64,000 bases of DNA, from the IMG/VR virus record IMGVR_UViG_3300017917_002814, positions 73,413-137,412 of that record; one strand, 5' to 3'. Below the pieces are notes generated by a model. The model ran no database searches, was not told the DNA's origin, and worked only from the letters and a program-made list of their open reading frames with translations. Made by a program: the position numbers and the translations under genes. Each line of letters begins with the position of its first letter. The first letter of the stretch is position 1. Shown here piece by piece: positions 1 through 64,000 of the stretch. This DNA comes from a virus.

Positions 1-305
1 GTTGGCTCGTCAGATGTAGTCGCTTTAACTGACTTTACTGTGACTTTGACAGTCGCAGCCTTTGCAGGCTTAGCCGCAGCTGACTTGGGTTTGGCGGCAC
101 GAACCGGCTTGGTGGCAGTCATGCCTTGTGCATTGAGGTAATCAATTGCAGCTTCTTTAGCCATTGTAAACGGCAGCTCAATCATGTTTACTTCTGTGCA
201 ACCAAAACGCTCAAGTGCTTTAGCACGATTTGCATCGTTAGCAAATTTGTAAACAACAGCACCGTTCTCAACACAGGTGCCAGCAAAAGCAAAAAGTTTG
301 GACAT
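1..305 (-). CDS. hypothetical protein with Lys/Ala-rich (histone H1-like) tail; partial, runs off the window edge
   Basis: ATG at 305 preceded by AAGGAGAG; my translation MSKLFAFAGTCVENGAVVYKFAND...KPVRAAKPKSAAAKPAKAATVK stays open to position 1; not in the supplied ORF track. Confidence 0.75.
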   Translation of the reverse strand, partial: MSKLFAFAGTCVENGAVVYKFANDANRAKALERFGCTEVNMIELPFTMAKEAAIDYLNAQGMTATKPVRAAKPKSAAAKPAKAATVKVTVKSVKATTSDEP

Positions 306-337
306 GAATTACTCTCCTTATTAGTTACTGTACCACT

Positions 338-366
338 ATTATAACAAAATGGGTCTTTTTAGTCTA
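338..366 (-). promoter_or_regulatory. sigma70-type early promoter (TAGACT-17-TATAAT)
   Basis: minus-strand GGTAGACTAAAAAGACCCATTTTGTTATAAT; near-identical copy at 608-636. Confidence 0.7.
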
Positions 367-379
367 CCAAAAGTTTTTG

Positions 380-601
380 TTACTTTTTAGCAACACAAAC
401 ATACTCTTGTTGATATTGCAACTGTGTGTCTATTACACGATTAATAACATTCATCTGTTGTTGCGAATATTGCAAGTTTGGAGCAATCATGCGAGTTGCA
501 TAAATTGCACGAATAGCATCTTTGCAACTGTTAACAGAATCGTAAGAACCCATATGAGCTGGCTGTTGATTGAGAGCAACAAATAATAAAATGTATTTCA
601 T
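380..601 (-). CDS. small hypothetical protein with hydrophobic N-terminus and two Cys
   Basis: 73-aa ORF directly downstream of its own promoter. Confidence 0.65.
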   Translation of the reverse strand: MKYILLFVALNQQPAHMGSYDSVNSCKDAIRAIYATRMIAPNLQYSQQQMNVINRVIDTQLQYQQEYVCVAKK

Positions 602-607
602 GTGTAC

Positions 608-636
608 ACTTTAACAAAATGGGCCTTTATAGTCTA
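608..636 (-). promoter_or_regulatory. sigma70-type early promoter (TAGACT-17-TAAAGT), probably leaderless
   Basis: copy of the 338-366 element; only 6 nt between the -10 box and the ATG at 601. Confidence 0.65.
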
Positions 637-969
637 CCGTTTTTTTCGTTGCTTTTTAGCAACTGTTTTATTGGTTGCTAAAGGAGCAACTTTTGTTGCA
701 TTTTTGAGCCGATGAAACAAATCTGTTGCTTTTTTAAAATTAAAATTTGGATGCTTGTACATATAGTCTATTTTGCGCTCTAAAACTTGCAAAACTTCTA
801 ACAAGTCCATTTTTGTTGCAAAATCGCTATCCATTAGTATTTTATTAACATCATGCTTATCTAGCATGTATTCTACCCATTTTTCTGTAGCGGGTATTTT
901 GTAATATTGCACTATTGCTTTTTTGTTATTGCGTGTTGCATATTTGCTAATGTAAGTACGTGCTAACAT
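634..969 (-). CDS. hypothetical protein with basic C-terminus
   Basis: 111-aa ORF, AAGGAGG SD upstream. Confidence 0.8.
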   Translation of the reverse strand: MLARTYISKYATRNNKKAIVQYYKIPATEKWVEYMLDKHDVNKILMDSDFATKMDLLEVLQVLERKIDYMYKHPNFNFKKATDLFHRLKNATKVAPLATNKTVAKKQRKKR

Positions 970-995
970 ATAGCCTCCTTTTAACGAGACTTTAC

Positions 996-1024
996 ATTAT
1001 ATGCAAAACACGATTTATGTGCAA
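996..1024 (-). promoter_or_regulatory. sigma70-type promoter (TTGCAC-17-TATAAT)
   Basis: intergenic, correct 17-nt spacing. Confidence 0.7.
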
Positions 1025-1030
1025 CGCTTG

Positions 1031-1396
1031 TTAAAGTTGCAAGTTGTCTAGATATTGTTGAAGATTATCGGCATGCAATTTAAGCAACACAGTTTCTTCT
1101 TCGCCTAATAGTAATAAACTATCCGTTTTTTGTATGTAATAGGGACAAGTAAACAGTCTGCTCAACTGTAGAAGTGTTCTGTTGCGCAAAGGCTCTGCTA
1201 ATTTGCATTCGTATATTGGGATTCGAGTAAATTTTTTAATAAACTCAATTCCGGTTTTACTGAGTCTTAAATTAGTTGGATCGGTATGATTCCACCACCA
1301 AACTCGGATATATTGAGAATATTCAGATGAGTCACGTCCAGCTGCCGCTAAAATGCCTTCAGTGTAGCTTTGATGATTACGGGTAGATTTGGTCAC
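1031..1396 (-). CDS. hypothetical protein
   Basis: 121-aa ORF in a tightly packed minus-strand run. Confidence 0.7.
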   Translation of the reverse strand: MTKSTRNHQSYTEGILAAAGRDSSEYSQYIRVWWWNHTDPTNLRLSKTGIEFIKKFTRIPIYECKLAEPLRNRTLLQLSRLFTCPYYIQKTDSLLLLGEEETVLLKLHADNLQQYLDNLQL

Positions 1397-1664
1397 CTTG
1401 TTTCATTAGGACCACTGTGAATTTGTCAGTTTTGAACAAGGCGTTTAGTTTTTTGCAAAGATTGATGGCGTGTCCAGAATTTGAAAAACTTACCTTTTTG
1501 TATTTTGGACCCGGATACGCAACCAGCATGTTAGAACTCTTTAAATTTATTGGTTTATTGTCATAGAAAATAGCCCAAATTCCTTCACTACTAAGAACTT
1601 GTTCACTTTTGTAGTTAGACTTGTTTACATGTTCTAACAATATTGTTGGTTTAGGTCTAGACAT
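1377..1664 (-). CDS. hypothetical phage protein
   Basis: 95-aa ORF, AAGGA SD and a TAAATA motif upstream. Confidence 0.8.
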   Translation of the reverse strand: MSRPKPTILLEHVNKSNYKSEQVLSSEGIWAIFYDNKPINLKSSNMLVAYPGPKYKKVSFSNSGHAINLCKKLNALFKTDKFTVVLMKQGDQIYP

Positions 1665-1686
1665 TACATTATTTCCTTGAACTATA

Positions 1687-1694
1687 TATTTATG
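1687..1694 (-). promoter_or_regulatory. T4-like late promoter (CATAAATA)
   Basis: resembles the T4 gp55 late promoter TATAAATA; the same motif recurs upstream of many genes here. Confidence 0.6.
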
Positions 1695-1714
1695 CTAAAA
1701 ATAGTCAGTTTAAG

Positions 1715-1924
1715 TTAAAAACCTCCGCCGTCCAAGCTTACTGCTGTAGGTTGCGATGTTTCACTGGCTGATTGTATTTCTGCAATGTGAGCAAGTAAAG
1801 TAAAAATATCAGAATGCAAACTTCTAGCTTCGTCTGCTGATAATGCTAACTGTTTACTACCTGTTTGATTCATTATTTTTACTCTTTCGTTAAAGTTTTT
1901 AATTGCTAAACTTAATTTTTGCAT
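1715..1924 (-). CDS. hypothetical protein
   Basis: 69-aa ORF overlapping the upstream gene end. Confidence 0.7.
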   Translation of the reverse strand: MQKLSLAIKNFNERVKIMNQTGSKQLALSADEARSLHSDIFTLLAHIAEIQSASETSQPTAVSLDGGGF

Positions 1925-2385
1925 TGCATTTCCTTGTGAATATTTTGCATTTCTTCTTTAGATTTGAACGGACCAATGAAATTATATCTGTTTACTGTGA
2001 TATTTTTTGGGCAAAAATTTTCTGTCCATATACCGTTTAATTTGATCAAATAGTAACCTGCACAGAACAAACTTTTGCTTTTTGGCGTTTTACTATATAT
2101 TGGTAATTTTTTTTGTACATCCCAAACTTGATTATAAGATTTACCTTTGATTGGATATCCATAAACTGTTTTGTTACTTTCTTTTGTAGTTTTGTCAGGA
2201 GCACCAAATTTAATGTTGTACTTTTGTTTGAGATTTTTAACTGATGGAAAATATTCGCGTTGTTCATCGTGAACATAAACAAAGCCACCATCAGACCGAG
2301 CCTGTATGGTAGCAATTTTTTGCCCATGATCTTCTACTACCCAAAATTTGTTTTTCACTACTGGTTTGGCTATTCGTTCATTCAT
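1912..2385 (-). CDS. hypothetical phage protein
   Basis: 157-aa ORF, translationally coupled. Confidence 0.8.
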   Translation of the reverse strand: MNERIAKPVVKNKFWVVEDHGQKIATIQARSDGGFVYVHDEQREYFPSVKNLKQKYNIKFGAPDKTTKESNKTVYGYPIKGKSYNQVWDVQKKLPIYSKTPKSKSLFCAGYYLIKLNGIWTENFCPKNITVNRYNFIGPFKSKEEMQNIHKEMQCKN

Positions 2386-2647
2386 GTGATTTTTTCAATG
2401 TACTATGAGTAATAATTTTGCCAATTTCATGACCAAGGTCTAGATTTTCAGCTACGATAAATAAATCATCTTCATAAGACTGTCCTCGACGCACTTGTAC
2501 AATGTATCCGCCGTGTGCTTCGTGAACGTCAATTGATAATTTCTTATTGGGCAATCGAGATTTACCGCTACCATATATTTCGCCTATTGAAATATCTGTA
2601 CCACCTCCGCCCATGCCACCTATTGTAAATGTTTGTGAACTACTCAT
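2378..2647 (-). CDS. hypothetical protein
   Basis: 89-aa ORF; weak similarity to the neighbouring 2644-2913 protein (HxAxGG motif). Confidence 0.7.
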   Translation of the reverse strand: MSSSQTFTIGGMGGGGTDISIGEIYGSGKSRLPNKKLSIDVHEAHGGYIVQVRRGQSYEDDLFIVAENLDLGHEIGKIITHSTLKKSHE

Positions 2648-2913
2648 AATTTCATTTGCTCCAACATGATAGCCTGTGCCACTTGCTTGGCAAAGTCTTG
2701 ATCTTCGTGAATCATATACAAGGTATTTTCGTGTCTATCTGTTTTTTCGTTGTATTTTCTAGATTCAAAAATATGACCTCCTACCGCTCGGTGCAAGGTA
2801 AAATTTAGTCCTTCATGTCTTAAATGATCTCTTGATGAAACTACCGTTTCTCGTAGCTGTATAGATTCTTCTTGATTCAACCAATTTCTTACTGCTCGTC
2901 TTAACCAATTCAT
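2644..2913 (-). CDS. hypothetical protein
   Basis: start moved to MNWLRR (ATGA overlap with the upstream stop, GAGGAG SD). Confidence 0.7.
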   Translation of the reverse strand: MNWLRRAVRNWLNQEESIQLRETVVSSRDHLRHEGLNFTLHRAVGGHIFESRKYNEKTDRHENTLYMIHEDQDFAKQVAQAIMLEQMKL

Positions 2914-3254
2914 TGTTGTTTCTCCTCTTCTTGACATAATACTTTCATCATTTCAAATTTGTCATGTAAATCTTTAAGTCCAGGATGGCGACTCATTAAA
3001 TCTTGTAATCGTGCTTCTTCTCGCATTTTAGTTTCTGCCCACGTCAGTGCCGAGTGTGCAGCTTCACTTAAATTCAAGTTGGCGTTAGTATCAATAGGAT
3101 ACCATGCAACACCGTTATAAACTTCTATAGAACCGTTGTTACCATTGTATCTTAAAAGACCAGCACTTTGTGCACCTGGGCTTATTGGCGGCACATTGTT
3201 GTAACCATTTTGTATATGAAGATATGGACTACCACTGGTTAAACTTTTGATCAT
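2910..3254 (-). CDS. hypothetical phage protein
   Basis: start moved to MIKSLT (ATGA overlap with the upstream stop). Confidence 0.7.
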   Translation of the reverse strand: MIKSLTSGSPYLHIQNGYNNVPPISPGAQSAGLLRYNGNNGSIEVYNGVAWYPIDTNANLNLSEAAHSALTWAETKMREEARLQDLMSRHPGLKDLHDKFEMMKVLCQEEEKQQ

Positions 3255-3625
3255 ATGTATTCTGCCAATAGAACGGAAACTACAAATCCAATAGTCAAGT
3301 AGGTCAAGGCGTGTAGTAATTGATCTACACCAATCCAAAACCAGAACTGGTTGCTGTCGTAAGCCAATTTCACTGTGGCTCTGCGCTGGAACCAATCTAC
3401 AGTATAATGCACAACAGCATCAAATACGGCCAACATAACACAAGCCTGTAAACCTAAAAAGTGCATGAGAATCACATAAGTCAATGCACCGTGTAGTCCG
3501 GCGTGTTGCAAACCACCTATGCGCCAAAAATGACCTTTGTCTCTCAGCATTCTATCCGTTTGCCAACAGAAGTCTGCTAGAAAATGTTTGACAAACAACA
3601 AGACTAATATAAGCCAAGTGATCAT
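3251..3625 (-). CDS. DUF3307-like His-rich membrane protein
   Basis: HFLADF, HAGLHG, HYTVD and DQLLH motifs in hydrophobic helices. Confidence 0.75.
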   Translation of the reverse strand: MITWLILVLLFVKHFLADFCWQTDRMLRDKGHFWRIGGLQHAGLHGALTYVILMHFLGLQACVMLAVFDAVVHYTVDWFQRRATVKLAYDSNQFWFWIGVDQLLHALTYLTIGFVVSVLLAEYI

Positions 3626-3828
3626 TTACATAACTCTTCCCATACAAGTTCTTTGTCATAAACATGACTGCGAAGACTTATATAATTTCTTGCCAGGGCT
3701 TGGTGTATAACCATGGCATAATCCTTTGGACACTCAGGATGAATAATCAGTGCTGCACGAGCAGCCATTTTTAAATTGTCATGAACAAAAAAATCAGGAT
3801 CGTCTTGATTGATTTCACGAATGGTCAC
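3622..3828 (-). CDS. hypothetical protein
   Basis: 68-aa coupled ORF. Confidence 0.65.
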   Translation of the reverse strand: MTIREINQDDPDFFVHDNLKMAARAALIIHPECPKDYAMVIHQALARNYISLRSHVYDKELVWEELCK

Positions 3829-4058
3829 AGGATGCCTTCTTCAACTACTGTATTAGTCCAATTCCTGCCACGAATATACCGTTGTGCTTGTTCTAGGGTG
3901 TCAAACATTTTGGTTGCAGAACAAGCCCCATCTGGGCTGTACGATTTTAATGTGCGCCAAAACTTGAAACCAAATAACCATTTCACTTCGATTTGTATGG
4001 TGTAAAAAGTTACAGCATTGCCGTCTTCAAATTTTACAATTCTATATCTATCTGTCAT
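3825..4058 (-). CDS. hypothetical protein
   Basis: 77-aa coupled ORF. Confidence 0.65.
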   Translation of the reverse strand: MTDRYRIVKFEDGNAVTFYTIQIEVKWLFGFKFWRTLKSYSPDGACSATKMFDTLEQAQRYIRGRNWTNTVVEEGIL

Positions 4059-5044
4059 GCCGGATACTCTGCACCTAAGAATTCACTTAAACTCGAACTT
4101 TGTTCACTCAATCGATTTAATTCATACTTGCCACAAAACTTCAAGAACTGTGCTCCTACCATGGGACGACTTTTACGAACTGCACCTGCTGCTATGGTCT
4201 CTGCAATCTTGGCTTTAATTTCTGCAGGTTGTGCAGTGAGATCTACTAGCACTCTATTGCGTTCATAGTCATCTAACACTCGATGTTCCACACCGTTATG
4301 ATCTGTCCATCGCTGAAGCATGAGATTGTTCCAAGCATATCCTTTTTTATGTTGGTCAGCAAATGCCTCATTGAGACCAACTTTGTTCTTGCTACCTTTC
4401 GTCCTAACACCCGGATAGGCGGAAAAGATATTGTCTGTTGGATCTCCGCGCATACACTTCTCAAACAGGATCCATTGCGGATCAGGTATGACTTTGGGTG
4501 CCTTGGTCTTTTTATCAATTACCAGTTTGCCTTTCTTGTCAAGAATTCCTTCTAGCGTGTGTAGTTCGTCGGCAACACCGTTATATTGCTGTACATTCGG
4601 CGCCAGTAACTGGTAGAAGTCGGTGTCGGAGGATATGATAACATGATTGTCATTGGGGTGGGCTTGTATAAAGCCGGCAATGAGATCATCTGCTTCAAGT
4701 TCAGGATGCTGAAGAACTGTGCAATTAGTCTTTTCTGCGAGGAACGTTTTAAGATTATCGAACGCTTCCCAAAATAGTCGGTCCTCTTCCTGTTCGGATT
4801 CAGTGAGAGCTGCACGAGCGACTGCACGATTCTTTTTGTACGGCTCGTAATAATCCTTTCGCCAGCTCCGTCCCTCCAAACAGAATACCACGTGATCGGC
4901 TTTCTGATCCCGCCAAGCCTTATTAACCGAACCAAGGGTAACATGTATGGCAAATCCCAACTTATCCCAAGTGTCCGATTGACGATGGGCCGAATGGCGG
5001 GCACGGAAGAATGTGTTTGCAGTGTCTACGATTAGATATCTCAT
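4055..5044 (-). CDS. rnh: T4 RNase H-like 5'-3' exonuclease (flap endonuclease fold)
   Basis: LIVD, YKKNR, EADD, SSDTDFYQL and GDPTDNI motifs. Confidence 0.9.
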   Translation of the reverse strand: MRYLIVDTANTFFRARHSAHRQSDTWDKLGFAIHVTLGSVNKAWRDQKADHVVFCLEGRSWRKDYYEPYKKNRAVARAALTESEQEEDRLFWEAFDNLKTFLAEKTNCTVLQHPELEADDLIAGFIQAHPNDNHVIISSDTDFYQLLAPNVQQYNGVADELHTLEGILDKKGKLVIDKKTKAPKVIPDPQWILFEKCMRGDPTDNIFSAYPGVRTKGSKNKVGLNEAFADQHKKGYAWNNLMLQRWTDHNGVEHRVLDDYERNRVLVDLTAQPAEIKAKIAETIAAGAVRKSRPMVGAQFLKFCGKYELNRLSEQSSSLSEFLGAEYPA

Positions 5045-5050
5045 GCAGTA

Positions 5051-5079
5051 ATACTAGCATATTATAATAACCGTGTCAA
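5051..5079 (-). promoter_or_regulatory. sigma70-type promoter (TTGACA-17-TAGTAT), leaderless rnh mRNA
   Basis: 6 nt between the -10 box and the ATG; no SD. Confidence 0.65.
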
Positions 5080-5766
5080 GTGTGGTAAAAGAAATTCTGC
5101 CCATTTTCTATGAGCATCGGCACCAAAATGATATGAATTTGGTTTTACTGTTTTGTATCCTTTTGAAAGTAACCAATTAAAATAAATAAATTCTTCATCG
5201 TATGGATTTAGAAAAGAATTTCCCCATTCTTGTCTTTGCAAATTGTTTATTCTAATATGGGAAAAACAATTATATGTGTTAAAAAAAAGATGTGGTACAT
5301 TGAGACCATTTAAATATTCGTGAAAATTCCATATAGTTTCATGATTATACAATTCATTTTTTGCATATTCTGAAGACGAAGCTATTACCCATGTTTTGTA
5401 TTTTTGAACCAACTCGCTTGGCAATCTATCTGTTCCACTGCCAGTGATTTGATAATACACACCATCATGCAACCATTCTTCTCGTTCCCAAGTGGCCCAT
5501 CCTATAATAATTGCATCTGGTTTTGTGTGTTCTAAATACTTTTTAGTGGTTCTAATTATTCTGCTATTTGAACTTGCCGATTCGGCATCACAATGCAATA
5601 TAGCAAACAGTTCATTGGCAATATTACAACCATAGCTGGCTCGCTCATTGTCGGGGTGCGGAATACGCCCCAAAGCATGGTAAAACGGATCATCCTCTGC
5701 AAAGCAGTAATCATTTACAGCTTCTGCGCCAGCACTATGGCTGTCTCCATTTACATAAAGTATCAA
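5062..5766 (-). CDS. SGNH/GDSL-like hydrolase or acyltransferase
   Basis: N-terminal GDSHS and C-terminal SYHFGADAH motifs. Confidence 0.55.
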   Translation of the reverse strand: MILYVNGDSHSAGAEAVNDYCFAEDDPFYHALGRIPHPDNERASYGCNIANELFAILHCDAESASSNSRIIRTTKKYLEHTKPDAIIIGWATWEREEWLHDGVYYQITGSGTDRLPSELVQKYKTWVIASSSEYAKNELYNHETIWNFHEYLNGLNVPHLFFNTYNCFSHIRINNLQRQEWGNSFLNPYDEEFIYFNWLLSKGYKTVKPNSYHFGADAHRKWAEFLLPHLTRLL

Positions 5767-6149
5767 GAGATTTCGGTCCTTCCGTTGCCTAAATCGTTAC
5801 GATCTACTCTTCTGGGTCTCGCATCAATGGGTTGATTGGCCTCCCATTGCTCATAGTTTTCATTTAAAATATTACGACATACACTTTGAAACCATCTATC
5901 TACTATTTCGGCATCAGTATCATCTTTTTTCTGCATAAAACCGGCTTTGACCAATTTGGCCACAAACAATTCATTCCAATCTAGTTCAAAAGAACCATTG
6001 CCAACATCATCAGGATCAAGTTCCACTGCCACAACACTGACATATGGTTCTCCTGCTTCTGTAGCCAATTCCTTAGCAGTTTTGTTTTTTGCTTTAGGCT
6101 TTGGTCGTTCTTCTTTTATTTCTGGTTTCTTTTTAAGCCAATCAAACAT
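5763..6149 (-). CDS. hypothetical phage protein
   Basis: start likely MFDWLKKK, overlapping the queE stop (TGATG). Confidence 0.75.
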   Translation of the reverse strand: MFDWLKKKPEIKEERPKPKAKNKTAKELATEAGEPYVSVVAVELDPDDVGNGSFELDWNELFVAKLVKAGFMQKKDDTDAEIVDRWFQSVCRNILNENYEQWEANQPIDARPRRVDRNDLGNGRTEIS

Positions 6150-6997
6150 CAGGTTCCCCATTCATTTTTAAATAACGGCACTTGCAATCGATCGCTATAT
6201 CTTAAACCATGTTTCATTGCCAGTAATGCCACTGTACGATTATTCAATGTGTAAACACTTTCTACGCCACCTACAGGCATTAGATAGACTGATCCATGAA
6301 ATCCAGCATTACGATATTGTTCCGTTGCTTTTAATGCGTCTTTGACATCTTCTTCGGTGGCTACTACAAATTTAAGATATGTATGGCCAATGGTTTGATA
6401 TTGACATACAATCTCTGGACGAATAGCCTCGGCCCATGACTCACCACTGGCCGGGAGTTTTGCGCTTACACTAAATGTCACTTCTCGAGCAAAATTGGGA
6501 CCAGGCATTTGCCATTGTAGCAAGTAATCTGCAAACTCATCAGATAACATTTGAGTGCCATTAGTTTCAAAAGTTATTTCTTTTAATCTTTTCATGCGAG
6601 GATGATTGAGTAAATCCTCATAACTGCGCTGCCAGCCTAGTAATGGTTCTCCACCGGTAATAACAAGATGTTCATCTTTCCACTTACCATGTGGCAATAT
6701 TTGCATAATCCGTTCTACAATCGCATCACTAGTAAGCATAGGACTTAGATCTTTGAATCTAGGATCCCATGACGCATAACTATCACAACCTGTGCTAACT
6801 AATGGAAGTTCTTCGTACCGACTGTATTTGGCAGGATCAACATTTTCTGCTTCTATGCTTAGATGTCCGCGAGGCATACCAAACCCTGCACACTTAAAGT
6901 TGCAACCAAATGTGCGAAGAAACACACTAGGAACACCCATGTATCTACCTTCGCCTTGTATTGAATAGAAGAGTTCTGCTACTTTGATTTTACTCAT
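6149..6997 (-). CDS. queE: 7-carboxy-7-deazaguanine synthase (radical SAM, QueE)
   Basis: FYSIQGEG, FLRTFGCNFKC, CDS, VITGGEPL, ETNGT and RLQ motifs; clustered with queD and folE. Confidence 0.9.
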   Translation of the reverse strand: MSKIKVAELFYSIQGEGRYMGVPSVFLRTFGCNFKCAGFGMPRGHLSIEAENVDPAKYSRYEELPLVSTGCDSYASWDPRFKDLSPMLTSDAIVERIMQILPHGKWKDEHLVITGGEPLLGWQRSYEDLLNHPRMKRLKEITFETNGTQMLSDEFADYLLQWQMPGPNFAREVTFSVSAKLPASGESWAEAIRPEIVCQYQTIGHTYLKFVVATEEDVKDALKATEQYRNAGFHGSVYLMPVGGVESVYTLNNRTVALLAMKHGLRYSDRLQVPLFKNEWGT

Positions 6998-7000
6998 AAT

Positions 7001-7171
7001 TTACCAATGTCGAATAATACCTGCCACGATGAACAGGTTTGTTAGAATGTATACTAGCACAATAGCGGTACGGATACAAGCAATTTTATTTGCTTCTGTA
7101 TCTGTAGTGCCTGATTTTTCTCCTAGTGCTTTGGCCCAAAGACGCCAAACGTTACGCAAATAAATCTTCAT
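7001..7171 (-). CDS. small membrane protein (WRLWAKALGEK type)
   Basis: my translation MKIYLRNVWRLWAKALGEKSG...AIVLVYILTNLFIVAGIIRHW, 56 aa, fills the queD-queE gap; below the ORF-track cutoff. Confidence 0.65.
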   Translation of the reverse strand: MKIYLRNVWRLWAKALGEKSGTTDTEANKIACIRTAIVLVYILTNLFIVAGIIRHW

Positions 7172-7655
7172 TCCATTCTCTATGGCCTTCGCGGAAAGCC
7201 ATATTGCTTTGTGTTTCTCTAACCTCTACTCGATAGCACCAAAGACGCTCTGCTTCACTTGGACCCCACATGTCTGGTATATACACACCATTCACATATT
7301 TGTACAACATGTCTGCTAGGCCTTCACAACCTAAGCGTGGTAGTACAACAATTTTAGCCATATTCTTTTCTTGTAGCAGTTTAAATGTTTCCATTTCTGG
7401 ATCGTCTTGCGCCACAATCAAAGTATGGTCAAATTGATCTTCTAAGATCTTCTTAAGTTCTTTGAGACCGCCGTAGTCGGCGGCCCAGTTACGCACATCT
7501 AAGTGATCTGTGCCAAAATAAAACTTCATCGAAAATGAATAACCGTGAATTAGATTGCAATGGCTGTCGGCACGCCATTGACGATATGCACAAGGAAATG
7601 CGTCGTGATACTCTTTGGTACTTGTATATTTGTAAACTCTTGTTGGGTAAGACAT
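7152..7655 (-). CDS. queD: 6-carboxytetrahydropterin synthase (QueD/PTPS-like)
   Basis: CxxxHG, DYGGLK, FDH, E-x-L-A and VxET T-fold motifs; gene context. Confidence 0.85.
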   Translation of the reverse strand: MSYPTRVYKYTSTKEYHDAFPCAYRQWRADSHCNLIHGYSFSMKFYFGTDHLDVRNWAADYGGLKELKKILEDQFDHTLIVAQDDPEMETFKLLQEKNMAKIVVLPRLGCEGLADMLYKYVNGVYIPDMWGPSEAERLWCYRVEVRETQSNMAFREGHREWNEDLFA

Positions 7656-7663
7656 GTTATTCT

Positions 7664-7730
7664 CCTATATTAAATTTTAACATAGGCTTGCAGAATTTGT
7701 AAAGCGGGATGAATGCCAAGAAAGGCCGCT
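7664..7730 (-). ncRNA. candidate cis-regulatory RNA (pseudoknot plus SD-sequestering hairpin) in the queD 5' UTR
   Basis: AGCGG/CCGCU stem; loop CUUGGCA can pair with downstream UGCAAG; 10-bp hairpin covers the AGG of the SD. Confidence 0.45.
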
Positions 7731-7740
7731 AATAGATTAT

Positions 7741-7748
7741 TATTTATA
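7741..7748 (-). promoter_or_regulatory. T4-type late promoter TATAAATA
   Basis: perfect match to the T4 late consensus, intergenic, upstream of the queD leader. Confidence 0.7.
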
Positions 7749-7750
7749 CT

Positions 7751-8299
7751 TTAATTTTCCCACCAAGATTCCCAAGGAAAAACCACCCAACAAGGATCTT
7801 CATTTTTGTTGATATTTTGCCCTATATAATCAACATTTTTAAACTGACTGGCTTCATTGTTTACAATTACAGCGAACCGTACATTGTTATTATAAATTAC
7901 GTTCCATGCCGGATGTTTGGGTAAACAACTGCTACGCCAGTCATTTTTGATCCATTCTAGTGTAGCACCTGAATCATTTATATCATCAACGATTAGAATT
8001 TTTTTACGATATGCCGGATCGGTGTCAGCATCACCTGATCCACGTTGGTCCTTAGGTACATAACCAAACGCATGTTCGGCCATCCAAAGATTACTTTCAC
8101 TTTCGTTACCATCGCGTAGACTTACTTTTAGTGTTTCACATGGGACATCAAAATAATGACTAATCATAGCAGCCGGAGTCAACCCACCTCGAGTAATACC
8201 TACCACATAGTCAGGACGCCAATCACTGTTAGCAATGTCTCTACATAGTCTATGCATTAAACCTTTGAATTCTTGGTCTGAGATTCTGATTTTTTTCAT
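7751..8299 (-). CDS. purine phosphoribosyltransferase (Gpt/Hpt-like, type I PRTase)
   Basis: VVGITRGG, ILIVDDINDSGAT PRPP-binding loop, WVVFPWE C-terminus. Confidence 0.85.
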   Translation of the reverse strand: MKKIRISDQEFKGLMHRLCRDIANSDWRPDYVVGITRGGLTPAAMISHYFDVPCETLKVSLRDGNESESNLWMAEHAFGYVPKDQRGSGDADTDPAYRKKILIVDDINDSGATLEWIKNDWRSSCLPKHPAWNVIYNNNVRFAVIVNNEASQFKNVDYIGQNINKNEDPCWVVFPWESWWEN

Positions 8300-8487
8300 T
8301 AGTCTCTTTCTGCCACAGTGGCTTCTTTGATAAGAGAAATCAACTCATCTAAATCTTTACATAAAATTTTAGCGGTTGCCCACTCGCTGCTTGAGTCTCT
8401 ACCACTGATTTCTAACATAAATCCATTGTCATACATATAAACTGTAAAGTTGTCGTTTACTTTTTCTAGTTTGTCATTTAGTTTCAT
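8299..8487 (-). CDS. hypothetical protein
   Basis: 62-aa coupled ORF. Confidence 0.7.
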   Translation of the reverse strand: MKLNDKLEKVNDNFTVYMYDNGFMLEISGRDSSSEWATAKILCKDLDELISLIKEATVAERD

Positions 8488-8708
8488 TTTAAACCTTTCT
8501 TTTTTTTGTCTTCCTGCATTCCTTGTGCTATCATTTTTTTAATAATCAACAGCACTCGACCTTTTTCTTTCTCCGTTAAAAATTTAACCAATACAAGTTT
8601 ATCATCATAACTTTTAGCACCATCTAAGAATTCTTCTGGTACTGTTATTTTTGGTTTTTTTGGTTTAAACTTTTTTAAATTTGCTTTTATGTCATCATCG
8701 TCGGACAT
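8484..8708 (-). CDS. hypothetical Lys-rich protein
   Basis: 74-aa coupled ORF. Confidence 0.65.
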   Translation of the reverse strand: MSDDDDIKANLKKFKPKKPKITVPEEFLDGAKSYDDKLVLVKFLTEKEKGRVLLIIKKMIAQGMQEDKKKKGLK

Positions 8709-8713
8709 TCATA

Positions 8714-9391
8714 TTATTCTTTCTTATCTCCAAACAATTGAAGCAGGCTCAAGAATAGATTTATAAAGTCTAAATAGAGAGTCAATGCACCCATAACTTC
8801 AACCGCCGGTCCATCACTTTCCATCAATTGTTCTCTAATCTTTTGAGTATCATATGCTGTTAGACCTAAAAAGATAACTACAGCCGCAGCACTTATTACT
8901 GTTTGAAGCAGAGATGATCCGATAAAGATATTTACTATACTTGTAATAATAATAGCTATTAGTGCCACAAATAGATATTTCCCCAACGAGTCTAAACTTT
9001 GTTTTGTGAAATAGCCGTAAATACTCATGGTCAAAAAAAGTATCGCAGCACCAAAGAATGCACTAGCAATACTGGCACTGGTGTAAAGTACAAAGATAGT
9101 GGCAAAACTTAGTCCCATTAGTGCAGCGAAACCAAACAGACAGGCCTTGGCTACAAATTTTGAAGGGCTATTGCCGAGTACATATCCTACACCAAATATT
9201 GCTGCCAACGGTGCAAATATTACGACCCATTTCATAATGCCAGTAAAAAAGAATGCCATAAGTGCAGCATCTGAGGCTACCAAGGCACTCACAATCATAC
9301 TTACTATAACTGCTTGTGCCATATTATTGTATACACGAATCATACCGCTGTTAATTTCAGCAGGTGTTCTATAGGGTAATGCGTAATCCAT
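8714..9391 (-). CDS. Bax inhibitor-1/YccA family membrane protein
   Basis: about 7 TM helices, YDTQKI and LYLDFINLF motifs; start moved to MDYALP after AAGGAG. Confidence 0.9.
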   Translation of the reverse strand: MDYALPYRTPAEINSGMIRVYNNMAQAVIVSMIVSALVASDAALMAFFFTGIMKWVVIFAPLAAIFGVGYVLGNSPSKFVAKACLFGFAALMGLSFATIFVLYTSASIASAFFGAAILFLTMSIYGYFTKQSLDSLGKYLFVALIAIIITSIVNIFIGSSLLQTVISAAAVVIFLGLTAYDTQKIREQLMESDGPAVEVMGALTLYLDFINLFLSLLQLFGDKKE

Positions 9392-9401
9392 TGTAGTCTC
9401 C

Positions 9402-10097
9402 TTATCTAGGTGCAAACTCTTGTTGCAATTTTACGTTGTCAAAAAACTCTTTCTTGGTTGCCGGGTCAGCTTTAAACGCTCCTTTTAACACGGTAGTCTG
9501 GGTGAGACTACTGTGTGCCATAATGCCCCTATTCTCGCAGCATCCATGTGTGGCCTGTATATAAACCGCCACATCTCTACTTCCAGTCGCAAACTCAATC
9601 TCCCTTGCAATGTCCATACAAAGCTCTTCCTGTAGTGTACCTCTCCTTGCACACCACTGAGCGATTCTTGTATACTTACTAAGGCCGATGAGTTTGGGAC
9701 CAGCAATGATGCCAATGTACGCCACGCCTGATACAGGTTGGTGATGATGACTGCAAACACTTTTAAGTTCTGAACGGACCACAAGCATCCCTTCGTACTT
9801 ACCGTCTGCATCATTCGGAAACGCAGTTGCGTTTGGTGTCGGATCATATCTACCTGCCATTAGTTCATTATAATACATTTTGGCAAGACGCCTCGCTGTG
9901 CCAATACTATTAGGATCTGTTGCTCTATCAATCAACAATGTGTCTAGTACTTGTTCAAACGCCTCAGTGGCTTCGTCGATCAATTGATCTTTGTCCTCAT
10001 CCGTTACATAACTGCTGATGTTGTCACCGGCCCAGTATCTTTTGCCGTCGGCATGCATTTGCTCTCGAATTCTATCGCTTACTCGTGTGTATTTCAT
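9402..10097 (-). CDS. folE: GTP cyclohydrolase I
   Basis: CSHHH, GLSKY, LQEEL and HGCCENRG motifs. Confidence 0.95.
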   Translation of the reverse strand: MKYTRVSDRIREQMHADGKRYWAGDNISSYVTDEDKDQLIDEATEAFEQVLDTLLIDRATDPNSIGTARRLAKMYYNELMAGRYDPTPNATAFPNDADGKYEGMLVVRSELKSVCSHHHQPVSGVAYIGIIAGPKLIGLSKYTRIAQWCARRGTLQEELCMDIAREIEFATGSRDVAVYIQATHGCCENRGIMAHSSLTQTTVLKGAFKADPATKKEFFDNVKLQQEFAPR

Positions 10098-10682
10098 TCA
10101 ATCTCCAATAATTGTAATATCTCTAAGATCTGGATATTCGTGATATTTAGGCGGTTCGTTTACTGAATACAATTTTTCCAAACCATGTCTTGCATCTTCA
10201 ATAGTGGGGCGATAATGGTAACCAATCTTGAAAACACGCTGTTCCTGCCACGGTTGAACCGCAAGGTCTCGACCATCATATCTCTGCTGTAATAAAAAGC
10301 CATATGCTTCCTTGTCATCTAATAGTATAGCACCACCGTGACCTATTTGTAAAGGCTTGTTATGACCAAAACTTAAACATTGCATCATGCCCGGTCTATA
10401 CATTCCCGTTTCTAATCTACGGGCACTATCCCAAATATCTGTCCCGTAAAATCTATACTCACCTGTCCATTTTTCTGGCACTAGTTCGTATTCTATACCC
10501 AACTTGTGCATGGTCATAGGAATAGATAGATAGGTATATGCGGTAAATTTAGTTCGTTTGACTTTCTTATATCTCAAACACATTTCAATAGCATGAGTAC
10601 AACAGTCGGTCATTACAGCATACGGTGCGCCAGTTTTTTTGGCCAATAACTTCTCAAATTGAGCTATTTCTTCAAACGCCAC
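10098..10682 (-). CDS. short DegT/DnrJ/EryC1-like PLP aminotransferase
   Basis: FE..LA, CTHA, DSA and LSFGHNKPLQIGHGG (PLP Lys) motifs; probable GTG start at 10682; only about 195 aa. Confidence 0.75.
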   Translation of the reverse strand: MAFEEIAQFEKLLAKKTGAPYAVMTDCCTHAIEMCLRYKKVKRTKFTAYTYLSIPMTMHKLGIEYELVPEKWTGEYRFYGTDIWDSARRLETGMYRPGMMQCLSFGHNKPLQIGHGGAILLDDKEAYGFLLQQRYDGRDLAVQPWQEQRVFKIGYHYRPTIEDARHGLEKLYSVNEPPKYHEYPDLRDITIIGD

Positions 10683-11646
10683 GTGTGTACCATTTATAAG
10701 CACTATCAACGATTTGATCTAGGGTTGAATACTTTGGTTTCCATCTAAGCAAAGTATAAGCAATATCTGCATTTGCCACTAGTTTGTCTGGGTCACCGGG
10801 TCTACGCGGACCAATTTTGACGTCTACACCACCATAATTTAAAGAAATATAATCTATAATCTCCTTATTACTAATGCCGTGTTGAGTCCCAAGATTCATA
10901 ATTGCTGCATAGGTTTTATCTTGATTTGCCATCCAATCAATTGCACGTATGTGTGCATCGGCTAAATCCCAAACATGAACATAGTCTCTAACACAAGTGC
11001 CATCGGGGGTATTGTAATCTTTACCGTTCAATGTAAAAATTTTTCCTGCTAGTTTTGCTTCGAATATTCTGGCAATAATATGACTTGCTCCTGGCGCTTG
11101 TCCTAAGTCGTAGTCAAAAGGTTCAGCACCGGCTGCATTAAAATATCTGAAACATACACTAGGTATGCCGTATGCAGTATGATAATCTGATAACATACGT
11201 TCAGTTATATATTTACTTGTGCCATATGGACTAATTGGCATTTTGGGATCAGTTTCGTAGACAGGAATATTTACAGGATTACCGTACACACTTGCACTAG
11301 AACTAAACAGCACAAGTGGTTTCTTTTTGAGATCTTTGAGACAATTTAATAATAGGACTGTTTTGGCTACATTGTTGTTATAATACTTGGCAGGATCTGC
11401 TACACTTTCACCTACAAGGGTATCTCCACCACAATGCACCACTACGTCAGGCTCAAGGTCTTGAATCCATAGCAGCGACTCTTTGCTGGAATAATCGCTG
11501 TGTAAAAAACCTTCAATATTTTTAAGAGTATGATTTCTACGTTCGCGGTCAATTACATAGATATTGTTTTTTGGATCATGTTGCTTTAAGGCTCGCGCGA
11601 TATGGCTACCAATATAGCCACACCCTCCGGTTATAACAACTTTCAT
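10672..11646 (-). CDS. galE: UDP-glucose 4-epimerase
   Basis: TGGCGYIGSH, FSSSASVYG, PYGTSK, RYFNAAGA and DGTCVRDYVHV motifs. Confidence 0.92.
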   Translation of the reverse strand: MKVVITGGCGYIGSHIARALKQHDPKNNIYVIDRERRNHTLKNIEGFLHSDYSSKESLLWIQDLEPDVVVHCGGDTLVGESVADPAKYYNNNVAKTVLLLNCLKDLKKKPLVLFSSSASVYGNPVNIPVYETDPKMPISPYGTSKYITERMLSDYHTAYGIPSVCFRYFNAAGAEPFDYDLGQAPGASHIIARIFEAKLAGKIFTLNGKDYNTPDGTCVRDYVHVWDLADAHIRAIDWMANQDKTYAAIMNLGTQHGISNKEIIDYISLNYGGVDVKIGPRRPGDPDKLVANADIAYTLLRWKPKYSTLDQIVDSAYKWYTRGV

Positions 11647-12362
11647 ATATATTTTTTTTCTTTAAGAAAAGGGATAATTATTTTGTCTACAAACAATTTA
11701 TGTTGTTCTGAAGTAGGATGAAAAGGGTCATCATCGGCAAAAGATAAATTAGAAAAGTCTCGCGCCCATTCATGTTCCCCTTTGACAGGCAAAAAATTTG
11801 ATTTATCAATCAAATCATGCAAATGTGTTACATCCGCTTCTTGAGTGATACCATTATTAAAAAGATCCTCAGTTATATTACTCATAAAAAAAGGAACACG
11901 ATTTAGATGTAAAAACCATTGTGTCCTAAGGATGTGTTCATAAGTGTATATCAAAGATCCAATATTGTCGTGAAATGTAGTATAGTATAATTTACTTAGA
12001 CTGTTTTTCCAACCCCAATGGAGTAAATTCCAAGATTTACTGGTTCCAGGAATAAAATGAGTAGGATTTTGTCGCCAACCATCGGAGTTTTCGGGCGTGA
12101 GTTCATCTCTAGAATAAAACTCTGATCTGTCTCTATTAGACCACATTATTCCCACTAAAATTTCATCAGGCTTATAATTTTTTAGTGCTTGAGAAACTTC
12201 GTAAATGACTTTTCTTGAAATAAGTCCATTTCCTGAACTGCCTAATCCTAATTCTTTTTTTAGAACATTTGGAAAATGATTGGCCAGATGGACTGGCCAA
12301 GTTTGATCCCATGCTGTATCAGTAAAACTGCAACCACTAGTGATTAAAATTTTAGTTGTCAT
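11643..12362 (-). CDS. SGNH-like protein
   Basis: GCSFT N-terminal motif and C-terminal FHP; same architecture as 5062-5766. Confidence 0.55.
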   Translation of the reverse strand: MTTKILITSGCSFTDTAWDQTWPVHLANHFPNVLKKELGLGSSGNGLISRKVIYEVSQALKNYKPDEILVGIMWSNRDRSEFYSRDELTPENSDGWRQNPTHFIPGTSKSWNLLHWGWKNSLSKLYYTTFHDNIGSLIYTYEHILRTQWFLHLNRVPFFMSNITEDLFNNGITQEADVTHLHDLIDKSNFLPVKGEHEWARDFSNLSFADDDPFHPTSEQHKLFVDKIIIPFLKEKKYI

Positions 12363-13555
12363 TTATACTTGTTTTCATGAGTATGACGTCTATAATCTAT
12401 GCTCATACGCAACCACTGTTCGCCTTTGCCTTCGATTATGTCACAGATACGATCAATGGTACCATCATTCCACGCACTAAATTTACCCATGTTTGCATGC
12501 GGGCGCTGGAGGAGGGGGATAAGTTTTTGTGTAGCATCTCTGAGCGACCACGGCACATAAAGTCGTTCATGATCATTTGCAAAAGCTTCGGGAAAGCTGC
12601 GGTATGCGGGGTATAAGATATTAGCCCCAAGAGCGTCCGCCTCGCTGGCAGTATTTGACACCCAATCCTGAAGAGCACAATTAAAAAGTACTCGCGTGTC
12701 GTTGAGTAGAGCGTAGTAATCATTCTTTTCAAGATCTTCATATACTGTCAGTTTACCTTCTGCTTGTAGTCTGCGTGTTCGTTCCATATACGAACTATTA
12801 TTACTACGCAACTTGCTGCCGCTGAATACACAGAACTCTACCTGAGGCCAATCGTTGTATGGCAGTGCTTGCAGTCTATGATATTCTTCAATAAGGTCCA
12901 TGTAGAAGTCGGGCTGCTTCTCTTGATCCCATCTAGCAGCAAAGCCTACGCGGCAAGCTCGGTCTTCAAACCGTTTAAGTTCACCGGGCACACGACTGCG
13001 TACTTCGTCTTTACCAAACGCAAGACCGCTGATATTGTATATTGGAGCTTTCCAGCCTGCCACCTTCATGTGCATGACCATTTCTTCATTGGTAGCAAGA
13101 ATAATATCTGCAAATGAATCTACCATCTTTTCATAATGCCCCATCCATTCCTGCATGCCCCAGACATGAACAAAGTCGTCTGGGTCAATAGTTTGTGCAA
13201 GACAACGAACGGCAATGCGAGGGCGCATGTTAGTAGGCACTTGATCAAGAATGTAAGGTAAGCTCTCGATGCCGGGTTGAAACATGTCTTCAAAGTAGAT
13301 AACATCTTCATTGTTAATTTCTCCTTGTTGCATCATGCGTACAAGATTCATCAATTGGCTCATGCCAAAGTAGGTACGACCGTGTGCATCAAGCACTTGC
13401 CCAACACTGATCTTTTGACTGTTGTCAAGATTCAGTCCTGGCACAATCCGATAATCAATACCACGACGTTCAAACACAGCACGATTCCACTCTTGCAGTT
13501 GTAGAGTGTAACGTGCTTTATAAGGCTCTAGACCCATATACCATAACTTACGCAT
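12359..13555 (-). CDS. GT-B (GT4-like) glycosyltransferase
   Basis: RWDQEKQP and C-terminal nucleotide-sugar-binding region (ALQDWVSNTASEADALG...P..RSFPE); start moved to MRKLWY (TAATG overlap, AGGAG SD). Confidence 0.7.
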   Translation of the reverse strand: MRKLWYMGLEPYKARYTLQLQEWNRAVFERRGIDYRIVPGLNLDNSQKISVGQVLDAHGRTYFGMSQLMNLVRMMQQGEINNEDVIYFEDMFQPGIESLPYILDQVPTNMRPRIAVRCLAQTIDPDDFVHVWGMQEWMGHYEKMVDSFADIILATNEEMVMHMKVAGWKAPIYNISGLAFGKDEVRSRVPGELKRFEDRACRVGFAARWDQEKQPDFYMDLIEEYHRLQALPYNDWPQVEFCVFSGSKLRSNNSSYMERTRRLQAEGKLTVYEDLEKNDYYALLNDTRVLFNCALQDWVSNTASEADALGANILYPAYRSFPEAFANDHERLYVPWSLRDATQKLIPLLQRPHANMGKFSAWNDGTIDRICDIIEGKGEQWLRMSIDYRRHTHENKYK

Positions 13556-14040
13556 TACTTTTCTCCTGTATCTGTAGCGACCTTGATATTTAGACCGCGT
13601 AGTGAACTGGCAGGAATTTCTGCGTTTGATGCTTTCTGAGCGATCACACTGTTCCAATAGTCCTTTGGATCAATGCCCATTCCAGCAGTAGTATCTGCAT
13701 ATTTGAGATTGTAATCTTGCGCTCGATATCCTGGACCAGTAGGTTGTTGCATTTGATTATATGTAATAGACTGTTTTATTTTTTCAATCTCTTGTTCTAG
13801 TCGTCGGAAGTATTGCCACTGTTCGCGCACATCTTCTTGCATTCTACGCAGCGGGCCGTGTTTCTTGACTCTTTGTTCACCTTCGTGGTCGTCGTTATCA
13901 GTCAATATGACCATCATCATGAGTTGGCGCAGGGCATTCTTGACTCTAGGATCATCACTAGTCAAGGCTTGGTCAAACATTTCAACAAAGCGTTCTAGAT
14001 CGTAGTCGGCTGTGTCTTTTTCTCGCATGGCGCCGCTCAT
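13555..14040 (-). CDS. hypothetical coiled-coil protein
   Basis: 161-aa coupled ORF. Confidence 0.7.
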   Translation of the reverse strand: MSGAMREKDTADYDLERFVEMFDQALTSDDPRVKNALRQLMMMVILTDNDDHEGEQRVKKHGPLRRMQEDVREQWQYFRRLEQEIEKIKQSITYNQMQQPTGPGYRAQDYNLKYADTTAGMGIDPKDYWNSVIAQKASNAEIPASSLRGLNIKVATDTGEK

Positions 14041-14258
14041 TGACTGCGTTCCTTTTTAGCGTACCAATTCATTTTTGGCCATTTACCGCGTTGTGCCCGA
14101 TCGAATTCGCCCCACGGAGTCTGTTGATTGTACAAATGTCGTTCATCATATGGATATCCATAAGTTACACAAAATTCACGATATCGATCGAGGTCGTCAA
14201 AAATTTGACTGACTTCGGGTTTCATAGTCAGGTACTTCTTGAGCCATTTAGCGGCCAT
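14037..14258 (-). CDS. hypothetical protein
   Basis: 73-aa ORF, AAGGAG SD. Confidence 0.75.
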   Translation of the reverse strand: MAAKWLKKYLTMKPEVSQIFDDLDRYREFCVTYGYPYDERHLYNQQTPWGEFDRAQRGKWPKMNWYAKKERSQ

Positions 14259-14268
14259 TTTAATCTCC

Positions 14269-14718
14269 TTAGATTTTGATTGATAGAGAAGGTTGATGTG
14301 TGTTGTAAGTTATTGTACAGCCATTTTCGCCGTCCTCACTTACACTTATTGTAACATTACGTCCGGGATATCTGTTTGCAATTTGGACATATAGATCGTC
14401 CGCAATCATTTCACAGCTTTTGTGATCGAGTTGCAGTGTGGCTTGGTTGCCCGAATACAGTTGTTCAATCCATCGTTTGAACTGTATGAATTCGATGTCT
14501 CTGTCATTGTGATAGACATCAATGCTAATCCTAAAATGAAATATGTGCCGATGAGGATAGCCAAGGAACGATACGTCATAATAATCTCCGGTCGCAAGTA
14601 GTGGATCGGTAAGTGCTGCTGGATATTGATGTATGCCTTCTTTGGTGAAAGTAACCCAAATTTGTCTTTGGGCTTGATGTTTGATTCTTTCTACTGTTTC
14701 TCTTTGTTCTAAGTTCAT
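14269..14718 (-). CDS. QueD-paralogous T-fold protein, DpdL-like (putative CDG decarboxylase)
   Basis: LGYPHRHIF (LxxxHRHxF), DRDIEF, SCEMIA and VSEDGENG motifs; located in the deazaguanine cluster. Confidence 0.65.
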   Translation of the reverse strand: MNLEQRETVERIKHQAQRQIWVTFTKEGIHQYPAALTDPLLATGDYYDVSFLGYPHRHIFHFRISIDVYHNDRDIEFIQFKRWIEQLYSGNQATLQLDHKSCEMIADDLYVQIANRYPGRNVTISVSEDGENGCTITYNTHQPSLSIKI

Positions 14719-15311
14719 AATGAATGTAGGTTATTTAAAGTAACTTCTTTAGTATAAATTCCGTTATTCAATAAGTCAATTATTTTAATTACCAAGTCGG
14801 CTGTGTCCATTGCATTTTGCAGTATAAATTTTGAATATAAGTTTCCGTCTAAAGTAGTTATAAAGTTAGTGTCTAGCAGTGCAGGATTTATCTGTATGAC
14901 TTTAAGAAATGGATCAATTGTTCTGTTTTCATTTATTATATTTCTTTGTTTTCTTTTTTCAACAAGATATTCTTTTTCTTTGGTGTTAAAATCTTTGAAA
15001 AACGTTTCTGGTTCATCTAGTAAAAAACTTCCAATATTTACAATCAATTTTGATGAATTGCCTCTCCAACTCTTTAGAAAATATTTGAGTAATTCTGTTT
15101 GTCCAAAATTATCATATGCGTTATTTATAAACACGTCTGAATTTTTGTTATTCCATACTATTTTTGCAATAGAAGGAATTTGCCCTATATCGTAACCATC
15201 AATTATATCAAAACCTACTACATCTGTGCAAATGTTTTTATAATAGTATTTTAATTTTAAAAACAACGCTTCGCCTAACCCAGACCTATGACCAGTAATG
15301 ACAAATTTCAT
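14715..15311 (-). CDS. short-chain dehydrogenase/reductase-like protein
   Basis: ITGHRSGLG, DVFINNA, IVNIGS and YxxxK (YLVEK) motifs; AT-rich. Confidence 0.7.
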   Translation of the reverse strand: MKFVITGHRSGLGEALFLKLKYYYKNICTDVVGFDIIDGYDIGQIPSIAKIVWNNKNSDVFINNAYDNFGQTELLKYFLKSWRGNSSKLIVNIGSFLLDEPETFFKDFNTKEKEYLVEKRKQRNIINENRTIDPFLKVIQINPALLDTNFITTLDGNLYSKFILQNAMDTADLVIKIIDLLNNGIYTKEVTLNNLHSL

Positions 15312-15838
15312 TTAACTATCTCATCTTTGGTATATTGAGACCAATCGGTAAAAGTTGAACGGTTCATTAGTTTATGAACACTATGACACCACACACCTGG
15401 GTTTGAATGAGCAAAGTTTGTGTCATCTAGTTTAATTGTAGCATTATACCCTAGTTGTTGTAAATAGGGCAATTTAACCGATATCATTGGAATAAATTTA
15501 TGATATTCTACAAACGGAGTTTCGAGCAATCCTTCTACTTCTTGGACGTCAATATCTAAAGTACACCAGTATCCTCGACCTATAAAAGGCATAATCATGT
15601 TTTCCCAACGAATCCAGTCTTGACTGGTTGCCCTACCTGTTGGAAAACTTTGATTAGCACCAAAATAGATATGTTCTATTCGACGATCCACTGATGTGTA
15701 AGGATCGTCAAGTATCTTTTCAATATCTTCAGTAGATTGAACACCTATTACAAATAGAGTTTTCATTCCAAATGCGGGACTATGTTCCACTTCTGTACCT
15801 ATAAACATAGCTGCATTATTATGTCCGGGTCTATCCAT
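15308..15838 (-). CDS. hypothetical protein in the deazaguanine cluster
   Basis: 176-aa ORF with HIYFGANQSF and NPGVWCH motifs, between the dpdA-like and dpdL-like genes. Confidence 0.75.
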   Translation of the reverse strand: MDRPGHNNAAMFIGTEVEHSPAFGMKTLFVIGVQSTEDIEKILDDPYTSVDRRIEHIYFGANQSFPTGRATSQDWIRWENMIMPFIGRGYWCTLDIDVQEVEGLLETPFVEYHKFIPMISVKLPYLQQLGYNATIKLDDTNFAHSNPGVWCHSVHKLMNRSTFTDWSQYTKDEIVK

Positions 15839-16050
15839 TAGTTATCACCATATCCAATTCGTTGAGTATCTTCTTCCCATTGTAATTTATGTAGTCTACT
15901 AATTTCGTCCTTTAATCGCAACTTCTTTTTTTTCAATTCAGCAAGATGTTCAACATCTACACCGGGGTGATTAGTTTGCATTTCATTTATTTGTTTGTCA
16001 AGCAGTTTGTGCATTTCTTCTAAATGCTGTATACGACTTTTATAGCTCAT
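15838..16050 (-). CDS. DUF465/YdcH-like small coiled-coil protein
   Basis: HxxLDxxI...LKKKKLRLKDEI; start moved to MSYKSR after GGAGGAG. Confidence 0.75.
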   Translation of the reverse strand: MSYKSRIQHLEEMHKLLDKQINEMQTNHPGVDVEHLAELKKKKLRLKDEISRLHKLQWEEDTQRIGYGDN

Positions 16051-17599
16051 GCGGCTCCTCCAAATGTGATTGCATAATGTTTTCAGCTTCTTCTTCTTCA
16101 GACATTTCTTCATCTGTAGAATCTTCTACGGTTTCAAAAAGAACATTAAACATGGTATTACTGTTTTTAGTTTTTTTACCTTTGAATCCTCTAGTGCCAA
16201 TAATATTCATCCAATAACTATCATAGTGATCTATTATATCATTAGCAGTTTGCTGATCTGGTGCGGCAAATATGGCTTCTACTATATCTTCAAATTTGGC
16301 ATGATCTCCTTGACGATTCCATAACATAGCAGGACGTTCTCCAGAATCAAATTTTCTATTGGCTCTTTGTACACTCTCAATGTGCATCCAAACATTGTGC
16401 CCCATCATTATTGCATAGCTAAAACTATCCCAACTGGTTTTACCTTCTTTACCATTTTTGTTTAGATCGCCGGGTTTATATATACAAACATCTTTAATCA
16501 ATAAATGTTGACTTATAGGACTGTCTTCAAAATTTTCGAATATGGCATCTTGCAACACTGCGTCTCTGAACAATCTAGTATCAGTGGCATATTTCTTATC
16601 ATCGGCGCTTGGAGACATTCGATAAGACCATTTACTATCGTGCGGTAAATCAATTGAATGATACATTTGCCCATTGGCTGTAGCAAGAAATGGGCTTGCA
16701 CAATCAAAACTAATTGTAAAATTAGGATTCACGTATTTTCTTACGGCTCGTTGAATTACAGTAAGTAACACAGCCCATTCTAGCTTACTGGTGCCCAAAA
16801 AGTGCATCCAGTCATGAATACCCTCCTGGAGCAAGTTATCATATTTTAACGCAATTAGTCTTTTAAGGACAAGATGAATGTCACACATGTTTTGACCACC
16901 CATTGCCCATCCGTCAAAGTGTGTATCTGGATATTTGTTTGGATCGCAGAACTCTTTCATTTCTTGATACCATGCTTCTGCACTAGTGTGATTATCACCT
17001 TGCAGCACATTTAAAAACTTGGCGCCACCGTTGTTTTTTCCTTGACGATGCTGCATGAAATATAAGTTATTAAACTTTGTAGCATCTACGGCTTCTTCAA
17101 GTGTAGTGATACCACAAGCCTTACTGGCTTTCTTATCGTGAATGACCCATGTTGGAATATCAAGAATCATGCCATAATCAGCAATACCATCTAACCATTT
17201 TAACACAGCTGAACGTTTTTTTTCGGCCTTGGCACAACCTGAGTTGGCTTTCCAATCGCCTTCCCATAAGCCTTTGGCAATTTGGAATCCTCCTGAATCA
17301 CCTAACATAAAGGTTCCTGGCTCTCTTTTACGAACCATATCCTCGCTAGGATCATCTTTGGCAAGATCTAGATTCGCATGTCCTCCTGAGTAGAGGCTCC
17401 ATCGGTAAGGGAATAGTCCTTGTTGACTGTTTAGCCAATTGAATTGTTCCATATCTTGTAATGCCTGTGGCATACGAGCAGGATCAACATAATCATTATT
17501 GACACGTTGTTTCCCTATAAAAGTTGCATAGAAGCCGGATATAGCTGGTAAGAATACTGCATAATCAGACTGTTTTGATGTTAAATTATCTTGGGCCAT
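16040..17599 (-). CDS. TGT-fold guanine transglycosylase, DpdA-like (DNA 7-deazaguanine insertion)
   Basis: GDSGGFQ, LDIP, NVLQG, AMGG, HFLG and SFD motifs of the TGT barrel; no CxCxxC zinc motif; start likely MAQDNL. Confidence 0.8.
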   Translation of the reverse strand: MAQDNLTSKQSDYAVFLPAISGFYATFIGKQRVNNDYVDPARMPQALQDMEQFNWLNSQQGLFPYRWSLYSGGHANLDLAKDDPSEDMVRKREPGTFMLGDSGGFQIAKGLWEGDWKANSGCAKAEKKRSAVLKWLDGIADYGMILDIPTWVIHDKKASKACGITTLEEAVDATKFNNLYFMQHRQGKNNGGAKFLNVLQGDNHTSAEAWYQEMKEFCDPNKYPDTHFDGWAMGGQNMCDIHLVLKRLIALKYDNLLQEGIHDWMHFLGTSKLEWAVLLTVIQRAVRKYVNPNFTISFDCASPFLATANGQMYHSIDLPHDSKWSYRMSPSADDKKYATDTRLFRDAVLQDAIFENFEDSPISQHLLIKDVCIYKPGDLNKNGKEGKTSWDSFSYAIMMGHNVWMHIESVQRANRKFDSGERPAMLWNRQGDHAKFEDIVEAIFAAPDQQTANDIIDHYDSYWMNIIGTRGFKGKKTKNSNTMFNVLFETVEDSTDEEMSEEEEAENIMQSHLEEPHEL

Positions 17600-17623
17600 A
17601 TGTAATCTTTGATATAGCAATTA

Positions 17624-18247
17624 TTATCTTGGGTCGTTATAAAATTCAACACTGTTGATAAAGTCGTAATCTATTTTATAGCAATCAATAATTTTTGCCT
17701 TTAAATCTGGAAATTCAATAAGTTGTTTTTTTATATACTTAGATATTTGATTGGTATCGTAGTTATTTTCGGAAATGTTGTTTTCCACTTTTACAGTTGT
17801 ATTTAGATCGAATCCTAAAAAAGAATTTATTTGTTGAACCAACTTGTTGTTATATCTAAAAAAAATAGGATTATAATTTTCAATCTGAGTTAGATATTTT
17901 ACTTGATAATCAGTGTGATCATCAAAAATTATTTTATCGAATATAATCTTTCTAGTTAGATCATTGAAATCTTCTACAAAATGATCGCTTCCGTATCCAT
18001 AGCTACACAAATGAAGCGTAGCATAGGTAGCAAATCCACTTATCCATCTATCAAGAGGATCTCTAATAAATGCAAAACTTGACTTTATGGATTTGTTGTT
18101 ATCTAATATATTCCAGTGCATCCAGCTATTTTCTTTTAGAATGTTAGTCAGAAACGTACTGGCATTTTTTGGAATATTGAGATAAAAAATATCTTGGTTA
18201 GGGGAAAGCATCCCGCCACCAGGCATGTATCCTTTATCTTTTGTCAC
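17624..18247 (-). CDS. sulfotransferase-family-like protein
   Basis: IPKNAST (5'-PSB-like), RDPLDRWISG (3'-PB-like) and YxxD near the C-terminus. Confidence 0.65.
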   Translation of the reverse strand: MTKDKGYMPGGGMLSPNQDIFYLNIPKNASTFLTNILKENSWMHWNILDNNKSIKSSFAFIRDPLDRWISGFATYATLHLCSYGYGSDHFVEDFNDLTRKIIFDKIIFDDHTDYQVKYLTQIENYNPIFFRYNNKLVQQINSFLGFDLNTTVKVENNISENNYDTNQISKYIKKQLIEFPDLKAKIIDCYKIDYDFINSVEFYNDPR

Positions 18248-18963
18248 TTGGTTTGGGCTGGTAAGATAAAATTATAAATGGCCAACCCAGAATCAACAGT
18301 GATTTGTGCTGCACCTTCGTCACTGAAACGAATCATTTTATCACCTGATAAACTCAAAATACTAATAACAGCGGCCAACGGCCAAGACCAAGCTTTAGAT
18401 AAAGATCCAGCAACATCATGAGCAAACACAAAATTGCCTGCATGACTACTGTGATCACCAAAGTAGAACATTAGATTATTATTTTCTGTTCGAGCAATAA
18501 AAGTGGTTTCTCCGCTGTTAGCTTGTGCTTGAAATTTTAGACGCTGAATTGCTGCAACAGATGGTTCAATTTCCACTCCCCATTTTACACCTTTAAACTT
18601 TACTGTTTTAAGTTGATCATTTACAATTTCTGCACTCATAAAACGATAATCATTTTTAAAATCGCCAGTGGAATTTTCAAAATGGATACCTGTTGGTGCA
18701 TCATCTTTTTTTGTTATAGTCAGTTTTGCATCATCTTTGTACTCGGGGATGTTCAAAATAGTGTTGAGCTTGCTTAGATTGGGCATGCCAAACGTGCCAA
18801 TAAATTCTGGCACAGGGTTGTGAAATTGTGCTTGAACAATAACTGTGCGCTCTTCGCTAACTGCCTCAATCATAGTTGCACTTTCGTTGCCTACTATTTT
18901 TACTAGATCAATAATGCCTAAGCTGTGTGTATGTTGAACAATATCTTGCAAATAATCTTTCAT
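18244..18963 (-). CDS. putative DNA sliding clamp
   Basis: 239 aa, acidic, alternating beta/alpha pattern ending YNFILP; close to the polymerase; clamp loader also present. Confidence 0.55.
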   Translation of the reverse strand: MKDYLQDIVQHTHSLGIIDLVKIVGNESATMIEAVSEERTVIVQAQFHNPVPEFIGTFGMPNLSKLNTILNIPEYKDDAKLTITKKDDAPTGIHFENSTGDFKNDYRFMSAEIVNDQLKTVKFKGVKWGVEIEPSVAAIQRLKFQAQANSGETTFIARTENNNLMFYFGDHSSHAGNFVFAHDVAGSLSKAWSWPLAAVISILSLSGDKMIRFSDEGAAQITVDSGLAIYNFILPAQTK

Positions 18964-18986
18964 GTAGAGTCTCCAATAATTTTACA

Positions 18987-19015
18987 ATTTTACTACCGCT
19001 TACAACGCTTGTCAA
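18987..19015 (-). promoter_or_regulatory. sigma70-type promoter (TTGACA-17-TAAAAT)
   Basis: near-consensus, directly upstream of the putative clamp gene. Confidence 0.7.
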
Positions 19016-19944
19016 TTGATTATATTTTTAATTTCACCTGATGTTTGCCCAGCTTTAATTGATTTCAGTACACCTTGTTTTCGTAGTTCAATTAATGAAT
19101 AGGCTGGTTTAGAATTATATAGATAAACTGTTTCAAAACCTAGACTTTCTGCCAGTGGTATTAATAAACTTTCTGGCACATAAGTCATAAAGTAATTTTC
19201 GGCATATGCGGCTGCTTCTGGTAAATCGGCATTGTTGTATGTAAAAATAATAGTGCCACCAGGACGCAACCATTCAGATGCTTGAATTAAAATTTGTTTT
19301 ATGCTATCAATACTAAGATAATTAAAAAAGTTATAACTAAAAATTAAACCAAATTGATTTTTAGGTAGGTTGTGTATTTTGTAAAAATCTCGTATTAAAT
19401 ATTTTCTTACTCTACCTCGATATAATGGCGGAAACTGTTCAACTGCACTTGATAAAAATTCGTCAAAAACATCGGCTATATAAAGGGGATCACTAGCGAC
19501 TAATAATTTAGTCCATTGCCCGTCTCTACAACCAATTTCAAGTGCTGGGTACTGCCAGTTACTGTATAAATTTATTCGTTGAGTTAAAATTCTTTCAAAT
19601 TCTTCATTGGTTGTTATTACTCTTGTGTTTCTAATAGAGTTTGCGTCTAAATATTTTAGTTCAAGCTGATAATTTTCTGCAAAAAATTTTGTAGCTAACG
19701 AATTTATTCTGTCTTGGATATTTGATAATTGATGACTGATTTGTTCTAAATTTTTTTCAATTATTGCGTAAATGTCTTTGTGTTGATTAGCCAATTCTAT
19801 CAAGCCATTGGCTATTTCACAATCTGCCACTTCAGATAAATTTATTATTCTTAAATAATTTTTTTCAACTTCTTCCTTTAAAAGATCTGTTTCTAAAGAA
19901 AGAGATAATTGATTTTTTATTTGAACTAATTCATGTAATTTCAT
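19012..19944 (-). CDS. class I SAM-dependent methyltransferase with N-terminal coiled coil
   Basis: ALEIGCRDG, FGLIFSYNFF and LRPGG motifs. Confidence 0.75.
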   Translation of the reverse strand: MKLHELVQIKNQLSLSLETDLLKEEVEKNYLRIINLSEVADCEIANGLIELANQHKDIYAIIEKNLEQISHQLSNIQDRINSLATKFFAENYQLELKYLDANSIRNTRVITTNEEFERILTQRINLYSNWQYPALEIGCRDGQWTKLLVASDPLYIADVFDEFLSSAVEQFPPLYRGRVRKYLIRDFYKIHNLPKNQFGLIFSYNFFNYLSIDSIKQILIQASEWLRPGGTIIFTYNNADLPEAAAYAENYFMTYVPESLLIPLAESLGFETVYLYNSKPAYSLIELRKQGVLKSIKAGQTSGEIKNIIN

Positions 19945-19968
19945 TGAAAATGTTTTATTTTAAAATAT

Positions 19969-22629
19969 TTACTCAAACGTGAACAAAGTATCAAAGGTTG
20001 TTTTGATATCAGTGTGCGATGGTATATCCCAATCAAGTACACCTAATAGATTTTCTACTTTTTGATCTACAATAGTGGCCTCCATTTCTGAATCGTCAAA
20101 CGGCAGTTCCTTGAACCATGCTGGGATATGAGTTTCATCTGTGGGATATCCAACTGATGTATAGCCTAGAGGATTGTCTTTGAGTTTACACACAATGGTT
20201 TTCATACCGTCTACAATGGCCATGCTGTAGTTATCGCCGTGCATTCTACGTAAGTTATTCCAATTCATTGCTGCACGTACATGTCCGGGCATGTTGGCTC
20301 TTCCCAATCGTTCTTCTTCTTTGCTGTACTTGGTTAGATTGTTGACACGTTTGGGTGTTCCTTTTTCCCAGGCCGGCCGATCTTGAAACGCAAGTTTAAA
20401 TTCGCGTACTCGATCATATATTTCTTCTTTTGGCGCACCAGTTAGTACTGCCTGTAATAACTCACTCAAGAAGTCCTGTACAACCTTGGGAGTATCTGAC
20501 CGCTTGAGATCTAAGCCCATGGCCTTGACCTTGCCGGGCTTGCTGTGTGTGTCTAGTCTGTTGCCTTCTAGATCATAAATTAGCACAGCATAACGTTTCT
20601 TCTTTATGAATAGTCCCTTACTAGCAACAAGTTCCCGCCCTCCTCGGATGAGCGCACCCATCGATCTTGGTACATGACAAGCTCGTTCCATAAAGGCAGG
20701 AAAGCTGTCATTGACTTGATCCGCGATACTATCATATAATTGAGCACAGATTTCTTTGTTCCATTCCATGCGTCCGGATTCAACTTCTTCTCTAACTGCT
20801 GGCCAAGCTGTAAAATAGCATGAGTCAGTGTCACCGTAGATGATGGATTTGCCCACATGGTCGTACTCTCCGAATATGCACTCGTTGATATACGCATCCA
20901 TGTGTCTCGCAATGATACGTCCGGTAAGAGTAGTACTTTGACCAATCCTTTTGTCAAAAAATCTACAACCTGGGTTGAGAATTGCCCCATAAAGACTGTT
21001 AAGATTAATCTTCTTGACCAGCTGTCTCTTATCCCAGAAAGCCTTGTCCTCATCAGTAATTGCTTCTTTTTTCTTTGCTTGCAGTTCCTTGCGTTCTGCA
21101 TACCACCTCTCTAACAATCCAGGCACCACAGCCTTTTGTTCATAGCTAAAGATAGTACCATTTGCTGAAAGCATCCAAGGCTGATTACTATCAAATATCA
21201 TGCGCCATATATCAGCAGCACTCATCACATCTGATCCACCTGCTTCCCAATCAATTGTTATTTCTGTTCCAATTTCTCCATTCATCACAGCAGTATATTC
21301 AAGACTACCAAACATGTTTTCCCAAGCATCGGCAAAACTGCTGCCTGAATTCATTTTGTCTTGAATATATCTATCAGTCATTATTGGCCGGAGTTGCCCG
21401 ATAATACTCTCTTGTGCCATGTTAAGAGCGCGGATTGCTGACGGGTATAGACTGTTGATATCGATCGCTCCGATCCAGTCGTGCATGCCTCTTTTGGGGA
21501 AAGCAACATAGGCACCTGCTGCTTGTGTGTCTCCTTGATCATCTCTACCTTTCCTATTAGGTACTACCATTCCACGTTGATGTGCTTCATTGATAATTGC
21601 TTGTTCAGTAACTGCTACTGCTCCCATTGTAGTGGGAAGTAATACTGTGTTATCGTGTGCAAGTTCATTGGCTAGATCCAAGAAACGCAACTTCTTGTCT
21701 AGCTTGGCCACAAGCATAGTATCTTGTCTGTTGTAGTCAATGAACTTGGGAAAGTCTTTGTTGTATAATTGATCTAGTGTGCCCTCGTATTGAGTTTTGC
21801 GTTCATCCAGTTCATATTCGCCAATGGCGTCCAAACTGTAACTGTGACGTTCTTCATACGTGTATTTGCGATACAGTTGCATATAGTCCATATGCACACG
21901 ACCAATTAGATCAAAGGTGAGATTTTCTGCACCAAATCGTTCAAATGTTCTTTGTTTGGGCAATTGGCCCCATAGACAAAATCTACGAGTGTCGTCTTTG
22001 TTTAAAACCTTGGTGGTTCGCATGACCATGTAAGGAATATCAAATCCTTCTGAGTTCCATCCGCTTAGTATATCTGCATCATCAATGATGTCTAGGAAAG
22101 TGTTTAGCAGATCTTCTTCGCGTTCAAACAAAAAACAGTTATCATAACGATTACAAATTTCTTGTGCTGTTGCCCACGAATAACTTTTAGGTGGCACAAC
22201 TAGTGTTACTAACTTGTCCATCCAATCTAGATATACGCTTATTGCCGTAATTGGATTAAACGGATCTTCGGGCTTGCTGAAACCTCGTTCCGGGTCAAAA
22301 TCAACCTCAATGTCGAAAAACGCAGTATGTAACTTGGGAGATGTAGCCCCCAAGTAGTGTTCTTCAAGACAACGGAATACTGGATTAATATCTGATTCCC
22401 AAAGACGCTTGTTGCTGTTAATACGAAGCTCTTTTTGAAATTCCTTATTCGACCTGGATGAAAACCTACTAACTGGAGTACCGTAAACAGTACGAAATTT
22501 ACCACGCGGGTCGTCGTAGTAGAACATGTAGTTTGCAGGATATTCTTTGTATACTCTCTCTCCTCCGATACGTTCCACAACATGGATGCGATCCTGGTTA
22601 CGGTCATATAATGCATCAACATAGCTCAT
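19969..22629 (-). CDS. family B DNA polymerase
   Basis: FDIE, GWNSEGFDIPY and YNRQD exonuclease motifs; DINSLYPS, KxxxNSLYG, YGDTDS and KKRYA polymerase motifs. Confidence 0.97.
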   Translation of the reverse strand: MSYVDALYDRNQDRIHVVERIGGERVYKEYPANYMFYYDDPRGKFRTVYGTPVSRFSSRSNKEFQKELRINSNKRLWESDINPVFRCLEEHYLGATSPKLHTAFFDIEVDFDPERGFSKPEDPFNPITAISVYLDWMDKLVTLVVPPKSYSWATAQEICNRYDNCFLFEREEDLLNTFLDIIDDADILSGWNSEGFDIPYMVMRTTKVLNKDDTRRFCLWGQLPKQRTFERFGAENLTFDLIGRVHMDYMQLYRKYTYEERHSYSLDAIGEYELDERKTQYEGTLDQLYNKDFPKFIDYNRQDTMLVAKLDKKLRFLDLANELAHDNTVLLPTTMGAVAVTEQAIINEAHQRGMVVPNRKGRDDQGDTQAAGAYVAFPKRGMHDWIGAIDINSLYPSAIRALNMAQESIIGQLRPIMTDRYIQDKMNSGSSFADAWENMFGSLEYTAVMNGEIGTEITIDWEAGGSDVMSAADIWRMIFDSNQPWMLSANGTIFSYEQKAVVPGLLERWYAERKELQAKKKEAITDEDKAFWDKRQLVKKINLNSLYGAILNPGCRFFDKRIGQSTTLTGRIIARHMDAYINECIFGEYDHVGKSIIYGDTDSCYFTAWPAVREEVESGRMEWNKEICAQLYDSIADQVNDSFPAFMERACHVPRSMGALIRGGRELVASKGLFIKKKRYAVLIYDLEGNRLDTHSKPGKVKAMGLDLKRSDTPKVVQDFLSELLQAVLTGAPKEEIYDRVREFKLAFQDRPAWEKGTPKRVNNLTKYSKEEERLGRANMPGHVRAAMNWNNLRRMHGDNYSMAIVDGMKTIVCKLKDNPLGYTSVGYPTDETHIPAWFKELPFDDSEMEATIVDQKVENLLGVLDWDIPSHTDIKTTFDTLFTFE

Positions 22630-22635
22630 AGATAT

Positions 22636-22664
22636 ATTTTATTTTTTTGTTACAAAGAAGTCAA
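22636..22664 (-). promoter_or_regulatory. sigma70-type promoter (TTGACT-17-TAAAAT), leaderless pol mRNA
   Basis: 6 nt between the -10 box and the ATG; no SD. Confidence 0.65.
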
Positions 22665-22773
22665 CAATATAGTCGCAAAGATTAGCAAATTGGAGACATG
22701 AAAACATCAATAGGCCAATACATGCTCCTAACAACACCCAGTATCCTACAATTGATAAAAAAACTAATAGCAT
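22639..22773 (-). CDS. small hydrophobic membrane peptide
   Basis: my translation MLLVFLSIVGYWVLLGACIGLLMFSCLQFANLCDYIVDFFVTKK (44 aa); TAATG overlap with the upstream gene. Confidence 0.45.
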   Translation of the reverse strand: MLLVFLSIVGYWVLLGACIGLLMFSCLQFANLCDYIVDFFVTKK

Positions 22774-23060
22774 TAGGTTATCATCCTTACCAGCCCAATC
22801 GTATCAATGGTAGTGAGCAATATGTAGTTAGCCAGCATGCCAAAGGATTTACGACTCCAAGCAGCCCAAGCATACATAGCACAACCAGTGATCCACAAAG
22901 GATATAAAGCAAGGAGTGGAGGATTGGGTACTGTGATCGCCATTGTGAATGCGCATCCAATTGAAATTGCCCAAGCAAGAAGCTCAACAACAAACCGTAT
23001 ACGGTTAGATGTCCAATCATTTCTTATCCATTGTAGTATACTTGATACACTATCAATCAA
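22773..23060 (-). CDS. small membrane protein (3 TM)
   Basis: three hydrophobic segments, coupled ORF. Confidence 0.75.
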   Translation of the reverse strand: MIDSVSSILQWIRNDWTSNRIRFVVELLAWAISIGCAFTMAITVPNPPLLALYPLWITGCAMYAWAAWSRKSFGMLANYILLTTIDTIGLVRMIT

Positions 23061-23317
23061 AGTGTTTTGCCTACCGTTTGAAGAATAGTATTCAATTCTT
23101 CATTGTCGGCGTTTTCTTCTCCAAGTTTTGATTTGAATGCAGTTCGAATAGCCTTTTTAAGAATAGCAGGTTTAATTTCCATTTCCTCTGCTACGGCTTT
23201 GACCGTGTCACTAAGTCCAGCATTCAAATCTTCTACTTCTTGCATGACCGCCATGCCTTCATTGATTATCTGTGTAAGTTTGGCTTTTTGTTCAGCGGAA
23301 AACATACGTGAGCTCAT
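23057..23317 (-). CDS. T4 DsbA-like double-stranded DNA-binding protein
   Basis: 86 aa, all-helical pattern resembling the DsbA family; AGGAG SD. Confidence 0.5.
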   Translation of the reverse strand: MSSRMFSAEQKAKLTQIINEGMAVMQEVEDLNAGLSDTVKAVAEEMEIKPAILKKAIRTAFKSKLGEENADNEELNTILQTVGKTL

Positions 23318-23341
23318 AAAATCTCCTAAGTAAAAAATAAT

Positions 23342-23370
23342 AGTATAGATGAATGCTAAAAGAATTGCAA
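23342..23370 (-). promoter_or_regulatory. sigma70-type promoter (TTGCAA-17-TATACT)
   Basis: intergenic, 17-nt spacer. Confidence 0.6.
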
Positions 23371-23379
23371 GAAAATTTT

Positions 23380-23453
23380 GCTCACTTTAACCCTCGGGGC
23401 ACGACTCCTTTGAGTAAGCCAGCAGCCGGCTCTTCACGGTCCTAAGGTGAAGA
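23380..23453. ncRNA. candidate structured intergenic RNA
   Basis: GC-rich island with TCTTCAC/GTGAAGA, AGCCGG/CTGGCT, ACTC/GAGT and CCC/GGG stems. Confidence 0.35.
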
Positions 23454-23454
23454 C

Positions 23455-23634
23455 TTATTTTTTAGGTTCACAGGTTCTTGTACGTTGTAGGGTACCATCT
23501 GGTCTACGCTCTTCGCGCCATTCTGTACAAACTTGGGTTTCTGTTTTTTCTGGCAACACTTGGTCAACGGTCCAATTTGCAGCCATCCATCCCATTGCGC
23601 TGAAAAAACCCCATACTAATATTTCTGCTATCAT
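23455..23634 (-). CDS. small membrane-anchored protein with a Cys pair
   Basis: my translation MIAEILVWGFFSAMGWMAANWTVDQVLPEKTETQVCTEW...RTCEPKK (59 aa); ATGA overlap. Confidence 0.6.
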   Translation of the reverse strand: MIAEILVWGFFSAMGWMAANWTVDQVLPEKTETQVCTEWREERRPDGTLQRTRTCEPKK

Positions 23635-24788
23635 TTAGTTTTTTTCAATAAAGTAATCAATCTTTTTTCTAATTCATCCCAGTACAAATCATCGGCTATC
23701 ATGGGCGTTATTAAAAATATTGAATTTTTCATATAATGAGAAGTACATAGCCCGGCACGTTCAAAACCTAATTTAGAAACGGGCCTGTCAAGCAGCAACT
23801 CTTTCGCTAATCCAAAACCTCGATAATCTTTGACCCCATATAGTTTTAATTTATCAAATAAAATTATGTGTTTAAGATTTATATTTTCAACTAGATTAGA
23901 ATCAAACATTTGCAGAATTTGATTGGTGAGTGCTATTCCTAACATTTGTGGTTGCCATGTGTGCCCGTAGTGTACTGTTTGTTTCACTACATCTAATACT
24001 TTTGATGAAACTAATGCGCAACTTAGTGGAACATAACCGCCGGTTATACTTTTGCCCATAATTGATATATCAGGAATGATATTATATTTTTGATAGCTAA
24101 ACGCCGGGCCTACTTTACCAAAGCCTCCCCAAACATCATCTATTACTAACAGTATTCGATATTCTGTGCATAATCTACGTATTTCTGTCCACCAAAACTC
24201 CGACCAAGGTCTTATTCCATTTATCCAAGGAATAGATTCTATAATAATTGTTCCAACATATTTGTCTAAATCTAATATTTTTTTAATCAACTTTAATGTT
24301 TCTTTTTCATCTTGTTGTTGATCATCACTAGGAGCCGGAAGCACAATATTTCTATCAGATTTTTTTTCTCCGCGCAATTGTCTTGCAAGATAGGTTGCTC
24401 CATGGTAACCCGGTGTAAAGCTTATTATTTTGTTTTTATTTTGCTTTAAATTTTTCCAATACTGATCTGATATTTCTAATCCTGCTTCAACTCCATCACT
24501 TCCACTTATAGCGTATAGGACGCCAGACATGCCGCTCATCTGTAAAAGTTTATCAGTTACTTCATTGAGTAAATAATTTTGTTCCGAAGACTTGCCTCTT
24601 ACGAATTGTACTTCGTTTATTTGCTTGTTTAATGCTTTTATGAGTATTTGATTTGAGTATCCCCAAATATATGCGCCGTGCCCGCACATTAAATCTAAAT
24701 ACTTTTGATTATTTGATTCCACCCAATAGTCGTAGGTAGCAGTTACAAAACGAATTCTTTCTTCGTTGCACTGTTCAACAAGTTCCAT
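23631..24788 (-). CDS. class III PLP-dependent aminotransferase (BioA/GabT-like)
   Basis: YLDL, SGSDGVE, GYHGAT, IDDVWGGFGK, GKSITGG and GHTW motifs. Confidence 0.85.
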   Translation of the reverse strand: MELVEQCNEERIRFVTATYDYWVESNNQKYLDLMCGHGAYIWGYSNQILIKALNKQINEVQFVRGKSSEQNYLLNEVTDKLLQMSGMSGVLYAISGSDGVEAGLEISDQYWKNLKQNKNKIISFTPGYHGATYLARQLRGEKKSDRNIVLPAPSDDQQQDEKETLKLIKKILDLDKYVGTIIIESIPWINGIRPWSEFWWTEIRRLCTEYRILLVIDDVWGGFGKVGPAFSYQKYNIIPDISIMGKSITGGYVPLSCALVSSKVLDVVKQTVHYGHTWQPQMLGIALTNQILQMFDSNLVENINLKHIILFDKLKLYGVKDYRGFGLAKELLLDRPVSKLGFERAGLCTSHYMKNSIFLITPMIADDLYWDELEKRLITLLKKTK

Positions 24789-24799
24789 ATATTGATAGT

Positions 24800-25375
24800 T
24801 TAAAAGTTGGCAATACGTTCTTTAATAATAACTATTACTTTATCATTGAGAACAACTTCATAATGATTACAATCTAATTCAACTAGCTCCATAATGTCTT
24901 CACGTTTGCGTTGACTTGATATAGTTACCACACCATCGTTTGGCGCTGGTATCCATGGAGCCGATCCTTGTGTTGTTACTACGTTTGTCCAGGGTTTGTC
25001 GATGTTTATTGACCTTGCTGCTTTCATTGCCCAACTTGTAGGGCCTATGTCTTTTAACAATCTGCTGTACGGTAAAAAATATTTTGCTACGTCAGCTACT
25101 TCGGCTCCGCCATATGGTGTGCTCAATGTAACCGCTCCTAACACTTGATCAGGAAAAAGATCTGCTAAGTGTAACGCATATATACCGCCAAGACTGTGAC
25201 AAATAAAAAACATGTTTTTTTGAGCAGACAACAATGCTCGCATGTTTTCTAAATTTTTTTCAAATCCGTTTCTACTGTCGTAGTTTATTAAAAGTTCTTG
25301 ACCTTTGACGTGTTGTCTAATGTAATTGAAACTTTCACTAGTGGCACTGGCACCGTGAATATAAACTAGAAGCAT
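24800..25375 (-). CDS. alpha/beta hydrolase (lipase/esterase-like)
   Basis: IHG, HSLGG nucleophile elbow, STPYGG, NDGVV and NH motifs. Confidence 0.85.
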   Translation of the reverse strand: MLLVYIHGASATSESFNYIRQHVKGQELLINYDSRNGFEKNLENMRALLSAQKNMFFICHSLGGIYALHLADLFPDQVLGAVTLSTPYGGAEVADVAKYFLPYSRLLKDIGPTSWAMKAARSINIDKPWTNVVTTQGSAPWIPAPNDGVVTISSQRKREDIMELVELDCNHYEVVLNDKVIVIIKERIANF

Positions 25376-25382
25376 TGTACAA

Positions 25383-25817
25383 TTATTTTAGAGTTGATCT
25401 CAGCATCCAACTATGTTTGGCATGAGCGTCTTGACGATCTGCTAGGAAATTGCTTAAACCGTGCATGCCCAGTTCTTCAGCAGCCATGAATACAATATGA
25501 AACATTTCTTTCATTCGATCACTATCTTGCAAAAGTTCTAATAACATTGACTCAGCAGGCAAGATTTCTGTTTCGTCGTCTACTAGACTCAAAATACTAA
25601 ATCTTGTAAATGAACCTGGTGTGTATGCTCCAGTTGCTCTAATTTCTTCCGCAAATTTATCAATACTGCCATATACTTCTTCGTAGATGTTACCAAATAG
25701 TTCGTGATACTGTGGAAAGTTGGGTCCTTCTACATTCCAATGAAAGTAGTGTGCTTTAAGATAAAAAGCATATTCGCTTGCAAATGCAATTTTAAGAGCT
25801 TGTTTCAGTGCGTCCAT
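25383..25817 (-). CDS. dps: Dps DNA-protecting ferritin-like protein
   Basis: HYFHWNVEGPNF..HELF..IYE...ID.FAE.IR and H.K..WML motifs. Confidence 0.92.
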   Translation of the reverse strand: MDALKQALKIAFASEYAFYLKAHYFHWNVEGPNFPQYHELFGNIYEEVYGSIDKFAEEIRATGAYTPGSFTRFSILSLVDDETEILPAESMLLELLQDSDRMKEMFHIVFMAAEELGMHGLSNFLADRQDAHAKHSWMLRSTLK

Positions 25818-25839
25818 TGCCGATCCTAATAAAGTATAT

Positions 25840-25986
25840 TTATCTGCCCTGACCTCGATAGGCCTTATGAGCTCGACGTATACTTTTGTTCATTGTACTA
25901 GTTTTGGCTCTACGTCCGCCTTGACTGGTCATTTTGACCACATGTGCTATAAGTTTTTTATTTGTTGATTGACTGGGTTTGGCCAT
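25840..25986 (-). CDS. small highly basic protein (..YRGQGR C-terminus)
   Basis: my translation MAKPSQSTNKKLIAHVVKMTSQGGRRAKTSTMNKSIRRAHKAYRGQGR (48 aa); AAGGAG SD; not in the ORF track. Confidence 0.7.
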   Translation of the reverse strand: MAKPSQSTNKKLIAHVVKMTSQGGRRAKTSTMNKSIRRAHKAYRGQGR

Positions 25987-26644
25987 TATTTTCTCCTTGA
26001 ATATTAGATTGCTCGTACATCACTGTGTCTGTGTCACCCAGACGCCATTTAGGATTTTGCTCTACTACATACTTTCGAGTACAAACTCGGAAATCTGGAA
26101 ATTTCATGTCTCGTGGGTTGCTAGCAGCATCAAAAAATAAACACCTATTGTTGGGTTGTGCTGCGTACTGTCCGTTGTCTAATTCTATAAAATTGAAACT
26201 TTTGTGATCTTCGGGCCATTCGCTGTATCCGGTGTCAATGATATTGTGATTGGGATGAGCATGATCTACGGTAAACATGTAATTGCCCGAGTACATGTTT
26301 TTGTCTTTGGCGTAAAACTTACAGCTTAAATTTCGCAAGAATGCTTTCTGTATTACTGTCATGTCGTAATCAAAACAATCCCAAATTTGTAATGTATCTA
26401 AAGATAAAAATTTATCTGGTTCAAGACTGTCTGTACGAGACACAAAAGCATGCAAAGGCAGCTTGTCGTATAATGCGCCATAGTTGGGAAGATAGGCTTC
26501 GATTCTAAAGGCTTGGCCTCTTATGCTTTTTAATGACACCCAAATGCATGGTTCGTATTCGCCATGGCCTTGTTCAAAATCATATAAAAACTCTTTGCGT
26601 ATATAACAATGAACTGGTGGTACGTTAGCTACTAAAAATGACAT
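25958..26644 (-). CDS. hypothetical phage protein
   Basis: 228-aa ORF with LQIWDCF and LDNGQYAAQPNNR motifs. Confidence 0.8.
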   Translation of the reverse strand: MSFLVANVPPVHCYIRKEFLYDFEQGHGEYEPCIWVSLKSIRGQAFRIEAYLPNYGALYDKLPLHAFVSRTDSLEPDKFLSLDTLQIWDCFDYDMTVIQKAFLRNLSCKFYAKDKNMYSGNYMFTVDHAHPNHNIIDTGYSEWPEDHKSFNFIELDNGQYAAQPNNRCLFFDAASNPRDMKFPDFRVCTRKYVVEQNPKWRLGDTDTVMYEQSNIQGENNGQTQSINK

Positions 26645-26659
26645 TGATTGAACTCATGG

Positions 26660-27238
26660 TTATTGATCTTTTTTTGGTGTTAAAATGTTTTTAAAAAAAG
26701 TTTCAATTGGCCCGCCTTGCTTGGTAGCATCTCTCGCCATTTCATATCCAAGTTCGGTTGGACCTGAAGCTCTTTTTCTAAGTGTATTAAAACCATTTGC
26801 GATATCAAGAATGCGTCGTGCTGTACTTGGCTCTTGCTGTTGATCTGCCGGTGGTTGTAGTTCAGGAATGCCTTGTTCTTTCATGCTGCGTGTTTTGGTG
26901 GCCACATTTCGTGCAGGACCGCGGCGTTCTGGATTGGGATCTTCTCTACGCTTTTTGGCTGCTGAGCTGGCACGACCTTTCTTTCCTAGTGCATGTGCCT
27001 TGCTGGCTGGCAAACACTTGGGTTTACCTTCGCCCTCGCTGCGTCCCCCACACTCGCCGCGAATCTTGCCGTCGGGTCCAAATCTTACCCATTTCTCACG
27101 AAACCACTTTTTTAAATCTTCTTCAAGTTCTTGTTCGCTCATCCGGACACAGTTAGGTACCTGACGGTCACCTTTTTTCTTCATGCCTTGTTGTTGATAG
27201 CCTTTCCAACAAGCTTCTAAGAGTTCTCTATATTTCAT
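26660..27238 (-). CDS. modular basic protein, putative head/internal protein
   Basis: MKYRELLE N-terminus, then CW..Y...G.K......PNCV and W......CG....PKCLP modules. Confidence 0.7.
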   Translation of the reverse strand: MKYRELLEACWKGYQQQGMKKKGDRQVPNCVRMSEQELEEDLKKWFREKWVRFGPDGKIRGECGGRSEGEGKPKCLPASKAHALGKKGRASSAAKKRREDPNPERRGPARNVATKTRSMKEQGIPELQPPADQQQEPSTARRILDIANGFNTLRKRASGPTELGYEMARDATKQGGPIETFFKNILTPKKDQ

Positions 27239-29859
27239 TTTTTGCTTTTGTTACCCCAATTGGCTGCACCTTTTTTACGGCATCGTACTAAGGCACCTGA
27301 TGCATAGGCTGACGGCCATACCTTGTAACGACTTTTCACTTTGTGATAGCAGGCATCTTGTTTTTCTGCAAGCATACGATCGCTGTAAGCAGTACCACCA
27401 CATTCGGGACACAAGGTTGCTGTTTCTGTTACTATTTCATATCCTGCACGACGCATTTCCTCTAGATACTGTTCAACATCTTCGTTGGCATAATTCATTT
27501 TGGTCGTTCTAGCGTTCGGAGTATACATTTGTTTTACTGATGCTACTTTTCTGTTGGGATTTTGAGCTACAACACTACCAAGAACTACTTCATTGCTGGG
27601 TCCTGATCCTTGTTCATGATTAGCTTTTATAACTTTTTTCTTACCGTCTTTAAATGTCACTTCCCAACTGCTAGTAACTTGTTTGGCTTCGTTGACACCA
27701 TACTTCTTCTTTAGTTCTGCTTGCCGAGCATGGCGCTCTTGATCATTCTCAATGTCATACGACTTTGCAAACTCTTTATAATATTCAGGATCAGGTGCAC
27801 CACGCTTTTTACGCAGCTCTTGAAAACGACGATCTAGTTTTTCTCTAGCTGAAGCTTCGTTAGTTGGTTTAGATTGCTCATAATCTTTAACTGTTTGACG
27901 CAATTCTTTTTTTGCTTCAGGGGACAGTTGAGCTTTGGTATCAGTGGAGGGCTTGGTATAATCAACGGCTTTAACTGTTTGTCTTAAAGATTGTTTTTCT
28001 TGATCAGACAATTTTTTATCTTCCGATGTTGGTTCTTTTGGCTGTGGCCTTGGTTGAGGTGCTCGAGGAATTTCTGGTATGTCAAACCCGCCTTCGCGCA
28101 TGGCTGAGATACGCTGCTCTGCAATCATGATCAAGTCGCGCATTTCCTCAACACTCTCACAGTTCCATCTACGTAGCGCCTTGTTGATTGGACTATCGGG
28201 ATCTCTTTTTGTCTTGGCTCCAGCGTGTGCCCGCTTCATGCCGCTCATTCTGGCACAAAAACTTTTGCGACGCTTGGCACTCTTTGACCCTTTTTTTAGT
28301 TTACTTGGCTTGGTGGTCACTGCTGTTTGCAATTTACTGCCTGGGTTTTCTCGACGATACGCTTTAACTGCTTTGCGACTCATTCCTGGAGTCCGGTCTT
28401 TGCGATTTACTTTTTTCCAATCTTCCGCCACACCTTGTTCGTCTAATGGTTCATCACCAATGGTAGGACGATACTCTTGAGGTTCAAGGCCTCGTATGGC
28501 TCTATAAGCTGCATCTAAAATTTCCATCTTTGTTGGATGGTCGAGCCCTTTATACCAAGGTTGTTCTTGCAATTGATCAAACACATCTTTGCGTTCTGCA
28601 TTAGAAAAATCTTCTTCGTAGTCCCAATAGGTAAATGATACCTTCTTGCCTTCGATATCTAAAGTCAAATGCATTTGATCTAGGTCGTAATCTTGATCAA
28701 CAACACTTATGTCTTCCGCCACATCTTTAACTACACGAGCAACACCAACCCGTTGGTCTTTAGGCTCTATGGGTTGCCGACCACGCTCTTGTTCTCGACG
28801 CTTTTGTGCAGCAAGATCTGCCACACTACCTTTTCTAGGCTTCTTGGCACCGTATGAGAAAGGCCCTGCTTCGGCTACAGGATTCTTACCTATATGCCAC
28901 CCACGACCAGGCCCATAATCATTGGGAGTTGGCAAATCATAATATTGTTTGTAAAGTGTGTCCCATTCAGGATGTCCAGGTTCTACAATATATGGTTCGC
29001 CATAGTTTAGGTCTAATTCAAAAGCCGTGCCGGCGTCTCTGATCTCGTAGTAGTGCGGAAAGCGACCAAGTTCGGATCCTTGTTGTTGTAAAGTATCTTC
29101 GTCAGGAACGTCATCTTCTTGCACCGGCTGCTGCGGAACTATATCTATTTTTGCATTTTTAGGTACAATGGTGTTAATGGTCAACTCATCACCAAAATCT
29201 CTGCTGGTGTCCAATGCTCTGACACGTTGGTTTCCTGACTTATCTGTGCTTACTGATGCTACTCGATGTTTATAATTTTCATCACCATCTTTGTTAGTAA
29301 GAGTTCTTATGCTTTGTACGTATGAGGTATGCGGAGACTTATCATCAAATTCTTCTGTTTCTTGCACTGGTTGATCAGCATATTGACCAAAATGTTGTTG
29401 CTGTTGTTGATAGTTAGCTGCTCTCTCAGCATCGCTATAGCCTTGACCGGATGCCATTCTTTGGGAGTAGTCAGCCATTTTTTCTGGAGTCCAGTTCTTG
29501 GCTTTATAGTCGGCCATGCTCTGTTTATAATCAGCACTGGACATACTACCTATTTTAGATATACGTGTGCTTCCGTCTGGTTGTGTTTTTGCTTCCCAGC
29601 CTTGTGGTACATTAAGGGGAGCTTGTTCATCGACTTCCTTGCGTTTATTAGATAAAACAGATCTTATCCAAAAACTTTCAGTCGCTTGGTGACTGTCAAA
29701 TGGACCACCTTTGATACTATAATTTTTTTCTTCGGCATAAGCTTTAGCTGTCTTGCCCACAGGTTTTCGCATGATCATGGGCCGACCACGCTGGTCATAC
29801 ACAGCATAATATTCTTCGTTGCTGTTTTCTGTTATTTTAAATAAATCATTTATAAACAT
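27235..29859 (-). CDS. large modular protein, putative protease-processed head polyprotein
   Basis: 874 aa of short unrelated segments separated by VDE/VQE/VAE/TNE/VNE junctions; includes RRKSFCARM..ALRRWNC and DACY.KVK..WPSAYASG modules. Confidence 0.7.
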   Translation of the reverse strand: MFINDLFKITENSNEEYYAVYDQRGRPMIMRKPVGKTAKAYAEEKNYSIKGGPFDSHQATESFWIRSVLSNKRKEVDEQAPLNVPQGWEAKTQPDGSTRISKIGSMSSADYKQSMADYKAKNWTPEKMADYSQRMASGQGYSDAERAANYQQQQQHFGQYADQPVQETEEFDDKSPHTSYVQSIRTLTNKDGDENYKHRVASVSTDKSGNQRVRALDTSRDFGDELTINTIVPKNAKIDIVPQQPVQEDDVPDEDTLQQQGSELGRFPHYYEIRDAGTAFELDLNYGEPYIVEPGHPEWDTLYKQYYDLPTPNDYGPGRGWHIGKNPVAEAGPFSYGAKKPRKGSVADLAAQKRREQERGRQPIEPKDQRVGVARVVKDVAEDISVVDQDYDLDQMHLTLDIEGKKVSFTYWDYEEDFSNAERKDVFDQLQEQPWYKGLDHPTKMEILDAAYRAIRGLEPQEYRPTIGDEPLDEQGVAEDWKKVNRKDRTPGMSRKAVKAYRRENPGSKLQTAVTTKPSKLKKGSKSAKRRKSFCARMSGMKRAHAGAKTKRDPDSPINKALRRWNCESVEEMRDLIMIAEQRISAMREGGFDIPEIPRAPQPRPQPKEPTSEDKKLSDQEKQSLRQTVKAVDYTKPSTDTKAQLSPEAKKELRQTVKDYEQSKPTNEASAREKLDRRFQELRKKRGAPDPEYYKEFAKSYDIENDQERHARQAELKKKYGVNEAKQVTSSWEVTFKDGKKKVIKANHEQGSGPSNEVVLGSVVAQNPNRKVASVKQMYTPNARTTKMNYANEDVEQYLEEMRRAGYEIVTETATLCPECGGTAYSDRMLAEKQDACYHKVKSRYKVWPSAYASGALVRCRKKGAANWGNKSKK

Positions 29860-29860
29860 A

Positions 29861-30799
29861 TTACATTGCCTGCCTTCTTAATTCTGCAACTTGTTTTACT
29901 AAATCTGCTATCTGACGTTTAATATCGTTTCTCTGTGCTGTCATTTGCTGCAAACTCATGGTCTTTTCAACTGGATTTGCACCTTGTGGAAATTGCTTGT
30001 TTATGTCTGCCAATTGCCGTCTCAGGCCTGTAATTTGTGCCACTAGTGCTGCTATCTGCCCTTGTATTTGTTGTTTACCTGCTTTTCTTTCTTGTGCTTT
30101 GGCAAATTCTTCTGCAGGATTTCTAGCAGTGTCATTGCCGATCCCTGAGCCAGGAGCGCCGTATTCGGAGATAGGAGTTTCGTTTTCGCCCCACTCCGGC
30201 CACCTTAGGCCTTTGGGATTCCGCGGATCTGCAGGAGGTACCATTACATCCTGTGGTTGTTTTGGTTCTTCGGGTTTGAATTCTTTAGCAGATCCGGGTT
30301 GGTAGGGATTGTTCTCCAGATTTTGTTTCAATTGTTGAAACATTTTTTCTGCCTGAGGACTCTGTGGTGCATATCCTCCTGTGATCTTACGAACTTCGTC
30401 ATACCAAGCACCGCTGTACTTTTTAAGTTGTATACGTTTATCTACACCTTGAATATGTCCAGGTGGAACGATAATTTCCCATCCGTGAATATTTGTAGGG
30501 TCATTGGGGTCAGCGTGAATTTCAATGCCTTCATTGACTTCCAGATCCTGTTTGTATTCTTGCCATTCTTGAAACAGATCTCGTTTGACAGGATTACTGT
30601 TTATAACCTGACTCAATTCTTTAAGCAAGCTGTTGGACTCTTCAACACTTTCGGCTGCACCATCGCCTACCATTCGACTGCGAGATTTCTTTGCACTGTC
30701 CTTGCCCCGCCAGTATCCAGGCCATTTAGGACCTGTTGGTTTACGCTCAGCTGATGACATGCTGTCCATTTTCTCCAACAGGTTTTTTATATTGCTCAT
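29861..30799 (-). CDS. modular putative head/internal protein
   Basis: MSNIKNLLE start; VEE/VNE/ISE junctions; C-terminal coiled coil. Confidence 0.65.
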   Translation of the reverse strand: MSNIKNLLEKMDSMSSAERKPTGPKWPGYWRGKDSAKKSRSRMVGDGAAESVEESNSLLKELSQVINSNPVKRDLFQEWQEYKQDLEVNEGIEIHADPNDPTNIHGWEIIVPPGHIQGVDKRIQLKKYSGAWYDEVRKITGGYAPQSPQAEKMFQQLKQNLENNPYQPGSAKEFKPEEPKQPQDVMVPPADPRNPKGLRWPEWGENETPISEYGAPGSGIGNDTARNPAEEFAKAQERKAGKQQIQGQIAALVAQITGLRRQLADINKQFPQGANPVEKTMSLQQMTAQRNDIKRQIADLVKQVAELRRQAM

Positions 30800-32052
30800 C
30801 TGTCGTAAACGCCTTTTCCTACAGCCACTTTTTTCTGTTTGTAGGTATTGCCAACTTTTTTAGGTACACCTGATGTTGGCTTATGACCGGGACCACCTAT
30901 ACTGGTAGCAACAGCACCAGCTGAGCTTGCTCCACCTGTGGCGCTTTCTTTAACAGATTCTTTTTTTTCAAAATACAAAGATCTTTTATTTTTTTCAAAA
31001 GGATTCATACCACCGCCACCACCGCCACCACCGCCACCACCCATACCTCTGCCGCCTGATGGTCTTGAACTTTTGTACATCGGACCTCCTAGTGCGTCTG
31101 TGGCAGTGTTTGGAAGTCCTAATTTACCTGCCGCTCTTTGAATCAACGATGGAGGATTTGGATTACCTCTTACAACTTCACCTCCCGATCTTATTACATC
31201 TCCTCTAGCGTTTCTTCCTTGATAATTTCTAGCACTATCATAACGTTCTTCTTCTCGGCGTGCAGCTAGATCTCTTTCTTCTCCGGTTTCGCCCATTTCG
31301 TTTACAGGCTCATCACTTTCGTATTGCATTGGACGGAAGCGACGATTAGCAAGATCAAACATACTCATGCCTCCTCCACCACCACCGCTGCCACCACCAA
31401 ATCTAGTAGCTGGAATTTTGCTCACTCGAGGGACACCTTCTGGTCGTTCTACTCTACTAGCTTTTCCGCCTCCTACTAACTGTCCGCTTTGAGTGAAATC
31501 TCTTACCCCCGCACCTTGCGGTCCACTAGGGCCGGTCCTTTTTGCTCCAGGCAGTCCTTCGTCGCCTAGATTACTAGGAATGTTTCTTTGTGCATATCTT
31601 TGTAAGTCAGGATTGATTTCTCCTTTTGGCGCACTCATTATTCTATCTCTAGGACGTGAAGGAGCATATCCTTTTTCTGGATCTACATAATCCCCACCTG
31701 GTTTGTGAACTTTAATTGGATCATCGTCGTCTTCGGCCAACAAACTTTCAATTGCATAATCAGCAGCACCTTCAGCAAACGCCATCATTTCTGGTTCTTG
31801 ACTAACAGCTTCATATTTCATGTAGTCTCGCACACTTTCTAGGTACTGGCTTGCTAGTGTAAGCTTGCTTTGTACCCAACCTTCAAGTCCTTCCATTTCA
31901 CTCACATCTCGAAGCAGTTTATGTATTTCAATTGCCGCTTGTGCTGCCGAATACATTTGACTTCTAGCCATTTGCACTTCATGGTCTCTATGCATGTCAT
32001 CTGCTTCTTGTGCAATAATACTGTTTTCTACTATGAATTCTGCTGGTTTCAT
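30796..32052 (-). CDS. modular Gly-rich putative head/internal protein
   Basis: MKPAEFIVE start; DHEVQMARSQ..LEGWVQSKLT module; two poly-Gly modules. Confidence 0.7.
   Translation of the reverse strand: MKPAEFIVENSIIAQEADDMHRDHEVQMARSQMYSAAQAAIEIHKLLRDVSEMEGLEGWVQSKLTLASQYLESVRDYMKYEAVSQEPEMMAFAEGAADYAIESLLAEDDDDPIKVHKPGGDYVDPEKGYAPSRPRDRIMSAPKGEINPDLQRYAQRNIPSNLGDEGLPGAKRTGPSGPQGAGVRDFTQSGQLVGGGKASRVERPEGVPRVSKIPATRFGGGSGGGGGGMSMFDLANRRFRPMQYESDEPVNEMGETGEERDLAARREEERYDSARNYQGRNARGDVIRSGGEVVRGNPNPPSLIQRAAGKLGLPNTATDALGGPMYKSSRPSGGRGMGGGGGGGGGGGMNPFEKNKRSLYFEKKESVKESATGGASSAGAVATSIGGPGHKPTSGVPKKVGNTYKQKKVAVGKGVYDR
31010..31036. repeat. (CCACCGCCA)3 tandem repeat encoding poly-Gly
   Basis: 9-bp unit repeated three times inside the CDS. 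Confidence 0.7.
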
Positions 32053-32076
32053 CTTGTTTTCCCGATAATGTAATAT

Positions 32077-32403
32077 TTATTGTTGTGTATGATTTAACAT
32101 ATTGTCGACTATAAAACGCCATTCAATTTCTAAATCATTGGTTTTAAGTAAATTTTTATTCACTGTTGTGTTGTTTACCTTAAAATTATCAATTTCAAAC
32201 CGTGCGTTTCTGTCTAAATTTTCTAACTTGAACGTATGTACTCCAGTATCTAAATCACAGAATAGATGCTCTTTGATATAATTTTGATAACTAGGCCAGC
32301 CAAAAGTGCGTTCGGTTAGCATTTCTCCATTTACATAAAGCCTATAAACTGGTGGGTCGATGCTCCAATGGCTGTACACATCAACCTCCAATTTGGTATG
32401 CAT
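32077..32403 (-). CDS. hypothetical beta-rich protein
   Basis: start moved to MHTKLE (TAATG overlap). Confidence 0.7.
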   Translation of the reverse strand: MHTKLEVDVYSHWSIDPPVYRLYVNGEMLTERTFGWPSYQNYIKEHLFCDLDTGVHTFKLENLDRNARFEIDNFKVNNTTVNKNLLKTNDLEIEWRFIVDNMLNHTQQ

Positions 32404-33614
32404 TATTTTTTCCTGCCTTGACAATGGGCTCGCTGACTAAAACCTCGAGGATTGTTACAATTTATACTACGCTTATACTTTGCGCTCCATTTTTCCCTTA
32501 GTGTTGCAATTTGTTCTTGCAATTGTTCTACACTGTCAGCCAGATGCATTTTCTTTAGTTGGCGACCAACTTCACCAGGACGAATATCCTGTGTAAGACT
32601 GTGACTGTATCTTGGATCTTGAGCTTGTTTTTTATTTGCAATTACTCCCACCCCTGCTGCTTCTTCATAAAAACGATTCTGAATCCTCATCTTTGTTCCA
32701 GGCTCGTTGTCAACCCAGTCATAGGGATTGCCCATTTCTTTAGGCTTATATGGATCGGCTATTATTTTATTACCAAGCTCTGTTTTTAAAGTATTTGATT
32801 GAAAATCGCCGGGCATGTCTATGGTTTTGGTATCCCACGGTTTCTTCGCATCAACTACATTATCTTGTTTTGCAGGATATTTGCCGGTATTGTATTTGTC
32901 GTGTTTGTACAATTTGTATGCAGCCTGACCTGTAGCTTGTTGTAACGGTGTTAGTTCCGGGTCCTGGTCTTCGTTGACAGTCTGCGGAATTTTGTCTAGT
33001 ATACGACCAATTTCGGCATCATCACGACCATACATTTGCAATAAATATTCTGCCCTAGATTTAGGATCGTCTCTTACTGCGTTCCATGCTGCTCGAGCGG
33101 GTGTGCCGTGACTAACATCCACTGGTCGACCATTGATTTTAATTACCTTTTGACGCTCGTCGGCTATGATCACATATCCGTGCTTATCAGCAGTGGCGCA
33201 TTTATCCAAGCTTTCAAATGTTTTAAAATAACCTGGACTGCCATCTTTTTTAACGCTGTCGGGACGAAGTCTATCACGGTCAGGTGAGCCCACTGCTGCT
33301 ACAAAAATAGTGTTAGCGGGATTGAATTGCGGTTCTGGGAGCTTGTAGGGATTGGTTACTTCAATGATACGATCACTGGGTACACCAGCTGCATTCATTA
33401 GAACTGTTTTGTCGGAAAAATTAAATGGGCTTTTGGGGAGTTCTACTTTGTTGCTGGTAGCAATATATACATTATCTCGACCAAATTTGTTTTGTAAACT
33501 GCGGAATACTTCGCCGTGACCAAGATGAAAAGGTTGAAACCGACCCGGGTATAACACTACCAACTGCGGGCCGGCTTCTGCTACATATGTTTCAAATAAA
33601 TCAGCAATAAACAT
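32403..33614 (-). CDS. HxGH cytidylyl/adenylyltransferase-family domain with modular C-terminal tail
   Basis: YPGRFQPFHLGH, PF.F..K, VGSPDR and SHGT motifs; ends in a KWSAKYKRSINC..P.GFSQRAHC module. Confidence 0.8.
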   Translation of the reverse strand: MFIADLFETYVAEAGPQLVVLYPGRFQPFHLGHGEVFRSLQNKFGRDNVYIATSNKVELPKSPFNFSDKTVLMNAAGVPSDRIIEVTNPYKLPEPQFNPANTIFVAAVGSPDRDRLRPDSVKKDGSPGYFKTFESLDKCATADKHGYVIIADERQKVIKINGRPVDVSHGTPARAAWNAVRDDPKSRAEYLLQMYGRDDAEIGRILDKIPQTVNEDQDPELTPLQQATGQAAYKLYKHDKYNTGKYPAKQDNVVDAKKPWDTKTIDMPGDFQSNTLKTELGNKIIADPYKPKEMGNPYDWVDNEPGTKMRIQNRFYEEAAGVGVIANKKQAQDPRYSHSLTQDIRPGEVGRQLKKMHLADSVEQLQEQIATLREKWSAKYKRSINCNNPRGFSQRAHCQGRKK

Positions 33615-33643
33615 GGTAAATCCATTATATTGCTGTATTTAGC

Positions 33644-34126
33644 TTAAATGTTTTCAAGCAGCCAGATGTAGTAAGGACTAGTAAATGGTAAAATCCATCT
33701 ACCATTCCAACCAAGATTTACACAATTCGAAACAGATTCAGGCAATTCTTGCTGCAACTGAGACATTTTTGCCTTATAAACTTCAGGATAATCTGGACGA
33801 TAATCGCTTGCAGTCCATAGTAAAGAAGCTAAGTCAATTTCATCAATTTCAATGGAATCTATATTTAATAGTAGATCTTCCATGATGTTACCGTTTGAAT
33901 CTAATACTGTATCGTATATAGTTTTATTTAAAAATTCCACTACAAGTGAACAGTTTCCCTCGTCGATAGTTGCATCGAATTCAAAATATTCAGTTTCGTT
34001 TATATTGCCTCTAAGTTCTCCATTGACAAATACTATATCATTTACTAGAATTTTGAACTTAGGTTGCTTTTTTTTTGAAGTGCCGCTTAAACCTATTTTA
34101 AAATGCAATGTCTCTTTATCTGACAT
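33644..34126 (-). CDS. hypothetical acidic beta-rich protein
   Basis: 160-aa ORF ending LGWNG.W...F.SP.Y.WLLE; AAGGAG SD. Confidence 0.75.
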   Translation of the reverse strand: MSDKETLHFKIGLSGTSKKKQPKFKILVNDIVFVNGELRGNINETEYFEFDATIDEGNCSLVVEFLNKTIYDTVLDSNGNIMEDLLLNIDSIEIDEIDLASLLWTASDYRPDYPEVYKAKMSQLQQELPESVSNCVNLGWNGRWILPFTSPYYIWLLENI

Positions 34127-34135
34127 AAAACTCCT

Positions 34136-35080
34136 TTATGCTGGTGCTTTCTGCGCCATTTTGATAGCGTCTGCAAGTGCGGCTGGGGCAGAATCACCCA
34201 ATTCGGGCGCCAAACCACCTGGTTGTGCAAATTGTGGCATTTTACTTAGATCGCCGACAAATTCATAATGCCCGATGTGATTTAACAGGACTTTACCGTG
34301 TGCCCAAATTTCACCACCTAGCGCACTCCACCTACGGCAAAACAACCAATCTTCGCTTAGATAGTGTCCTTTTTCATCAATAGCCACGTCAAAGATACTG
34401 TACATTGTGGGTTCAAATTGCTTGCCAAGACCAACATCATCCACATATTTGGTCTCAGGATGTGCCTTGCAAAGTGTTTCGTACACATGACGTTTAAACA
34501 TTAAGAAACCAGTGCCCATGGTATCTACTGTGAAGATATCACCTTGAACCTTGGTTTCACGTTTGAGATTGATAACATAGTTCACCGGCAAGGCTTTTTT
34601 AGGGTATAGACCACCAATGACATCCTTATCGCAAGCCATCATTTGCAAAATACTTTCTGGCTGGAAACGAATATCAGCATCAATAAACATAAAGTGTGTA
34701 GCAGAAGTGTTGGTCATCATTTTAGCCATCAAGTTGTTACGTGCTCGTGTAACTAGGCTTTCGTTGACCATGGTGTCAAGACTCCAGTTTAAGCCAACTT
34801 GTTGCGCCATAAGAATGAAACGTAATAGTGAAGTCATTGTGGGTTCACTTACATTACCACCATAACAAGGCATACCAATATGAAGATGGCACTTGGTAAA
34901 ATCAAAAGGAACACCTTGTTGTTGCTGTTGTTGTGCCTGCTGAGCAGCAGCGGCTTTGATCATAGCCACAGCATCTTGTGGGCTTGGTGTTGCAGCTTGT
35001 TTTGCTGCAACGGTTGCTTTAATTGCTGCCACGGCATCTGCCTGTGTGGTGGCAGTATCTCCAATTACTTTTTTGGTCAT
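34136..35080 (-). CDS. GT-A-fold glycosyltransferase-like protein with Ala/Gln-rich extensions
   Basis: MPCYG, ARN, FIDADI (DxD), GTGF, SEDW.FC and HIG motifs. Confidence 0.7.
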   Translation of the reverse strand: MTKKVIGDTATTQADAVAAIKATVAAKQAATPSPQDAVAMIKAAAAQQAQQQQQQGVPFDFTKCHLHIGMPCYGGNVSEPTMTSLLRFILMAQQVGLNWSLDTMVNESLVTRARNNLMAKMMTNTSATHFMFIDADIRFQPESILQMMACDKDVIGGLYPKKALPVNYVINLKRETKVQGDIFTVDTMGTGFLMFKRHVYETLCKAHPETKYVDDVGLGKQFEPTMYSIFDVAIDEKGHYLSEDWLFCRRWSALGGEIWAHGKVLLNHIGHYEFVGDLSKMPQFAQPGGLAPELGDSAPAALADAIKMAQKAPA

Positions 35081-35105
35081 TGATTTCTCTCTTGGTTAAA
35101 TTTGA

Positions 35106-35276
35106 TTAGGCTTTGTTTACTTCGACAACGACTCCGTTGCCAAATAGTTCTTCTGCTACCGATCCTAATGCTGTAATTATCTCGCTGTTGGCAAGATCGG
35201 GTGCATCTGTTGCATCAGAGTCTTTAACTAGTTTGCTGATTGTGATCACAATCACTTCTTCATGTATTTTTGCCAT
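35106..35276 (-). CDS. small hypothetical protein
   Basis: my translation MAKIHEEVIVITISKLVKD...SVAEELFGNGVVVEVNKA (56 aa); AAGGA SD and TAAATA upstream. Confidence 0.7.
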   Translation of the reverse strand: MAKIHEEVIVITISKLVKDSDATDAPDLANSEIITALGSVAEELFGNGVVVEVNKA

Positions 35277-35300
35277 ATTAGCAATCCTTGAATAATAATG

Positions 35301-36023
35301 TTATTTATTATCCAAGCATACTAGCTCAGAAACTTCTCTAATAATATCTGGGTTGATTAAAGTGATAAATGTTGCTACGTGTTTGTCGTTGGAATAAAAA
35401 TATGAACCCCAGATCCAATCATGTGGTTTGCTCAAACTTTCTTTGGTATGATCATTTATTCTAATTAAATCACCCAGACTGTTTAGATAATTCAATATCT
35501 GTGTTCTAGTTTCAAAATTAAACTGTTTTTCTTTAAACCAAATTCTGTATCGATATTTGGGAGGTTTTTTAACAAGCACTACGTGTTTGTCTAGTAGTGT
35601 TTTTATTTCTTCATTTTCTGGTCCAACAATAGATATAATTTTGTCCTTGTGGTCAGGATCAATTGATTCGGCAACTGATTTGATCATTAATTCGTCTTCT
35701 GCATACACAGAAAGTTTTGGTTCTTCAGTACGAATTTTTACGTCAGGATACTCATAGTAAAGATTACTTAGACCATGTAAAAATCCAACATCAGCTTCTT
35801 TTAAATACTTGTACAATTGTTTGTTGTACCAGGATCCTTGACGTTTATAATCTCGCACCCAACTTTGTCGTTTATCAAGGTCAACAGCTATATTTTCACA
35901 CCTAATACTTTTACAACCCGGAGCATACAAGTCAAGTCGATAATAATATTGATTGTAAAATTGCTTGGATGATGATAATACTTTAATATTCGGAGATAGG
36001 TTCTTCCAGAACAATGTATCCAT
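35301..36023 (-). CDS. hypothetical protein
   Basis: 240-aa ORF. Confidence 0.75.
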   Translation of the reverse strand: MDTLFWKNLSPNIKVLSSSKQFYNQYYYRLDLYAPGCKSIRCENIAVDLDKRQSWVRDYKRQGSWYNKQLYKYLKEADVGFLHGLSNLYYEYPDVKIRTEEPKLSVYAEDELMIKSVAESIDPDHKDKIISIVGPENEEIKTLLDKHVVLVKKPPKYRYRIWFKEKQFNFETRTQILNYLNSLGDLIRINDHTKESLSKPHDWIWGSYFYSNDKHVATFITLINPDIIREVSELVCLDNK

Positions 36024-38277
36024 TTTCGTCTATTCTATGTTGAAAGTTTGATGTTTCTGCTGTTTGAAATTCAAATTTGTTATTACAGTAATCTACTATA
36101 ACAGTAGTTCCTGCTACAATATTTTCAAAAAGTATTTTTTTGCTAAGTGGAACTTTAATTGTGTCATTTATTTTCCTTTGTAATGGTCTTGCTCCCATTT
36201 TACTATCAAACCCATTTACAATAAGTTCATCAACTGCTTTTTCTGTCAACCTCACACGCAATTGTTTTTCTAATAGTAAATCATTAAGTTCAGTGACAAA
36301 TTTGTTTACAATTTTACGCATACTCAATTTGTCTAAGCGATTAAATTTAATTACTCCATCTAGTCTATTTCTAAATTCAGGTTTAAAGAAATCCTTTACA
36401 GCACGATCATCTTCACCTGTTTTTTCAAGTGCAGTAGTAAATCCCATTGTGTTTTTTTCGTTGTCGGCGGCGCCTAGATTTGATGTTAAAATAATTATTG
36501 CATTTCTACAATCTGCTTTTTTACCATTACTACTGGTTACTGTGCCTTCATCCATCATTTGTAATAAAATATTACTGACGTCAGGGTGCGCTTTTTCAAT
36601 TTCATCCATTAAAATTATACAATTTGGATTTTTTTCTATGTCAGAAATTAGCAGACCACCAGCCAAGTTTCCGTCATCGTAACCAACATACCCCGGGGGA
36701 GCACCAATGAGTTTGGCAACTGTGTGTCTTTCCTGATATTCACTCATGTCATACCTGAGTAATTGCATACCAAGACATTGCGATAATAGTTTTGCTAGTT
36801 CTGTTTTTCCTGTTCCGGTGGGGCCTAAAAATAGGAAATTTCCTACTGGTTTATTAAGAGATTTTAATCCAGCACGGCTAACATAAATTTTTTCGAGTAC
36901 ACTTTCTACAGCTGAATCTTGACCATACAACTTGTCTTTAATTTTAGATTCTAAATTATCAATTACTCCTGATTCTTTGTTATTATACGTACCAATCTGA
37001 TCTATAGGAATTTTGGTAATTCTGCTTAAAGCATTGATAATATCTCCTTTAGACACAGTCCAACTTGTATTTTTAATTTTGTGTTTAGCACAGCAGGCAT
37101 CAATCAAATCAATAGCTTTATCTGGAAGCTTTTTATCAGTTTGATATCTAATAGATAAATCAACAGCAGCATCAATTGCTTCGTTAGAAATAGATCCACC
37201 GTGAAACTTTTCAAAATTAAATTTTAAACCATACAAAATTTCTTTCGCAGTTTCTGCACTTGGTTCATTTATGGTGATACGTTGAAATCTACGCATCAAT
37301 GCTCGATCTTTTTCAAAGCTCTGTGTGTATTCTTCCCAAGTGGTTGATGCAATGACTTTGATCTTGCCTTTACTCAAGGCTGGTTTGATCATGTTACTGA
37401 AATCAACACTGCTTTGACTGCCGGCGCCGGCACCTCGCATTTGATGTGCTTCGTCAATAAACAAAATAGCATTGCCTTTGGTGTTCAATGCTGCTATAAT
37501 TTCTTGAATTTTTTCTTCGAAATCTCCGCGATATTTACTGCCCGCCAACAGACTACCGATATCTAGATTATAAACAGTAAAGTCTTGAAGATATTGTGGT
37601 ACAGTTTTTGTTACAATTGCCAATGCTAACCCTTCGGCAATGGCAGTTTTACCAACACCCGGATCGCCTACCATTAGTACATTTGATTTATTTCTACGTG
37701 CTAAAATTTCAATGATATCATCTGTTTCGTGTTTGCGTCCAATAACAGGGTCAATTTTTCCTTCTTTGGCAAGGGTGTTTAAATTGTCGCAATAATGTTC
37801 TAAAATTTTATCTGCTCGATCGGTGTTGACAATGGCTTTACCAGATTCTGGTTTATAATTTTTATTATATAGTTCTACTAATTTGCCACGATCCAAGCCG
37901 TATTTGACCATAAAATAATGGGCATAACTATTATTTTCTGCATGAATACTAAGAAACAAATCTAATAGTTCGATCTGTTTTCTAGAGCTAAACAAAACTT
38001 GCGTAAATGCTCTGTTGAACACTCTTTCCAAACTATGTGTTTTTTTTGGTTCTAAATCTGTAACTATTAAATTTGTGGCCTGTAACAAGTAACTTTCTAA
38101 TTCGGCGTCAAGTCCGTCGGTGTCTGTTCCAAATTGGATTAATAAATTTTTAAACGGTTCGAATCTTATCATTGACAAAAAAACATGTTCCAAGGTCACG
38201 TATTCGTGACTTAGTTCTTTAGCCAATTGAGTTGCCTCAATTACAATATGATCAATTTCTGGATTGGTTTGTAGCAT
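35983..38277 (-). CDS. clpA: ATP-dependent Clp protease ATPase subunit, ClpA-type
   Basis: Clp N-domain (HEYVTLEH); two AAA modules (GDPGVGKT, GPTGTGKT); KYRG and GYVG pore loops; MGF ClpP-docking loop; no ClpB middle domain. Confidence 0.93.
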   Translation of the reverse strand: MLQTNPEIDHIVIEATQLAKELSHEYVTLEHVFLSMIRFEPFKNLLIQFGTDTDGLDAELESYLLQATNLIVTDLEPKKTHSLERVFNRAFTQVLFSSRKQIELLDLFLSIHAENNSYAHYFMVKYGLDRGKLVELYNKNYKPESGKAIVNTDRADKILEHYCDNLNTLAKEGKIDPVIGRKHETDDIIEILARRNKSNVLMVGDPGVGKTAIAEGLALAIVTKTVPQYLQDFTVYNLDIGSLLAGSKYRGDFEEKIQEIIAALNTKGNAILFIDEAHQMRGAGAGSQSSVDFSNMIKPALSKGKIKVIASTTWEEYTQSFEKDRALMRRFQRITINEPSAETAKEILYGLKFNFEKFHGGSISNEAIDAAVDLSIRYQTDKKLPDKAIDLIDACCAKHKIKNTSWTVSKGDIINALSRITKIPIDQIGTYNNKESGVIDNLESKIKDKLYGQDSAVESVLEKIYVSRAGLKSLNKPVGNFLFLGPTGTGKTELAKLLSQCLGMQLLRYDMSEYQERHTVAKLIGAPPGYVGYDDGNLAGGLLISDIEKNPNCIILMDEIEKAHPDVSNILLQMMDEGTVTSSNGKKADCRNAIIILTSNLGAADNEKNTMGFTTALEKTGEDDRAVKDFFKPEFRNRLDGVIKFNRLDKLSMRKIVNKFVTELNDLLLEKQLRVRLTEKAVDELIVNGFDSKMGARPLQRKINDTIKVPLSKKILFENIVAGTTVIVDYCNNKFEFQTAETSNFQHRIDENGYIVLEEPISEY

Positions 38278-38285
38278 AAAAATAT

Positions 38286-39152
38286 TTATTGATTAAAGAA
38301 TAATTTTTTTAATGTGGTTTGTTGCTCTGCTGTAATACTGGTTGGAACATTTATTTTAACATTAATAAACAAGGAACCCCTAACATTTTGATTCATTGCA
38401 TATAACCCTTGATCTGGTATCCTAAATTTAGTATTAGGTTGTGTTCCTTGCGGTATGTTTAATTCGAAAATTTTTCCATCTAGACCTTGTACGCTGCTTA
38501 AACAACCTACCATGGCTTGAATACAATCAATTTCTATTGTTTTATGTAAATCAAGATGATTTACATTAAACTCGGTGTTGGCTTCAATTTGTATTTTTAC
38601 ATATAAGTCTCCTCTTGGCAGAGTTGAAAAAAAGTTATCACCTAGACCGGAATATTTTACAGTTGAGCTAGGAGTTACACCTCGAGGAATATTCACTTCA
38701 ACCGGATAACTATCGCCATTGGTAGTTTTTACATTGATAATTTTTGTTTGATTTTCAAGCGTACTAGCAAGACTGATTACTATTTCAATTTGTATATCTT
38801 TGTTTTTTCTTGGTTGTCTAAAGTGTGAAAACGGATCACCATGCCCGGCAAAGCCCTGCCCAAAAGCAAAACCAAAATTGCGTAACATTTCTTCCATTTC
38901 TGGGGGCATGCCACCACCGACATCATGCCCGTTTACTGTAAATCTAAAACCACCAGTACCACGGCGCTCTGCGTCATATTGTGCTCTTTTATTTTGATCA
39001 CTGATTGTTTCGTAGGCTGCTTGAATCTGCTGGAATCTATTGGTGTCACCGCCTTTGTCTGGGTGATGCTGATTTGCCAGTTTACGGTATGCCTTTTTAA
39101 TTTCATCTAAACTGGCGTTTTCAGAAACTCCTAAGGTATCGTAGTGTGTCAT
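38286..39152 (-). CDS. DnaJ/CbpA-type co-chaperone (no zinc finger)
   Basis: J domain with HPD, G/F-rich linker, RGDLYV C-terminal domain. Confidence 0.92.
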   Translation of the reverse strand: MTHYDTLGVSENASLDEIKKAYRKLANQHHPDKGGDTNRFQQIQAAYETISDQNKRAQYDAERRGTGGFRFTVNGHDVGGGMPPEMEEMLRNFGFAFGQGFAGHGDPFSHFRQPRKNKDIQIEIVISLASTLENQTKIINVKTTNGDSYPVEVNIPRGVTPSSTVKYSGLGDNFFSTLPRGDLYVKIQIEANTEFNVNHLDLHKTIEIDCIQAMVGCLSSVQGLDGKIFELNIPQGTQPNTKFRIPDQGLYAMNQNVRGSLFINVKINVPTSITAEQQTTLKKLFFNQ

Positions 39153-39158
39153 AGTGTA

Positions 39159-39188
39159 ATTATATATCCTTTATTACTGTTGTGTCAA
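39159..39188 (-). promoter_or_regulatory. sigma70-type promoter (TTGACA-18-TATAAT), leaderless dnaJ mRNA
   Basis: consensus hexamers; 6 nt to the ATG. Confidence 0.7.
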
Positions 39189-39196
39189 TACAAATG

Positions 39197-39218
39197 AAAA
39201 GAGCCCAATAAAGGGCTC
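39197..39218 (-). terminator. rho-independent terminator after the lysis cassette
   Basis: GAGCCC-TTTATT-GGGCTC-TTTT on the minus strand. Confidence 0.7.
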
Positions 39219-39243
39219 TAAAAAATAAATTGTTTGCTACAAT

Positions 39244-39450
39244 TTACTTCTTTTCGTCTTTCTTTGCACCTTCAATTTTGGTTCCTTCTAATTTCTTGTG
39301 AACCTTGATTGTTTTACAAACTTCTTTTTCTTTTTTGGTCTTGTTGTCAAATTCTTTAACACAGACTTTTTTCTCTTCGGCTGCTTGACAATCATGTGCG
39401 TAAGCCAATGGTACGAAAACAAATAATAGTGTTGCAATTAGTTTTTTCAT
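39244..39450 (-). CDS. small secreted Lys-rich protein
   Basis: signal peptide ending AYA; Cys pair. Confidence 0.7.
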   Translation of the reverse strand: MKKLIATLLFVFVPLAYAHDCQAAEEKKVCVKEFDNKTKKEKEVCKTIKVHKKLEGTKIEGAKKDEKK

Positions 39451-39674
39451 TTTGGAGGGTCCTTTTTAGTAAATTTTTCTGATGCTGTAAATCCTAAACC
39501 ACCTAATACAATATAACTTATAGCATCAAATGTTTGCTGACTCACTTTCTTTTCAAAAAACAATTCAGAAAAGAATGCTACTGCTATCAACAAGAAAGCC
39601 AAAAATGTAATGACTCTCTTGCTGCTAGGATTACTTTCGCTTTCACCGGAAAGCATTCTAACAATAAAGTTCAT
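39447..39674 (-). CDS. putative holin-like 2-TM protein
   Basis: SSKR followed by two TM segments; lysis-cassette context. Confidence 0.55.
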   Translation of the reverse strand: MNFIVRMLSGESESNPSSKRVITFLAFLLIAVAFFSELFFEKKVSQQTFDAISYIVLGGLGFTASEKFTKKDPPK

Positions 39675-40156
39675 TACCGTTCCGGATGTTCTGGTTGTGC
39701 TGGTGCTTCTTTACCGCCGAAGCCAGGTGCTACACTTGCAACAAAACTTGGAACATCGCCAATTGGTGCTGCGGCTGCTGCGGCACTACCAAACGAGAAT
39801 GATGCGCCCAGGCCACCGCTTGATGGTGCCGGTGCTGCAGGCGGAGCTGGTGGAGGTGTGTAAGGCTTGTTAGCTGCATCCAGTGCTTTGGCTCTTAGAT
39901 CCTTGTCGTCGCCTGCTAACATTATTCCCGACAAGGTACCAGTCAAGAATGTGGCAATTGGAATAATAAGTTCAAAAAACTTGTTATCCACTGGACTCAT
40001 TCCATTCATGGGTTGAGTGACAAAAATTAAACTGTATAACACTACAAACACAATTCCGAACAATGTTAAACCCAAAATAATACCAATAAAAAATTTGAGT
40101 CTAGCATTTAATTCTTCTGTGGTATATCTTTCTTTACTGAATAATTCTGCGATCAT
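39674..40156 (-). CDS. 2-TM membrane protein with Pro/Ala-rich tail (holin/antiholin candidate)
   Basis: two hydrophobic segments; downstream of the endolysin. Confidence 0.6.
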   Translation of the reverse strand: MIAELFSKERYTTEELNARLKFFIGIILGLTLFGIVFVVLYSLIFVTQPMNGMSPVDNKFFELIIPIATFLTGTLSGIMLAGDDKDLRAKALDAANKPYTPPPAPPAAPAPSSGGLGASFSFGSAAAAAAPIGDVPSFVASVAPGFGGKEAPAQPEHPER

Positions 40157-40389
40157 TTACAATCTCCTTTTCTTGGTGTTGGTTGCTCTGGTTGGAAATT
40201 ATTTCCAGTCTGGCCACCAACTTTATTTTTTTCATAGTGTGTAAGATCTTCTGGGCAAGTACCGTTTGCACTACACCATGGCTTCTTACATTCTTTTTTA
40301 TCCCAGTTATCGGGGTCTTGACAAGGATAACGGTAGTTCTCCGAGCAAGAGACTAATAATGGTAGTATTAGTATTGCAAGGTATCGCAT
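40153..40389 (-). CDS. small Cys-rich lipoprotein
   Basis: LLVSC lipobox; YRYPCQDP.NW...C..P.C...G.CP. Confidence 0.75.
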   Translation of the reverse strand: MRYLAILILPLLVSCSENYRYPCQDPDNWDKKECKKPWCSANGTCPEDLTHYEKNKVGGQTGNNFQPEQPTPRKGDCK

Positions 40390-41006
40390 CAGTGAACTCC
40401 TAACACATGCAGAGCATGATTGTAATGTTTGATACGATCGTCCAATCCAATGAATCCTCCGTTGATTTTTCTGGTCATTTTCTTAATGTCGCCGGCATCT
40501 GCTTCTACATTTAATTTATTGGTTTCCCAAAACCAACATGCCGATTGTGCTGCACCCTCAAAAGTCTGTGTATATTCAGCAGCTTCTTCTGGGCTGATTT
40601 CTAAACTAGCCGCAAACCATTGATAATTAGTCTTTCCAGTCAATTGAATTAGGCCGCGACCACGATAACGGAACCCATCACCGCTTGCTTCGTCGCCATT
40701 GCCCATTCTATTAGCGTAGACTCTGTTAGCAATTTTTTCAGGTTTCTTCTCGTAGGCTTTGGCGGTAGCCATATCTGTAAAATATCTTGGAAAGGTTTTC
40801 ATTAAACTTTCTGCTCGATAATTCAAGTTTTCTGTTAGAAAAACAAATCCGCCTGATTCGTGAGCACATTGTGCTATGAAGGCTGCGATTCTCTGAGGCG
40901 TGTTTATTTCATAGTCTGGTAACAGTTGACTCAATGCCTTATGCCAATGGTTGATATATTGATTTTTTGGCAATAGTTGTTTAAGTTGATCCTTAGTAAG
41001 TTCCAT
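40389..41006 (-). CDS. glycoside hydrolase family 19 endolysin
   Basis: FIAQCAHES, ENLNY, YRGRGLIQLTG..NY and INGG..G..DR motifs; start likely MELTKD. Confidence 0.9.
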   Translation of the reverse strand: MELTKDQLKQLLPKNQYINHWHKALSQLLPDYEINTPQRIAAFIAQCAHESGGFVFLTENLNYRAESLMKTFPRYFTDMATAKAYEKKPEKIANRVYANRMGNGDEASGDGFRYRGRGLIQLTGKTNYQWFAASLEISPEEAAEYTQTFEGAAQSACWFWETNKLNVEADAGDIKKMTRKINGGFIGLDDRIKHYNHALHVLGVH

Positions 41007-41079
41007 GTAGTTTGATCCTTTATTTGTTATGTTTTCCGCCACATATTGGGCATGATTCTTGCTCTTGCATATCTGTTCC

Positions 41080-41268
41080 TTAAATTACGGCCATTGCTAC
41101 ATTGCAAGCCTGATATATATGTCTTGCTAATTGTTCGTTGCCTGCACATTCTTGTGCTGCTCGAATGTCTCTTATCTCAAGCAACAAATAATCTCTTTCA
41201 TTGCGGTCAATTTCTCCCATTTCGTAGGCGTCGTTGAGTGCTTGTATCTCGTGTTCTAGTGGATGCAT
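41080..41268 (-). CDS. hypothetical protein
   Basis: start MHPLEHE at a TAATG overlap. Confidence 0.6.
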   Translation of the reverse strand: MHPLEHEIQALNDAYEMGEIDRNERDYLLLEIRDIRAAQECAGNEQLARHIYQACNVAMAVI

Positions 41269-41621
41269 TATCTTCCTTCCCATGCTGAGCGAGCAGCTTG
41301 AATTCTTTGTTCGGCAGTCTTTTTGCCCAGTTCGCAGAATGTTTTACTTCCGCCTTTGCCCATTCTCACCACATGAGCATGTAATCCTTTTATGTTTTCT
41401 GCTTGCGGATCTTTTCGCCATTCTGTGTATTTGGCTAAATGAGCTGATGATATTTCCATTATGCCCCAGTCTGGGCCTGTGCAATCAACAGACTCTAATA
41501 TTCTATCTAGTTCTACCAAGTGATTAAACATCACAGGGTCATGCGATCTTGGCCAGTATTTTTTGATAGTAGTACACCCAAGTAAAGAAAGTGTTAGTAG
41601 TAGCACTGCTAAATGTTTCAT
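41268..41621 (-). CDS. lipoprotein
   Basis: LLGC lipobox, two further Cys. Confidence 0.75.
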   Translation of the reverse strand: MKHLAVLLLTLSLLGCTTIKKYWPRSHDPVMFNHLVELDRILESVDCTGPDWGIMEISSAHLAKYTEWRKDPQAENIKGLHAHVVRMGKGGSKTFCELGKKTAEQRIQAARSAWEGR

Positions 41622-41622
41622 A

Positions 41623-41889
41623 TCATTTCACTTCCTCAAATATTTTTTTTTGTTTTGAGTACCATTCATTCCACTCATCCACCTTGATTGAACACTCATA
41701 ATAATTTGTATAATTTTCAACCACGGTTTTGTGTAAATCTACTATGGAAACACTATCGCCTTCAATTTTTTTAAGAGCCCCACATGGCTGTTTGAGGCTG
41801 GGCGGAGCTTCGGGAAATTTCATTATTACAGGAACAGTAGTCGAGCACCCGGTTAAAAACATTGCAAATAACAAAGAATAAGTTTTCAT
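41623..41889 (-). CDS. o-spanin-like lipoprotein (Rz1-like)
   Basis: LTGC lipobox, Pro-rich start, NY..Y..C motif; follows an i-spanin-like gene. Confidence 0.7.
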   Translation of the reverse strand: MKTYSLLFAMFLTGCSTTVPVIMKFPEAPPSLKQPCGALKKIEGDSVSIVDLHKTVVENYTNYYECSIKVDEWNEWYSKQKKIFEEVK

Positions 41890-42401
41890 TTTTTCTCCGC
41901 TGCTTTGTTATGTTCTTCAACGATAATTCTTGGTACTGGACAGTTTTTGAGTGCAGTTTGTAACTCTTGCTGCTTTGCTTCAAACACCGCACGTTCTTCT
42001 GCACTCATGTCCTTGACAATCTCAACAGTATCACCTTTGACCAAGCGATTTATATATTCAATTTGTATACGTCCTTTTTCCCTAACTACTTTGGTTTTTT
42101 CAATCACTCTAGTTTCTACTTCAGTGTTTACCTGTTGGCTTTTTTCTTCTGCTAGTCGTACTTTGTCTTCCATTTCTGCCACTCGCTCGCGCCATGACAG
42201 CTCATTGCTATATCCGCCGTACCAGTAAATACCGCTAGTTAGTAATACAATACCAACTAATTGTATCCAAAATCTATATATGTTTAAAAAGGGAATAAAA
42301 GTAATAACCCAACTAGCCATCAATATTAGTGCGCCTAACCCCATTAAACAATAGGTTATCGTGAGTATGAAACTTTCAGGTAATAAATGTAAAATCCACA
42401 T
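41886..42401 (-). CDS. i-spanin-like membrane coiled-coil protein (Rz-like)
   Basis: N-terminal TM segments, coiled coil, C-terminal C.VP....HN.AA. Confidence 0.65.
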   Translation of the reverse strand: MWILHLLPESFILTITYCLMGLGALILMASWVITFIPFLNIYRFWIQLVGIVLLTSGIYWYGGYSNELSWRERVAEMEDKVRLAEEKSQQVNTEVETRVIEKTKVVREKGRIQIEYINRLVKGDTVEIVKDMSAEERAVFEAKQQELQTALKNCPVPRIIVEEHNKAAEKK

Positions 42402-42404
42402 AAT

Positions 42405-42434
42405 ATACTGGTAATCGAACTACCAGTATTTATG
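42405..42434 (-). promoter_or_regulatory. late promoter CATAAATA overlapping a 9-bp hairpin before the lysis cassette
   Basis: ATACTGGTA (42405-42413) and TACCAGTAT (42421-42429) inverted repeat; promoter motif at 42427-42434. Confidence 0.6.
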
Positions 42435-42443
42435 CTATTTTGG

Positions 42444-42995
42444 TTAAAGAATCCCTGCTAGGCTTCTTATTGTTTGAGTATGATCGTTTATTGGTGCTCG
42501 CGTAGTTACAGGAACACCGGCTGCATTACGCATTTCATCTAATTCTTTTTTACCGTATTTTGCCAGATAAGTTGAAGATGACAAAGGTACATTATTTTGT
42601 ATATTTTCTGTTGAAAGTTCTAATTTTGCAGGATTAGATCGGATTTGCATTGCCCAGTCACTTAGTTCTTGCTCAGTTAAATTCATTATATCCTGCATCA
42701 TTTCTAATACTTTTTGGGCAAAACTTGGTTCTCTGTCACATTCAACAAACACTAAAAAATCCCCGTCTTCTAATTCTCCTGCGCTAACATCTGCGTCCAA
42801 CACCCATTCGTATCCTTTTTCAATGAAATTGACTAGATCCTCAGCTGGTTCGCGACCATTTACTTTGAAACTTATTACAATTACATCTTCATCTTTGCCC
42901 ATTTTGCTTTTATATTCATCAATGTGCAATTCTGGCGTAACTAAACGTTTAAGATCGCTTTGTTCTAAGCCTTCGCTTATTTTACTGTTGAACAT
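42444..42995 (-). CDS. hypothetical acidic phage protein
   Basis: 183-aa ORF, AGGAGG SD. Confidence 0.8.
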   Translation of the reverse strand: MFNSKISEGLEQSDLKRLVTPELHIDEYKSKMGKDEDVIVISFKVNGREPAEDLVNFIEKGYEWVLDADVSAGELEDGDFLVFVECDREPSFAQKVLEMMQDIMNLTEQELSDWAMQIRSNPAKLELSTENIQNNVPLSSSTYLAKYGKKELDEMRNAAGVPVTTRAPINDHTQTIRSLAGIL

Positions 42996-43524
42996 TTTGC
43001 GTTCCTCCTACTGGTGCTGCAGAATCTGTTTTGTACATGTTTTTGTCTTGTCCGGTTTCGTATGCTTGCTCAATATCTTCAACATCAATATTTCCAGAAT
43101 ACAACTCTAGACTGCCCTGATTGATTTCTTGCATGAGCTTTTTTGGCATCACAATTTCAACTAACCAAATTGGAGTTCTTGCTAATTTTGGAAATTTTGT
43201 ACCAGGTTCAAAATCGTTTGGTTCTTTAACTTTGATTGGATATTCAAGTTGATCTTTTTTATAGGCTATCTCGCAGCCGTATTCCAGTAATCGTTCCCCG
43301 CCCCTAGGATCGGGCATTTTTTTGTAAGGCCACATAAATGTACAAGTAACAAAGTACTTTTCATAGTTTGGGCCATCAACTAACTCGCCTTTTTTCCAGT
43401 TAGCAAATGTGTAGATATCAAGTTCATCTATTACTCGCTCAAAATCTAAAAGTGTACTAATAGCACTATCAGTTAAAGAAATAGATTTTATATTTTCTAA
43501 TACGTCGTTTATGTTTTTAGACAT
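42982..43524 (-). CDS. hypothetical phage protein
   Basis: 180-aa ORF with MPDPRGG.RL motif; TAAATA upstream. Confidence 0.8.
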   Translation of the reverse strand: MSKNINDVLENIKSISLTDSAISTLLDFERVIDELDIYTFANWKKGELVDGPNYEKYFVTCTFMWPYKKMPDPRGGERLLEYGCEIAYKKDQLEYPIKVKEPNDFEPGTKFPKLARTPIWLVEIVMPKKLMQEINQGSLELYSGNIDVEDIEQAYETGQDKNMYKTDSAAPVGGTQNVQQ

Positions 43525-43730
43525 TTTTTGTCCTATTTTAATTATTTAGTTTTGTAATTAGTTGTGTACCCGATGAGCTTTATACTTAGTCTATTTTATA
43601 CCAATATTTAAGGTATTAAAATACTGGTGCAACCGTTGTAAATAACAGCGTGGACTTGATAAAGAAGACGCCAAGCCCACCAAGAGGAGCTCGGGCCATG
43701 GCAGATCCACCATTTTTAAAGGAGGTAGTC

Positions 43731-44447
43731 TTGAGCAAACGCCGTAGAAGCGAAGCAGCACAATTACAAGTAGTACAAATAGACTCATACCAAAAACAAC
43801 GCCGTACCATTCAACTTATTCCTAAAAGCTTAAATCAAGAAAAATATATAGATTTACTAGAAAATCCACAACACCTAATAGTATTTGCCGCAGGTCCGGC
43901 AGGAACAGGCAAAACTATGCTGGCTGTATTGGCTGCACTAAAAGCATTTAGAGCAGGAGAGTGCTCTAAGATTGTTATTACCAGACCCGCAGTAGGTGTT
44001 GACGACGAGCAACATGGATTTTTGCCGGGCACACTAAATCAAAAGATGGAGCCATGGACACGCCCTATCTTTGACATAATAGAGGAGTATTACAAACCAC
44101 AAGAGGTATTGCGTCTGCTAGAAGAAAAATATATTGAGATTGCTCCACTAGCATACATGCGAGGGCGGACATTTAAAAATTCGTGGATTATTGCAGATGA
44201 GATGCAAAACGCGACACCAAGTCAAATGAAAATGCTGCTAACTCGACTCGGCGAAAACTCTAAGATGGTTGTAACAGGTGACACGCAGCAGGCCGACCGT
44301 AAGGCCAAGGACAACGGATTATTGGACTTCCAAAGACTAATGAAAGACTTTGACAGCCAATACATTGCTGGCGTGGAGTTTGCAGTTCGAGATGTTCGTA
44401 GACATCCTGCTGTTACCGAAGTTCTAAAATTATACGGGGAGGTATAA
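43731..44447 (+). CDS. phoH: PhoH-family ATPase
   Basis: GPAGTGKT, TRP, GFLPG, YMRGRTF, DEMQN, LTRLG, GD..Q.D and RHP motifs; probable TTG start after AAGGAGGT. Confidence 0.93.
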   Translation: MSKRRRSEAAQLQVVQIDSYQKQRRTIQLIPKSLNQEKYIDLLENPQHLIVFAAGPAGTGKTMLAVLAALKAFRAGECSKIVITRPAVGVDDEQHGFLPGTLNQKMEPWTRPIFDIIEEYYKPQEVLRLLEEKYIEIAPLAYMRGRTFKNSWIIADEMQNATPSQMKMLLTRLGENSKMVVTGDTQQADRKAKDNGLLDFQRLMKDFDSQYIAGVEFAVRDVRRHPAVTEVLKLYGEV

Positions 44448-44462
44448 TGTATTAAATACTAG

Positions 44463-45461
44463 ATGTTTTTATACGAAGAAATTCGCCATGTACACCTTGA
44501 AATTTCTTCAAGGTGTAATGCAGCATGCCCTTTATGCCCAAGAAACTTGTGGGGAATTAACGGAATCATAGACGACTTTCCTATATGTGATTTAACATTG
44601 TTGCAAGTTAAAAAAATATTTGAAGTTGATTTTTTAAAGCAACTCGAAACTTTACTTATCAATGGCAACTATGGAGATTTTGTCACTTGCAAAGAAGCTG
44701 TGGAAATAATTGAATATCTAAGAAATAGTAATGATAAATTACAAATTGTAATACAGACAAACGGAAGCGGGCAACCACATATTTGGAGTCGATTAGCCGA
44801 GCTCGATGCTCATGTTTATTTCAGTATAGATGGTAATAAAGATACCAATCACCTTTACAGACAAAATACAAATTTTGATTTAATTATTAAAAATGCCAAA
44901 ACTTTCATTGATGCTGGCGGTCATGCTGAATGGCATTTCATTAAATTTGATTTCAATGAAACACAAATAGAAGAAATACAACAGATGAGTCAGTCTCTTA
45001 AATTTAAAAAATTTTTTCTAAGAGATGCCGGTAGAAATGATTATCATGTTTTCAATAAGGACAGAACTTATAACTTTTCTGTAGGTAACCCAAAATTGCC
45101 TGCGGATTTTCAAAGGTTGGTTGAAATTTTTGAATGGACAAAAACCAGCGATAAAACACCAATTTATCAAACTGCTAAATCAAAAAATGTAAATTGTTTA
45201 GCAAAGAGAGGAAAAAGTATATACGTTGCAGCAAATGGAGAAGTTTTTCCTTGTTGTTGGACTGGTTTTTCACCCAGAACTGATAATAGAAAGCCTGGCA
45301 ATAATCAGCTTAGATCAATACTTGAAAACTATAATAATAATGCACTTGAGGTGGGATTAAAGCAAGCAATGGAATGGTTTCAGGATCTCGAGAAAACTTG
45401 GGACTTGCCAGATGTACTTCAAGGTAAAAACTACATTTGTAACGACACTTGCGGAACTTAG
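44463..45461 (+). CDS. radical SAM protein with C-terminal SPASM/twitch-like Cys motifs
   Basis: CNAACPLC, TNG, FSIDG, C..GEVFPCC and terminal C..TC motifs. Confidence 0.85.
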   Translation: MFLYEEIRHVHLEISSRCNAACPLCPRNLWGINGIIDDFPICDLTLLQVKKIFEVDFLKQLETLLINGNYGDFVTCKEAVEIIEYLRNSNDKLQIVIQTNGSGQPHIWSRLAELDAHVYFSIDGNKDTNHLYRQNTNFDLIIKNAKTFIDAGGHAEWHFIKFDFNETQIEEIQQMSQSLKFKKFFLRDAGRNDYHVFNKDRTYNFSVGNPKLPADFQRLVEIFEWTKTSDKTPIYQTAKSKNVNCLAKRGKSIYVAANGEVFPCCWTGFSPRTDNRKPGNNQLRSILENYNNNALEVGLKQAMEWFQDLEKTWDLPDVLQGKNYICNDTCGT

Positions 45462-45943
45462 TACAACTTTGATATTTCGTACATAGTTGTATCAATATCA
45501 ACGTGGTGAATAGCAATACCACCTGCTACTCTCCATTCTTCAATATTGCTTAGTCTGTCGTCAATTAAAATATCCCCTGGGCAACAATGTTGCCATTTGT
45601 CTTTGCTAAACGGTCCAAAATGCACAGGAATACCAGGAAAGTAATTTTGTGCCCATATCAATTTATCATAGAACGCCCATTTGATATCGTTACCTTTGGG
45701 CACTGCTGTCAGGAACAACAAGTTATATCCTTTTGTTGCTGCAATATCTCTACACTCATCTACCAGTCTATCAGCATATGATGTTTTTTTCAATTCGCGA
45801 TAAAGTCTGGGGTTGGCAGCAATTTTTTGCCATTGTTCATCAGGATATATTCCGTTAGGACCCGGTACCGGACCAATAATGTGTTCAGCATACTCGTCGA
45901 AGTCGGCTACAACTCCGTCCATATCTAAATAAAGTGTTTTCAT
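45458..45943 (-). CDS. HAD-family 5'(3')-deoxyribonucleotidase
   Basis: YLDMDGVVADF, LTA, K..W and LIDDR..N..W...GG motifs. Confidence 0.85.
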   Translation of the reverse strand: MKTLYLDMDGVVADFDEYAEHIIGPVPGPNGIYPDEQWQKIAANPRLYRELKKTSYADRLVDECRDIAATKGYNLLFLTAVPKGNDIKWAFYDKLIWAQNYFPGIPVHFGPFSKDKWQHCCPGDILIDDRLSNIEEWRVAGGIAIHHVDIDTTMYEISKLY

Positions 45944-46176
45944 TGATTTTTGATTTTTTGATGCACTGCTTGTAAGTAAACAGTTTGATTGTTTAACTTG
46001 TTTTGTAAACTTCTTACTGTGTCTTTAAGTTGATATATTTCTGACTGCATCAATGACATAGCATTTTGCTGATCTCTAATTTTAACATCGTGTGTCATTA
46101 AATTAGGACGAGGTGGAGCATCGGGATTTACTGCCCGTTTCTTTTTTGCTTTCATTGCTTTAAAGATATTGCTCAT
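45940..46176 (-). CDS. hypothetical coiled-coil protein
   Basis: 78-aa coupled ORF. Confidence 0.7.
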   Translation of the reverse strand: MSNIFKAMKAKKKRAVNPDAPPRPNLMTHDVKIRDQQNAMSLMQSEIYQLKDTVRSLQNKLNNQTVYLQAVHQKIKNQ

Positions 46177-46496
46177 ATATAGTATTTATCGTCAGGAATG
46201 CTGGGAAATTTGATAGCTAATACTTCAGTGTCCTCCAGATAGTGCGCATAGTAATGTTCTCCGGGCTCGCTAACGTAAATATCCCCGGGCCCAAATTCTT
46301 CGCCGTTAATTACCATTCGACCTTGAGTGATCAATTGCACTTCGGTAATAACTTTATGATAATGCGGAGTATCTACATGTCCTGCTTTATTTCCTTGCCA
46401 ACAAACTTCAAAATCCTTGGTGCGTACAATTGCTTCAGGAAAATCTCCGATAAACCATCCCCTTGCACCTGACTCACTCAGCCGGTACTTCTTCAC
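46173..46496 (-). CDS. cupin-domain protein
   Basis: HYH...E.....G and GDI....PGE cupin motifs. Confidence 0.75.
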   Translation of the reverse strand: MKKYRLSESGARGWFIGDFPEAIVRTKDFEVCWQGNKAGHVDTPHYHKVITEVQLITQGRMVINGEEFGPGDIYVSEPGEHYYAHYLEDTEVLAIKFPSIPDDKYYI

Positions 46497-46854
46497 TGAT
46501 TTTTTCCTTGTCTAGATCAGATTGCATTTCATCCAGCATGTGATTAAAATATTCTGGATCAAGCTTGACCATTACTTCTGTAATGTATTTGTGATAACCT
46601 TTAAAAAAGTATTTGAACAATTCATCAAAATTTTTGTTATAATTGAAACTGTTTTGTTCTACAGTTTTGTTAGTCAGATTCATAATGACTTTTGCAGTCA
46701 TTAGGTCCTGGCGACGTAATTTAGTGCTGACCTGTACTTGCTCATCATAACGAATATTGGCAGGATCTTTCATGTAGCCAGGAATATGGGTTTTACGGGG
46801 GTCTCGGGGTTTGGTCAAGTAATTTGCTACAAGATAAATGTTTTGTTTTTTCAT
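46474..46854 (-). CDS. hypothetical protein
   Basis: 126-aa coupled ORF. Confidence 0.7.
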   Translation of the reverse strand: MKKQNIYLVANYLTKPRDPRKTHIPGYMKDPANIRYDEQVQVSTKLRRQDLMTAKVIMNLTNKTVEQNSFNYNKNFDELFKYFFKGYHKYITEVMVKLDPEYFNHMLDEMQSDLDKEKISEEVPAE

Positions 46855-47774
46855 GATATTTGACTAAGTTCTACAAGAGTTGCACTCAAATTGATTTCAG
46901 GATCCGCCACTATTGGATGATTGACCAAACCTTTGCGTATAATTAGAATAGCTTGATCCTGTTGTTCATCAGTAGCTCCCCATAAATCTAAATTGTCATA
47001 CATCCAACGGAAAATTTCTTCCATTTCTTCTGGTGCAGTATGAGTGCAAAGCAAAATTCTACCTTCTTTGATTTTACCGCGTTTGAATAATTCTATGACT
47101 TCTAGTTTATGATCTGCGGATTCCGACCCACTTGATGTTCGTGATATTACCAACTTGCCAGTGACACTGTTAGTCTGAAGTAATTTTAAACAACTACGTA
47201 GATCCGGATATGTTGCTTTAACGTAGCTGTCTAACGTATCAAGATCAAATTCAACACCTTCAGAGATAAGTACGGTGGCAGCTCTACTCGTAAATTCTGT
47301 TTGATCTGTTTTGTCAATTACAATCTGCTGACAACGACTTTTTAGTGGACCAATAATTTTGTGTGCAAGATTGGCAGTGAGAATAAATCTGGCTTGACTT
47401 TGATATGTTTCCATTAGACCACGCAAAATAGCCTGTGCATTATGGCTTAGATAATCTGCTTCATCTAACAGTACAATCTTTAAATCACCAAACGGCATCG
47501 TACTAACAAAACCTTCAATTTTGCTTTTTAAGAAATCAACACCATTATCTCTTGAAGCGTTTACTTGCAAGAAATCGTAAGCATCAATATCTAGGCTGTT
47601 CACAAGAATCTTAGCCAGTGTGGTTTTACCTGTGCCGGCTGGACCTGTAAACAGCAAATGAGGAACGCTTTTTTCGCGAACAAAATGTTCTATTTGTTCA
47701 CGTTGCGTGGGATCAGTGAATACATACCCGTCTACAGTTTGCGGGCGATACTTTTCAGTCCAAAGTTCTTTCAT
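46851..47774 (-). CDS. clamp loader AAA+ subunit (T4 gp44/RFC-like)
   Basis: WTEKYRP, GPAGTGKT, NAS, LDEAD and SRC motifs. Confidence 0.92.
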   Translation of the reverse strand: MKELWTEKYRPQTVDGYVFTDPTQREQIEHFVREKSVPHLLFTGPAGTGKTTLAKILVNSLDIDAYDFLQVNASRDNGVDFLKSKIEGFVSTMPFGDLKIVLLDEADYLSHNAQAILRGLMETYQSQARFILTANLAHKIIGPLKSRCQQIVIDKTDQTEFTSRAATVLISEGVEFDLDTLDSYVKATYPDLRSCLKLLQTNSVTGKLVISRTSSGSESADHKLEVIELFKRGKIKEGRILLCTHTAPEEMEEIFRWMYDNLDLWGATDEQQDQAILIIRKGLVNHPIVADPEINLSATLVELSQIS

Positions 47775-48571
47775 ATATTGTCTTGATGTATGCAAAGAAG
47801 ATCTTCACATCGGTTGTTTAAGGTAGCTATTTCCATGGTTTCGGGATTGTGAGGAATGTACCCTGCATTGTGAATAGCTGAAAATAATTTTTCGCTGTCT
47901 AATTGGCTGTAACCAAAAAACCATTCTGTGAGTAAAACTGGTTTTTGACTAATTAAAAAGTCTTGCATATTCTGTATTATAGCAATATCGTGACCCTCGG
48001 TGTCAATTTTTACAAAACCAATACAATCAATTTCTTCTTGGGTCAAATATTTTTTACAAATATCCATAAATGGCATACCTGTTATTTTGATGGTATTACC
48101 TGTCATTCCTTTTACTCGTGATGCAGTGTCGCTGTCCCATGACTCGTCTAATATACCACCATTAATCATGGCATTATTGTGATCACCAAACACAAGTGCT
48201 TCACTACATTCGTTAGTGACTGCTTCTGTAGCAATAACAAATCTTCCTAAATCTTTATTTGCCTCACAATTTTTTTGTAAGAATGGTAACATATGCGGAT
48301 TGGGTTCGATTGCCAACACTGTGGATTGACAAGCCGCCATCATGGGCAATGCTGTGTCTCCAATGTGTGCTCCTATATCCACACAAGTCATACCTGGACG
48401 AATCCATGTGCCGTAATGATAGTCATTCCAGTAACTAGAAAAAACTTGTTCGAAAGGCGGCATCCTATGCAATGGGTGCTCGAAGTCATACCAAGTACAT
48501 GTTTTATTTTCTAAACCGTAGGCAGCTAATTCCAGTTTTACTGGATCTTTCAATTTGTAATCATTGTTCAT
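47771..48571 (-). CDS. FkbM-family methyltransferase
   Basis: VDIGAHIG, AIEPN and KIDTEG motifs. Confidence 0.85.
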   Translation of the reverse strand: MNNDYKLKDPVKLELAAYGLENKTCTWYDFEHPLHRMPPFEQVFSSYWNDYHYGTWIRPGMTCVDIGAHIGDTALPMMAACQSTVLAIEPNPHMLPFLQKNCEANKDLGRFVIATEAVTNECSEALVFGDHNNAMINGGILDESWDSDTASRVKGMTGNTIKITGMPFMDICKKYLTQEEIDCIGFVKIDTEGHDIAIIQNMQDFLISQKPVLLTEWFFGYSQLDSEKLFSAIHNAGYIPHNPETMEIATLNNRCEDLLCIHQDNI

Positions 48572-48990
48572 TCGTATTGTTCTCTTGTTTTACGTTCTGC
48601 ATGCACAGCGGTTGAAATGGTATCAATATTTTCAGGTTCGTGATCCGACACAAAAATAATTGCTTCAGGATCTGCTCGACGTATTGTGATCTCTTCTCCA
48701 TTTTCAATGATTTTAAGACCTCGGCTCCATCGGCCGTGTTCAACAAGCACCCATTGACCGACACGAACGTCTCGTTGTTCTGGACCAACGGCATACACTC
48801 TAGCCCACCGTGGTCGAATACCGTCTGTTTTACCATCATCTCCTAATAATACTATACCGCTGGACAATTGTCTACCTTCAAATGTCATATCTGTTACAAT
48901 AATACTATTGCGAAGCGGTTTAATTTCACCATCTATTTTGATGCCAAATTGATACCCACGTTTTTGATCAAACGGATTGTCTAATTTCAT
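48568..48990 (-). CDS. groES: GroES-like co-chaperonin
   Basis: IKPL, SSGIVL mobile loop, V.AVGP and V.VG..V motifs. Confidence 0.8.
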   Translation of the reverse strand: MKLDNPFDQKRGYQFGIKIDGEIKPLRNSIIVTDMTFEGRQLSSGIVLLGDDGKTDGIRPRWARVYAVGPEQRDVRVGQWVLVEHGRWSRGLKIIENGEEITIRRADPEAIIFVSDHEPENIDTISTAVHAERKTREQYE

Positions 48991-49002
48991 TTCTTCCTCT
49001 TT

Positions 49003-49407
49003 TTAAATTCTAGTTGGACCTGTTTTTTTAGGTTCTTCTTCTCGTGGGGGCTGTGTTTTTGCTACTGAACTTGCTAGACTGCCTCGCAATGGTCTATTTG
49101 ACTGCGTTTCTTCTTGCAATTTAACTTCTTGTTTAATTTCAGCTGGTTCCACCCAGTCGTCTACTAAATCTTTTTTTGGTGTTTCTCTAGGAGTAGGAAT
49201 ACGGTCTGATGCAACAGGCGTGTTTAATTTATAGTAATCACTCATCACCTTGTCTCTGGTTCTTTCTATTCTTCCCCCGGGCCCAAGCTCGTCACCTCGA
49301 GCGTTTACTTTCATGTTGCCAATTGCAATAGATTCTTCATTTTGTGCAATTACAGCATCAATGTTTATCCTTTTTCCATTGGCAGTGGTGTATACTCGTT
49401 TACTCAT
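49003..49407 (-). CDS. hypothetical phage protein
   Basis: 134 aa with GNMKVNARGD.LG.GG motif; AAGGAG SD and GATAAATA upstream. Confidence 0.8.
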   Translation of the reverse strand: MSKRVYTTANGKRINIDAVIAQNEESIAIGNMKVNARGDELGPGGRIERTRDKVMSDYYKLNTPVASDRIPTPRETPKKDLVDDWVEPAEIKQEVKLQEETQSNRPLRGSLASSVAKTQPPREEEPKKTGPTRI

Positions 49408-49428
49408 TGATATCTCCTTGTGAGTTAT

Positions 49429-49941
49429 TTATCGTAAGAATTCTTCAATATTTAAATCATAATACATGCTGTCTATTCGATGTACTCCGATCAAGTATAA
49501 CACATAACTGGCCACACTTGATCCTCTACCTACACCCCATACAACATTGTTTGTTCGCCATGTGTCAACAATGTATTTTAATTGTTTTAAAAGTGGAAAC
49601 AGTGATCGTTCTTGAAATAGCATCAGTTCGTGTCCAACTCGTTGAAGTTCTTCTTGTGTTTGACACTTATCTAATACCCATTGTGCAATATCCATGTTTA
49701 GATATTCTTCTGGCATATGCCAATTGTTTTGATTATTTTTATCAAACTCTTCGATGTCTATCAGTTCTTGATTATATAATTCAAGTATCGGCAAGTCTGC
49801 ATAAAAATTCTTGACTGCATTATTATACGTAAAAGGATCCACTACTGATATTTTTGAAATATCAATATCTGGATTTTGATATAAAAGTTCACACAGTTCA
49901 GCACTGGTGGCATTTGCTACACCCAACTTGTCATAATTCAT
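49429..49941 (-). CDS. stand-alone DNA polymerase III alpha (DnaE)-like fragment
   Basis: R...EL and G.GRGSS..S.V.Y..G...ID motifs of DnaE; ends before the catalytic PDID motif. Confidence 0.75.
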   Translation of the reverse strand: MNYDKLGVANATSAELCELLYQNPDIDISKISVVDPFTYNNAVKNFYADLPILELYNQELIDIEEFDKNNQNNWHMPEEYLNMDIAQWVLDKCQTQEELQRVGHELMLFQERSLFPLLKQLKYIVDTWRTNNVVWGVGRGSSVASYVLYLIGVHRIDSMYYDLNIEEFLR

Positions 49942-50174
49942 TTGATATCAATTATACCTTTAAACTTGTCACTTTTTTCTTCCATCTCTTGCATGGTTTT
50001 TCTATTGCGTACATCCATTTCATAACGATAATTTTCCAATATCATTTGCATCTGCGGTAATACACTTACTGGCCCAAAACGATGCGCTTGATTGTACTTT
50101 TGCATTAGCTCATTGTACTTTTTGTGTAATTCTTCTGTGGATAAAACTGATAAATCTGAAACCAACGGATGCAT
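49938..50174 (-). CDS. hypothetical helical protein
   Basis: 78-aa coupled ORF. Confidence 0.75.
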   Translation of the reverse strand: MHPLVSDLSVLSTEELHKKYNELMQKYNQAHRFGPVSVLPQMQMILENYRYEMDVRNRKTMQEMEEKSDKFKGIIDIK

Positions 50175-50608
50175 TATAAATCTCCTTGTCTCCGATTTTC
50201 GGACTGTTGCACGTTAAATTCGCCACCTGGGTAACGAGCTTTCAATTTATTTACATTCTCTTGTATAACTTCGTTTGGATCTAAATCCAAGGCTCTACAA
50301 GCATTGATCCAGTACCACATGATATCCCCAAGTTCACGTTTCATGTGAAACACATTTTCCACCGACAACGGTTTACCTTGAAAATATATTTTTTTTGGTA
50401 TTTCACAGAACTCGCCGGTTTCGGCTGCAAGACCCAAAGCTGCTGTGAGCAATAGCGGTACATTTATATCTGGACCGTGAGTTTGACTTTGATTGTCCCA
50501 ATTGCCGTCAAGTTCATCTAACCGGCTCATAAAAGTGGTCAAATCGTTTGACGGTTTGCTGGTAACTGCTGCTACAAATTCTGAATACTTGTTTAAATCT
50601 ACAGTCAT
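50174..50608 (-). CDS. MazG-like NTP pyrophosphohydrolase
   Basis: GL..E.GE..E..KK, RELGD..WY and N..KL..RYP motifs. Confidence 0.88.
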   Translation of the reverse strand: MTVDLNKYSEFVAAVTSKPSNDLTTFMSRLDELDGNWDNQSQTHGPDINVPLLLTAALGLAAETGEFCEIPKKIYFQGKPLSVENVFHMKRELGDIMWYWINACRALDLDPNEVIQENVNKLKARYPGGEFNVQQSENRRQGDL

Positions 50609-50658
50609 AAAAAACTCCTAGTTTGCATAATTATAAACTATGCAAAGCTAGGAGTCAA
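50609..50658 (-). promoter_or_regulatory. long inverted repeat that can act as terminator and SD-sequestering hairpin, with an embedded sigma70 promoter (TTGACT-17-TATAAT)
   Basis: ACTCCTAG(C)TTTGCATA-loop-TATGCAAACTAGGAGT followed by TTTTT-ATG. Confidence 0.7.
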
Positions 50659-50671
50659 TTATTTTAGGTAT

Positions 50672-51817
50672 TTAAACTTTAAACCATCTACCAACTGCGG
50701 CGTTGTACAACAATTTGATAGAAACTGAATTAGTTAAACTCGCTGATGCTGACCAGTTGTTAGCTAGCCCATATACAGAAGTTACGCCCGGAGTCATGTT
50801 GGACACAAAACAACTTGTAATAGCAGTCATTGATGTTATGTCTATTTCTCTACCATTTTCTACAGAATCAGGAAGCGTAATGAATAGGTTGGCTACAGTG
50901 CCAGTTGGTGAACAGTTGGCAATAAACCTATTATAATCAACATTAGCAAATAAATTTTGCCCTGTTACAACATTAGCTAACAGGTAATCAGGATTGATTA
51001 TGCCATTGTTGATAATTAAATTGCCATTTACAAATGCATTACCTGAGATAGCCGCGCCTCCGAGCACAACTAATGCTCCTGTTGTTGCACTGTTTGCTCT
51101 GGTAGTGGCCGGAATCACAACGTTGCTTGTAGTTGAAGATCCTAGTAAAACATTACCTGTTGCAGTAAAATTGCTTATACCGGTTAGATCACCGCTTATT
51201 GTAATGCTGTTACCGTCAAAATCTCTATTTCTAGTAAGGTCTCTAATACCTAATGTGGTACCACCATCTACTGTAAAGATTTCAAAATAATAGTCTGTGC
51301 TATTGGAAATTTCTGCAGAACTAAACGTAATAGTATTACCACTGAATCCTGCTACTGTGTCAGGGTCACCTAGTGTCAATGAATTTGGAAAAGATAGCAC
51401 ATAGGCTGAACTTGGGTTGCTGACCCATAGTTTAATACTTGCGTATTGGTTGCTAGAATTAGCAGGAAAACTAAATGTCAAGGTAGTGGAACCCGACATA
51501 GTAATTTTTTGGAAATTTCCGTTGGTGAAATTGATAGTTACACTACCGCTTACACTGCCGATGTTGTTGTATGTTTCTCTCCAGCTAGTCAATGTTGGGT
51601 TGACTATAGCATTTCCTGCAAAATCGTTACTTAAAGTGGTGTTTAATAATGCACTTTTAAGTACAACTTTGTTTTGTAAATCTTCTAATTCAGCTTTAGT
51701 AAAGGTAAAATTATTGCGAATATTAGTGAAATTATCGCGAAAACCTTGACTGTCATTGTCTTGACCGGCTACAGGATATGTACCGTCAATATTATTTGGA
51801 TTAACTTGGCTTGTCAT
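50672..51817 (-). CDS. baseplate/tail structural protein
   Basis: N-terminal YPVAGQDNDSQGFRDNF coiled-coil anchor; S/T/N-rich beta body; tail-cluster context. Confidence 0.7.
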   Translation of the reverse strand: MTSQVNPNNIDGTYPVAGQDNDSQGFRDNFTNIRNNFTFTKAELEDLQNKVVLKSALLNTTLSNDFAGNAIVNPTLTSWRETYNNIGSVSGSVTINFTNGNFQKITMSGSTTLTFSFPANSSNQYASIKLWVSNPSSAYVLSFPNSLTLGDPDTVAGFSGNTITFSSAEISNSTDYYFEIFTVDGGTTLGIRDLTRNRDFDGNSITISGDLTGISNFTATGNVLLGSSTTSNVVIPATTRANSATTGALVVLGGAAISGNAFVNGNLIINNGIINPDYLLANVVTGQNLFANVDYNRFIANCSPTGTVANLFITLPDSVENGREIDITSMTAITSCFVSNMTPGVTSVYGLANNWSASASLTNSVSIKLLYNAAVGRWFKV

Positions 51818-54800
51818 TTATACAAATACTCCATTTTGTGGGAACTTGATATATTTATCTAGCGATTCAGGAATGATCCAAATATCTTGATTGTTGCTGA
51901 ATGTGGTACCACCAGTAAATGAGTTTCCTGCTGCAAAGCCTTCGCGCATGATACAGGTACCACCATCAAATGTTGTTTCTGCTGTGCGTTCTAGCCCTGT
52001 TGCAAAATCAGCCACATAGTACCTTGGAACAGCTTCGCCTGCTTCTGTTCTATACTGTAACGTACTTTGCCTGTAGGTGTCTCCAGTACGAACTTTTACT
52101 GTTTGATCAATGATGATTTCTTGTCTAAATAACAATGTGACTTCAGCATCATTTCCTTGATCAAAGTGGCTAAAAGACAGTATTTGACTTGCCTCATCAA
52201 AACCCACTTGATCGTCATCTAAGCCTAGCTCTGGAAACTCTTCCCATGTCAATTCCCATATGCCACCTTGCTGATTGATCGTGACAAACCCGCCAGCTTT
52301 GTCTAGATACCCTGGAATAGTGTTGCCTGCACTATTTGTCCATCCATTATTAATTCCGCCATACCCAGTTTGTTTGGCAAATATTATTTTTTCTCCTTCG
52401 ATGAAATTCCCAACTCCATCTACAATTAGTGATGATCTAACTGTCAGTAAGTTTTCTCCGTCGATACTATCAAATGATGTGCTGACTGCATAATCAACAA
52501 ATGCCTCCCCATTAATCCTTATCGCAGCACTTGACGGAGAAGTTATATTACTCGATAATGTAAGTATATTTCCTGCAGTATTCAAATTTGACACAAAAGT
52601 TCCAGTAGGCACATTTAAATTTGCGTCTAGGCTGCTTATTTGCCACCCGTATCCTAATGTGATGTTGTTGGGAATTTGTATGACATTAGAGTTGGTTACA
52701 GAATTAGTAATAATTGTATCAATTACAGCAGACCCAGAGGTCAAAGTTGGATACTTGTCAAAGGTAGTAGGAATACTTGGTTCAAAACGATTCGTTTCTG
52801 TGTCGTAGTATTGTGAAAGGTAATTATCCCACTGATATCTATCTGCTACAAACGGTATTAAATTTATTTCAAAATTACTGTTTTGTAATCTATAAGCAAT
52901 GAGCTTTGACGCACCTGGTTGTGTATATGCCAATACTGCACATCTAATAAGCCCTAACACATTACCATCTTCTTGTACACTGGTCATCCATCTTGGTAAT
53001 GTGCTCTTGTTTGTGTAGCCTATTCCATTTTCTAATCGTTTTTGCATGTTTGGAAAACTATTAGGGTAAATGATATTGTATGACTGATTATGGAATAAAA
53101 AATTATTTGCCAGATTTAAAACAATTTCTAAAGGCGGACCATTTGTATCAAAGGCTTGAGTATCAATTAAATCTACATAGACAACCTCGTAACCAACACT
53201 GCCATCGGAATTGACAGCCCGAGCTGTTTTAATTGCTCCAAAATTAATACTTTTTAAATAATGATTTCTTTCAATACTGCTTACAAAATTTTCGGCTGTT
53301 GAAGGATTTAAACCAGATAAAAACAATGATTTGATACTTCGTTGAACACCAAAATAAAAGTCATCAGGTCTATAAATCAACTCTGGAGGAAAAATTGTTT
53401 TATCTTTTATGATATTGTCCCAGCTTAGTCTTTGACTGTAACTTGGCAATGCTTTTAGATACACATTCTCATAAGGAGCTAGGTTTCTTGGTCTGACTCT
53501 AATTGTGAATGATTTTGTTGAAGTAATAGACCCATCAACCGCATCTGCACGTATAGTAAAACCGCACTGTTGATCAAATGTGGTTTCGTTACCATCAATT
53601 GCTGTAGATATGGCATTACTTGTTGTGCTAACTGATTTTTGTATGGTGTCATTGGAAAATACCAGGATAGTTCCTTGGGTCACATATATAGCCGGACTCA
53701 CTTCTATAGTGTTAGAATCCACAATAGCAGTTAGTTTACATCCAGCAGCAACACCAACTCCTTGCACAGTCATTCCAACAACTAACCCATCAGTTGATGT
53801 TATATTCAACCATGCAGCTTGACCATCTAAACTGAAAAATCTAAATGAAGTTCGGCCAATCATTCTACCACTTGGTAAAAATTTTAGTCCTTGTGGAATT
53901 CGTCTATAAGGAGCATAAATTACTCTATATGATAAATCCTTGCCTAGCGTATTATATGCACTAATTTCAATTTCGCTAACAGCACCATTATCAATGGTGC
54001 CTAGATCAAATGGAGTAGTCCACACTATCTCTTCATTTAAAGTGCGTTTAACAGTGATAGAAAAAGTTACTCCTTCGCTTTCCTGATCAATGTTCAAGGT
54101 TCTAAAGGCATAAACAGTGAACGAATACGTTATAAAATCATCAATCTGATTAGGCAAAGTACCAATAATCCAGCCGGTATCGCTGTTTATACTTAAACCA
54201 GACGGCAATCCGCTAGCACCTTGATCAAATAACAAGCTATCATAACCAGTAGTTGTGCTGATAAATTGTACAAACACCGTATCGGTATTGGATGGAGTCA
54301 ATGACACAAATGACAATTGATCGCCCGCTGTTGTATAATCGGTAGTAGCCGAATATAGTACACCATTTACTTGAACAACAATTCTTGATGCACTTGCTGG
54401 CGCAAAATCCAATGTGTAAGGTCCTGAGGTACCATTACCTGTAAATGTTTGACTTGTGGCAGCGTCAAGCTCGTCCATTCCGCTAAATGCCAACTCATCA
54501 ATTCTCCAGGAGATATCTTCGTCTTCTGGGTCGTAGGCTACAAATTTGTACAAAAATGTGCTGCCTGACACTAGTACAGGAAGAGATTCAGGATTATTTA
54601 AAATTATTGGTGTATAGGTATTATCAGCATCAACTCTAATAAATGTATTGTTGATAACTGTTAAATTATTGTCAGCTGTGTAATTGCCCTTGCTAACAAT
54701 TAATAGTCTTACATTTAAAGTGTCAACTTTAAACTCATCACTTACTTGCACTGTAAAATTATAATATTTGTCAGTACTTAAAGGTAAGGCATCAAATATA

Positions 54801-55336
54801 ACCGATTCATTTGGAGCAGCTTCAAAACCCAACTCACTGATGTTTTCTGCAATTATATCAACAAATCCAAACAACCTACCATCTGACGAAAAGGTAGTAC
54901 CAGGTGGTATAGTACCATCGATGATGCTCCAGGTTTGAACAGCATTTGGATTATCATTTACTGAACTGAATGTATAATCTAAAAAGTTTCCGTCAAACCA
55001 AGCACCAATTAAATCTGGTCTTGGTAGTATCTGTGGTCCGTTTATATTACTGACAGTGAGGCTGAACGATCTATCAGCAACTGCCCCATCTGGATTGGTA
55101 GCTCTAATAGTAAATGTACTAACTGCTGTTTGATTTACAGAACTTAGAATTGTGGGTATTCCCTTTAGCTCACCGGTCCTTGTTACATACATGCCACCCG
55201 GCAATGTTCCACTAATAAAACTGTAAAATAAAGGTTGTTCGTCACTATCAACTGCGTTTAGTTGATAATAGAAAAATATATTTTCAGGAACAGTTCCTAA
55301 GTCACCTCGTGGTGTAATCCATGACACTACACTCAT
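51818..55336 (-). CDS. large baseplate/virion protein with repeated Ig-like domains
   Basis: repeated G.LP.G...G.I.G.P and FT..A motifs; 1172 aa. Confidence 0.75.
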   Translation of the reverse strand: MSVVSWITPRGDLGTVPENIFFYYQLNAVDSDEQPLFYSFISGTLPGGMYVTRTGELKGIPTILSSVNQTAVSTFTIRATNPDGAVADRSFSLTVSNINGPQILPRPDLIGAWFDGNFLDYTFSSVNDNPNAVQTWSIIDGTIPPGTTFSSDGRLFGFVDIIAENISELGFEAAPNESVIFDALPLSTDKYYNFTVQVSDEFKVDTLNVRLLIVSKGNYTADNNLTVINNTFIRVDADNTYTPIILNNPESLPVLVSGSTFLYKFVAYDPEDEDISWRIDELAFSGMDELDAATSQTFTGNGTSGPYTLDFAPASASRIVVQVNGVLYSATTDYTTAGDQLSFVSLTPSNTDTVFVQFISTTTGYDSLLFDQGASGLPSGLSINSDTGWIIGTLPNQIDDFITYSFTVYAFRTLNIDQESEGVTFSITVKRTLNEEIVWTTPFDLGTIDNGAVSEIEISAYNTLGKDLSYRVIYAPYRRIPQGLKFLPSGRMIGRTSFRFFSLDGQAAWLNITSTDGLVVGMTVQGVGVAAGCKLTAIVDSNTIEVSPAIYVTQGTILVFSNDTIQKSVSTTSNAISTAIDGNETTFDQQCGFTIRADAVDGSITSTKSFTIRVRPRNLAPYENVYLKALPSYSQRLSWDNIIKDKTIFPPELIYRPDDFYFGVQRSIKSLFLSGLNPSTAENFVSSIERNHYLKSINFGAIKTARAVNSDGSVGYEVVYVDLIDTQAFDTNGPPLEIVLNLANNFLFHNQSYNIIYPNSFPNMQKRLENGIGYTNKSTLPRWMTSVQEDGNVLGLIRCAVLAYTQPGASKLIAYRLQNSNFEINLIPFVADRYQWDNYLSQYYDTETNRFEPSIPTTFDKYPTLTSGSAVIDTIITNSVTNSNVIQIPNNITLGYGWQISSLDANLNVPTGTFVSNLNTAGNILTLSSNITSPSSAAIRINGEAFVDYAVSTSFDSIDGENLLTVRSSLIVDGVGNFIEGEKIIFAKQTGYGGINNGWTNSAGNTIPGYLDKAGGFVTINQQGGIWELTWEEFPELGLDDDQVGFDEASQILSFSHFDQGNDAEVTLLFRQEIIIDQTVKVRTGDTYRQSTLQYRTEAGEAVPRYYVADFATGLERTAETTFDGGTCIMREGFAAGNSFTGGTTFSNNQDIWIIPESLDKYIKFPQNGVFV

Positions 55337-55337
55337 T

Positions 55338-57380
55338 TTATATTATCACTGCCTCAATTATTTTACTTCCGTTGCTGCCGTCGGTTACTAAACTTTTTGC
55401 AAAAACTGCTTGCCCGTAATTATTATTTTGTCCAACACTTTGAGCAAAACCTGCTTGTGCAGATGTAACCAGCAAATCTCCTTTTGAAACAGCACCTAGC
55501 ACTTGTACAGGTACACGCCCCCTTAGTGCTACTGGTAAACCTGCATTTGCTGCATTCATAAGATAGGCAGGATTTGTTGATATAACACCGGCCACTCTTA
55601 CATCAGCGAATGTTTCTGTTACAGAAATTTCTTGTTCACCACCAAATACTACCACAGTGCCAGGTTGATATTCAGCATCTGCTATGTATATTTCTGCTAA
55701 GTCAGCATACTGTGCCTGAATAGATCTGCCATAAAATGCATTCCACCAGTCAGTGTCGGATCCTATGTTGTTAGTTACTGCATTGTTAGAACTAGGTATT
55801 ATGTTACCTGTAGCAACAATAGCTATGCCGCCACTGCCACCAATGTAGAGATTACCTGTTGTTATGCTTGCTCCGCCTGAAACTTGCAGTGCCCCGGTTG
55901 ATGTTGATGTTGCCTGAGTATTGCTTGCAGTATCTAAAATACCGTTGGTCCAAATTTGACCTGTGGCAACAATGGCGTTCCCGGCACTTCCGCCTATATA
56001 AAGATTACCGGTATTGACTGCAAGGCCGCCAGTAATTACAACTGCACCTGTTGAGGTAGAAAGGGCTTTGGTGTTATTTCTAAATTGGGTCGTACCACCA
56101 CCACCAATTCGGATAGTGGTTGGTCCTGATTCAAACAGTTCACCTACCGCAGTGGTAGATGTCAAGCCAGCAGCAGTGGCCGTATTGATAGCAATATTGC
56201 CGGTATGCGTTCCACCTGTGCCATTGATTGTGCCACCTGACAGGGTACCACTGAGATCCATGTCAAAGGTCCAAATCTTGTTCCAGCGATTGCTTGTACC
56301 TGATCCTAGGTTATACGTGATATTGGTATTGGGATTTATGTTTAATGCAGTAATAGTACCAGACATGGCCAGGCTAGTCAGTGTTCCTAAACTAGTGATA
56401 AACGGTTGTGCTGGCATGGTAACATTACCAAATATATTACCCCAAATACCACCAGTGCTAGGAACAATCAGGTTGGCAAGATAAACATTACCTGCTACTC
56501 CCATACCACCTGTAACAATAACAGCACCTGTTGTGGTAGATGTTGAAGGACTGGTACATGCAAATGTGGTAGCTAGTCCCACTGTGCCACCATTAAATGC
56601 AGTAGCAGCAGTTTGTACTGGACTGCCATTGATAAAAATTGTGTCCCCGTTTACAAAATACATGTTGCCCACGTGATAACCAGACACCGACAAGTTTCCT
56701 ACGTTGGCCCTAGTGGCATGTAAATTTCCAAGAATACCTACACCACCTTTGACTTGCAATGCTCCTGTTACATTACTTGTAGCAGCAGTAGTATTACTCA
56801 GTAATAGTTGCCCAAATTGTACATTACCAAATGTACCTGCGGTAATAACATTACCAGCAGACTCTGTTATTTGATCAAGATAAACCAAACTTCTGGTGGT
56901 ATTTTGCCAACCCAAGAAAGCCTTTTGTTCGCCAGCTTTGTAGTATTGCCATTCTAGACCAATATCTCTACTATCATCAATTGCCAATGGTGTGGCAGAA
57001 TAGTGAAGATTTAAAATAGATCCGCTTGAAGTTTGGCTTTGAGTAGCTGCTTGACTTCCGCTGACACTTAAATTTCCGACTATGGTAACATTTCCAACAA
57101 TGTATGCACCATTTTGACTTACATACAGATTACCGTTACTTGTGACTGTGCCTCCTACTAGACTGGCAGCATTTACATAACTAGTAGCCAATACATAACT
57201 GTTAGAAATCAAATAACCACCTGTGACACTTACCGCACTGATTATTGATGATTCTGTTCCAGCAAACAATCCACCTTGAATGAATTGGAAATTGTCATTT
57301 ACACTATCAAAAGCACTTCTGATAGAATCTCCTGTGCCATCGTTTGCAACTGCCCCTATATTGATTGTATTAATTGCCAT
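55338..57380 (-). CDS. tail fibre with T4 gp9/gp10-like N-terminus and C-terminal intramolecular chaperone/auto-cleavage domain
   Basis: NIG..ANDGTGD.IR.AF..VN.NF; repeated S..TGA..V.GG units; YADLAE....G.V..GVIS..P....PVAL.GRVPV. Confidence 0.8.
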   Translation of the reverse strand: MAINTINIGAVANDGTGDSIRSAFDSVNDNFQFIQGGLFAGTESSIISAVSVTGGYLISNSYVLATSYVNAASLVGGTVTSNGNLYVSQNGAYIVGNVTIVGNLSVSGSQAATQSQTSSGSILNLHYSATPLAIDDSRDIGLEWQYYKAGEQKAFLGWQNTTRSLVYLDQITESAGNVITAGTFGNVQFGQLLLSNTTAATSNVTGALQVKGGVGILGNLHATRANVGNLSVSGYHVGNMYFVNGDTIFINGSPVQTAATAFNGGTVGLATTFACTSPSTSTTTGAVIVTGGMGVAGNVYLANLIVPSTGGIWGNIFGNVTMPAQPFITSLGTLTSLAMSGTITALNINPNTNITYNLGSGTSNRWNKIWTFDMDLSGTLSGGTINGTGGTHTGNIAINTATAAGLTSTTAVGELFESGPTTIRIGGGGTTQFRNNTKALSTSTGAVVITGGLAVNTGNLYIGGSAGNAIVATGQIWTNGILDTASNTQATSTSTGALQVSGGASITTGNLYIGGSGGIAIVATGNIIPSSNNAVTNNIGSDTDWWNAFYGRSIQAQYADLAEIYIADAEYQPGTVVVFGGEQEISVTETFADVRVAGVISTNPAYLMNAANAGLPVALRGRVPVQVLGAVSKGDLLVTSAQAGFAQSVGQNNNYGQAVFAKSLVTDGSNGSKIIEAVII

Positions 57381-57396
57381 TTTTTATTCCATTTAA

Positions 57397-60144
57397 TTAG
57401 CCACCCAAGGCTCGTAATCTAGCCGCAAGTTCGTCTAAGGCCTGTTGGATATTGGTTATCGTTCCGTTGTAATTTGCTGCATTATTTGGTGTGTATGCAG
57501 CATTACCTAAGATGTTTGATTGAAACAACGATAGAGTGCCAATATTTGCGTACAAGCCAGGCACATCAATGATAGCTGTTTGTTGAACCGTGTTGTCGGA
57601 AAAACGTAAATTTGATCTGATTAAAGTCAAATCGCCATCTTTAAATAAACCAATTGCGGCAGTGTTTGCAACTATAAAAGTATTATTATCACTGCGTAAA
57701 GCTGTGTTTCCGCCTATACATGTAAAATAACCATCATTAGGAAATTCTTGTAACCCAGTATCACCGGCAGGCACTGTGAAGTTGCCGGACCAGCCACTGC
57801 TGTTTATACCAATGTTGAGGTAATAATTGTCATCAGTTCCGTTGTCGGCAGTGATTACAAAGTCTCCTGACGCCGACGATCCACTATTCAAATTTTGCAC
57901 TACAACCTGATAATAACTGTCCACGTTTCCTACAAATATTCCGCCTAAATCTGGAAAGCTTACTGGGCTTGTATTACCAACTTCAAGATTAGAGCCTATT
58001 TTGACAGTAGTATTGGCCAATATGTAGTTTGCCTGTATGTTACCATTAAAAATAGTTCCAAGCACATTGGCACTAAATGTTTCTAAATTTAAAATTTTAG
58101 AATTAGCTGCGGTTATATTAGCATTTACTAAACTTATTTTGCTTTCTTGACTGACTGCATTACTTTGTAACACAGAAACGTTATTGGTTATAGATCCCAC
58201 GTTAGCATCTAATATTATAATCTTGGAATTGGCTGCTGCTGTGTTGGCTAGATTTAAATTTAAATTTGCGTATATATTGTCTATATCAAGTGCTTGGGCA
58301 GCCGCATTGGCAAATAAGGTGTTTATACTGAGATTGGCTGCTGTTACATTTGCATTGATCAAATTTATTAGTGTAGCCTGTGTAGCTGCATTTGAACTCA
58401 GAGTACCAATATTGGTATTGGCAGCTACTACATTGGCATTTAATAAATTAATTTGTATTGCCTGGGCGGCTGCATTACTCTGTAACAGTATAATATTATC
58501 TTGCTGTGCCTGTGCGTTACTCTGTAAATTGTTTAATTCGAGAGCTTGAGAGGCTGCATTAGTAGTCAGTGTGGCAATATTTAAGTTTGCAGCAACAAGA
58601 TTGGCGTTTAATACGCTGATTGAGATTAGTTGTGCATTTGCATAGGTCTGATATGATCCAATGTTTGCAGCAATCAATTCTATTGCTGTAGCCTGAGCTG
58701 ATGCGTTTGAACTTAGTACATTTAAAATTGTTGCTTGGGCGGCTGCATTACTTAGCAAAGAGTCTAATTCTAATGCTTGTGCAGTTGCATTAGATTGCAA
58801 TGCAGAAATCGCAATATTAGCTGCTGTAATGTTTGCATTTATAGAAGTAACATTTGCGTTACCTCCAAAGGCAGTGGATTGTACAGTTCCATCCGAAAAG
58901 ACAATTTTGGTACCGTGCTGCAAATAAATTAAATTTCCAGCAGTGATAGTGACTTGTGGTATTTCAAGATTTCCGGACGTGATTCTTACATTTCCGTTGT
59001 TGCTGTATAAACTTAAATTGCCACCGGTATTGTATACAAATGCGTCGTGAGCATAAGAGCCCGGGTAATAAGGGTCATAGAATTGACTACCATTTACACC
59101 AACGCTTATGTAGTTACTGGTGTCATCACCATCATTTGCTGTTACAACTAAATCTCCGGATCCTACTGGGTCTAGATTTTGTAAATTAAGTTGATAATAT
59201 CTTGAATTATTTGGTCCAGGATTTTGAGCAGAATTGCCAAAAATTATTATTGCCGGGTTGGCAAAAGATTGTCCTGCTGCTATGTCTGTGGCCGATCCAA
59301 CAACCATGTAGGTTTGTGACCAAATTGCATTAGTACTTGTAATTGAATTAGCACTTACATTACCAGAAAAATCAGCACCTGACAAATTGGCTCTTAGTAA
59401 AATAGCCGCATTTGCAGCAGCTATATTGGCGTTCACTGAAGCAACATTGGCTAATATTGCATTACTGCTGAGAGCAACATCTATGCTTGTATCAACATAT
59501 GAAATAGTTGCTTTTGTGTTGGTTAAATTGGTAATTGCTGTGGCTTGAGTAGCCGCATTACTTTCAAGTGTGGTTATTCTAGCGGTATGATTGCTAATAA
59601 CTGCATTAGCAGCAGTAATATTAGCATTTAATGAATCAGTTACAGTGCCAGTCACATTTGCCACATTGGCAGCTATGGCAGCATTTACATATGCTTTGCT
59701 TGCCGCGCCGTCAATGTTGTTGACTGTCAAAGTAACATTGCCAGTAAGACCATTTACTCGCAGCACTGGTGATATAGGAGTGCCTGTGGCTGAGACTGTG
59801 GCTATGTTGCCAATAGTGGCATTTGCCAGGCTAGTTACAGTTAGAAGTACGTCATTGAGCGGAGTTGACCCGCCTACTACGTTACCACGAATCAAATAAA
59901 CATTGCCCACCACTTGCCCGGTACCTTTTAATACCGGTGTTGCAGCATAACTTTCTGTATATCTAGTAACATTAAAAGTAATACCAACAACATTACTAGT
60001 AATATTACCATAAGTTAAACCTTCGTTATCTACTGTGGTGTATAACTCGGTAAAGTTATCATTTATTTTGGTAAATGCCTCGCGTAACGGATCACCTGTG
60101 CCGTCGCTTGCAGAAGTTCCAACGTCAATAACTTGTTGTGCCAT
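57397..60144 (-). CDS. long tail fibre/spike with gp10-like N-terminus and coiled-coil repeats
   Basis: DGTGDPLR.AF.KIN.NF.ELY; 14-residue L.SNA..QA repeats; duplicated YYQ...QNL...SGD domain. Confidence 0.8.
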   Translation of the reverse strand: MAQQVIDVGTSASDGTGDPLREAFTKINDNFTELYTTVDNEGLTYGNITSNVVGITFNVTRYTESYAATPVLKGTGQVVGNVYLIRGNVVGGSTPLNDVLLTVTSLANATIGNIATVSATGTPISPVLRVNGLTGNVTLTVNNIDGAASKAYVNAAIAANVANVTGTVTDSLNANITAANAVISNHTARITTLESNAATQATAITNLTNTKATISYVDTSIDVALSSNAILANVASVNANIAAANAAILLRANLSGADFSGNVSANSITSTNAIWSQTYMVVGSATDIAAGQSFANPAIIIFGNSAQNPGPNNSRYYQLNLQNLDPVGSGDLVVTANDGDDTSNYISVGVNGSQFYDPYYPGSYAHDAFVYNTGGNLSLYSNNGNVRITSGNLEIPQVTITAGNLIYLQHGTKIVFSDGTVQSTAFGGNANVTSINANITAANIAISALQSNATAQALELDSLLSNAAAQATILNVLSSNASAQATAIELIAANIGSYQTYANAQLISISVLNANLVAANLNIATLTTNAASQALELNNLQSNAQAQQDNIILLQSNAAAQAIQINLLNANVVAANTNIGTLSSNAATQATLINLINANVTAANLSINTLFANAAAQALDIDNIYANLNLNLANTAAANSKIIILDANVGSITNNVSVLQSNAVSQESKISLVNANITAANSKILNLETFSANVLGTIFNGNIQANYILANTTVKIGSNLEVGNTSPVSFPDLGGIFVGNVDSYYQVVVQNLNSGSSASGDFVITADNGTDDNYYLNIGINSSGWSGNFTVPAGDTGLQEFPNDGYFTCIGGNTALRSDNNTFIVANTAAIGLFKDGDLTLIRSNLRFSDNTVQQTAIIDVPGLYANIGTLSLFQSNILGNAAYTPNNAANYNGTITNIQQALDELAARLRALGG

Positions 60145-60164
60145 AAATCATCCTATATACTAGG

Positions 60165-60172
60165 TATTTATG
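60165..60172 (-). promoter_or_regulatory. T4-like late promoter (CATAAATA) heading the tail operon
   Basis: intergenic, 20 nt upstream of the ATG at 60144. Confidence 0.65.
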
Positions 60173-60202
60173 GCTTTTGGCGGGAATGGAGTTTTGGCGG
60201 GC

Positions 60203-60529
60203 TTAGTAAGGTGTAAAACTGCTACCGCAACCGCAAGTGGTTTGGGCTTGTGGATTTTCTATAGCAAAACTGGCGCCCATGTCATCCTCGGTATATTTTA
60301 TTTTGGCACCTTGTAAGTATTGTGCGCTCATTGAATCGACTAGCAATCCTACACCGTTAAACTCGAGGTCAAAATCGTCCTCGTTTTTTTCTTCATCAAA
60401 AGTGAATCCGTATTGCATGCCTGAGCAGCCACCGCCCTGTACAAATATGCGCAGTTTTAGATCAGGGTTGCCTTCTTCGGCAATAAGTTCTTTAAGTTTT
60501 ATTACTGCACTTTCTTGTAAATCAATCAT
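60203..60529 (-). CDS. erpA: iron-sulfur cluster insertion protein ErpA/IscA
   Basis: GGGCSG.QYGF and CGCGSSF motifs. Confidence 0.93.
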
Positions 60530-61077
60530 GCACGATCTCCTGCGTAAATTCTTCTATTCACATATTCCCAGTTGATAATACGCCATATATTTTTTAAATA
60601 ACGTTTTTTGTCCGCTCCGTAATCAGTGACCCACGCATGTTCCCACCAATCTACTAGCAAAGCTATATCTGTGCGTTTTTGGTGATTCTTGATTGTCTTT
60701 ATTTTGCCATCTCTGCTTAGATAAATCCAATTTGATCCTTGCAGTTTCATGGCCTCTTCTTCAAAGTCCTTTTTGAAATCATTGAAATTTCCAAAATGTC
60801 TGTTTATCAAAGCCAAACTGGCTCCTGAAGGAGAATTTCCGTTTTTTGGCGCCCTTAGTTGAGGAAAAAAAATGTTATGTAAGTATGCGCCTGCTTCGTT
60901 GAACGTGGCGTCGCCTTCGCCCTTGTTGTAACGATCAACATAACCGCGAGCTAATTTACCATAATGATTTTCTAACGTTGCTTTGCTCATTACTGGAGCA
61001 AGACTGGTCATACTGTAAGGTAGTTTTTTAAGCTCTAATTTTTGTTTGTCTTCAGTCAGGTCAATGAGTTCGCGCAT
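60526..61077 (-). CDS. Fe/Mn superoxide dismutase
   Basis: LPY...L.P, H.......Y, H..FF, GS.W and DWWEHAW metal-ligand motifs. Confidence 0.88.
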
Positions 61078-61081
61078 AGTG

Positions 61082-61783
61082 TTATTTATTTTTTATACGT
61101 GGTAGTATCTTACCATGCATTGTATAAATGGAATTGTCAGGAACATCTTTTAATACACAACTATTGACATAAACGATAGAATTTTTACCAATTGTGGTCG
61201 TGGGTTTTTTCCTGGGCAAAATTATACAACCAACGCCAATTCTACAATTATCATTTATCATGGCATGGGCCGTTGTTGTAGTCGCTCCTACTATAACATT
61301 TCTACCAATAACAGTTTCTGTTCCAATGTTGCAGTCCCAATCTATTACACTATAATCGCCAATTACTATGTTGCTTGTAAACTTTGCATGTCCCAGTATT
61401 AGGATACCTTTTCCTAAATTTAATGTATCTGTGCCGTGGAAAAATTGTGATGTTGGGTGTATTAAATTTACTACATTTACACCTGATTCATCTAATAGAT
61501 CTGCCCTTTGCTGTCTAAGCTGACCTCCATCTTGGCCTTTTCCGCTCAAGTCTTGACTGCCGTCCCACCAGTTTGCTAAGAAAAAAGAATAATTTTGCCA
61601 TCGATTATTGGGTGATTTTAATTCATCTTCGCTACCAATAACAGGTATGCTATCAATGTATGCCGTGTTCCCCCAATAGTGCCGATCTAAAATGCCTACT
61701 ATTTCATAATCAAGATCTTTGGCGGTGTAGACAATGTCTGACAGATTTTTCCTACTTCCTACTAGAATGAGTTTTTTATTCAT
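61082..61783 (-). CDS. PglD/NeuD-like sugar O/N-acetyltransferase
   Basis: N-terminal Rossmann-like domain, LIHP, hexapeptide (LbH) repeats. Confidence 0.8.
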
Positions 61784-61998
61784 TTACTTCTATAAATTAT
61801 ACGTCCTCTGTTTAAATCGTATGGACTCATTTCTATTTCTACATTGTCTCCAACTAATACACGTATATTATTCTGTCTTAGGCGTCCTGCCAAGGTGGCA
61901 ATAATTTGATGTTGATTTTCCAGTGTTACTCTAAACATGGCACTTGGAAGCAATTCGTCCACTATACCACTCAGTCTAATTAAATCTTCCTTACTCAC
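61780..61998 (-). CDS. infA: translation initiation factor IF-1
   Basis: MSKED.I...G.V...LP...F.V.L.N......G......IR...GD.V..E.SPYDL.RGRI.YR, 72 aa. Confidence 0.95.
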
Positions 61999-62022
61999 AA
62001 ATCCTCTTAGTAAAGTACGTAT

Positions 62023-62400
62023 TTATCGACGCATACTGCTGATATCTTTGGCTTCTTGATCACTAAAGATAGGTACAGCATTGCTCTTGTGCATGGTACC
62101 AATGCCCACAATGTTGTCGCCTGTGTACCGTTGCGGCATACGAACATTTACTGCACCTTTGACACCTGTGTCAAGACTAGGTATGCGCGGCTGATCTGCA
62201 TCGCGACGCATAGGCTTGGGCGGCACATAAGATGTCCGTCCAATTTTTATTTTAGTTTTTGGTGCATATTTGTCTTTGATTTTTTGCCATTCTGCATCTA
62301 ATAATTCAGCCTGTTTTTTTTGATCGGCTGAAGCCCATTTCTTTTTACCTTTACGGCGCCCTGTCATGGACAACCAAGGTCCTTCCATGTGCATACTCAT
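62023..62400 (-). CDS. hypothetical basic phage protein
   Basis: YTG....GI.TMHKSNAVP motif; start likely MSMHME. Confidence 0.75.
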   Translation of the reverse strand: MSMHMEGPWLSMTGRRKGKKKWASADQKKQAELLDAEWQKIKDKYAPKTKIKIGRTSYVPPKPMRRDADQPRIPSLDTGVKGAVNVRMPQRYTGDNIVGIGTMHKSNAVPIFSDQEAKDISSMRR

Positions 62401-62429
62401 AGTTGTTAGCAATAAGTTGATAGATTAGT

Positions 62430-62458
62430 ATTATAACACTAAATGGATTTTGCGTCAA
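62430..62458 (-). promoter_or_regulatory. sigma70-type promoter (TTGACG-17-TATAAT)
   Basis: near-consensus with 17-nt spacer. Confidence 0.7.
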
Positions 62459-62804
62459 GCGGTTCTAATACTTTTGTAATTGTTGCTTTTTCGTTAACAA
62501 TTAGTATTTTGTGTTTTGGATAGTGTAGTTGAATGTTTTTTGCAGCTTCGTCTTCGGTAAGTCCTTGACCCAAAAACTTATTGTGTTTTCCATACGCCAA
62601 AACCACCCTATGACCATTTTCTTCAATGTGCTCAAACCGCATTGCAAGAACAGATTTTTCTGCCTCTTTAATAAGTTCTGCCTCTTCTACAGCATCATTT
62701 ATTTTGGTTTTGATTTGCTGTACAAACATCCAAGATTTTAATAATTGCCAACCAAGATAAAAAAAACACACCCAACCAATAAATTCAATAAAGTCCATGA
62801 TCAT
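62439..62804 (-). CDS. hypothetical membrane-anchored protein
   Basis: N-terminal TM segment; ATGA overlap with the upstream stop. Confidence 0.7.
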   Translation of the reverse strand: MIMDFIEFIGWVCFFYLGWQLLKSWMFVQQIKTKINDAVEEAELIKEAEKSVLAMRFEHIEENGHRVVLAYGKHNKFLGQGLTEDEAAKNIQLHYPKHKILIVNEKATITKVLEPLDAKSI

Positions 62805-63631
62805 GTCCAAAGTGATTGACGGATTCGAATCAGACGAATCATCATTTCTTCGTCCTCTTGATTATACTTATCTTCAATCGTTTGAGTTGCATCCAAGGCT
62901 TGACTACTGGCCGCACGTTCTTCATCTGTGCGATCCTCGAAGTCTAAAAAATCTCGTCCTTCGTTTCTAAATTTTGCACAATAGTCCGACCATCCACCGG
63001 CATCATGAGGGTCAGGTCTATTAGGATAGACTTCGGTCCACCATTTGTATAGCTCTAGTATTTCTCGAGCATGAATAGCTTGTTGTGTTGGTTCGGCTAG
63101 ATGTTTTTTGTCATCATCAAGAAACTCTGCATTAGTAAGTTCCATTTGCCAGGCAAGGCAATCCAGGCCAGCTTGTGGACAGCGCCAAGTGCGCCAACGC
63201 CACCATCCTGTAGCCCAAAATGGTGCGTTATACTTGGCCTTCTCTTCACGGTCGCTCCAGGCTATGTGCCACCAAGCGAGCTCCACCTCAACAAAGTCTC
63301 TAAGTTCATTAAAAAGACATGGAAGAAAACGGTTGCCAACATCACGCCACTCGCCGCGAGGAATGTCGCTTGGATGAGCAGTAAGAGCGTGGGTACAAGT
63401 GACCCAACGATTGTTGATATAATATTTGAGACCATACAGTTTATCCGGTATGTAGTAAACGAATCGTTGTAGATAATCTAGTCCTTCTTCGGCCAGCCAA
63501 TACCGCACAGGGTGTTTCTTTTGTGCTTCTTCGCGCCATTCGCGCCAGCCACGACTGGTTTGCGCCCCGGGACTGGGTGTTCCACGCAGCCAGTCAGCAA
63601 AAGGTCCAATTGTCCAATAATGATTACGCAT
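62801..63631 (-). CDS. Trp-rich hypothetical phage protein
   Basis: 276 aa; LY.WW...P.R and EM..RLI.IR..LWT motifs. Confidence 0.8.
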   Translation of the reverse strand: MRNHYWTIGPFADWLRGTPSPGAQTSRGWREWREEAQKKHPVRYWLAEEGLDYLQRFVYYIPDKLYGLKYYINNRWVTCTHALTAHPSDIPRGEWRDVGNRFLPCLFNELRDFVEVELAWWHIAWSDREEKAKYNAPFWATGWWRWRTWRCPQAGLDCLAWQMELTNAEFLDDDKKHLAEPTQQAIHAREILELYKWWTEVYPNRPDPHDAGGWSDYCAKFRNEGRDFLDFEDRTDEERAASSQALDATQTIEDKYNQEDEEMMIRLIRIRQSLWT

Positions 63632-63968
63632 CGGTTTTCTTTCTGTTATTTCTAAAAGTTTCTACATCCATTATAGCACATTCAAGAGTTTTTGCATAGT
63701 TCAAAGCCTGCTGTTTGGACATATGAATGTCATTGTACATTTCAACATAGCCCCGAGTGATCAAAGTCCATATGTTCTGCCAACGATTTCGGCTCCACCA
63801 GTTGCTTTTGGTTTTGACATAGATTCTGGCCCAAATACCGGTTTCGTCGGCTTCAACATTTAGTTCGTGGTCGGCTCCACATCCACAACTGCACGGTACA
63901 ACATAAAACATGCTGTCGCCAAAATCGTTGGTTTTTAGGATACCTTCAGCTGGCCGTTCTACTTCCAT
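63624..63968 (-). CDS. hypothetical protein with CxCxC motif
   Basis: 114-aa ORF, GAGGA SD. Confidence 0.7.
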   Translation of the reverse strand: MEVERPAEGILKTNDFGDSMFYVVPCSCGCGADHELNVEADETGIWARIYVKTKSNWWSRNRWQNIWTLITRGYVEMYNDIHMSKQQALNYAKTLECAIMDVETFRNNRKKTDA

Positions 63969-64000
63969 TGTAATCGGTCCTCTAGTTTGAATTCAGCATC

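Follow-up and report, generated by a model that had tools for sequence, protein, structure and literature searches.

The queD-like gene and its leader

The window, a 64,000-nucleotide stretch of a 137-kb virus record, carries on its minus strand a gene for a QueD-like T-fold enzyme of 167 aa (PTPS family; 7152–7655), with the ATG start codon at 7655–7653. Is this enzyme a QueD? An earlier note on this DNA had named the gene queD. Membership of the wider family stands, the protein passing Pfam PF01242 at 56.5 bits (cut-off 22.4), but the name holds at family level only, as the match to the NCBIfam QueD equivalog TIGR03367 reaches 34.7 bits, below the cut-off of 89.25. Four QueD-like subfamilies associated with the RNA motif described below score 33.8–35.9 bits against that same cut-off. 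The QueD motif is given as CxxxHGH in PMC10516641, and where QueD has HGH all four subfamilies have HGY. Downstream on the same strand lies a QueE-like radical-SAM gene (6149–6997), recognised by Pfam Radical_SAM and by sub-threshold matches to QueE equivalogs; it is probably co-regulated with the queD-like gene, presumably through co-transcription. A QueE-like homologue follows the motif in 78 of the 159 loci with at least 2 kb of downstream sequence. Other neighbours vary: FolE is encoded upstream of the motif in 77 of 140 loci and downstream in one, and a PRTase upstream in 34 of 140. Pfam finds neither QueC nor TGT in genomes carrying the motif. For the 137-kb record of the window, its TGT model has no match and PF01242 picks out a single PTPS gene, although more remote homologues could escape such models. 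Among ten neighbouring genes it recognises an epimerase, DUF6071 and a sulfotransferase, and no DpdA or TGT; a neighbouring protein of 526 aa has no match in NCBIfam.

The 85-nt leader of the queD-like gene holds a predicted H-type pseudoknot of about 46 nt, and a sequence check found on the minus strand every element that the earlier note had described, each in its place. Reading 5′ to 3′, a promoter-like box TATAAATA (7741–7748), 10 nt upstream of the first stem, is followed by the P1 5′ strand AGCGG (7726–7730), by L1 CCTTTCTT (7718–7725; about 4–10 nt long across the family) and by the P2 5′ strand GGCATTCA (7710–7717), which lies in the P1 loop and includes the invariant T7712. L2 is the dinucleotide TC (7708–7709), whose C adjoins the P1 3′ strand CCGCT (7703–7707); P1 thus closes an 18-nt loop, CCTTTCTTGGCATTCATC. 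The A-rich tail L3, TTACAAATTC (7693–7702), contains bases invariant across the family, and directly after it, from 7692, comes TGCAAG(CC). The P2 3′ strand TGCAAGCC (7685–7692) includes the invariant C7690 and shares its last CC with the next hairpin. This hairpin, CCTATGTTAA (7686–7677) with TTAATATAGG (7673–7664), has 10 bp and a 3-nt loop. It hides part of the Shine-Dalgarno sequence AGGAGA (7661–7666), which is 19 nt downstream of P2 and 5 nt upstream of the ATG; its presence, noted earlier, is borne out by the sequence and by the RNAfold minimum-free-energy structure. RNAfold predicts the P1 stem together with this hairpin, which it extends by pairing ATTCT (7696–7692) with AGAAT (7663–7659). 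Taken alone, the folding of the window leader is not significant (−16.5 kcal/mol, z −1.45; 21 of 200 shuffles as good).

How is the leader transcribed? The upstream box had been taken for a perfect late promoter. The word TATAAATA is indeed at 7748–7741, and a TAA[AG]TA box is positionally conserved. Of 149 unique upstream sequences, 96 cases have this box ending 4–12 nt ahead of P1, versus 0–16 in other 9-nt bins, a pattern that supports a promoter of some kind. The label ‘late’ stays putative. T4-type late promoters have the word at −10 and recur ahead of late genes in phages with a gp55-type sigma factor; in the 64-kb window TATAAATA occurs twice against 6.7 expected, and T4 late-promoter words are under-represented. 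Some homologues have TTGACA-type promoters instead. A scan for sigma-70 promoters and terminators returned three promoter-like sites (2.3 expected) and no terminators. In small shares of four RNA-library runs, only contigs of relatives match the stretch, none of them at least 95% alike and most below 90%; matches in the two true metatranscriptomes cover parts of the coding region only, with nothing on the leader.

A covarying pseudoknot with invariant unpaired bases

The comparative evidence points firmly to an H-type pseudoknot in which both P1 (5 bp) and P2 (7–10 positions) are conserved with compensatory changes. The earlier note had proposed a 5-bp P1, an A/U-rich linker and an H-type pseudoknot in the queD leader; such an architecture, with an A-rich tail, is conserved with covariation where the queD(-queE) message begins. 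The pairing within P2 had to be revised. Conservation falls on GGCATTCA (7717–7710) with TGCAAGCC (7692–7685), a register in which six of the eight positions pair in the window, the unpaired ones being one A·A and a U·C that recurs family-wide. The pairing of CTT(G)GCA with TGCAAG proposed earlier is physically possible in the window, but its core pairs never covary: that register is 75.6% paired across the family, and pairs 19–48, 21–47 and 22–46 never change on both sides. A local hairpin, GYC/GRC, is preferred in single-sequence minimum-free-energy structures; it is 82.8% paired with its middle pair unpaired in 30 of 116 sequences, and may be a minor alternative.

Four alignments were used. 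The first (A1; MAFFT, 116 distinct sequences) is 88.0% paired and has a covariation score of 0.203, compared with 0.067 for shuffles (0 of 500 as high) and 0.019–0.064 for slid controls; its pair 24–49 is made up of 47 UA, 20 AU, 11 CG and 11 GC. Because the A1 filter required P1 complementarity, which left out three real sequences with one mismatch or wobble (L090, L132 and L180), the 100% pairing of P1 in A1 is partly by construction. A2–A4, fitted to P2 by a motif model, were unfiltered for pairing where P1 was assessed, and there P1 is paired at 100% (A2, 59 distinct sequences) and 99.6% (A3, 51 distinct). Pairs 1 (AT/TA), 2 (GC/CG/TA) and 3 (CG/AT/TA) of P1 covary. The A2 score is 0.168 versus 0.058 shuffled (0 of 500); A3 is 94.5% paired, scores 0.331 versus 0.111 (0 of 500) and has two-sided changes at 10 of 14 pairs. 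Covariation thus exceeds all shuffles and all slid controls. Each of the nine P2 positions shows two-sided changes in at least one alignment, and permuting the partners never gave loop and 3′ strand a pairing as good as the native one (0 of 5000).

Which unpaired bases are held constant? Counted over 139 distinct sequences from A2, A3 and A4, the second base of L1 is C wherever it is present (138 of 138), and the L2 cytosine directly before the P1 3′ strand is found in 139 of 139, preceded by T in 114. L3 always has A at positions 3, 5 and 7, T at 9 and C at 10 (139 of 139). Inside P2, the T of the 5′ strand (T7712 in the window) is invariant (139 of 139) and the C of the 3′ strand (C7690) is kept in 138, so that a U and a C face each other throughout the family.

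Distribution across phages

Regions upstream of homologous genes were collected by protein similarity alone, in three sets. The motif precedes the QueD-like gene in 79 of 81 sources (full matches, with one more truncated by the end of the sequence), and is found at 73 of 80 and 78 of 80 loci of two other QueD-like subfamilies; in the last set, the two loci without it extend only about 32 nt upstream. Hundreds of phage contigs carry the motif, with covariation, and it persists in three or more QueD-like subfamilies that are 35–40% identical to each other and in phages of very different genome size. Of 182 loci, 181 have a QueD-like gene downstream of the motif. There is a single copy in the window's own record and likewise in all five large records of 286–365 kb. 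The 187 distinct aptamer sequences and the three independently collected sets provide the depth of covariation usually demanded before bench work.

As far as sampled, the RNA family is restricted to uncultured phages. A megablast of 4.2 kb against cultured phages gave no match. Distant blastn with the leader returned 35 records, none matching more than 39% of the query and, among the matches listed, none spanning the whole aptamer. In the five cultured phages with the nearest QueD-like genes, those genes abut the gene upstream and the motif model scores 6.8 bits at best, so no isolate among these five has the motif. A pattern scan of bacterial and archaeal genomes gave at least 120 matches; among those listed, four have a P1 complement nearby and none is motif-like.

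A sequestering helix and the predicted switch

The P2 3′ strand and the bases that follow it are complementary to the translation-initiation region of their own leader. The target of this second helix differs between classes: in the class of the window it is the Shine-Dalgarno sequence, in others the start codon. Cognate duplexes between P2 3′ strand and initiation region average −9.8 kcal/mol versus −7.3 kcal/mol for permuted ones (0 of 5000; 25 strand types), and from class to class the base directly preceding the ATG changes in step with the one it pairs with (C–G, T–A, A–T). For 27 leaders of the start-codon class RNAalifold predicts the sequestering helix only, all six pairs being kept in at least 25 of 27; within this class the changes are one-sided (wobble), none of the six pairs changing on both sides, and part of the complementarity falls in the coding sequence ATG-GCA. 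The leader has several general features of a riboswitch: covarying helices, invariant junction bases, a position in cis to a metabolically related gene and, in silico, a pairing exclusive with that of the aptamer.

In which direction would such a switch work? Since the P2 3′ strand belongs to the helix over the initiation region, a locked knot should free translation, and the simplest logic is that ligand turns the gene ON. The earlier note had implied feedback by an end product turning it OFF; this does not agree with a P2 3′ strand that itself covers ribosome-binding site or start codon. Folding models with the pseudoknot bases withdrawn point the same way for most leaders, the initiation region being more open in 119 of 133 (mean 0.46 to 0.61) and residual structure, −7.8 to −18.2 kcal/mol beforehand, shrinking to −0.7 to −6.3 kcal/mol; the window leader goes from −16.1 kcal/mol when free to −2.4 kcal/mol. 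The ON direction is not uniform in the model, because in the window's class, where P2 overlaps the Shine-Dalgarno hairpin by only 2–3 bases, the start codon becomes less open (0.54 to 0.36 and 0.57 to 0.19 in the two largest groups). A weaker second hairpin, TATGYT/ARCATG, can form in this class once the knot bases are withdrawn.

Possible effectors and alternative explanations

We give a probability of roughly 60% to the reading that the knot in the queD leader represents an uncatalogued phage RNA family, a small-molecule aptamer working as a translational ON switch. In this mechanism a ligand-locked knot would withhold the P2 3′ strand from the sequestering helix, leaving Shine-Dalgarno sequence and start codon open, so that the QueD-like enzyme (and QueE) would be translated. 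Biosynthetic genes are not usually under ON switches. The small-molecule nature of the ligand is something we infer from the conservation pattern only. Such a ligand would probably present a guanine-like face, with a 7-deazapurine or a pterin of the pathway as candidates and a purine possible too; the FolE product comes into consideration because folE lies upstream, outside the control of the motif. A more specific proposal, which we offer tentatively and would not yet bet on, is that the RNA may be a phage-only offshoot of the preQ1-I fold, its U·C placed in an enlarged pocket, that senses a substrate or intermediate and turns ON a non-canonical deazapurine or pterin pathway for DNA hypermodification. 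Candidate ligands would then be dihydroneopterin triphosphate (the FolE product), CPH4, CDG, 7-deazaguanine and free guanine, and the candidate pathway would comprise the QueD-like HGY enzyme and the QueE-like enzyme, with QueC and TGT undetected by Pfam.

Could the same aptamer work with the opposite logic, an end product (CDG or 7-deazaguanine) binding it so that the knot and the downstream hairpin block initiation? The site before the first committed enzyme, with folE outside control, is the usual layout for feedback, the architecture is preQ1-I-like, and the second hairpin that forms over the start codon in the window's class when the knot bases are withdrawn lowers modelled accessibility. 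That hairpin is weak, however (−2.4 to −6.3 kcal/mol), and only a minority of class-1 leaders offer the AGCATG or AACATG context that it needs as a partner. In the remaining classes it is the start codon or the Shine-Dalgarno sequence that the P2 3′ strand covers directly, and there a forming knot can only free initiation. The 119 leaders that open overall also count against OFF logic, which we consider quite improbable.

Control by a protein seems unlikely too, whether the QueD-like enzyme bound its own message or a dedicated repressor or activator did so, with no direct sensing of a metabolite. A conserved structure with invariant loop bases would suit a protein site as well, and the computed evidence is equally compatible with a small-molecule and a protein effector. 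There is precedent in T4-like phages, where proteins control translation through leader pseudoknots and RegA-type operators. Against such an operator stand the spread of the motif over at least three divergent subfamilies (35–40% identity) and over genomes of very different size, and the lack of a conserved candidate partner gene, the PRTase being upstream in only 34 of 140 loci. Moreover, size, fold and UC specificity motif are those of a known metabolite aptamer on the same kind of gene (PMC11625349). We see least chance for an element that needs no effector at all, such as a 5′ knot protecting against decay, a ribosome standby or enhancer site, or a thermometer, with the alternative helix setting a fixed level of translation. 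The knot does lie a few nucleotides from the inferred transcript start, and pseudoknots at 5′ ends can stabilise RNA; yet such an element would leave unexplained the strict association with one gene, the single copy per 286–365-kb genome, the invariant unpaired bases at the helix junction and the mutually exclusive helix in 25 strand types.

If the preferred reading of a ligand-responsive ON switch is right, this would be the first ON member of the preQ1-I family and would reveal the means by which phages time their modified-base supply; binding of a 7-deazapurine or pterin would mean a new ligand or a new specificity for the preQ1-I fold. The finding would likewise help to identify what the QueC-less QueD-like/QueE-like pathway, common in giant aquatic phages, makes. 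We know of few riboswitch classes that are mainly virus-borne and of none for phage DNA-hypermodification pathways, and a search of the full-text literature found no riboswitch on such a pathway. The RNA is very small and easily synthesised, its wiring is clear and testable, and it might serve as a compact ON-switch part in synthetic biology.

Comparison with known RNAs

Is this RNA already catalogued? No Rfam 15 family matches, and the literature searched in full text holds no report of such an RNA. RF00522 (preQ1-I) is absent for window positions 7000–8500, and also at E ≤ 10 for 7650–7750 and for positions 60–170 of a related locus (L055); twenty diverse loci gave no match at gathering scores. 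The earlier view of a preQ1-I-like RNA outside the preQ1-I consensus is thus upheld. The sole match, to preQ1-II (RF01054), reaches 14.6 bits, where the gathering score is 47, and aligns just the Shine-Dalgarno/ATG flank.

The nearest relative is the preQ1-I riboswitch, although family membership fails. In the H-type pseudoknot of preQ1-I a canonical P1 leads into an A-rich L3, and the specificity cytosine directly precedes the P1 3′ strand, as UC in type I and AC in types II and III (PMC11625349). The phage RNA resembles it, especially type I, in being an H-type pseudoknot of about 35–50 nt with a 5-bp P1 topped by a conserved G–C pair, in the UC before the P1 3′ strand, whose C would be a candidate for pairing with the ligand, in an A-rich L3 running along P1, with A invariant at positions 3, 5 and 7, and in its placement ahead of genes of the queuosine/7-deazaguanine pathway (preQ1-I features from PMC11625349). 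It differs in its P2 of 7–10 positions with an invariant internal U·C, where preQ1-I has about 4 steps, in an L1 of about 4–10 nt and an L2 of only 2–3 nt, and in lacking UU atop the P1 5′ strand. It is found in phage contigs only, in genomes without Pfam QueC or TGT. The Shine-Dalgarno sequence of the phage leader lies outside P2, whereas in preQ1-I the P2 3′ strand contains bases of the Shine-Dalgarno sequence, or else a terminator platform. All preQ1 riboswitches known so far are OFF switches (PMC11625349); the phage P2 3′ strand is the anti-initiation-region strand, and therefore the predicted logic is ON. Also unlike the phage RNA, preQ1-II and preQ1-III keep the Shine-Dalgarno sequence buried within the aptamer or close to it and switch genes OFF (PMC11625349). 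They share with it a pseudoknotted aptamer, an association with que-related genes and control of translation, the last being predicted here.

Further afield, the adenine ‘add’ riboswitch is a translational ON switch whose ligand-stabilised aptamer withholds a strand that otherwise covers Shine-Dalgarno sequence or start codon. The competition predicted here between aptamer and sequestering helix is of that kind, although ‘add’ is built on a three-way junction rather than an H-type pseudoknot, and its ligand and genes are unrelated. In phage T4, a leader pseudoknot of gene 32 serves protein-mediated autoregulation of a DNA-binding protein. Both are small H-type pseudoknots at the 5′ end of a phage mRNA leader, but no relationship of sequence or gene is seen and the RNA described here accompanies a metabolic enzyme. 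It is this association, together with the preQ1-I-like junction, that leads us to favour a metabolite over protein control of the gene 32 type.

Genomic setting of the leader

The window spans bases 73413-137412 of a 137,412-base record from an uncultured virus (38% complete by CheckV), and the leader lies on its minus strand. Read in minus-strand order, the locus begins with a GTP cyclohydrolase I gene (9402-10097), followed by a gene for a Bax1-I-type membrane protein, two small open reading frames (ORFs) and a type I phosphoribosyltransferase gene (7751-8299), which adjoins the leader on its upstream side. The leader itself occupies a gap of 95 nt, beyond which come the queD-like gene (7152-7655; Pfam PTPS family), a 56-codon ORF and, last, a QueE-like radical-SAM gene (6149-6997). 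The phosphoribosyltransferase bears a weak likeness to xanthine/hypoxanthine phosphoribosyltransferases (37 bits against a cut-off of 138). The earlier note had described in this gap a short stem, an A/U-rich linker, a pseudoknot-forming stretch and a hairpin hiding part of the queD Shine-Dalgarno sequence, and all of these elements are present where it had put them. RNAfold predicts both the P1 stem and the Shine-Dalgarno hairpin, and the single-sequence fold is not unusual (-16.5 kcal/mol, z -1.45; 21 of 200 shuffles as good or better), so the case rests on comparison with related sequences.

Is the leader conserved? At the DNA level nothing similar to the region turns up in cultured phages, and the closest QueD-like protein among 50,697 phage records is 52.5% identical to that of the window. 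At least 590 proteins in IMG/VR are related to it, and the 80 best loci were taken forward; a simple motif search located the leader element in 78 of them, the remaining two having no upstream sequence. A 23-letter degenerate pattern of the core matched at least 120 stretches. Among the matches listed, 119 loci were read: 104 have a perfect P1 complement and three a defect at one position, while 12 were discarded as chance matches in which the other motif features are absent. The instances from both searches amount to 116 distinct aptamers, aligned with MAFFT (alignment A1). A covariance model built from A1 (R1) finds the element in 79 of 81 sources, and in one more as a match cut by a contig end. 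Two further sets were gathered by protein similarity alone, using as seeds QueD-like subfamilies about 35-40% identical to the window's protein, and here R1 finds the element in 73 of 80 loci of one and 78 of 80 of the other. The two misses of the latter have only about 32 nt of upstream sequence, which shows the 3' part of the motif. Of the seven in the former, one is truncated, five are genes that abut the upstream gene or follow a short unrelated leader, and in the seventh (locus L402) a TTGACT-N17-TACTAT promoter has taken the place of the aptamer and the distal leader is kept. The total is 187 distinct aptamer sequences from 334 loci, some of these loci being the same contig fetched twice.

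The window's record holds one copy (69.8 bits with R1; the next best match scores 10.9), and exactly one is present in each of five large relatives, which are 286-365 kb long and in three cases 98-100% complete according to CheckV. No convincing instance was seen among the first 120 pattern matches listed from 185,579 bacterial and archaeal species genomes. In 181 of 182 loci the motif is followed on its own strand by a QueD-like gene, whose match begins a median of 87 nt past the P1 start. Of the 159 loci with sufficient sequence, 78 have a QueE homologue after the motif. FolE is found upstream, at a distance of up to 4 kb, in 77 of 140 loci (downstream in 1), and a phosphoribosyltransferase homologue upstream in 34 of 140. 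At five loci (L030, L129, L136, L142 and L173) queD is separated from the motif by another gene, which places the motif at the head of a longer operon. By eye, two of the inserted genes (276 and 240 aa) look methyltransferase-like and one (113 aa) looks cupin-like; a 243-aa ORF is a further insertion, and L173 has a short ORF and then one of 282 aa.

The earlier note had also placed a perfect late promoter just before the leader. Its word, TATAAATA, occurs twice in the 64-kb window with 6.7 occurrences expected, so the word alone proves nothing. Among 149 unique upstream sequences, the end of a TAA[AG]TA box falls 4-12 nt before P1 in 96 cases (0-16 in other 9-nt bins), and some homologues have a TTGACA-N17-TATAAT promoter at the same place; this conserved position suggests that the transcript probably starts a few bases upstream of P1. 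No terminator lies between the upstream gene and the leader. TAAATA is also under-represented in the 64-kb window (59 against 83 expected), and the scarcity of both words could reflect avoidance of promoter-like words outside promoters.

Structure and covariation of the pseudoknot

In the window the pseudoknot runs, on the minus strand, from the P1 5' strand AGCGG (7730-7726) through L1 CCTTTCTT (7725-7718), the P2 5' strand GGCATTCA (7717-7710), L2 TC (7709-7708), the P1 3' strand CCGCT (7707-7703) and L3 TTACAAATTC (7702-7693) to the P2 3' strand TGCAAGCC (7692-7685). The conserved P2 pairs the loop's 3' portion with the bases that follow the tail. The register proposed for P2 in the earlier note has to be abandoned: its core pairs never covary, and its good pairing comes solely from the conservation of GC(A) and TGC.

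A1 was not fitted to any structure. Scored against P1 plus P2, 88.0% of its cells are paired, compared with 78.6% in shuffles and 32-42% in slid controls, and its covariation score is 0.203, compared with 0.067 (0 of 500 shuffles reach the model) and 0.019-0.064. Both-sided changes occur in eight of nine P2 pairs, one of which takes all four Watson-Crick types (UA 47, AU 20, CG 11, GC 11). P1 is 100% paired in A1 partly because the filter required P1 pairing; in the protein-collected sets, unfiltered for P1, its cells are paired at 100% (A2, 59 distinct sequences) and 99.6% (A3, 51 distinct), the types there (A2/A3) being AU 42 and UA 8 at pair 1, GC 56 and CG 3 at pair 2, and CG 27, AU 15 and UA 9 at pair 3. 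The two pairs adjoining the junction also covary, AU to GC in A2 and CG to AU in A3. Overall A3, which like A2 and A4 is biased towards P2 because the aligning model contains P2 (A1 is free of that bias), is 94.5% paired, with a score of 0.331 against 0.111 (0/500) and both-sided changes in 10 of 14 pairs. An alignment-free test agrees: the loop pairs with its own 3' strand at -6.8 kcal/mol, and at -5.2 with permuted strands (25 strand types, 0/5000).

Around these helices certain bases never or hardly change among 139 distinct sequences from three protein-collected sets. All 139 have the internal T of the P2 5' strand and the L2 C, 138 have the C opposite that T, and the second base of L1 is C in every sequence having a base there; in L3, positions 3, 5 and 7 are invariably A, position 9 T and position 10 C. 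A divergent aptamer variant (L389, L387 and L405) has an A-T pair in place of the otherwise invariant C-G pair adjoining the junction and GGT/ACC in place of the GGC/GCC core, with the internal U·C pair kept, which makes it a useful natural compensatory mutant. Helix covariation around fixed bases typically marks a tertiary fold or a binding pocket. What would such a pocket bind? That the effector is a protein, making the leader a protein-bound translational operator as the earlier note had allowed, we consider improbable; a small-molecule riboswitch is the likely candidate.

A proposed ON switch of translation

In each leader, the P2 3' strand and the bases following it have their complement in that leader's own initiation region. 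In the window's class (class 1, Shine-Dalgarno region covered), (G)CCTATG pairs with CATAGG of the Shine-Dalgarno region, extended in RNAfold by ATTCT (the end of L3 and the first P2 base) with AGAAT; in the start-codon class, TGTCATC pairs with GATGGCA across the start codon. Further leaders pair AAGTCATC with GATGACTT, TGCCATTG with CAATGGCA, CCATAAC with GTTATGG and, inside the Shine-Dalgarno sequence, ATGTCT with AGACAT. Cognate sequestering duplexes average -9.8 kcal/mol and permuted ones -7.3 (25 strand types, 0/5000), or -10.0 and -7.9 without the window's class (14 types, 0/5000). For 27 start-codon-class leaders this helix is the only RNAalifold prediction, with all six pairs kept and changes that are one-sided only; across classes, the non-coding base preceding ATG co-varies with its partner as G-C, A-T and T-A. 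When the pseudoknot bases are withdrawn in the model, the initiation region opens in 119 of 133 distinct leaders. Its bases are then unpaired with a mean probability of 0.61, up from 0.46 (0.56, up from 0.40, for the window), and the predicted folding energies, -7.8 to -18.2 kcal/mol beforehand, shrink to -0.7 to -6.3 (for the window, -16.1 becomes -2.4).

The simplest reading of these models is an ON switch. The knot would form first, at the 5' end; if locked, it would keep the anti-initiation strand captured, and if not, strand exchange would close the ribosome-binding site. In L402 (1070-1215) aptamer and sequestering strand are lost together, and the start-codon-class distal leader and Shine-Dalgarno sequence are kept, a single case compatible with this ON model. 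Three points speak against it. The overlap in the window's class is only 2-3 bases, and known preQ1 riboswitches are all OFF switches according to PMC11625349. Moreover, in the window's class the modelled start codon is less open with the knot bases withdrawn, because a weaker hairpin, TATGYT/ARCATG, can form (7684-7679 with 7658-7653 in the window, and at the corresponding position of class-1 homologues; the variable pair is C-G in many homologues and T-A in the window). The ARCATG partner context occurs in a minority of leaders only, and the hairpin may represent a third switch state. Several leader classes have a TGCTA box after P2.

Taken at its broadest, the element is a conserved pseudoknotted cis-regulator of translation, with a probability of roughly 0.9; the full statement, a candidate ON riboswitch, is favoured somewhat less firmly than a small-molecule riboswitch as such. 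What the earlier note observed is confirmed, and its interpretation, a possible new metabolite sensor or protein-bound operator controlling queD-queE, is partly supported.

Candidate ligand

The L2 cytosine and the preQ1-I-like junction suggest, by analogy, a ligand with a guanine-like face. The pathway context is atypical. The regulated enzyme and three sister subfamilies (window 7152-7655, minus strand; L114:2245-2781; L197:931-1380; L200:280-750) pass Pfam PTPS and score 33.8-35.9 bits against a cut-off of 89.25 for the QueD equivalog TIGR03367. All four motif-associated subfamilies have HGY at the HGH position of QueD, whose motif is CxxxHGH according to PMC10516641, and the QueE-like protein falls below every equivalog cut-off. 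Judged from sequence, the QueD-like enzyme may catalyse a different T-fold reaction. Pfam finds neither QueC nor TGT in the window's own 137-kb record, and in the five motif-bearing near-complete relatives (286-365 kb) no TGT and only one partial, 26-bit QueC-like match; more distant DpdA forms may still be present, and the pathway may end in something other than preQ0 or preQ1. If the switch is ON and sits behind folE, the FolE product or some other intermediate would be a fitting ligand; a deazapurine or a purine is equally possible.

Relation to known RNA families

Rfam 15 gave few matches to 1.5 kb and to 101 nt of the window at E ≤ 10, all far below gathering scores. Some lie outside the aptamer and others overlap it without a meaningful score; those across it include DdR6 (14.3 bits, gathering score 90) and the S15 leader (10.0 bits, gathering score 39.5). 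RF00522 is absent from these matches, L055, the most preQ1-I-like variant, has no preQ1 match either, and 20 diverse loci (105 kb) give none at gathering scores. Full-text literature searches, covering listings and abstracts together with passages of PMC4342423 and PMC10516641, turned up no account of such an element.

How close, then, is the leader to preQ1-I? As set out in PMC11625349, preQ1-I is an H-type pseudoknot whose canonical P1 is topped by a conserved G-C pair and whose A-rich L3 occupies the P1 minor groove. The base directly preceding the P1 3' strand is a specificity cytosine (UC in type I), Shine-Dalgarno bases are buried in a short P2, and the logic is gene-OFF. Measured against this description, the phage leader shares the H-type pseudoknot, the canonical P1 with its G-C top, the A-rich L3 and the cytosine before the P1 3' strand, but it differs in the short Shine-Dalgarno-burying P2, in its predicted ON logic and in going unrecognised by the covariance model. 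These leaders define a new RNA family of a familiar kind, a candidate pseudoknot riboswitch whose ligand is pending; the leader RNA works like a relative of preQ1-I and is not a member of it.
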